Shown: positions 1 through 38,384 of the stretch, piece after piece
Position numbering within the stretch: the first letter of the stretch is position 1
Layout: each line of letters starts with the position of its first letter
Assembly (NCBI GenBank): GCA_040143965.1
Contig: JASJQH010006922.1
Coordinates: 1-38,384 of the forward strand
Origin: Basidiobolus ranarum
Taxonomy: Eukaryota
Direction: 5' to 3'
DNA: 38,384 nt
Notes under the pieces: generated by a model
Seen by the model: only the letters and a program-made list of their open reading frames with translations
Told to the model about the DNA's origin: nothing
Databases searched by the model: none
Made by a program: the position numbers and the translations under genes

Positions 1-2
1 CT

Positions 3-191
3 CCCAAGCCCAAGCAGCCAGACACTCCTCCCCAGCCACAGAAGAGTTCCAATCCTCCCAAGCCAAAGAAGCCTTCCAATCCTCCCAAGCCAAAGAAGCC
101 TACCAGTCCTCCTAAGCCTGTGAAGCCTGTCAAGCCAACTAAGCCAGTCAGCCCTTCCAAGCCAAAGAAGCCCACCAATCCCCCCAAATAA
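3..191 (+). CDS. 3' end (partial) of a Pro/Lys-rich repetitive, extensin-like protein
   Basis: Frame from base 3 reads PKPKQPDTPPQPQKSSNPPKPKKPSNPPKPKKPTSPPKPVKPVKPTKPVSPSKPKKPTNPPK-TAA (189-191), followed by an AT-rich 3' region; 5' part lies outside the window. Confidence 0.75.
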   Translation, partial: PKPKQPDTPPQPQKSSNPPKPKKPSNPPKPKKPTSPPKPVKPVKPTKPVSPSKPKKPTNPPK

Positions 192-538
192 GTCAAACAA
201 GTCTATCTGCTAAACCTCATTACTGTAGGTCTACTTAATATAATATGGGAATATCAAGTATAAGAAAGTATTTAGATTTTAGGAAAGTTATTTTCATTGC
301 AAGTTTCAATGAGCTACTTAAATAAAGTATATTCATACTTTTCAAGAAATCGATATATTTTGTGAGGAAATGTTAATTATCGAATCGTCAAATGCTAGGA
401 ACTTTGAAAGTTACGCAAGATAGTATATTTATGTGAAAGGGCTACTTGAAAAGGAATGTACTTTTGTATATCTAATGGGTCTCTACTAATAAGAATACAT
501 CTAGCGGTTCTCTACAAATTATTAATAAGGTATGGAAT

Positions 539-718
539 TTACACGCCCATGTGCTGTACACAACGATAATTGACTTGCAAGAGAGAACACGTCAGGCCTT
601 CACAACAACTTTCCTCTAGGTTGCACTCCTCGAACTCTTCAAGACATGTCTGAGAATTTACGTAGCCCATAGCAATGGTTAACAAAGCCACAACCGAATA
701 TAAAGTAAACGAATTCAT
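539..718 (-). CDS. Small secreted cysteine-knot (ICK/knottin-framework) peptide, 59 aa
   Basis: ATG at 718 gives a signal-peptide-like MNSFTLYSVVALLTIAMGYVNS, then QTCLEEFEECNLEESCCEGLTCSLLQVNYRCVQHMGV with C-x6-C-x5-CC-x4-C-x8-C. TATA box about 65 nt upstream. Confidence 0.75.
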   Translation of the reverse strand: MNSFTLYSVVALLTIAMGYVNSQTCLEEFEECNLEESCCEGLTCSLLQVNYRCVQHMGV

Positions 719-780
719 TTCGAAGAAAGGAGGATTTTGGTAAAAAGAGAATTTGGCCAAAGCATCCCCTCCACTGTCTA

Positions 781-790
781 TATTTATATA
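781..790 (-). promoter_or_regulatory. TATA box of the knottin gene
   Basis: TATATAAATA on the minus strand upstream of ATG 718; it lies inside the longer 805-start ORF, favouring 718 as the true start. Confidence 0.5.
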
Positions 791-1301
791 TCCGTATAAG
801 GTCATCTCATCTGTCTTTATGTAGCCAAATCAGGGAGGGAAGAGGGGAGATGCAGACCTAAAATGCAATTACAATCCCATATGGCTAATCACCCACACTA
901 ATTGCAACTGACGCACATATTATGCTGTTGAGATATTCAAAATAGGAACCAAACCTCGGCCCCTCAACAAAAGAGAATGTCAACTGTGGGCAGGGGAAGG
1001 GGAAATATTCAATGACATCGAGAATTAAGGTTAGGGTTGGATTTGGGTTGGATTAACCACAACTGTAGTCGTTAAGGTTCCTTCATTTTGAGTAGTGTGC
1101 CATTCGGGACCTGGAGTCCAAGTGACACAAAGCACGTGTACCTCTTGGCTGTATCAGAAAGTTGGCTAAACCTTTTGATAATTACCAGTTTTAGTCCAGC
1201 TACTAAAGCTAGCTACTAGTTCACATCAAGTCAAAACATTCCCAGCTCTTGTTCATATTTTGTTGCTTTTGCTCTCTCGTTTACTCTGCACAAATTGAAG
1301 C

Positions 1302-1790
1302 ATGTAAGTAATGACTCCATATGTATTTTATAATCACGCGCCAAGACTAAATCCCTTTTTCTTTTCAGGTCAACAACTCCTTCAGTACTTCAGCCGCCTT
1401 CAAGAGCTCAAACTGAAGTACAAGAGACTTTGGTCACTGTTAGCTTAAATTTGGAAGAGTTACAGAAGGTTGAAGGTCCTACTAGACGTCGTAAGTGAAA
1501 TTACGGATTTCTCTGTCATTATTATAGTATTAAGTTACTGATGTTCTTTAACTGTCCTTAGATTCCTCGGCCTTGGAACACTTTGAAACGCACATAAGTA
1601 AAAATCAGCAGAAGATACGCTGGTGGCGTCGACATCGTCTCAAGTTCTTTATTCTTGGAGTTTTCTTGCTGCTGATTGCTATTATACTAGGTATTGAAAT
1701 ATTTTACTTCGTAATACTACTGTACTTGTTAGTTAACCCATTTTATTGTTGAACTCTGTAGTCTCCGTATTAGCTAGTCCTTCGCACTGA
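1302..1790 (+). CDS. Divergent synaptobrevin/VAMP-like tail-anchored protein, 93 aa, 4 exons
   Basis: Exons 1302-1303, 1369-1490, 1562-1690, 1762-1790 (282 nt, phases consistent, three GT-AG introns). Protein MSTTPSVLQPPSRAQTEVQETLVTVSLNLEELQKVEGPTRRHSSALEHFETHISKNQQKIRWWRRHRLKFFILGVFLLLIAIILVSVLASPSH, with WW+basic juxtamembrane segment and C-terminal TM helix. Confidence 0.7.
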
Positions 1791-2311
1791 TTATTTTTGG
1801 TTTACCACTTTAAGATCTTCGCACTATTGTTTGTTTTCAACGATATTATATACCAAGTTTAAATGCGAAAAGAACCCTGAAGAGCAACTTTCTACTTATA
1901 CATATATTTTCTTCGTTACATTTCTTATCCTCGTGGTTTCTCTCGTAAAGCTCACCATTTAACCACAAAAATTGGTTTCAGCAATGACATTTTATTAAAC
2001 TCCTCTGAAAAATATCCAAGGGGTAGATATACTATATGTGATAGCAATTGATATAATAATATGAAAGCGAGAACTTGGTCGAATTAAGTAGACTGACGTT
2101 GTATTCCAATTTGTGAAATTTCCGACTTAACCTTGTTTATTTCGAAGCCATAGATGATCAAATTTTTGCATATACTTACAGTACATCATATGAAAATCCT
2201 ATTGAGGAAGTACTTGAAACTGACCAAATTTTGACTGAAGTGGCTTACCCGTTCTACTAGAAATAGTGGTTTATTTCCGCTAGTCCCTGCAATTTATTTC
2301 AGTCGTTTCCA

Positions 2312-4476
2312 ATGCTACTGAGCATCTCAAAGTCCAGACTATTGAATACGTTCATAGGACAAGGACAACGGTCCTTTGCGGTAACCATTTGTCATTGGCA
2401 CTTATCAAAATTCGATAAAATCTGGTAGTTGCATGCTAACTTATTTTTCTTAGACCATAAGATATCGTAACTTATTATCCCAACAATTTGTCCCCACCAC
2501 GAAAGAAGTTTCAAATAAGGAAGACAAAAATGTCAGTGTCGAGCTAATGCTCCGTAGTGGTTTTCTTCGTCAGGTAATTGGTAGAATTCAACGCGTTATT
2601 TTATTTGTATGAATTTATACTTAAAAGTATGAAACGATGCTTGCTTTTCATTTTTGAAATGTAGTCCTCCTCTGGCATATATTCTTTGCTTCCATTTGCT
2701 GTTAGAACACTTGATAAGTTGAAGCGAATCATCGAGGAAGAAATGAAGGCAGTGGGTAAGCACAATTCTTATAATTTTGGGGTGGACGCATACCTTTCTA
2801 GTAAAATCTAACCTAGTAGTCTTTATAACTATATTCAGGAGGACAGAAGCTTTCCTTACCGTTGATACTCTCTCCAGAAGCATGGATAACTACTGGACGC
2901 TGGGAATCCACCGGGAAAGAGGTAAATTTACACAGTAGAATTAACCTCTTCAAATCTGTTGTAATTCTCAAGCTTGTATAAAAGTTGTTCAAACTTCAAG
3001 ATCGTAAAGGGAGTGAATTTTGTTTGGCTCCAACACATGAAGAAGAGATCACTCAGTTGGTGGGGAACGAAATCTCATCATATCGACAGCTACCGGTTCG
3101 CCTTTATCAAATAGGTAAGTTATCAGCTAGTAGATCTTTCCATTATCATTCTGATGAATGCTCAGACTTCATCTTCTAAAGGCAATAAGTACCGGGATGA
3201 ATTGCGACCTCGCGCAGGATTATTGAGAGGAAGAGAATTTATCATGAAAGATCTTTACACCTTTGATGCAACGGAGGAAGAAGCCCAGCTGACATATGAC
3301 ATAGTCAAGGAAGCGTATCATAAAATATTTACCAGAGTCGCCATACCATTTGCAGTTGCTGAAGCCGACACCGGGAATATCGGTGGAACCAAATCACACG
3401 AATTTCATTTTGTTAGCCAGGCTGGAGAGGACAGTTTGATCTCCTGCAAGAAATGTGGATATACTGCAAATGAAGAGCGAGCCCAAGGGAGAATCATGGG
3501 ACAAGAGTCAATTGAACATATCGACTCAGCTTTATCTGCTGGCGCAAGCGATATCTTGAAGAACTATTCACTTCATTGGTCTATTAGTGAAGAGCAACGA
3601 CCCGAGCTTAATGTGATCGTCACCGAAAAAGGTAGACAAATCAATGGGTTGAAAGTGAAGGCATCCTTCAAGACTATCAAGTCTCTCAACGAAGAACAAG
3701 CACTAGACTGGGTTACTCAGCATAGTGTAGATAAAATTAATTTGCTACTTGATGATAGTGTTCGTAACCATCGCTCCGACTCGGCATCAAGCACCAAAGA
3801 CGATTTCACGAAATCAAAAGCTTTTCGTATCATTGATATGTTGAAAGGACTACAAGTAAACACTCATAAGGGAGATTTCCACAACACGGTAGCTGGCGAC
3901 GCATGCCCCCATTGTACTGAGACTCAGTTACTTTCGGTTGAACGGGCGGTTGAAGTAGGCCACACCTTCTTGTTGGGTACCAAATATTCCTCTCTACTTA
4001 ACGCGACCTATCAACCAGCAAATTCCACGGTTAGGGCCCCGATGCAAATGGGATGCTATGGTATTGGAGTAAGTCGTTTATTAGCAGCAATTGTGGAATC
4101 CTCCCACGACTCGAAAGGTATCATCTGGCCCGCCTCAGTCTCGCCCTATCGTGTATGCCTAATTCCCCTCATCACCGGTAAGCATGTGGAATCTGACCAA
4201 GTGCTCACGAAGAGCACTGAGGAGTTATACGACTCCATGCATAGAGAAATTGATTGGTTGAAGGATGAAGTTATCATTGATGACAGAAAAGGGGTTTCTG
4301 CAGGTTTCCGTATGAAAGATTCCGAGCTCATTGGTTACCCATGGTCCGTTATTATTGGAAAGTCCTACATCAAAGATGGTAAATTTGAGTTACAAATACG
4401 TAAAACTGGAGAGAAGAAATTCCTCACCAAGGAGGAGCTCATAGACTTGTTTAAATCCATGAATCTCGATCTTTAG
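2312..4476 (+). CDS. AIM10: Mitochondrial (bacterial-type) prolyl-tRNA synthetase, about 6 exons
   Basis: Spliced reading gives a presequence-like N-terminus, [83 protein letters not shown] and an anticodon-binding domain (DSELIGYP). Confidence 0.92.
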
Positions 4477-5061
4477 TGTATCCGTGATATTCATGTTTCT
4501 AGAATTAAAGCATTTCTCGCATCTCATAAATTCGATTAAATACTTCCAACCTTTGACCTTCATGAGGTGTCGTGCGATTGTTTGTTTATGCATATTTAGT
4601 GACAATGAGGCTATAGAATTCACCAATTCTTCGGCTTCATGCTGGAATGATGAATGATGGAAAAACTGGAACATCTGTAAATGCGCGTATTTAACCAAGA
4701 TATAGGTTAAGCACATAATAAATGGAATCTTCATAACTCTGCCTAGTTTCAAACATCTTGTTTATGCGGTATGGATGCTTTACGAAACATCGATCGGATC
4801 GACTTCCGAATATGGTTAGCTGCAAGAAGCCCTAGTTAGATGTCATGGCAACCCTACACACTATCTCAAGGTAAAGATTTTCACTTGATTATTCAATGTC
4901 GATCAGTCAGTCATTGAAGATGTAGGCATGCAACATCATAAAAGCTCCCTAACACCTCCTTAACACGTTCCCTACACATTAAGAGGAGCATTCCACGAGA
5001 ATCTGATGTATGTACGATCCAAGCGCATGCTATATGCTAACTTTGACAAGACGAAAAGTAG

Positions 5062-5069
5062 TATAAATA
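5062..5069 (+). promoter_or_regulatory. TATA box of His-rich gene A
   Basis: TATAAATA about 115 nt upstream of ATG 5178; the paralog has the same element at similar distance. Confidence 0.5.
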
Positions 5070-5177
5070 GAAGGGAGATTGTTGAAAGTATGATAAAATC
5101 AACAAGATCAACAACTTCTCATCTTCTTGCGAGATTCCAATTAATTACCAACTAGTCTATTATCTATCAATTCAAAC

Positions 5178-5900
5178 ATGAGATTCGCCGCTGCCACTAT
5201 CTTCCTCCTGGCCTCTGCAACCATCGCCAGTGCAGCAATTGCCAATCCTGCTTACGCAGCCAACCCTAGAGATCTTGATTATGACAATGGCCACGGAAAG
5301 TACAACGACCCCAGCTACTCTGGAGATGGTGATGACTACAAGAAGGGCCATCATGGTGGAGACTATGACGATGACAAGCATTACAAAAAGGGAGGGAAAC
5401 ACCACAAAAGTCAAGATGGTTATGATGAAGATGATGACAACTATTCTGGACATCATGGTCATAAGAAACACAAGGGAGGCAAAGGTCACGGTAAAGGAAA
5501 GAAGTATGAGGATGATGAAGATTATGACCATAAGAAGCATCACAAATCCTCCCATAAGAAAGGACATGCTGAAGAAGAAGATGAGAGCCAATCCGCCTCT
5601 CCTCAACAACAGCCAGATGACTCTGAAGCTGCTGTTGCTCCTGCTGCAAATCCTGAACAGGTCGAGGCTCCAGTAGCCTCAATTGTGCAAGAGAGTGTTG
5701 TCGCACCAGCTGAAGAAGTTCAAGTCGAGACTCAACCCAATACTGACAATAGCAATTCTCAACAGCAGCAACCAGCCGAAAGCTCACCAGATCAAGATTT
5801 CGCACCTGCAGCAAACGCAGGAGCTTGTAATGGTTTGGTTAGAGCCGGAGGCAACATTGGAGATATGCCAGTCGGACTCTGCGTCAATCTGGGTCTTTAA
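5178..5900 (+). CDS. Secreted His/Gly/Asp/Lys-rich protein A with C-terminal C-x17-C motif, 240 aa
   Basis: Intronless ORF: signal peptide, low-complexity H/G/D/K/Y region, Ala/Pro/Glu/Gln linker, tail CNGLVRAGGNIGDMPVGLCVNLGL. Paralog at 13662. Confidence 0.85.
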   Translation: MRFAAATIFLLASATIASAAIANPAYAANPRDLDYDNGHGKYNDPSYSGDGDDYKKGHHGGDYDDDKHYKKGGKHHKSQDGYDEDDDNYSGHHGHKKHKGGKGHGKGKKYEDDEDYDHKKHHKSSHKKGHAEEEDESQSASPQQQPDDSEAAVAPAANPEQVEAPVASIVQESVVAPAEEVQVETQPNTDNSNSQQQQPAESSPDQDFAPAANAGACNGLVRAGGNIGDMPVGLCVNLGL

Positions 5901-6225
5901 AGTATCCAGTGTATGATTTACGTATGCAATAGAATGCATTGTGTAAAAGATCTACCTTCTATATATTCCCAATCCTACCGTCTCCCCTTACAATACCTGT
6001 TATCGATTGACCGTTCTTTTCCTTATTACAATATGGATATATACCACGATAGAAAGGGTTGGTACCAAACGATATTTACTACTATTAGATGTTGAAAATT
6101 AATAAATTTTCGATTACGAGATTCCATGTCTCCCACTTGATATTGAGGGGTGAAGATTAACTTTGTATGCATTCCCCATCATTGTGAACATTTATAATTC
6201 TTGTTGAAAAAGCGATAGTTGATTT

Positions 6226-9018
6226 TCATTTATTGTTTTCACTCTTTGTAGACCATCCAGAGAATGGTTCGAATCTGCTTGTGAATGGCATACGTTGAGA
6301 AGAAATCGACGAATTCCTTGATCTATTATCTACATGTACAGGGGATGCAGATCTATCCGCTAAATTATTACTTGATACTTTTTTAGAAGTCAAAAACTCT
6401 CCACTCCCGCCGGTAGCTTCTAGAGCCCCTACAGGCAGTTGAGGTCTTGAGCTTGAGGTTTCGTTGTTGCATGAGGAATGTCCGAAAAGATTAAACTCTC
6501 TACCTCTAAACCCTCTGCCATTTGCTAGGCCAGAAGGTGGCGTAACTGTCCCAGCTGGTGAATTGCTATGTTTGGTTGAAAATAACGTGGCCGTAGAGCC
6601 ATCAAATTCCGGTGTAACTGTTCCTGATCGTGCAGGCACTGGTTTTGATATAACGGTAAACTCAGTTGGGTCATCGATACTACCAACTGGTCCATATTCA
6701 AACAACGAATGAACACTTCCTTGTGAAGACTGATATCGATGGCGTGGCCTAAACGAAGTGGAATTCGATACATCGTCGGCTTCATGATTATTAAACCCAC
6801 TGGAGGTTGAGGCTGAGTTCAACATGGCAAGCAAGTCTGGTGCACTATTATTGTTGACTGCTAAATTTCTTAGTGGATTATTACCAACTCGCCTTTCACC
6901 TACCACACCTGAAGAAGTAAATCCACCAGAGAAGCCTGCGAACAATGATTGCGGCTGGGAAGCTACGGTAGAGAAAATGGGAGGCGAGACTACGCTCTGA
7001 CCAGCTATGGAAATCTCGGGTAGATTGTCGCCAACTGTAGGGCCAAATAGTTGATATCCACCAGTATAAGCATTATCGAGACGGTTGAATCGTCGAGCCT
7101 TGTTCAACTCCTCCATAATAGTCCACTTTTCGTGATCTAGTCGAAGCAATTGATCTTTAATACTTCGCTCAAGCTCTTGAAGTTGAAGATAATTTTGAAA
7201 AAGAATGCGATGTTCTTGGTCTAGTGACATCTTTTGATTCTTTAATTTACTATCGGGTTCAGTAATTCGTCCATTCTCATTCAAGAGTTTCTCCAACTCC
7301 TCTTCTTTCTCGACGATTTTACGCCATAAATTCTGTTTAGTGGTCATAGCATCTTCAAGCTCTTTTTCCGCAAATGTTATATCGTTTTGAAACGTTGAAA
7401 GTGATTCTTCTAACATCTCCTTTTCTTTGTTGAATTCCAATTCGATTTGTTTTACTTTATCCTTCGCAGCTTCCGTAGATTTTTGAAGAGAATCCTTTTC
7501 TCTTTCTTTAGTTTGGAGAGCATCTTGAGCATGCTGTTTAGCATTTTGCTCGAGCTTCAATTCCCGTTCCAATTTTATTCTTGCCGCATCTGCTTCCGCC
7601 TTGGCGTCATCGAGAAGCTTTAGACGACTTTTTAGCTTCATCTTAGGCTCTTCTTCTGCTCTTTTGAGTGCACGAAGACGGTCCAACTCATTACGTATGT
7701 TGACCTCCTCTATCTGCGATTGTTTCTCTACTTCCTTTGCATTTTGAGCAATCTCTTGACGTTGTTTCTTAATAATATTACATTCGCTCCGCAATGCTTC
7801 TAACTTCTCTTCAGTGATTGAGACTTGAGGATTTTCATCATTTACGAGAACCTTCTGACTAACGACTGGCGTATTTTTAGGTTCCAAAGATTTCGATAGC
7901 GAATCTTTATTGACTAGAAGAAAGAGAAGAAGTTAAGATAAAAGAAAGGATAACCAAAAGATAATTTAAAGGAAATCATACTGTTACTAAGATTAGAGAT
8001 GGACGTAGGGACGATAGGTAAGGTTTTGATCCCAATACACTGAGAAGAAGTACGTATACGTGAATTTGAAACTGCCCATACTCGGATTTTATACCATGTA
8101 TTAGGAGAAAGTCCCAAGATTTCTACCGAAGTTTCTTGTTTATCTGATTCACCAGCGATTACACCATTAATTTCTATCAGATATCTTTCTATGGATGGTT
8201 TCTCCGGTAGTGTCCAGTATATACTTGTTCCAGTTTCCTTTACATTTTTGATGTATATCACCGGTGGTGTAGGGATTATCAATCCAAAGAAAAGTCCAAC
8301 TTTGTCAAAGGAAGAATGAACAAAAAACGCCAAATGATATAATATCCAAAGAAGTCCAAACGAGGTACAATGAGCAGCTATGGGTGCCATAAAATCGGGT
8401 GGTATGATAGAAAACCAAGGCAATCGATATCTAACCACTGAAAGTCCAGTCACTAGTATCCAACCAATGATATCTAACCCGTGAAAACCATGAACTAAAG
8501 AAGCATTCACTACTGAAGATGCCAAAAAACCAGTCATTTGGTAAGAAGCTAAATAGTAAGTTAACCCACTGGTCGTGAGTATCAAGGCAAAAAATACAAT
8601 AAACACCGCTATACTTATAGAGAAGGCGTTGAAAAATATGGTAAACGTGAAATAAGAAAAAAATAACCATTCAAGTGGAAGGTTGAAACAATAATCCATA
8701 AAAACCATAATTGTCCAAACAAAAATTACACTAAAGGCGCGATGTCTATCAAAAACACGTTCAGGTAAAATAGGCGGAGGTTTGAAAGTGGACATGAACG
8801 ACAGTTTGGTAAAGTGAATGGGAAATAATGGTCAATAACCAGGATAGAAATAGAGAGATAAAGAGGTGGTTAGTATCTATTGATGTGGAGGTCCAAATAA
8901 CACGAAAATACCGGTCAAGTGAAGCAGCAAGGCGATCGATAAGATTTGGATCCTTTAGATATGTCGAAGAGCCAGGTCTCCGCCATGTAGTTCTCGAAGT
9001 GAGCTCATCAGTATTCAT
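6226..9018 (-). CDS. Macoilin-like multipass membrane protein with FN3 domain, long coiled coil and Ser-rich tail, 3 exons
   Basis: Exon 1 9018-8912, intron 8911-8746, exon 2 8745 to about 7982, short intron ending at 7914, exon 3 to stop at 6226. TM region has VW..D..E[WY]L..F.VFF..TS..AS..V and P.AAHC; FN3 pattern W...Y...LSPNTWYKIRVWAV; then about 250 aa of heptad-rich E/K/L sequence. Confidence 0.8.
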
Positions 9019-9167
9019 TCAGATTTATCCAGAGCGATCTGTGATGATATGTAAAACGTCGCAAGTGGATGACGGTAGAATATAGTAAACAAAAGGCAAT
9101 ATACACAATGAAAGAAGTGTAAGGCTTTGCAAGGTAAAAAATATATAAAACCCGTTGGAATAAATTC

Positions 9168-9181
9168 AACCCTAACCCTAA
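9168..9181. repeat. Short interstitial telomere-like repeat AACCCTAACCCTAA in a divergent promoter
   Basis: Two tandem CCCTAA units between the divergent ATGs at 9018 (-) and 9404 (+). Confidence 0.4.
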
Positions 9182-9403
9182 TTCATTCACTTGTTACAGT
9201 TAACTAATTTGTGAACTGATCAGCTAGCCAATCCGATCATGGAATTCACCTGAGTGACAATACTCGGAAGTAGATTATAGTAAATGTATTAGCTATACCT
9301 ACATGAGTTTGCATCGGAATCTAACCGGAGATGTCAGATACAAATTATGAGGTTATGATCGACAAATGTTTTATCTCTTTTGCATTCACCAACTCGTGTC
9401 AAC

Positions 9404-10087
9404 ATGAGCTCTAAAAAAATCTTTACTTTAATTGTTATACACGACAAAGAGCAGAACAAGGTACAATCTGCATAGAGAATATAGCATTTTTTCGGACTAC
9501 TGAAGGTTTGTTCTAGGTTCTGCTCGGAATGAAAAAGAGAGGGTTTGGAAAAGGAAAATGGAACGGCTTTGGTGGTAAAGTGGAATTGGGAGAGACAATC
9601 GAGCAAGGCGCTTTAAGAGAACTTGAGGTTAGTTACTAACCACGGTCATGTCAAGGAGAGAATACCAAATAACTTTGGTGACACCAGGAAGAGGCGGGCA
9701 TTACCGCTACTGGTCTTTACAAGGCTGGATTAATGTGGTTCAAGTTCGCTGGAGACCCAGTGATTCTCGAGGTTCATGTATTCTGTGCTCACAGCTATGA
9801 AGGAGACATTATCGAGTAGGTGAAACTGTACCCAACTCTTCTATTATCCATTATATTAATGTTTATTTAGGACGGAAGAGATGAAACCGCAATGGTACGA
9901 TATAAAGAATATCCCTTTTGATAGTATGTGGCAAGACGACCAGTATTGGTTCCCCTTTCTCTTGCAAGAGCAAACATTCGTAGGGAAGGTTGCGTTCAAA
10001 GAAGATCAAACAACAGTTGAATACCAAAACATTCATGTGGTTGATACCCTTCCCATCCCAACACCAACTGATATTCCAGATTTCTAA
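9404..10087 (+). CDS. NUDT1: Nudix hydrolase, MTH1/NUDT1-type oxidized purine nucleoside triphosphatase, 4 exons
   Basis: Spliced protein contains [41 protein letters not shown] (Nudix box with MTH1 signature) and EEMKPQWY...[15 protein letters not shown]. Confidence 0.9.
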
Positions 10088-10328
10088 TAAAATTCAAAAA
10101 TAATGAGTTTAAATTTGGAATCCGTAAATTACCTATGATTTAAGTCAATATTTGCTTTGCAATGCTCAGTAAAAAAAACTATTCAATTTGGTTGCAATTG
10201 ATCCAACCACTCAGATTCTGGTCATTTCGAGTGCAGAGATACTTCTTTTTTTTCTGAGCTATTACTGTCAGCTTGAGTAATCAAAGTAACGCTCACCACC
10301 ATCTCCACCAAACCCTACATTTCTAAAG

Positions 10329-11211
10329 ATGGAGACAAATCCTCGTGGTATACCCAAAGCTCCATTTATTGTATGTATTCAAGGCATTATCTTCAAATTT
10401 GTATGACTCGACATTAAATGTCGCTTTAATTTAGGAAAATGTTGATGAATACATCTCCGAAGAAAATACTACCGAAGTAACTCTTCGTAAGTTTCAAGAG
10501 GCAGTTAGGTAAATAGCATGTTTTCTGTCTTTATTTTGTGAAGAGTTGTGGTTAATATTCGGATGTGCTTTCTAGCAAATACAAGTTCATGGAAGTCAAC
10601 CTACTTCAGAAAAAGAAGTCTTTAGAGATGAAGATCCCTGAACTCAAAAAGACTCTCGACGTCATAGAACTTTTACTTGAAAAGAAGGTTGGTGCTTTCA
10701 CTGATTTTACACTTGTGAAGTAATCAAAGCTAAATTTGAACGTACATAGGACAGTGACGAGCCTCTTGAGACTCAATTCGAGTTACATGAGACTTTGTAT
10801 GCTAACGCCAAGATTCCTATCACCGATAAAGTGAACCTATGGCTCGGTGTAAGTAGTCAAATCCTGTCGAGTTTTTTCTTGCGCACCTGGCTAATGTCAA
10901 GGGTTCATGTAGGCCAACGTCATGTTAGAATATAGTGTAGAAGAAGCTCAAGAATTGATCAGTAGCAAGCTCATCACTGCCAAGAGCAGTCTAGAGCAAG
11001 CTAATGAGGACGCATTATTCCTTCGTGATCAGATTACCACTATGGAAGTCAGTATCCTTTTTGTGCAAATTGCAACGAATCGGCGATATTTTAACAAGAA
11101 TTTATTTGAGCTCTCGTATTCCTTAACTACTTCTCCCCTTCAGATATTGCACGCGTATACAACTGGGACGTTAAACAGAGAAGAGGTACCAAAGAAAAGT
11201 CCGATCAATAA
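10329..11211 (+). CDS. PAC10: Prefoldin subunit 3 (VBP1/Pac10/Gim2), 6 exons
   Basis: METNPRGIPKAPFI...KYKFME...KIPELKKTL...FELHETLYA...VNLWLGANVMLEY...[25 protein letters not shown]; stop TAA at 11209-11211. Confidence 0.93.
11052..11143 (+). other. U12-type (minor spliceosome) GT-AG intron, last intron of prefoldin 3
   Basis: 5' site GTATCCTTT (11052), branch TTCCTTAAC (11119-11127), 3' CAG (11141-11143); removal restores [15 protein letters not shown]. Confidence 0.88.
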
Positions 11212-11364
11212 ATCTCAGGAATCTTTGATTCATCTACACACTATTATACAATGGATGCGCACTCTATTCTTACAATGGGTTGTATAGCATGAGGATTAGA
11301 TAGATATGCAAACACATGGCTCAGAACTGAAAATAAAGAATCTAGCTATTTCTACAAACACGTT

Positions 11365-12891
11365 TTAATTTGATGAGGCCTTATTTAGAATTCTAGCCGA
11401 GCGCCTTTTGGGTGCATGTGATGAAACGTCCTCACTTGTGTCAAACTCGTTATTTTCTGTCTCCAAAGCTTGAAGTATTTTCTTTTTCACTGACTTCTGA
11501 CGTGTAGGATTGTGTAGAGTATCTTTGCCTTCTGTTACTTGAGTGATATCCAAATCCTTTTCTTTGTATGTGGCATCGGAGCTCTTGCTTTCCGAACTGA
11601 TCACAATTTCTTTTTCTGATTTGGGCTTTGGTTTCGACTTCACTTTACGTGGTTGTTTTTGATCTATTGGGATATCTCCATTTGTCTGACTTTCGTCCAA
11701 GACTTTTGCTGCCTTTGATTTGACTTGTTTTTTTCTTCGTTTGTCGGGAGATGATTCCTGTACCTCTTTGCTATCTATCTCTACCTTTCGAGATTTGGTA
11801 CTTTTGCGACCTTTTGTCTGCGTACTTTCCTCGCTTGCTGGTGGTATCAATACGTCTGGATTCACCGGTAGGATGTCGTATAATGTGTACAGCTCTAGCA
11901 CTGCTTGTTCTTTGTCTTTTGCCTCGATCATTAGGTCCATATCACGTTCGCATGGTGGTAATTTCTTCACGCGATTGGAGTGAGCCCGTTTCTCCATGAT
12001 ATTCGATGCACCAGGCCGCTCTTCGGAGTAGTGTTGTTTCTGTTTAATACCGCGAGAGCGCCAGATATCTTTTATTCTCGAGAGAACTTCCAACAAATCC
12101 AGATCACCCAAGTTCAGACTGTGGTGATGCCAATCAAACACCAGAGGAATGTTTAGTTTCTCACACACTGGTAAGATATCCGATGCTGAATAGCATATTT
12201 CATCATTTTCCAGTACCAATCTATTACGTACTGAGGGTGGACATTTAGCGAAACCTTCTTCGAACCTTGCTAGCGTTGCTTCTTTGTCACCATAGACACC
12301 CCCCATATGGATGATCATTACTGAGTCTTGATCGAGTTCCATCAGGTCAAGCATTTCAGCATGATATGTGAGATCCGCAATGGCCCGTCTCACCACTTCT
12401 GAATTAGGTGAGGCCAACTGGGTATATTGACCTGGGTGGCTAGTCAATCTGTGCCCCAGGCGCTTGGCCAACTCACCAGCTTTTTTTAGTTCATCTGAAG
12501 CATAGTCAAGAGAATAGCCATACAGGTCGTGACTAGCGAAAGGAAACATTTCACTGGAGACTCTCATGAATTTTATATTATTTTCCTCATTCCACTGGAT
12601 GATAGAGCTCAAGTCACGAATATTTTGTAAGCCCAAAGACTTTACATATTCTATACCTTTTTGCTTTATGGTGTCGATGCGACAAGTACGAGAGCAAAAC
12701 ACTGGGTCTTGTTTCTTACGCTTACGTAGATATGTGTTCAAACAAGCATAACCCAAACGGCCTGTAAAAGGAAGTTTCTCTTTTGACTCGATCAAATCTC
12801 TGGGTATGGACATGTTACGTTGAATTAAAGAGAAACGGTGAGCTTGGTTTTTACTGTATAGAGCACGTCGTAGAAGAAGCAGTGAGAACAT
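11365..12891 (-). CDS. UVE1: UV-damage endonuclease (UVDE/Uve1) with basic low-complexity C-terminal tail
   Basis: GRLGYACLN, FMRVSSEMFPFASH, RLTSHPGQYTQLASP, IHMGGVYGDK, RLVLENDE, VFDWHHH, KQHYSE, RAHS, DLMIEAKDKEQA. First real ATG is 12891 (12912 is TTG); second in-frame ATG at 12813. Confidence 0.95.
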   Translation of the reverse strand: MFSLLLLRRALYSKNQAHRFSLIQRNMSIPRDLIESKEKLPFTGRLGYACLNTYLRKRKKQDPVFCSRTCRIDTIKQKGIEYVKSLGLQNIRDLSSIIQWNEENNIKFMRVSSEMFPFASHDLYGYSLDYASDELKKAGELAKRLGHRLTSHPGQYTQLASPNSEVVRRAIADLTYHAEMLDLMELDQDSVMIIHMGGVYGDKEATLARFEEGFAKCPPSVRNRLVLENDEICYSASDILPVCEKLNIPLVFDWHHHSLNLGDLDLLEVLSRIKDIWRSRGIKQKQHYSEERPGASNIMEKRAHSNRVKKLPPCERDMDLMIEAKDKEQAVLELYTLYDILPVNPDVLIPPASEESTQTKGRKSTKSRKVEIDSKEVQESSPDKRRKKQVKSKAAKVLDESQTNGDIPIDQKQPRKVKSKPKPKSEKEIVISSESKSSDATYKEKDLDITQVTEGKDTLHNPTRQKSVKKKILQALETENNEFDTSEDVSSHAPKRRSARILNKASSN

Positions 12892-13032
12892 GCAAAAGCA
12901 AGGAATACACAATAATTATAAAAAAGTACATACACTCTTGCTACGTCAAAATCCTCAGAAATGGTGGAATTAAATAGGTGGTTTATTTTCTTGTATTCAG
13001 TTCGTGTCCTTTTTTCTTGCTATTCATTGCAA

Positions 13033-13078
13033 CGATCAACTTGGTTGGCGATCGAGCTACTAGATATCTAGTCTCGAT
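13033..13078. promoter_or_regulatory. GATC-rich quasi-palindromic element upstream of UVE1 (candidate regulatory site)
   Basis: CGATC (13033), CGATCG (13049) and ATCGAG-ct-ACTAGATATCTAGT-CTCGAT (13051-13078). Confidence 0.35.
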
Positions 13079-13539
13079 TGGATACCCCCAGAATTGACAG
13101 TCACCGGTGTCGCAGCTCTCATAAATGCGGATAATATTCCTCACTGATGATTTGCTTATACAAACAAGCTTCAACAGCATGCAAACCATCGCTGCTCTAG
13201 AAAGTCACTAAACCTAATCAACTTATACCGGAATAGGAATGGTGCCACTCAAATTCTTTTAATTGTCAAAGGAGGCAGAGCCATGATTTAAAGCATCTGT
13301 CTACCCAAACATGGAGGGATGCAAGTGGAGTATTTCAAATTTCTGTCAACGAAACGAGTTAAACATATCATTGGTCAAGACCTGCAGCTGATCTATTAAG
13401 CATGTGTATCCTTGACCGATCGTTACTCGATTTAACAAACTCGCAGCGTATATAGAGTAAAAAAGCACTTGTAGAGACCCCTGTGCGCGTTTATCTTGCA
13501 TTTGAAACGTGTTGATAGTGAATTTAGTTGGAATAGTTC

Positions 13540-13547
13540 TATAAATA
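13540..13547 (+). promoter_or_regulatory. TATA box of His-rich gene B
   Basis: TATAAATA about 120 nt upstream of ATG 13662. Confidence 0.5.
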
Positions 13548-13661
13548 CCCAACACTTCTTGCTTATAATTCATTAGATACAACATCTTCCATCTCTGATA
13601 GATTACTCAGTCTATACCTTTCAGCTACTTTCTTCATACCAAGAGATACCAGACTATCAAT

Positions 13662-14432
13662 ATGAAATTCGCCACTGCCACTTTACTATTCTTGACCACT
13701 GCCGCCATGTCAAGTGCTGCAGTTGCTAATCCCGCCTACGCCTCCAATTCAAGAGACATTGGCTATGATGGTGAGGGCCATGGCAAATACGGTAATCCAG
13801 ACTACAAACATAACGGTGACGGTAATGGACATGGACATGGATACGACAATGATAAACATTACAAGGGAGACAGCTATGATGGTGATTACGATCATGATGG
13901 TCATAAGAAAGGAAAGAAGCATCACAAAGGTGACAACTACGATGATGATTATGAAAGAAAGCATGGCCACAGAAAGAATAACCACCACGGAAAGGGAAAA
14001 GGATACCGCGGAGAGAAATATGAAGATGGCGACAATTATGAAGGAAAGGGTCAAGGTAATGGAGACGAATCAAAATCTGGTAAATCAGGAGGCCGTACAG
14101 GCGATGGTGAAGATGTAGATCCTCAGTCTCGTCTTGCGCTGCCAGGTCAAAACAACGATTCGTCGGCTGTTGCCCCACCAGCACTCGGTGATCAGACCGA
14201 AGCAGCAGCGGTAGCACCAGCTCAGGAAGCACCGAAGCCTGTTGAACAACCTCAGGTTCAACCTCCAGCAGATACTAATGCTCCCGCTCCAAATCCTCCC
14301 CAACAGCCTGAGATTCCTTCACCACCTAAGGAACAAAAACCTAAGCCAGAAAATGGATGTAATGGACAGATCAATGTTGGAACCAATGCCATGGGTATGC
14401 CAGTTGCAGTATGCGTCGGTTTAAACGTTTAG
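13662..14432 (+). CDS. Secreted His/Gly/Asp/Lys-rich protein B (paralog of 5178-5900), 256 aa
   Basis: Signal peptide then ANPAYASNSRDIGYDGEGHGKY (matches paralog A), His-rich core, Pro/Gln/Ala linker, tail CNGQINVGTNAMGMPVAVCVGLNV. Confidence 0.85.
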   Translation: MKFATATLLFLTTAAMSSAAVANPAYASNSRDIGYDGEGHGKYGNPDYKHNGDGNGHGHGYDNDKHYKGDSYDGDYDHDGHKKGKKHHKGDNYDDDYERKHGHRKNNHHGKGKGYRGEKYEDGDNYEGKGQGNGDESKSGKSGGRTGDGEDVDPQSRLALPGQNNDSSAVAPPALGDQTEAAAVAPAQEAPKPVEQPQVQPPADTNAPAPNPPQQPEIPSPPKEQKPKPENGCNGQINVGTNAMGMPVAVCVGLNV

Positions 14433-15036
14433 AGATTCCCTGTCTCCATCCTAGTCCTCCTAGTTTGTAGATTATGAGGTTTGGTATGCAGTATTCCTAC
14501 GTTTTGGTTTAGAATTTTCAATATTTAACAGATATACCAAGTAGTTATTTAGAAATAAACTCAATACGATTTAACCATATATTAAGGGATAATTTCATGA
14601 TGATCAGAAGTGTGTGAGGATTGATGGGAAAAATTTGAATGCAATATACGATTTATCTTAGAAATTTGGAAGTAAAAAAAATGGAAAAAAGAAAAAAAAT
14701 GGTTCAGTCAGAGAGTGAATGCAGGGAACCATACTGTATCTCACTTTTCTAAACAAGGGGACACTTTTTCTCGAAGTTACTTTGAAGAAAGACCAAAGAT
14801 TCCTTGTCAGCAAGTGAATTTGAGCTTTTTTTGTTTCTTGATAAAAACAACACCAATATAGACGTTGTTATTAGACTTTAGATATTTTTTTACCAATTCA
14901 TCCGACCTTACTTCGAAGCACCTCTTATTTCCGCTTTCACTTGAGGAGATAAAATTTACTTGTAGTTACATACCATAGAATATCGGCAACAACATACAAC
15001 CCATTCCATTTTCAACTCGAAGAAAACTAAATCAAA

Positions 15037-17148
15037 ATGGCTGATACAGTTCAATATCATTTGGAAAACATGATTCCAGAGTTGGAAGATCTGGAGAAAA
15101 AGAAGATTTTCAGCAAAGAAGAGATACGTTCCATTGTCAAGAAGCGTACGAATTTTGAGTATTCTTTAAAACGTCGTTCCCCCAAGAAGATTGACTATTT
15201 GAGATATATCGAGTATGAGTTGAATTTAGAGAATTTACGTAAAAAGCGTAAGTTAAGACTTGATATTGGTGGAAAACCCTCAGTGAGTGATTACGCTGGT
15301 CCAAGACGTATCAATTTCATCTTTGAAAGAGCTCTCGTGAAATTCAAAGGAGATGTTGCTCTTTGGTTACAATGGGTTGATTTTGCTAAAAAAAATAAGA
15401 TGAACAAATTATTGTCAAAGATTTTTGCTAGAGCAATTCAACTCCATCCAGCTAAACCCTCCCTCTGGATTTTAGCTGCTTCTTGGGAATTTGAGGATAA
15501 CTTGAATACCACTGCGGCCAGAATCCTTTTACAACGTGGCTTACGTTTAAATCCTGAATCCCAGGAGCTTTGGTTGGAGTATTTTAGACTTGAGTTGGTT
15601 TATATGGCAAAGATCAGAGAGCGTCGTAGAATTTTGGGCATCTTGAAGAAAAAACAACCCAAATCCGAGACAGTAGAGGAAAAGAAAGAAGAGGATATGA
15701 TCGTGTTACCTACGCTAGATGAGGAAGAAGAAATGGAGCCAAAGAGAGAAATTACCATATCCGATGGTTTAATTCAAACCTTGAAAGCAGAGAATAATGC
15801 GTTCCTATCTGGTGCCGTTGCGCTGATTGTTTATCAAAATGCCATCAAATCTATCTCCGATGATCTCGACTTCCGTCAGAAATTCCTTGAGGTTTACCAG
15901 ACAATCCCAGAGACTGAAGCGGGACAAGAGGCAGTATATGAGAGTATTAAGAGTGACTTCCCTCACAACGAATCCGCTCGTGCCCTCTATATTGAGAAAA
16001 GTTTAGCTGGTGTTGATCCCAACAGTGTAGAATATGTTAATGGAGTCAAGAAATGCACACAAGGTTTCAGCGAAGTGCTTCAAGAGCTTGGCACTGGCAC
16101 CATGTGGGAAAAGTATTGTGGCTTTTTGAAGAGATGCCATGGCAGAGTCTCTGAGGAAAATCTTAAGACATATTTCGTCAAAGCCTTGAGCAAAGCTTTC
16201 GATACCGCCTTCGAGAAGGGAGTTATGACTGAAAATCTGTATGTCTCTTGGCTCGAACATCTACAGAGTTCTCAGCAGTTCGATGAGGCCATTCAGGCTG
16301 CAGGCAAAGCTGTGACTCAATTCCCTAAAAGACCCGAGCTTTGGCTTATCTATGCTGAGCTTGTCATCCACAGTGACAATTCCGATGATGTCCGCTCTAA
16401 GATTTCCGATATTTATACCAAGGCTTTATCACACAACTCTACCCATCAAACTCTCTGGGTCTCTTACTTCCAATGGTTGACCAAGGAATGGAAAGACGAT
16501 ATGATCTCCAGTGAAGAAGTTGACTCCAAATATATGGTATTTCTATTACACAACCATTTTCAATATTCGAGTTTTACTGAATGCAACATGTGATTCGATA
16601 TTCATTTTAGGATGCGATCAAAGCAGTCCAATCCTTGACATCAGAGTACTTGGAAGTTAAAGAATATGTTCAATCGGAGTACATCAAATGGGTTAAAGAA
16701 TGTGGAGGAATCACCAAATGCCGCGAGGTTTACATGGGGTAAGCTTACACTTAATATGGCGAGTGTAATGATACTGACCTTTCTTTTAGTCTGTCCAAGC
16801 AACTTCCCCTCACTGCCGAGTTCTTCAAGCAATGCATCGAACTTGAGGAATCTACAGCCTCCAAAAGCTCCCCAGAAACCCAAAAGCATCTTCAGTGGCT
16901 ATTTGAGCAAGCCATCCAAGTTAACGATAAAGATGACCGTAAGTTTCATCCTTTATGAGCGAATTCTTTGAACTTGAACTAAAGCCTCTTTTATAACAGA
17001 AATCTGGATTGCTTACTTGGATCATCTTTTGTCTACAAGTCAATTTGATAAAGCCACACACATTCACTGGAAAGCTCAGCACGTAGTATCCAATAAGGAT
17101 CGATTTGAGCGGGATTACTTCCAATTGATTGGTGGTGCTAATGTTTAA
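15037..17148 (+). CDS. UTP6: U3 snoRNA-associated protein 6 (HAT-repeat SSU processome factor), 4 exons
   Basis: N-terminus MADTVQYHLENMIPELEDL...IVKKRTNFEY...DYLRYIEYE and HAT repeats (ARILLQRGLRLNP...LWLEYFRLEL); three 3' introns from 16537 extend the frame to TAA at 17148. Confidence 0.92.
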
Positions 17149-17351
17149 ACATTTCTACAATTATTTTCTGGTGTAACTCTTTTGTAAGTTAATGAAATAA
17201 ATATAAATCTTATATATCTAAATGGACCGCGATATAAAAGGAAATGGATTTTATTGATTATTTCTTTTGATGAAAAAGGTGGGGACAGGTGGAGAAATTT
17301 TGTGTGTACAAGTTTTCAAGGTTGTTCATTCACCGTAGAGATATAGTAAAA

Positions 17352-18487
17352 ATGAACGCTTGGGGCTCTCTAATCCGTCGTGCCACTGTTGGTAGAACTA
17401 GAGTTGCAATAGTGAATACCAATTTTAGGTGTACTTCTGTTCCCTCAGCTTTCACGCCTCGTTCAATATTCCGTAGACAACATTCCAGTTTAGATGCTCA
17501 AACATTTTACGAACAAAAATATGCTGAGAAACTGAAGCTTAAAGCAGAAAAGTAAGTTCAGACTTGAAGATAGCCTTTACCAGTAGAGTATTTGTCATTA
17601 AAAAGTATTCACCCAATTTTCTCAAACTTCATAGAGAGGGCTTAAAAACTGTTACAGAATTGAAGGAGAAAGTCTTAAAACCGGTGAAGCCTGCCCCTTC
17701 AGTTTCTTCAAAAACCTCCACTGCTACCAAAAGTGTTGCAAATTCGGTCTCCGGTGAGGCGGAAAAGCCTTCAAGCTCTTCACCTCGGGGAAACAGCAAC
17801 AACGGTCTTCCTTCTGATGTCAAGGTAAATACATGGGAAGAATTTTTACCCAATATTAAAGTGTAATACTAACTGTGAAGCATGAAAATTGAATTCGTAG
17901 TCATTAGAGAATATTCTCAAAATGGATAAAATTCTCCAAGAGGATGCCGAAGTCATTGGTAAAATATGGACGGAATACCATGCTAGTAAAGAGAACGCTC
18001 TTTCTGCAGTTATCCCTGCTGAAACATATGACCGACTTTTTGAACGTTCTAAGAAATACCCATTGGTACAAATCTATTTCACTTTAACATTATTGCAAAA
18101 ACATTATATTTATCAGATTTCCAGTTTGTTTTGCCAGTTCCACGTGAAGAAGGTGCCGAGATGTATCTACTTCAATTCGCATATCACCAATGTTACTTTA
18201 CCTCATTGTTGGAATACAAAACCCATGGAGAGAATGCTCGTCCTTACCTCACCCTGACACACTACACAGACCTCAAAGAGTCCAAGGGTGTCGTCTTAAT
18301 GCATGGTGAAATCTCTGATGAGCCTAGAATTTTATCTCCACAAGATGCACAATTCTTGGTTTACGGATTGCAACAATTCTACATTACTGGCTCTGAGCGT
18401 AAGCAGAAGATGGTTGAAGATTTCCACCACAACCCACAAGCCTTCGATGTTAAACAGTTGATTGAGGAATTAGAGAAATTCGAGTAG
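17352..18487 (+). CDS. ATP11: Mitochondrial F1-ATPase assembly chaperone Atp11 (ATPAF1), 4 exons
   Basis: Arg-rich presequence, YEQKYAEKLK, IGKIWTEYH, YPLFVLPVPREEG, FTSLLEYKTHGENARPYLTLTHYTDL, GVVLMHGE, AQFLVYGLQQFY. Confidence 0.92.
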
Positions 18488-18670
18488 CATTCTAAGTTAG
18501 TAAATAAACCCATTTCACATTGCCTTCAATAAACATGGCATTGCTATATTTCTACATATTTCTATACATTTCTACACAATCTAAGCAACTAGATGATTTT
18601 CACAATAAAGATGGGATTCTCTATACCAATCGAAGAACCAGATGAATAACTTGAATAAACTTTATTCTTG

Positions 18671-20343
18671 TTACATGGTGATTTTCACTACCACTTTGTG
18701 AGGCTTGAGCAGTCCTGTTCTGGTGGTAGGCACCCCGTTATTGGAGATATTCTGAGTAGGTGGTACAAATCTTATACCTGCAGTTAATATGGTATGAACA
18801 ATAACGGAAGATTCTTGTAAAAAGAACCCTTTTCCGATGCAAATCCGAGGTCCTGCTGAGAATGGAACATAAGCTGATGGATGACGAGACTCGTTTTTCT
18901 CATCCCAACGCTCAGGTATAAATGAATCGGGATCTGACCAATATTCGGGATTCCTCTGGGTGTTGTAAATGTCACATTGTATGTCAAATCCTTTAGGAAT
19001 CAAAATATCTGTGCCATGAAGCTGATATGGAGCATCCAAATGACGGCTAAGCGCGGTTACAGGTGGATACAGCCTCAAAGTCTCATTGATGCAGCTATTG
19101 AAGTAATTTAGTCGATGAGCGTCATCTTGAATGGGACTACGAAATTGGGACATCTCAAGGATAAGCTTATTCGCAGCCTCCGGATGTAAAGACAACTCCC
19201 AGATCAACCAACTCAACGAATTTGCTGTAGTTTCATGACCAGCAAATAGGAAGGCAAACAAATGATCCCGGATTTCGCGTGAATTCAGACGCAATCCACC
19301 TTCCTCTGCATCGACCATCAGGTTCAATAGTGTCTTATATTCACTTTTAGCTTGTTGTCCGCGGTTCAGACTATAATTGGCAATTGACTTGTATATAAAG
19401 TCATTCACGATCTTGAATTCATGGCGGTATTTCCAACGTAAATAATATCCACCATAAGGAATTACTAACCATGGGCTACTCAAATCACTAATAATTCGAA
19501 GTAAAGCATTGTTAAACTCCTTGGGAGCTTCCTCGGCCCCTAGGATTCTCGTTAGTATAAAGAATGTGAGCGCCAATATGAAGAACAAAGTCAGTACCTA
19601 TCACATCGATGATGATACTTAGGGTCAAGGAAGTGATTTCCTCCAACATATCCACTTCTGAACCAACCATGCCCTTTAGTTTTTCTGCGAATCTAGTAGC
19701 ATGGCGTTGAAAGCAATTTTGCATACTCTTAACAGCTGATACCTTAAATGAATCAAAGGTTATGTTGAACTCATGAATAGTGTAGAATAGAAGAGTACAC
19801 GGTTTACTTTAAACGCCTGATTCAAAAGTTGTCTTTGTTTCTTCCAAGGGCCACCATTCTTAAGGTGATGTATGGTGATCAATCCATCCTCGCTAAAATC
19901 ACATATTTCAGTAAAACTTGGGGGCATTGAAAGAGGACAACTTGTAACACTCTTACCCCAAAAACCTCCCAACTTCATCGTAAATCGAGGCCTTGGGGAA
20001 ATTTTCAGCAGAGAAAATTCGACGATAGTCTTCAGGATTGGCCGTAAACACGAAAGGGAAGAAGAAAGATATGAATTTGAAGTGGTTCCCGTATGTCTTA
20101 ATCCGCTCACTTATTGATATGTGAGGTTCTTTCAGTTCGAAATTTCCTATAAGAAACTTAGGCTTGGGTCCAGATAGTTTGGGTATCTTATTTAGCCTGT
20201 AGAATGGTTAATGGACTAGATTTTGAACAAGAACGTTAAATTTCATACCATATACGGTTACGCACATCCACACAAATCCATAAGATTAGTACTGAAGCGA
20301 AGGGAAGTAGCGCCACATAAAATAACGATAGCAAGAGTGCCAT
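18671..20343 (-). CDS. Cytochrome P450 monooxygenase, 5 exons
   Basis: ATG 20343 gives TM anchor MALLLSLFYVALLPFASVLILWICV; GPKPKFLIGN hinge, WKKQRQLLNQAF, FAGHETTA, ETLRLYPP, PERW and heme motif FSAGPRICIG. Four GT-AG introns join the frames with no stops. Confidence 0.92.
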
Positions 20344-21522
20344 TTTCCTGACTATTGAAGAGTGCCATCCATGAATAAATACCTGGAGAGCTCCCAACAG
20401 GTTTACAGCGGGATATTTGCAAACTCGTCAGGTCCAATAGGAGCTTTATATATTTTGTCACTATAACTTACACCACCATCTATATGGTTCGGTCAATAAC
20501 TCGATGAAACATGAGCATATATCTCATATATCGGTTACTAACAATATTCAATATTAACCAATTCAGTTCTTTACAAGTTTGTACTCCTCTGTATCTGAGA
20601 TATGCTGCGCAATTTACTTAATACGGGTTGTTGGTGAGTGTACTTTTCCTACCCTTTCTAGAAAAGATGGAGATTGGAATTGTCGCTATTACTTGGCGTG
20701 AATTTATTTACGATTACTAAGTGCGGATAACATTACATCTAATAAGTAGAGCAAGAATAAGGTTCTGGTTCTGTTCTGGCATGGTCGTCGGCCTCTGGTT
20801 CCGATAATGAGATCACGAGGTACTGGATCCATGGTCCATATATCCTTAATTAGAAAATTTTCATTATGTAATTCTTTACTCGACTGTCGTGCTCGCACTA
20901 GGAATATTCCATCGTGGAATTCTCTACTTCTAAAACTTTAATTTACTGATAAGAATTCAGCAATCCAAACTCAGCTAGTACAAACGATGCTTTAGATGAA
21001 ATTCATTCTCGAATGATATTCACGTGCTAATGACGGGATACTACAATCTAAATCTCATCTCAGGAATTGGTATAGTTTATAGTAACCAATTAACCTCATC
21101 AATGAAGTCCTTGTGTAGCGATATGACCGACTCAGCAATTAACCTGACGAAAAAATCCCCCTATAAAGCAATGATGTCAATGTGGAGATATTTTGGATCA
21201 CTTGTTGTCTTTTACGGCCAAGCTGCAAATCATGTTGTGTTATCGGTGAAGTGATCCTGAATGAATCAATCATGAATAGTAAATTTAATCATCATCCGTC
21301 ATCGTTTCTCTCCATGATTCCATTTTAGGATATGCGGTTCTTTAATAGAAACATTCGTTACAAATCTTAATGCATATGCAAATACCAGAGTAAATGCATA
21401 GCGGATGCCAAAGATATAAAAGAGGAGTCAAGTACAACTTTAAAAAGCATATTTCGAACTTCAATTGCTCTGGCATTTATTGAACATAATTAACTTGATC
21501 TTTCATTGTACACTTAAATCAT

Positions 21523-24500
21523 ATGCCGAAGTCCGACAATACACACAACACGCCTATCCTGCCATATCATACCTATGAGGTACGCAAAGTGGTCGAAGAA
21601 TTAAATACCGACACTGACGACGGTCTCACAACACAAGAAGTTAAATCTCGCACCGAAAAATATGGTCCGAACCAAATGAGTGGAGACAGTGGTGTGAGCC
21701 CTTGGAAAGTGCTATTACGCCAACTTGTCAACTATTTGACAGTTATCTTGATTCTTGCTATGGTAATGATTGTTGACATTCAACTATTTAATTGGTCAAG
21801 TTTCTAATCTTATACTTATTTAGTGCGTCGCTTTCTCCGCAAAAGATTGGGTAGAAGGTGGTGTCATTGCCTTTGTTATCGTTCTTAACACCACCATCGG
21901 ATTCTTACAGGAATATCGTGCCGAAAAAACCATGGACTCGCTTCGTAAGATGGCCTCTCCCACCTCTCATGTTATTCGCGATGGCAACCAAATTCATATC
22001 TCTACCACCGAAGTTGTTCCTGTAAGCATCTTATTGTAATTCAATAACACACTAGGTTTGTACTAACATTTCTTCAACCAATAGGGTGATGTCCTACTCT
22101 TCGAAAACGGAGATGTAATCGGTGCTGATTGCCGATTGTTTGAAAACTTTAATTTAGAAGTAGACGAGGCTTTACTCACAGGTGAATCCGTTCCTGTTCC
22201 CAAAACGTTGGAACTTGTCGAGAACCCTGAAGAGCCCATTGGCGACCGTCGCAACATGGTTTATGCCAGTACGACTGTCACCAAGGGCCGTGGAAAAGGG
22301 GTCGTGACCGCTACGGGTATGGATAGCGAAATCGGAAAAATAGCAAAGCGTCTGATGGAGAGCGAGAGTTCCGGTAAAACATCCTTACAACGGTCCCTAG
22401 ACAAAATGGCCTTGATACTATTCGGTTTAGCCATAGTTTTAGCCATTATTGTATTTGCTGTCAACAAGTTCAAAGTCTCAGAAGATATCGCGATTTATGC
22501 CATTTCGGTTGGTATTGCTGTAATTCCTGAAGGTCTTATCGCTGTCGTTACCTTAACAATGGCAGCTGGTGTTCGTAACATGGCTAAAAATAAAGCCATT
22601 GTCAGGCAATTGAGTGCCCTGGAGGCTTTGGGCTCGGTCACGAATATTTGTTCAGATAAGACAGGAACACTAACGCAGTCCAAGATGGTTTTGACCAAAG
22701 CATATCTCCCAGGTGATGGATTCTACGACGTAAGCGGAAAAGGATTCAATCCAGAAGGTGATCTCTTTCAGCTTGGAGAGCTTACTAGCGAAGAACTTGC
22801 TGAGGTTTCCTTATCCGGACCCAGCGCCACGGCTAGAAAAATTACTGAGGATAACATGTCTACCACAATGAAGCGAATGATTCAAGTTTCAGCCCTTTGT
22901 AACATGGCCATTGTCAAGAAGGATAAAAATACCGACCAGTGGGTTGGGATTGGAGATCCTACTGAAACTGCTCTACAGGTGTTCGCTACCAAGCTTGGAA
23001 GTGGAAAGCCTGGTCTAGTCAAAGAAGTAAATGGTCAAAGACCTCTGTTTGATATTCACGCTGAGTTTCCTTTCGACTCTACCGTTAAACGTATGAGCGT
23101 AGTTTATACCGAGGGAAATTCCGAAAAACACATTGCATATTTGAAAGGTGCCACCGAGAGAGTTGTAGATTGTTGTACACGTGTTCGAGTTGGTGATCGA
23201 GAAGTCGCCATTGAAAAGAGAGAAGAGCTCATGCAAATGATTGGAGGCAAAGTAGATCAGTTAGCCTCCAATGGCCTTCGTGTTCTCTCTCTTGCCTATC
23301 GCTACATTGAGCCTCAGCTTTCTGAAACTCATCCAGATTATTGGGAGCGCGAGCAAGTTGATAAAAACATGGTATTTTTGGGTTTGGTTGGAATTTATGA
23401 CCCACCTCGTGAGGAATCTAAAGAGGCTGTTCTAGAATGTTATAAAGCTGGAATTCGTGTACATATGTTGACTGGTGATCATCCAGCTACTGCTACCGCC
23501 ATCGCTAGAGAAGTCGCCATTCTACCCTCAGACTACAGTGCTGACAAGGAGGGTCCTAGACTAGTAATGACTGCAAACGAATTTGATTCTCTCTCTGATG
23601 CAGAGGTTGACGCGCTTTCCCAGTTACCACATGTTATTGCCCGTTGCAGTCCCGACACCAAGGTGAAGATGATTGAAGCGCTTCATAGACGCAACAAAGT
23701 TGCCGCTATGACCGGTGATGGTGTTAATGACTCTCCTAGTTTGAAGATTGCTAATATTGGTATTGCCATGGGCATGGGTGGATCTGACGTAGCCAAGAAC
23801 GCTTCTGATATCGTTCTTACAGATGACAATTTCTCCACCATTGTTCGAGCAGTTGAGGAAGGTCGACGCATCTTCGCCAATATCCAAAAGTTTGTCCTTC
23901 ATCTTATGTCCACCAATGTTTCGGAAATTATTGCCCTGATCGTTGGTCTTGCTTTCATTGATGTTGATGGTACTTCCGTTTACCCAATGTCTCCTGTACA
24001 GATTTTATTTTTGAACATGGTCACTAGTTCCCCACCAGCTATGTCACTAGGCCTAGAGCTAGCCAATCCATTGACTATGCGCATGCCTCCCAGACCTACT
24101 AAACGTGGCTTGTTTAATTATGAGGCCGTGGCAGATATCGTGCTCTACGGTGCGATGATGGGACTGATTGCCCTAGCCGATTTCATTATAGTGATTTACG
24201 GTTTTGGTAACGGATCATTGGGAAGAGAATGCAATCGTAACTATTCTGATAGCTGCGATGAAGTATTCAGGGCACGTGGTACAGTCTTTTCCACTCTTAC
24301 ATTACTTTTCCTCATCCATGCCTACAATTGCCGCAGTCTACGCCAACCTCAGTGGCTTCCCAAGGGTTGGAGTAGTTTATTCGAGAATAAGGCATTAGTT
24401 GGTAGTTTCACCCTCGGGACCCTATTTATCTTTCCCATTTTGTACATTCCATATCTCAATACCGATGTGTTCAAGCACAAGCCTCTTACTTGGGAATGGG

Positions 24501-24637
24501 GAGTGGTTGCAGTATCGGTGGTTATCTTTATTGTATTCTCAGAATTGTACAAGTTTCTTAAGAGGCGTTTCCTCAAAAGCCGAGTTATCGTCATGAATGA
24601 GAATGATGATAAGGAAGAGGAAGTCAGCGAAGACTAG
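21523..24637 (+). CDS. ENA1: ENA-type (P2D) Na+/K+-exporting P-type ATPase, 3 exons
   Basis: LTGES, IPEGL, CSDKTGTLT, GDPTE, KGA, MLTGDH, ENA-typical MIEALHRR and TGDGVNDSPSL; introns 21763-21823 and 22022-22084. Confidence 0.93.
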
Positions 24638-25373
24638 CCAAATCATTCATTCTTATAGTTAACGCTTTCATTTATATATATAGTTGATTCATAATAATTC
24701 GCATTCAATTTTACTCATTAATAAAACTAAGCTCGTATTCATAATACTCAAGTAATATATTCTCTACTTCAATAATCCGGAATGCCTGGAAGAGCATCAG
24801 AATATACTAACGGAATAGTAGGAAGAGTATCAAAGTACTGATATAATCGTTAATGCAATCGATCATTATCTCCAAATCGATATCCTGATGATCACCGTAT
24901 CGAAATAAAATCGATGAGAGGTGATTTAGTTAACACATATTGAATATTACGTAGCTACACTATCATGACGCAACTTAGAGAAAGTTTGCACGACACAGAA
25001 AGGGTTATACAAAATGTTATACAAACCCAGATAAACCTTAGCACTAACAGAGTTAGTTGATGACATGGTTGTATGACTTTCAAACTCAAACTGCGCATAA
25101 TACTGGTTGGCACTTATCGCAGAATCACATAGTTATCTTGACAAATCCATCTTTTGATAAGACGATTACTATCTAAAAGAATATAGAATAATCAGCAATA
25201 GCGTTAATAAAATCGTGGTTAATAAATCTTCACGATTACGTAGACCAGCCCCGTTTATGGTTAATATAATTTGTGGCTTGAAAAAGACAATGGTATAAAT
25301 AGTGTTTGAGACATTTGGCATCGTTTAGTTACTTAATAAATTCACTTGCACATCTGTGGAGCTTTATCGAAGA

Positions 25374-28300
25374 ATGTCCCGCTCTCAGACTCGTCGTATC
25401 CAAGACAAATTAGATTATCACTACAAGGCTGTCAAAGCCATCATACTGAATAGACAAAACCCTGTCACTGGCTTGATTCCTGCGTCTGTAGCCGTTACTA
25501 CACATGGTGATTATCGTGATGCTTGGGTTCGGTTAGCACTTCTTTAACATATTTCTTACGTCTTCCGGATTTAACTAACCTTCTTCGCAGAGATAATGTA
25601 TACTCTATAATGGCCGTTTATGGTCTTGCACTTGCATACCGGAAGATTGATGATGATGATGGCCGTACTCGTAAGTTTAATCCTGTAGACTGAGAAGTAT
25701 GCTTGCTCTTCTAACATAGGACTTTCTTTGATTTAGACGAGCTTGAACACTCTGTCATAAAATTGATGCGTGGACTCTTATTTTCCATGATGCGTCAGGC
25801 ACAAAAGGTGGAGGTTTTCAAGCACACACAGGGCCTTATGGACGCACTCCATGCTAAATATAATACCAACACTGGTGATGTAGTGGTGGGCGATGCCGAA
25901 TGGGGCCACTTACAAATTGATGCCACCAGTTTGTTTCTGTTAACTTTGGCGCAGATGACTGCTAGTGGCCTAAGCATTGTGTATACACAGGATGAGGTGG
26001 ATTTTGTCCAAAACTTGGTATTCTATATAGAACGTGCCTATCGTACTCCTGATTATGGTATTTGGGAGCGTGGTAACAAAATCAATCATGGTGAGGCTGA
26101 ATTAAACTCCTCTTCCATTGGAATGGCTGTAGCAGCCCTTCAAGCCATTAATGGAGTTAACTTGTTCGGGCCTAAAGGCGGCCCTTCCTCTGTAATTCAT
26201 GTTCTTCCTGACGAATTCACTCGTAATTTCAACACTTTACACTCAGCTCTTCCACGTGAGTCCAATTCCAAGGAAATCGATGCTGCCATCTTATCCGTTA
26301 TTGGTTTCCCCGCGTTTGCTGTCGCTGACCCTGCTCTTGTTGAGAAAACACGTAATGATATCATCAACAAGCTTGGAGGCAAATATGGATGTAAACGCTT
26401 CTTGCGTGATGGCCATCAGTCTGTTCTAGAGGATAACTCTCGCCAATACTATAATGCACAAGAGTTAGAGATTTTTGAGCATATTGAATGTGAATGGCCA
26501 CTGTTCTTCACTTATTTGATTTTAGATGGTCTGTTCTTGGGAGATGATGATTTAGTAGAGCGCTATAAAGATGCCATTGAACCTTTGATCGTTGATTCAA
26601 TCGAACTCGAACATTTTGGAGAGTGTGTAGGTGATCCAGAAGTCGCGTCTGGCCGTGTTCCTCCCAAGACCCCTCCTCTTTCCCCCCGAGCTCGTGAAAG
26701 TTTCCCTTTGATCCCAGAGTTGTACAAAGTTCCCAGGGAATTAGTTGAAGCTGAAAAAGCAAATCCTGGCTCTCAAGCCCGAGTACCCAATGACAACGTC
26801 CCTCTTGTTTGGGCGAATTCTCTATATATTCTAGGAAATCTTATCTATGACAAACTTCTTTCAGTCTCTGAGGTCGATCCTCTTGGAAGACGATTCAATG
26901 CTCAGCGCACACATTATGCTGATACCGTTGTCCAAATCGCCCTGGTTGCCGAAGATTCTACATTACAATCTCAATTGGCCACTTACGGGCTAGAAACTCA
27001 GACATTCGAACAAGTCAGTCCGATCACCATATCCCCTCCTACCGCGTTGAAGGAGGTATACACTACTTTAGGAATGAATGAAAAACTCGGTCTCTCCGGA
27101 AGACCTGGAAGTCCAATTGGAACCCTTGGTACTAGTAAGATCTATCGTGTTCAAGGACAACTTCACGCGTTCACACCCAATTTCATGGACAAGGAGAAGT
27201 TCTATCTATCCTCTGACAACGATTACTTGGTTTCAGTATTTGAACATGAGCTTTCTTTCGTTCAACAGCATTGGTTCTATCCAGGCAGACCTACGATGGT
27301 GATTCTTCTTACGCATGAAATGTTCCATGGAGAGCAACTTCCTGCCGCTTCATCTCAACATTTGAGAACTGATATTGAAGATCAGAATGAAAAGCAATGG
27401 CGTAGAAATGCTCTAGGATGGAGTAGTAAGCGCAACTTGATGAACTTTATGATGACTCTACGCACTGGAAAGTGCCATGGTGTTCGGGTTAAACTAGGAA
27501 GATTGAATGAGATGATCAATACCAGCTGTATCGAGAGTCTTGACTTTTTGATCAATAAGAATCAAGTTGACTGGCAGGCTACTTTACGTGGCTGTAATAG
27601 TGGTGAGTCAGGCGTTAGACTCCGATCCAATTCCAAACGTTCTGGATCCAGAAGAAGGTCCATTCAAAGAACAAGATCTGGCATTTGGTCTAGTTCCAAC
27701 CTATTGACTCCCCTTATCCAGACCGAGAAGTCTGCTGAACAGGACTACTTTGGTATTCAGACTAAAGAAAGTGATGTCTTGGGTATCAATTCTCAAGTTG
27801 CAAACACCAACGAACCTGATGCCACTGAAGATAGTGAGTCAGATCCAGAATCAGCCATTACTGTGGACATGCTCGCATTGACGCTTGGAGATGCCACTCA
27901 AGTTCCGGCCGCGTTGTCTCTACTTAGTTCCACTACCAATATGTTCGACCAGATGGATCTTTTGCATTATTTGCATTCTTGCCATGGGTCAGAATTCTAT
28001 GTTGAAACTCTTATGGCTACGGTGGGTGTGTTGGTGGAAGAAATCTACAAAAAAGCACTTCAATTCAAACTATGGGGAATTGTTCGTCAAGCCGCAGGAC
28101 TTTTAAAGAAGGTAGTTGGTTCCCTCACCATCAATTTAACCGATTTGGTTATCTGTCAAAAGGAAGTGACTATTGGCTCGGGTGAAAATGAGATCTTCAT
28201 TAGATCTCCTCTAACTCCTGAAGCTCTCACCGACATTATTTATTCTCGTAGTGCAGATGATGTTCGTGAAGCCTCTTTGGTTCAGGAAATCCTCACTTAC

Positions 28301-29623
28301 CTTGGTAGCTTTATGCGTGCTGATCCACAATTATTCGAGGGTATCATGCGACTTAGAACACACTCTATCGTCATTGCTTTACGCGAGGAGATCTCCAGAA
28401 TGAAGGGTTGTGATGAGGAAGAGGCTGTCGAGCAATTAATTGAACTTAGTCCATATGAACTCAAATCACTTCTCGGCACCATCCTCAGTGGGCCCAACCT
28501 AAGCAGTAGTAGCGATGAAACTATTACGAGAAAAAACCAGCAGATTGGTAAACACTGGCGTAACGTTTGTGTCGTAGATAAGTCATGCAGTAAATCCCTA
28601 CTAAGCATCAGGGTTCAATCTGGAGGCTATTCTGATGGAAATTTCTCCCGAATTGTTATCAACGATAATTCTATCAACATCGAGAATCGTGGACTGAACG
28701 TCGTAGTGGTCGATCCGGTAGAGGGTATCATTCTCGAGACCACTAGCTTCGATACTCATATCTCGGAGAATGATGCCGAGGACTTTGTCAAACTTATTGA
28801 ATGGCTTGAACCTGGAACTGTGGTGGTGATTTCTGCTAAAGATGACTTTATTGAGCATTTAACCTTAAATGCTAGACTTGCTATTGAAGGTTTGGGTAGT
28901 AAATATATTGAGCATGTCAGATACAGAGACTCGTGGTGCTTGATCGGTGAAAAGGGAATTGCCAAAGGATCTGCAAAAGAGGCCCACCAGAAAGCTGGAA
29001 GTGGGGCTACGGAAGTTGTGCAAAAGGTATATGACCTTTCTACCTACAAAAATGCCAGTTCTTTCAAGACTTCGTCGCAGCATGGACCCTCTAACGGCCG
29101 CTGGTTACGTAGACGTAAGAACGACGGTGCATTTAATCGTGTACCCAAGGACTTTTATCCCAAGGTATGGAAAGTGCTTGAAAGCTCCCGAGGAATTCGT
29201 GTTGGGGAGTATTTCCTTCCCAGAGATCCTACCGTTTCTGAGAAAACTCCTGAAGAATTCAACTTTGCTCGTGAAGTGGAGAGGTTCCTTGATTGTATCC
29301 TTGATCCTGCAGAACGTCAGATCGCTGTTGAGTGCTTACTAGTTGTATATAAATTCCTTGCCAATGAAGGCAGAATGGAATCCAAAGAGATTGATCTCAT
29401 CAAGATCATGAATAACTCTATTGCGTCACTCTGGGAGTTGTGGGTTAAAGAGCATGGTGAAGACTTGAAAAAATCCATTCCTGATCAAAAGCAGGCCGAC
29501 CTTTCGCTGGAAAACAATCAAAGCATAGCACGTAGAATTTTCTTTGATCTTCCCCGAAGTGGTGAAAATAGTGCAGAATATTATTTAATGAAAGCTGCTC
29601 AAGAAGTAAATGCTCATCATTAA
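25374..29623 (+). CDS. Phosphorylase kinase alpha/beta-like regulatory subunit (GH15-like N-terminus) with inserted ILEI/GG-type domain, 3 exons
   Basis: QNPVTGLIPAS, DAWVRDNVY, LMRGLLFSMMRQAQKVEVFK, LHAKY, EWGHLQIDATS, AYRTPDYGIWERGNK, LPRESNSKEIDA, YGCKRFLRDGH, IECEWPLF and C-terminal WLRRRKNDGAFNRVPKDFYPKVW match PHKA/PHKB motifs. Confidence 0.9.
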
Positions 29624-30179
29624 TGTACATACTCTCATATCATCTCCTTTTAAAAATAAACGAATCTAGAACAACAAACTTATAAATAACCCCTTCTAAA
29701 AATACGTTCTTCTTAATATGGGATTAAGTTCACCTGACGATATGATGTGTGAATATAATATATTTGATACAATGAATCCCAATACAACACCAACTCTCCA
29801 TTTACTAAAATCGTTCAACTGAGAGCACGTTTACCAAGTGACACCACAACCTGTACTAGTTTGGTAAATCCTCCTTAATTTTGTTTTTTCACAATAATTC
29901 ATGGCTCGTTTCTTAATAATTTATAAGTGAGGCAGGAGGTAATAGATATTGAAAGTTCTCATCAAACATTCCTCAGTAATTATTCGTGCTACTTGAACAT
30001 GCACGCCCCGGTTTATTTGGTAATAAGGCAATTATCACTCAATTCCATCCTTGAGTTGCACTGTGCTATTTGATTCCTATTTTGTAATTACCCTCAAAAA
30101 ATCTTCCACAACGATTATTTATATCTATCTCTTCGTATTCATCCTCACCTCGTTCTATTCAACTATATTTTTCAAAGAT

Positions 30180-31135
30180 ATGAACCTAAGAAGAGCTGCA
30201 CTACTACAATTGGCGCTTATTGTGTTGGGCGTTATTTTGATTTCCACACTAATAATACAAGAGCCTAGTTCAACAGCAGCATGCCTTGGTAAGATATGTC
30301 AGTTGTTATTATATTAGATCAAATTTATTTACTTTTGCCTTTAGGAAGCGAGTGTCTCCATAACACACAGAAGTCATATCAATATACCATTGTTACAGCC
30401 GCCAGCTCTAATCACTTTTGCCCGTTGCTTGGATTCCTGTACAGTATATCAGATACCTTGAGGTTGTTACCTAGTGACGAACAGCCTCGCATAGTTGTGT
30501 ATGATCTGGGTCTTTCACCGGAAGAACGATTCAAACTTAACAACATCACTGAAAATGGCTATGCCACTGAGGTAGTCTCTTTTGATTACTCCAAGTATCC
30601 GTCGTTTTGGAACATCAAAGCGAAACGAGGAGAGTATGCTTGGAAAACTGGAATCATCAATGAAGTAGGCGAAAAACATCCTGGCGTTGTCTTGTGGATG
30701 GATTCAGGTGATCGCGCTACACCATCATTTCTACGCTCAGTGGTTGCACATATCACAAAGAATGGCTACTATAGTCCTACAAGCACTGGTTTCATGGGGG
30801 AGTTTACACATCCCGGAATGTACAAGTATTTCAAAGCACCAGAAAGTCGATACTCTCATATCAAGAACTGTAACGGTGCATTCATTGGATACGACTCCCG
30901 CAATGAAACCATCATGAGTACCTTGATTCGCCCGTTCTTGGATTGTGCCAAGGTCAAAAAATGTATAGCCCCACCGGGCTCAAGTAGAATTAATCATCGA
31001 CAGGATCAATCAGTATTTACGTATCTGGTCATCTCTCGTGGATGGAGATGCCGGAATGAGGAGGGCCTTGAGGGTCTCTCAATACATCAAGACGACGATT
31101 GTAAAGCTCAAATTGTTATTCACGAACGTATTTGA
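30180..31135 (+). CDS. DUF1647-like type II membrane protein (putative glycosyltransferase-like), 2 exons
   Basis: N-terminal TM anchor, intron 30289-30344, then IVTAASSNHF, IVVYDLGL, FDYSKYP, YAWKTGII, VLWMDSG, CIAPPGS, HRQDQS. Confidence 0.7.
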
Positions 31136-31421
31136 ATCAAGTCTATAACACCAACTGTACTATATATTCGCACCTTTTCCCTTATTCACACATTAATCAT
31201 TAGATAGAATCTCCCTAGAATAAATAAAATTAATATTTCCTATGTGTGCTTGTATTGATTCTATAAGTTAACCTCTACTAACACTACAGACCGCTCTGAG
31301 CTTAATAAAAGCATTTGGAGCTTTTAAGAATAAATCACTCTTTTATTTAGCACAAATATTGGTTTTGCTCAAAATTACATTGATGAAAGATTGTCTATGT
31401 TATGTGAAAGTACATGGAAGT

Positions 31422-32060
31422 CTATTTGACCTTGCAGCCATCGGTGGTGGAATCGGTCAGTACCTGTTGTTCCTTTGACTGATCTTGTTCCTTGGTCTGC
31501 TCTAATTGTTGAGCCTGTTGGTGTAACTTGCCTTCTTCTTGAGCCAAAACGGTTGGAAGCCATTCGAGCATGCCATCTCCACTTCCTTCATTGGGAGTTA
31601 ATTTTTGAACGTCCTCACCTTGTTCTTTCATCAAATCCTCCACGTTTACACCGCCCTCACGGAACCAACCAAGGTTATCTGCGATCAAATGACGATTCTG
31701 GCAACCATCACATTGGATAAGCACCACTCCTTGAGTATAGGCCATCTTTGACATAAATTTATGTTGGCGATGTTTACATACTTTACAAGTAAATCCAATT
31801 AGTAAACGACCAGGGATAGCTGGTTCAGGTTTCTCTGGTAAAGCTTGATCTAGTTTAGACTTTTCTTCATATAGAAAAGAGTTATGATGAAATAAGGAAG
31901 TTGGTTGAAAACGGAGTGGATATTTTGTTATCCTATAGATTGGCTGTAATGGACGCGTAGCTAAAGATATCCCTCTATTGGAATTTTTTATAAGGTTGGG
32001 GAGGAGTATCTTGCTGAGAGATTTAGGTGAAGTGCATTGCTTGGAAAAGTATCTAAACAT
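31422..32060 (-). CDS. ZIM17: Mitochondrial DNL-type zinc finger Hsp70 escort protein (Zim17/Tim15/DNLZ)
   Basis: Presequence, then FTCKVC...SKMAYTQGVVLIQCDGCQNRHLIADNLGWF. Confidence 0.93.
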   Translation of the reverse strand: MFRYFSKQCTSPKSLSKILLPNLIKNSNRGISLATRPLQPIYRITKYPLRFQPTSLFHHNSFLYEEKSKLDQALPEKPEPAIPGRLLIGFTCKVCKHRQHKFMSKMAYTQGVVLIQCDGCQNRHLIADNLGWFREGGVNVEDLMKEQGEDVQKLTPNEGSGDGMLEWLPTVLAQEEGKLHQQAQQLEQTKEQDQSKEQQVLTDSTTDGCKVK

Positions 32061-32844
32061 GGTGGGCTTTGAAATGTGTAAGTAGAAGAGGATTAAAATT
32101 TTCTACCTATTATACCAGTTAGAATATACTTGGGGATTCCTTGACCATCAAGACTGCTAAAAATTTTACAAAAATTCAATGCTCAATCCAATAAACAGAT
32201 ACTTCAACTGCGGTAAAGACAAAGTTGAAAATTTAATCATTCTTCTAAGTGATTACTCAGCTATAGGTAGAATTCCCACCCTAAGCATCATCGGTAACAC
32301 TCGGATCAGTTTACTCAAAGTAGGGTGTTTTAACATCAACGAAAATATGTCATTAACCAAGAGAAATACGGGTATTTGGTCTCAAAACTTAGAGCCTTTC
32401 AATTGGTTAATCTTTAAGCAGGAAGATGGCATATTGCAATCGCAGTTGAGGGAACCACTGCTTTTTAAGCCACCATCACGAGTACCTTCCCTTGGAGAAT
32501 TTAATTGGTGAACTGGTTGCGGAGTATATGCTAGAGTACTGGATAGATATGATCAGTCATTGTGCAGTAATTTATCCATTTCAATGACTAAATAAGGTGG
32601 GAAAATACGAACTGAACGTTACACAAGGCATTAGTAGTAGACCCTCTGTAGTAAACCTAACCCACCCCCGATGTTGGTGAGGAAATTTTGGGGATCCAAG
32701 TGATATTGTGGGTATATGGCCTAATCGCGTTGCTGACATATCCAACGCCCTCCAATGAATCAATTTTCATCAGTAGAGAATAAAACTCCTTTCACTCAAT
32801 AATTTCTGAACCTTAATCCTTACCCTCTCTTTATTCAATTCAAT

Positions 32845-34516
32845 ATGTTGAGGCACCTCGCTAATAAGGGCTCCCTTTTCGCAGTAAGTCCATTTTTTCT
32901 TGACTTCATTTCCCAAATACATTTGGTCTTGGGTAGTACAAATATTTACTAACTTTTTTATACTGACAATAGGCTCAAACTCAAATCACAACTTTGAGAG
33001 CCCCAGTTTTATTAGGTTCAGTCCGTCGTCTTTACAGTACCCAAGGTTAGTTCTTTTTTGGAATCCAAAGCTATTGTTATCTATCGAGGTGACTCATTTG
33101 GGTCTTCTTTTCATAGAGGAGCATGACGTAGTAGTTATTGGTGGTGGTCCAGGTGGTTACGTTGCTGCTATTAAAGCCGCTCAACTTGGACTCAAAACTG
33201 CTTGCATCGAGAAGCGTGGCTCCTTGGGTGGTACCTGCTTAAACGTTGGCTGTATCCCTTCCAAGGCTCTTCTCAACAACTCTCATATTTATCACCAAAC
33301 TCAACATGACCTTAAGAAGCGTGGTATCGAAGTGGAAGGTGTCAAACTCAACCTTGATACTATGATGAAAGCCAAGGAAAAGTCAGTTACCGGATTAACC
33401 AAGGGTATTGAATTCTTATTCAAGAAGAATAAGGTCGATTACATTAAGGGAACAGGTAAATTCGTTTCCGCTCACGAGATCGAAGTTGATACCTTAGATG
33501 GTAAGAAGGAAAAAATTCAAGCCAAGAATATTATCATTGCTACCGGCTCGGAGCCTTCCCCTTTCCCTGGTATCGAGGTGGACGAAAAGCAGGTTGTTAC
33601 CTCTACCGGAGCTCTCTCTTTGGAAAAGGTACCCGAGAAGATGATTGTCATCGGTGGTGGTGTCATCGGTCTTGAAATGGGCTCTGTATGGAGTCGCCTT
33701 GGTGCCGATGTCACCGTGGTAGAATATTTGGGAGCCATCGGAGGTGGTATGGATGCCGAAATCGCCAAGAATTTCCAAAAGACTTTAAGCAAGCAAGGCT
33801 TCAAATTCAAGTTGAACACCAAGGTTCTTAACACCGAAAAGAAAGACGGAAAAGTTATCGTTAACGTGGAGTCAGCCAAGGGTGGTAAACCCGAATCTCT
33901 TGAAGCTGATGTTGTTCTTCTTTCTATCGGTCGTCGTCCCTACACCGAAGGTCTCGGCTTGGAGAATATTGGTGTTGAGGTAGATGAGAGAGGTCGTGTC
34001 AAGATTGATAAAGAATTCAAGACCAATTTGTCTCATATTAAATGTATCGGTGATGTTACTTACGGTGCCATGTTGGCCCACAAAGCTGAAGAAGAAGGTA
34101 TCGCTGCCGTTGAGTACATTGCTGGAGGACACGGTCACGTCAACTATGATGTCATCCCCTCCGTTGTCTACACCCATCCCGAAGTTGCTTGGTGCGGAAA
34201 GAACGAGGAACAGCTTAAGAAGGAAGACATCACATACAAGGTTGGCTCATTCCCCTTCTCCGCCAACTCCCGTGCCAAGACCAATGATGATGCTGACGGT
34301 ATGATCAAGATTCTTTCTGATGCTGAGACTGACCGTATCCTCGGAGCTCATATCATCGGTCCTAATGCCGGTGAAATGATTGCCGAGGCTGTTCTTGCTA
34401 TGGAATACGGTGCCTCTTCTGAAGATGTTGCACGTACTTGTCACGCCCATCCTACTTTGAGTGAAGCATTCAAGGAAGCTTGTATGGCCGTTTATGACAA
34501 ACCTATTCACTCTTGA
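32845..34516 (+). CDS. LPD1: Mitochondrial dihydrolipoamide dehydrogenase (E3), 3 exons
   Basis: ATG 32845 and two small presequence exons, then [46 protein letters not shown] and HAHPTLSEA. Confidence 0.97.
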
Positions 34517-35001
34517 GCGACTCTTTAGCATTGCTGCTAAATGAAAGCCAGGCATTCCATTCAAATCCAATATTGCAGAATTTTCATGACATGAAACGTA
34601 CATAACTATTAAATGATTAGCTATTTCCTATTCTAGAAATGGCTTTTTAGAAATGAACTTGAATACTATGTAGCCATTACCAATGTAGAAATTAACTTTA
34701 TCAGTGAATGTGAAGTTCCACACCCTAGAAAGTGGGAAGTGGAAAGGTGGTGAAAACTAGGTTGAGGTGGATTCATGGGAAGAGTTCAGTAAAGGAAACT
34801 GATTATCCTAGATATTAGGGCGATGTTAAGATGATCTTGCTTGCATCCTGTTATTTGAAGGTCTGGATTGATTTCTCAAATGAGGCGTAAAATAGTATAA
34901 ATATAAGCTTGCCTGTATGAACCACTCCCAGTATAAATATAAAATTTCCTGTACTCAATAACTAAGCCAAGCTAAAACAAAACCTTCTCATCAAGCCAAG
35001 C

Positions 35002-35658
35002 ATGAGGAACCCATATCCCAATCACCACTTGAATAAAGTGGATTTCTGTATATTCAGTAAAAGTACCCAACAGCATGAATCCATAGTTCGCCAAAAGATT
35101 TCCAAATTTCTTCCCGATATCAGCACCCTTCGAGTAGCCGAGTTTGCAGCCAACATGGTCAGTTACATGTGGAACACCCAACTCGGTTCATCTTCCTATA
35201 CAGCCAGCGCAGACCTGAAGGCATTCTGTAATGCGCTCATATTTACCACAGAAATGTCTTCCACCACAATACTTACTGCCCTACAATACATTCATCGACT
35301 GAAAAGCTACAGTCCATCCGCTGGCGGAAATCATTGGTCTGAATATAGATTATTTACGGTGGCATTAATGTTAGCTAGTAAGTTCCTAGATGACGCCACT
35401 TTCACCAATAAAGTTTGGGCAGAGGTGACCAGAGTTCCAGTGAAGGAGTTGAATTTAATGGAGTTGGAATTTCTTTCTTTTGTAGATTTTGATTTGTATG
35501 TTAGTGAGAGAGAATTCCTTCATTGGTTACAATGTTTGGGCCATTATTGGAATCGTGTTCCAAACCCTAATCGACTCAAAGGTTCACAGTATATCGATCT
35601 CTTACAACGTCAACGCCTCGATCATGATTATTGGCGTAAATACCCCCCTCTCTCTTGA
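35002..35658 (+). CDS. Pho80/Pcl/Clg1-family cyclin-box protein, 218 aa
   Basis: TILTALQYIHRL...YRLFTVALMLASKFLDDATFTNKVWAEV...ELNLMELEFLSFVDFDLYVS. Confidence 0.85.
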   Translation: MRNPYPNHHLNKVDFCIFSKSTQQHESIVRQKISKFLPDISTLRVAEFAANMVSYMWNTQLGSSSYTASADLKAFCNALIFTTEMSSTTILTALQYIHRLKSYSPSAGGNHWSEYRLFTVALMLASKFLDDATFTNKVWAEVTRVPVKELNLMELEFLSFVDFDLYVSEREFLHWLQCLGHYWNRVPNPNRLKGSQYIDLLQRQRLDHDYWRKYPPLS

Positions 35659-35712
35659 AATAAACATAGAATATCTCTTAAATAAGTCCCTTTATTTTCA
35701 ACTATTACGCAT

Positions 35713-37498
35713 TCAAAGCTCGTCTTTAATGTTCTGTTGGCGAGTTTCCAACTGAGGATCAAAGGTGTAGGAGAAGAAGCGTCCCTTACCTTGGGAAGTC
35801 TCGGTCAGATAGTTATCCAGTGATGATTCGTCAAAGCCACCAATGAAAGGTTTGTATACTTTCTTGCCTGGCTTAATTACCACCATGTTAGGTATGTCGC
35901 TCGAGAGATCGAAATCCTTGATCAACTGGGGATTCTCGAGGGCATGAACCCACACGAACTGAATTGAACTATTCTTGTCATGTTGGGCTTTCTTGGTATT
36001 TTTCAAGATTTGAAGATTACTTTCAAACTCTTCCACACTTTCGGGATATTCCGGTTCCACCGATAAGAAAGCGATCGCACAAAACCCTCCCTTTGAAAGG
36101 CATTCTTCCTTTAATTGGGCTTGGTTCTCGATTTTGGTGATTTCGGGATTGACTACAGAAATGATGAAAGTTAAATGATAAAGTTTAACTTGAAGATCGT
36201 GTATCGTCATTCATAATACTACTACTTACAGGGCTTAGTCTTGACAGGGGGAGAATTGGTCTTGGTGTTGGGTTTGGAAGGGGCATATTGGCTCATGAAT
36301 TTGAACAATGCCTCATGTTTTAGGGCCCCTAGTATTGTCAAGAGATGAGGTGAGCATTCTTGTGATTTCCACCGATCATTATCACTTACCATCATAAACG
36401 ACGGGTTCACTTTGAGATCCCTTGGGGAAAACCAATAAGGTAGGGAATTTCTCCACGTTATAACGTTGAACGATTTCACTTTCAGTATTTTTCACCTGTC
36501 CTAGTACGATACGGTTATGATAATCAACGGAGAGGGCTTTGTAAAGTGTGGTAGTCTTATCCTTGTTTGTGAATAGGATTGCTTTTGGTGTGTCTTCCTA
36601 TGGTAATGATCAAAAGGGGTTTAATAAGATATGATCATGTCATTAAGATTCTTCCTTCCTACTTACTCCTACTTGAGCCAAGAAATCTTCAAGGTTGACT
36701 ACTTTAGGTTTGGATGGATTGGAACTGATGGTTTGAACGTAGGAGGGAATTTTGGATACTGCGAAATCCACCAACGCTTTAGCGCTTCTTGGTCCGTTAT
36801 AATCTATTCATTATGATAAATGATAAACAATAAATGATCAATAGAACCATTCCAACCAAAACTATTCCACTTCTCTTACCAACTGGTACTTTTGTCACCT
36901 TATTAGGATGTTTGGAGTCGGAAGTTAATTGACTGGGGAATACCTTAATGGTGGGGAATCCTAAACAATTCACGGAATAAGAAGGTGTCTCGAACTCACT
37001 ACTCTTTTCTTATTTACCTTGGATCCCATATGTACTACAAAGAGGTTTATTCTTTTCCTCATCACAATCTACCGCTGCCACTTTGACGATACCTTTCAGA
37101 TTTTGTGCAGCTTTTTTAAAGTCGGGTACGAGCCTACGTATCGTTTTATCGTTAGAAAAAGAAACTCTTGGATAGGTTCTCAAGGGAAATATTACTTTTG
37201 ACAATGACCACACCAAGGAGCAAAGAACTCCATCAATACTACTTGCTATTAAACGAAAGGAAGAATATTATTAGTTTAAAAGAGTAGCTGACAACCAATG
37301 CAAGGGGAATAATCCCAGGAAGTGGGTAAAGTGGTTCCATTCCAAGTAAGTTATAAATACCTCGGTTTCCAACACCTCTTTTCTAAAGTTCTTCTCGGTA
37401 ATAGTAACGACATTATCACCCGAACCATAAAAAGCGTTGACCTGTAAAAGGGCAGAAGAGTAGACGGCCAAAGAAATTAACCAAGATTTGACGTGCAT
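35713..37498 (-). CDS. ER protein disulfide isomerase (Mpd1/PDIA6-like), about 8 exons
   Basis: Signal peptide, [54 protein letters not shown], two further thioredoxin-like domains without CxxC, C-terminal KDEL. Confidence 0.9.
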
Positions 37499-38384
37499 AT
37501 CAATAAACCTTCTCTAGTAAAGAGCAATGTCAATGGTTCAGTTAGTAACCCGATTAATATATGAGGCTATTTCAATGCATTATCTATGCCTTGGTGATGT
37601 CAACTGGTGATTGGCCTTTTTTCCCAACATGTGGGTGATTCCTCCAGTTAATACATGCCAAATGTAATTCCAAATTGGATGGAATTTTATATATGCTCTC
37701 GTGATGGTATTGGTAAATACTAACTGTAGTTTTGAGTTAAGTGCTTAATTACTATACATGGAAACAATATTTATGATAAATATGATTCCTAGAATTATTA
37801 GATTTTTAGAATACTACCGGATTTCACTATAGAAAGGTATATTTAATGGTAAACTACTAATCAAGTTATTGATCAATATAAAAAATCTAACTACAATTAA
37901 AAAACTGCAAATTGGAGAAACAATGAATGTATCCTAATAATGTTTATAAAGGTGCAAAATTTCTAGCCTCTTGAAAACTTCCAAAAACTTCTTTTTACTT
38001 GGCTACTTTAGAGATTGCACATGAAGATTTTGGGCATTGTTGGAAGTGATTTGGATGTTGAAATTAGCATTGCCTAAACACCTATATAGTCATATATACC
38101 TTAGTACTTAGTTATCTTATAACTCACTAAGATATCATCCATTATTCTCATAAGGAATTTACTTAGAATATTGACACCAACTTAGAAGTTCTAAGATATA
38201 TAGATTTTTCAAACTTGTGCTAGAAGCCCCAAACTTTGCACACATGTTCCTGGGACCTTCCTTAACACATTCTACATGTTAGTTTGCTTACATCTTGACA
38301 AAACTATAAATGTCAACCAAATACTCAATAAATCAATAAGTGAAAACCACCAATTCCTCTTGTTGGAGGATCTTGACATTATGG

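What the first reader, a model, noticed from the sequence alone, without database searches (positions are those of the whole stretch)
8020..9018. Fungal macoilin homolog fused to a fibronectin type III domain
Seen: after splicing, the TM region reads ...WRRP...FVWTIMVFMDYCFNLPLEWLFFSYFTFTIFFNAFSISIAVFIVFFALILTTS...Q...FLASSVV...DFMAPIAAHC, followed by an FN3 domain and a long coiled coil. Knowledge (human MACO1/TMEM57 recalled from memory): LRRP...VVWALVLLADFVLEFRFEYLW...DSF...FSVFF...TS...Q...FAASTYV...DLCRPFAAHC. VW, D, E-x-L, F, F-x-VFF and TS align without gaps, and P-x-AAHC is shared. Macoilin is usually described as an animal, neuron-associated ER protein with TM region plus coiled coil and no FN3. 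Inference: macoilin predates the animal-fungal split, and this architecture may link it to uncharacterised fungal TM-FN3-coiled-coil proteins.
Basis: partly seen in the sequence, partly recalled or inferred. Interest (0 to 1): 0.72.

Follow-up and report, generated by a model that had tools for sequence, protein, structure and literature searches.

The report
Fungal macoilin relative carrying FN3 domain
A gene of the early-branching fungus Basidiobolus ranarum encodes a membrane protein whose six-helix anchor is a distant relative of macoilin, a poorly understood protein thought to be animal-only, here joined to a fibronectin-type domain and a long coiled coil.

Summary
A three-exon gene on the minus strand (9018..6226) encodes an 852-aa protein, identical to the public record P0004 (Basidiobolus ranarum, "hypothetical protein"). 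It has a six-helix membrane domain, one FN3 domain, a coiled coil of about 255 residues and a disordered tail.

The macoilin reading is supported as remote homology, not as Pfam family membership. Pfam PF09726 reports nothing on the membrane region, and no hit was seen on any of the 58 family members.

I fetched macoilin genes from environmental contigs with the motif; 10 of 10 scanned are PF09726, E down to 1.8e-254.
- BLASTP of the window's membrane region against one of them gives E 8e-6, 26% identity over 130 collinear residues.
- hhalign of the fungal profile against the macoilin profile gives 95.8% probability, E 7.8e-9.
- With the shared P-x-AAHC motif cut away, the score (40.3) still beats 0 of 160 composition-preserving permutations (maximum 30.0).

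The fungal proteins form their own family: 54 clusters in 1.84 billion proteins. All 29 named sources are non-Dikarya fungi. In a tree they sit opposite the macoilins.

The function is unknown. I infer a cytosol-facing, membrane-anchored scaffold, probably on the ER. Orthology, localisation and expression are untested.

The parts
6226..9018 (-). Whole gene: three exons, 852-aa product plus stop codon (6226..6228)
   Evidence: Reading of the sequence and translations. The product is identical to public protein P0004, 852 aa.
8912..9018 (-). Exon 1: aa 1-35 plus two bases of codon 36. Holds a basic N-terminus and an amphipathic helix (aa 24-36).
   Evidence: The peptide is conserved in B. meristosporus P0006, and the D-x-L...RH(R/K)A stretch is conserved in chytrids.
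8746..8911 (-). Intron 1, 166 nt, GT..AG, with a TACTAAC box about 120 nt before the acceptor
   Evidence: Removing it gives the frame of P0004.
7982..8745 (-). Exon 2: the membrane domain and FN3 in one uninterrupted reading frame
8277..8741 (-). Six-helix membrane domain (aa 38-192), macoilin-like
   Evidence: AlphaFold2 helices are 38-56, 60-79, 81-101, 104-124, 127-142 and 152-192; the deeper alignment gives pLDDT 92.3. Homology to the macoilin membrane domain is shown.
8667..8678 (-). P-L-E-W motif between helices 1 and 2
   Evidence: P in 47 of 47, E in 45 of 47 and W in 45 of 47 filled rows of the fungal family. Only the E is kept in macoilins.
8367..8384 (-). P-I-A-A-H-C motif at the start of helix 6, shared with macoilin
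   Evidence: In the fungal family C is in 55 of 57 rows; the His position holds H in 37, Y in 13, F in 6 and N in 1 of 57. The motif is invariant in the 18 macoilin rows, which were selected with it.
8025..8261 (-). Fibronectin type III domain (aa 198-276)
   Evidence: Pfam PF00041 E 7.1e-8, AlphaFold2 strands, Foldseek FN3 hits
7914..7981 (-). Intron 2, 68 nt, GTATGA..TAG, phase 1
   Evidence: the frame continues as in P0004.
7060..7827 (-). Coiled-coil region (aa 320-575)
   Evidence: Pro/Gly-free runs, 3.5-residue periodicity and high charge. A conserved block near its start appears in the family consensus.
6229..7059 (-). Ser/Thr/Pro/Gly-rich tail (aa 576-852), probably disordered
   Evidence: Composition. 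This region is poorly conserved in alignments A5 and A6.

Best explanation
The gene encodes a fungal relative of macoilin. Its six-helix membrane domain shares ancestry with the N-terminal membrane domain of macoilin (shown). Where macoilin has a linker, this protein has an FN3 domain, followed by a coiled coil of about 255 residues and a disordered tail (shown).

It belongs to a distinct, unnamed TM-FN3-coiled-coil family found in non-Dikarya fungi, which sits opposite the macoilins in a tree (shown).

The rest is inferred. Both protein ends face the cytosol. The membrane domain anchors the protein in an endomembrane, most likely the ER as for macoilin. The FN3 domain and the probably self-associating coiled coil then form a membrane-proximal scaffold that binds other proteins.

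The simplest history is one ancestral gene in the common ancestor of animals and fungi, later lost in Dikarya.
For: Gene model and domains.

Homology to macoilin:
- 58 environmental loci carry the macoilin motif. Of these, 10 of 10 ORFs scanned are PF09726, E 3.5e-29 to 1.8e-254.
- BLASTP of the window's membrane region against L045 gives 30 bits, E 8e-6, 34/130 identities, collinear from helix 1 to AAHC.
- hhalign gives: window against macoilin profile A7, 91.8%, E 7.2e-7; ten-sequence fungal profile A2 against A7, 95.8%, E 7.8e-9, 130 columns; second fungal subgroup A3 against A7, 96.2%, E 2.3e-9.
- With the shared motif cut off, A2 against A7 still scores 40.3 over 101 columns in the same register.

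Controls:
- Full alignment 61.1, against reversed 18.3, within-block shuffles 15.2 +/- 3.0 (0 of 70 reach it) and block-order shuffles 35.7 +/- 3.1 (0 of 70).
- Motif-less 40.3, against reversed 17.5, 14.6 +/- 2.2 (0 of 80) and 21.6 +/- 2.8 (0 of 80).
- A 50-sequence fungal HMM scores a median of 28.1 bits on 18 macoilin membrane regions, against at most 11.2 on 900 shuffled and 1.7 on 18 reversed decoys.
- The macoilin HMM scores 28.4 bits on the whole P0004, its best fungal hit. On the cut-out fungal membrane regions it reaches at most 32.4 bits, and 32 of 50 exceed all 1,049 decoys.

Family and phylogeny:
- 54 clusters at E <= 1e-3.
- 29 of 42 proteins looked up name an organism, and all 29 are non-Dikarya fungi.
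- Macoilins form one side of a branch with SH-aLRT 100.

Topology: K+R counts favour N-in/C-in, 5.35 on the proposed cytosolic segments against 2.08 on the others. In macoilin both flanks of the membrane domain are strongly basic.

Macoilin background: rough-ER location, and both the membrane and the coiled-coil parts are needed for function (PMC3093358, passages and section 16 read).
Against: - Pfam's own PF09726 model reports nothing on the membrane region at E <= 10. No PF09726 hit was seen on any of the 58 family proteins. In one search only the top 25 of 66 families were shown, so a weak single-member hit there cannot be excluded.
- The exhaustive search with the fungal profile returned no PF09726-bearing protein at E <= 1e-3.
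- The macoilin set was fished with the shared motif and comes from unnamed contigs. Only 10 of the 18 rows of A7 were Pfam-scanned; the other 8 are 65-84% identical to L045.
- Two near-invariant fungal positions, P59 and W62, are not kept in macoilin. The His of the motif is replaced in 20 of 57 fungal rows.
- Coiled-coil similarity to macoilin is inconclusive: 104 against 67 for a reversed control.
- There is no structural overlay with a macoilin model, no localisation data and no transcript data. The topology argument is modest.
Confidence: 0.75

Rival explanations
1. The protein is homologous to macoilin but not its fungal counterpart. The TM-FN3-coiled-coil family would be an old paralogue that already existed beside macoilin, so macoilin proper could still be an animal (or holozoan) invention.
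For: Macoilins and the fungal family are separated by a long branch (2.53 + 0.31 changes per column). FN3 is found in the fungal family and in 0 of 10 macoilin ORFs scanned. Pfam's model does not cross over.
Against: No organism was seen to hold both forms. No PF09726 hit was seen among the 58 fungal-family proteins. The two fungal subgroups are closer to each other (hhalign E 3.6e-19) than either is to macoilin, as expected if they duplicated after one split.
Confidence: 0.2
2. Same protein, opposite orientation. The FN3 domain, coiled coil and Ser/Thr-rich tail would face the lumen or the cell exterior, as in animal FN3 receptors, making it a surface or wall-associated protein.
For: In animals FN3 domains are mostly extracellular, and Ser/Thr-rich tails in fungi are often glycosylated stalks (general knowledge). 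The loop between helices 5 and 6 is fairly basic (K+R 1.64), so the charge rule is not clean.
Against: The model has six helices. The conserved RH(R/K) before helix 1 and the K/R-rich stretch after helix 6 put both ends on the same, positive side. No signal peptide is apparent in the N-terminus. The coiled coil is rich in Lys and Glu. Cytosolic FN3 domains exist in fungi: the top fold match is a chain of the yeast exomer structure 4q66, which I recall as Chs5.
Confidence: 0.15
3. The resemblance to macoilin is chance or compositional, the kind of false match that profile methods give for hydrophobic membrane proteins.
For: Pfam PF09726 gives no hit. Profile-profile methods have given false macoilin hits before (PMC3146951, passage read). 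By my own rough estimate, not a tool result, a single 5-of-6 motif match between two 190-residue regions is not rare.
Against: None of 310 permuted alignments reach the real scores. None of 1,967 decoy sequences reach the typical real scores; the decoy maxima are 11.2 and 7.6 bits against real medians of 28.1 and 13.6. The similarity survives removal of the motif. Composition-adjusted BLASTP is collinear over 130 residues.
Confidence: 0.05
4. Gene-model artefact: two neighbouring genes (membrane/FN3 and coiled coil) wrongly joined by a predicted intron.
For: No transcript data could be obtained. The public protein is itself a prediction.
Against: The membrane domain and FN3 share one exon. The 68-nt intron has canonical ends and keeps the frame. 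The same TM-FN3-coiled-coil order recurs in proteins of Chytridiomycota, Kickxellomycota, Mortierellomycota and Basidiobolus.
Confidence: 0.03

Closest known systems
Macoilin (MACO1/TMEM57; C. elegans MACO-1; Pfam PF09726)
   Same: Both have an N-terminal multi-helix membrane domain that aligns collinearly from helix 1 to the P-x-AAHC motif at the start of the last helix. Both have basic flanks on each side of that domain and a long C-terminal coiled coil (PMC3093358).
   Different: The Pfam model gives no hit. An FN3 domain sits directly after the membrane domain, whereas 0 of 10 macoilin ORFs scanned have one. The fungal P-x-E-W motif is not kept in macoilin. Coiled-coil homology is unproven. 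The protein occurs in a fungus with no nervous system, whereas macoilin is described as neuronal and listed as metazoan-specific (PMC3789837, passages read).
Unnamed TM-FN3-coiled-coil proteins of early-diverging fungi (public names 'hypothetical protein' or 'Fibronectin type-III domain-containing protein')
   Same: The window's protein is a full member, at E 1.2e-91 to the five-sequence profile. It shares the architecture and groups with the Basidiobolus paralogues P0005 and P0006 (SH-aLRT 99).
   Different: Nothing separates it from this family. The family has no published description that my searches found.
Cytosolic FN3 of yeast Chs5 in the exomer complex (PDB 4q66, 4yg8)
   Same: Best Foldseek match of the exon 2 model (E 4.9e-7). 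That Chs5 is a fungal cytosolic FN3 acting at a membrane is recalled knowledge.
   Different: Many other FN3 chains score within about tenfold, so this is a fold-level likeness only. Chs5 has no membrane domain.
RIC-3 (ER chaperone with membrane helices followed by coiled coils)
   Same: The general layout, membrane anchor plus coiled coil on the ER, is the analogy the macoilin authors themselves drew (PMC3093358, section 16).
   Different: No sequence relationship was tested or seen here. RIC-3 has two membrane helices and no FN3.

Membership tests
Macoilin family (Pfam PF09726) | Match to the PF09726 model at or above its gathering score (32 bits) | tested here: not met
   No hit at E <= 10 on the membrane region, exon 2 or exon 3. 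No hit was seen on the other 57 family proteins. The model is present and working in the library: 10 of 10 environmental macoilins hit it at 102-847 bits.
Macoilin family (Pfam PF09726) | Membrane domain homologous to macoilin's N-terminal domain | tested here: met
   BLASTP E 8e-6. hhalign 91.8-96.6%. Reciprocal HMM scores of 28-50 bits with decoy controls. Permutation controls: 0 of 310 reach the real scores.
Macoilin family (Pfam PF09726) | P-x-A-A-H-C at the start of the last membrane helix | tested here: met
   PIAAHC at 8384..8367. The macoilin rows all carry the motif, but they were selected with it. In the wider fungal family the His is Y, F or N in 20 of 57 rows.
Macoilin family (Pfam PF09726) | C-terminal coiled coil homologous to macoilin's | tested here: inconclusive
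   A coiled coil is present. The hhalign score of 104 is not far enough above the reversed control at 67.
Macoilin family (Pfam PF09726) | No globular domain between the membrane domain and the coiled coil | tested here: not met
   An FN3 domain follows helix 6 directly. No fn3 hit in any of 10 macoilin ORFs.
Macoilin family (Pfam PF09726) | Rough-ER localisation and a role in neuronal excitability | not testable with these tools
   Known for C. elegans MACO-1 (PMC3093358). There are no localisation data for the fungal protein.
Fibronectin type III domain (Pfam PF00041) | Match above the gathering score, and a beta-sandwich fold | tested here: met
   33 bits against 25. Eight predicted strands, with this part of the model mostly above pLDDT 90. 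455 PDB chains at E <= 0.001.
Fungal TM-FN3-coiled-coil family (unnamed) | Membrane domain matching the family profile, followed by FN3 and a coiled coil | tested here: met
   E 1.2e-91. fn3 is found in 22 of 25 members and 8 of 9 members. The coiled-coil block is conserved in A6.

The most novel reading that the evidence does not exclude
The macoilin membrane domain would be an old opisthokont module, and early-diverging fungi would keep a form close to the ancestral one, with a cytosolic FN3 between the anchor and the coiled coil. Animals would have lost the FN3 and Dikarya the whole gene. Chytrids, Mortierella or Basidiobolus would then offer a non-neuronal, genetically simpler setting in which to find macoilin's still unknown molecular function and its FN3-bound partners.
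Probability: 0.35. Interest if true: 0.7.

Novelty: new variant of a known kind. Interest (0 to 1): 0.58.

Why it matters
Macoilin has had no known molecular function since its description in 2011. It is known only as a rough-ER protein needed for normal neuronal activity (PMC3093358), and it has been listed among metazoan-specific genes (PMC3789837).

A demonstrable relative in at least four non-Dikarya fungal phyla moves the origin of its membrane domain back to before animals and fungi diverged. It also shows that the domain works in cells without neurons. The FN3 domain is a likely protein-binding handle and gives a concrete way to look for partners.

The result also gives a name and a testable hypothesis to a family of at least 54 sequence clusters now labelled only 'hypothetical' or 'FN3 domain-containing'.

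Tried and rejected
- Pfam on the isolated membrane region and on family members gave no PF09726 hit.
- The ESM Atlas, tried on the window protein (aa 1-195) and on P0056, gave no usable feature hit, and all structure rows were below TM 0.45.
- PDB sequence search with profiles A2 and A3 gave 0 hits at E <= 10.
- Foldseek of the membrane-only model gave 0 hits at E <= 0.001. The domain therefore has no solved counterpart.
- Word-indexed protein searches never reached a macoilin. The search with the second-subgroup profile returned only 2 of its own query members.
- The whole genome is not held, so I could not ask whether B. ranarum also has a canonical macoilin.
- Complex prediction on two copies of the coiled coil (aa 322-576) gave no verdict (score 0.00, controls not run, my alignment not used). 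It says nothing either way about dimerisation.
- hhalign of the C-terminal halves (fungal against macoilin) scored 104 but a reversed control scored 67. I set it aside as coiled-coil background.
- Earlier scan notes held nothing.
- The two papers that cite PF09726 outside animals concern a Ser/Thr/Pro-rich Mycosphaerella protein and a Giardia basal-body protein (passages read). I judge these to be low-complexity or coiled-coil hits, not membrane-domain homology.
- Supplementary tables of the macoilin papers, such as Table S1 of PMC3093358 (a BLAST survey), could not be seen and may list the taxa searched.
Full report
WHAT IS THERE

The finding lies in a gene on the minus strand. Reading the sequence gives exon 1 at 9018..8912, a 166-nt GT..AG intron, exon 2 at 8745..7982, a 68-nt GTATGA..TAG intron, and exon 3 at 7913..6226. 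The spliced product has 852 residues. It is identical to a public protein, P0004, recorded as a hypothetical protein of Basidiobolus ranarum and in UniRef as a fibronectin type-III domain-containing protein. B. ranarum is placed in Basidiobolomycota, outside Dikarya.

The exon 1/exon 2 junction falls inside a stretch (D-x-L...RH(R/K)A) conserved in chytrid homologues, which supports the long first intron.

DOMAINS

- AlphaFold2 on ten aligned membrane regions gives pLDDT 76.9. It shows an amphipathic helix (aa 24-36) and six long helices (38-56, 60-79, 81-101, 104-124, 127-142, 152-192).
- With 42 aligned sequences, exon 2 alone reaches pLDDT 92.3 and pTM 0.73. It shows the same six helices followed by an eight-strand sandwich.
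- Pfam finds fn3 (E 7.1e-8, 33 bits against a cut-off of 25).
- Foldseek finds 455 PDB chains at E <= 0.001. The listed ones are almost all FN3-type domains, led by chains of the yeast exomer structure 4q66, which I recall as Chs5.
- Residues 320-575 are highly charged and nearly free of Pro and Gly. Their hydrophobic periodicity peaks at 3.5 residues, as expected for a coiled coil.
- The last 277 residues are Ser/Thr/Pro/Gly-rich.

The membrane domain and FN3 sit in one exon, so they cannot be separate genes.

THE FAMILY

A profile of ten membrane regions was scored against 1.84 billion representative proteins. It found 54 at E <= 1e-3, 43 at <= 1e-10 and 20 at <= 1e-30. With the four close relatives that makes 58 proteins.

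- Organisms. Of 42 proteins whose records I looked up, 29 name an organism. All 29 are non-Dikarya fungi: many chytrids including Gonapodya; the Kickxellales Coemansia, Mycoemilia and Spiromyces; the Mortierellaceae Mortierella and Gryganskiella; and Basidiobolus. Thirteen are unnamed environmental proteins. Sixteen were not looked up. In the tree or the alignment, 15 of these sit among or look like named non-Dikarya members; the sixteenth, P0020, pairs with the unnamed P0008.
- FN3. fn3 is detected in 22 of 25 members and 8 of 9 members.
- Second subgroup. Five clusters, one from Polychytrium aggregatum (which also has the main form) and four unnamed, make a more divergent second subgroup. 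It is clearly related to the main one (hhalign 99.2%, E 3.6e-19).
- Conserved positions. The most conserved are P-x-E-W between helices 1 and 2 and A-A-(H/Y/F)-C-x-x-(F/Y)-G at the start of helix 6. The His position holds H in 37, Y in 13, F in 6 and N in 1 of 57 rows. Cys is present in 55 of 57. A His-dependent catalytic site is therefore unlikely.

THE MACOILIN QUESTION: NEGATIVE RESULTS FIRST

- The Pfam Macoilin model PF09726 reports nothing on the isolated membrane region even at E <= 10.
- No PF09726 hit was seen on any of the 58 proteins. In one search only the 25 commonest of 66 families were displayed.
- The exhaustive search returned no PF09726-bearing protein.
- The Atlas, the PDB sequence search and the Foldseek search of the membrane model gave nothing.

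THE MACOILIN QUESTION: POSITIVE RESULTS

No tool could supply a macoilin by name. I therefore scanned the metagenome contigs for a degenerate pattern encoding the motif P-x-A-A-H-C-(I/V)-G-Y-P. The first six residues come from the finding; the last four I recalled.

- 58 loci matched. My own estimate of chance matches was about two.
- Many loci carry uninterrupted ORFs of 600-940 codons with the motif at residues 130-307.
- All 10 ORFs that I scanned are PF09726 at E 3.5e-29 to 1.8e-254. This also shows that the model is in the library.
- Eighteen membrane regions less than 85% identical to one another were aligned as A7.

Comparisons with this set:
- The window's membrane region alone against one macoilin (L045), by composition-adjusted BLASTP: 30 bits, E 8e-6 for the single comparison, 34 of 130 identical, running collinearly from the VW of helix 1 to AAHC.
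- The window against A7: 91.8%, E 7.2e-7.
- Fungal profile A2 against A7: 95.8%, E 7.8e-9, 130 columns.
- The second subgroup against A7: 96.2%, E 2.3e-9.
- All 58 fungal rows against A7: 96.6%, E 4.9e-10.

CONTROLS

The macoilin rows were selected with the motif, and hydrophobic profiles can give false matches (PMC3146951, passage read). I therefore ran three kinds of control.

- Motif removed. Cutting both alignments just before the motif leaves a score of 40.3 (84%, E 7e-6) over 101 columns in the same register.
- Permuted alignments, full version. The real score is 61.1. Reversing the macoilin alignment gives 18.3. Shuffling columns within 20-column blocks gives 15.2 +/- 3.0 (maximum 26.5, 0 of 70 reach the real score). 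Shuffling block order gives 35.7 +/- 3.1 (maximum 51.4, 0 of 70).
- Permuted alignments, motif-less version. The real score is 40.3. The nulls are 17.5 reversed, 14.6 +/- 2.2 (maximum 20.6, 0 of 80) and 21.6 +/- 2.8 (maximum 30.0, 0 of 80).
- HMM against sequence. A 50-sequence HMM of the main fungal subgroup scores a median of 28.1 bits (maximum 34.4) on the 18 macoilin regions, against at most 11.2 on 900 shuffled and 1.7 on 18 reversed decoys. The 58-sequence HMM reaches 45.5 bits on a full macoilin ORF.
- The reverse direction. A membrane-only macoilin HMM scores 28.4 bits on the whole P0004, the best of all fungal proteins. On the cut-out fungal membrane regions it reaches at most 32.4 bits, and 32 of 50 regions exceed every one of 1,049 decoys.

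I conclude that the membrane domains are homologous.

Why Pfam's whole-protein model misses what a membrane-only model sees, I did not resolve.

RELATION TO MACOILIN

- In a maximum-likelihood tree of 68 membrane regions, the 18 macoilins form one side of a long branch (SH-aLRT 100). The second fungal subgroup branches nearest to that split. Within the main subgroup the zygomycete lineages group apart from most chytrids. Eight fungal fragments under 120 residues were left out: P0007, P0024, P0048, P0051-53, P0060 and P0061.
- None of the 10 macoilin ORFs scanned has fn3. Two divergent ones (L002, L015) go straight from the last helix into the basic, macoilin-type linker.
- The coiled-coil halves align with a score of 104, but a reversed control gives 67, so I draw nothing from that.
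- The simplest history is one ancestral gene before animals and fungi diverged, duplicated within fungi and lost in Dikarya.
- An old paralogue pair cannot be excluded. Whether FN3 was gained in fungi or lost on the macoilin side is open.

HOW IT MOST LIKELY WORKS

The domain order and the homology are shown; the mechanism below is inferred.

- Orientation. Basic residues concentrate before helix 1, between helices 4 and 5, and after helix 6. Mean K+R is 5.35 on those segments against 2.08 on the alternate ones. In macoilin both flanks are strongly basic. With six helices, this places both ends, and therefore FN3, the coiled coil and the tail, in the cytosol.
- Background on macoilin. C. elegans MACO-1 sits mainly in the rough ER and needs both its membrane part and its coiled coil. 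Its authors compared it with the ER chaperone RIC-3 (PMC3093358, passages and section 16).
- Proposed role. I propose that the fungal protein is an endomembrane anchor, probably on the ER. From it an FN3 binding module and a long, probably self-associating rod project into the cytosol as a scaffold or tether.
- Self-association was not shown; the one complex job gave no verdict.

NOVELTY

- Public records call these proteins hypothetical or FN3-containing.
- The precomputed Pfam column lists no PF09726 for any of them.
- Macoilin is described as conserved among animals and listed as metazoan-specific (PMC3093358; PMC3789837, passages read).
- Full-text searches for macoilin together with fungi, with early-diverging fungal names or with holozoan terms, and for PF09726 or IPR019130, found no description of fungal relatives. 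Two papers cite PF09726 for a Mycosphaerella and a Giardia protein, which look like low-complexity or coiled-coil hits.
- A search for the architecture in chytrids found no paper.
- I could not consult InterPro or PANTHER, nor any supplementary tables.

Noticed in passing
window 11368-12915 (-): A long ORF encodes a UV-damage endonuclease (Pfam UvdE, E 4.4e-90) with a lysine/serine-rich C-terminal extension.
   Followed up: partly
window ~9400-10090 (+): A small multi-exon gene with a NUDIX domain (one exon hits PF00293, E 1.8e-6). It is transcribed divergently from the macoilin-like gene.
   Followed up: partly
window ~10330-11200 (+): A multi-exon prefoldin subunit gene (one exon hits PF02996, E 2e-9).
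   Followed up: partly
window 8746-8911 (-): Intron 1 is 166 nt long and has a perfect TACTAAC box about 120 nt upstream of the first AG. Intron 2 of the same gene is 68 nt. This is an unusually distant branch-point-like motif.
   Followed up: no
L002:3-866(-), L015:2-928(-), L028, L034: Divergent macoilin-like ORFs from unnamed environmental contigs. They reach only 102 and 138 bits on PF09726, form a long-branched pair inside the macoilin side of the tree, and lack FN3. They may come from lineages far from typical animals.
   Followed up: partly
P0009-P0015 (chytrid homologues): The FN3 domain of several chytrid members is split by inserts of roughly 60-100 residues, and two members carry long inserts in the loop between helices 5 and 6. 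The precomputed Pfam column shows no fn3 for them.
   Followed up: no
P0014 (Nowakowskiella sp., partial): The record carries PF12624 in its precomputed Pfam column, and its C-terminal half is unlike the rest of the family. It is probably a merged gene model.
   Followed up: no
P0005, P0006, P0007: Basidiobolus ranarum and B. meristosporus each have two copies of the gene: P0005 is 83% identical to the window's exon 2, and P0006 is 70% identical.
   Followed up: partly
P0057, P0058, P0060 (unnamed): Short, alanine-rich environmental proteins match the membrane-domain profile at E 1e-6 to 1e-4. Their composition is odd and they lie on a very long branch. Their origin and full architecture are unknown.
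   Followed up: no
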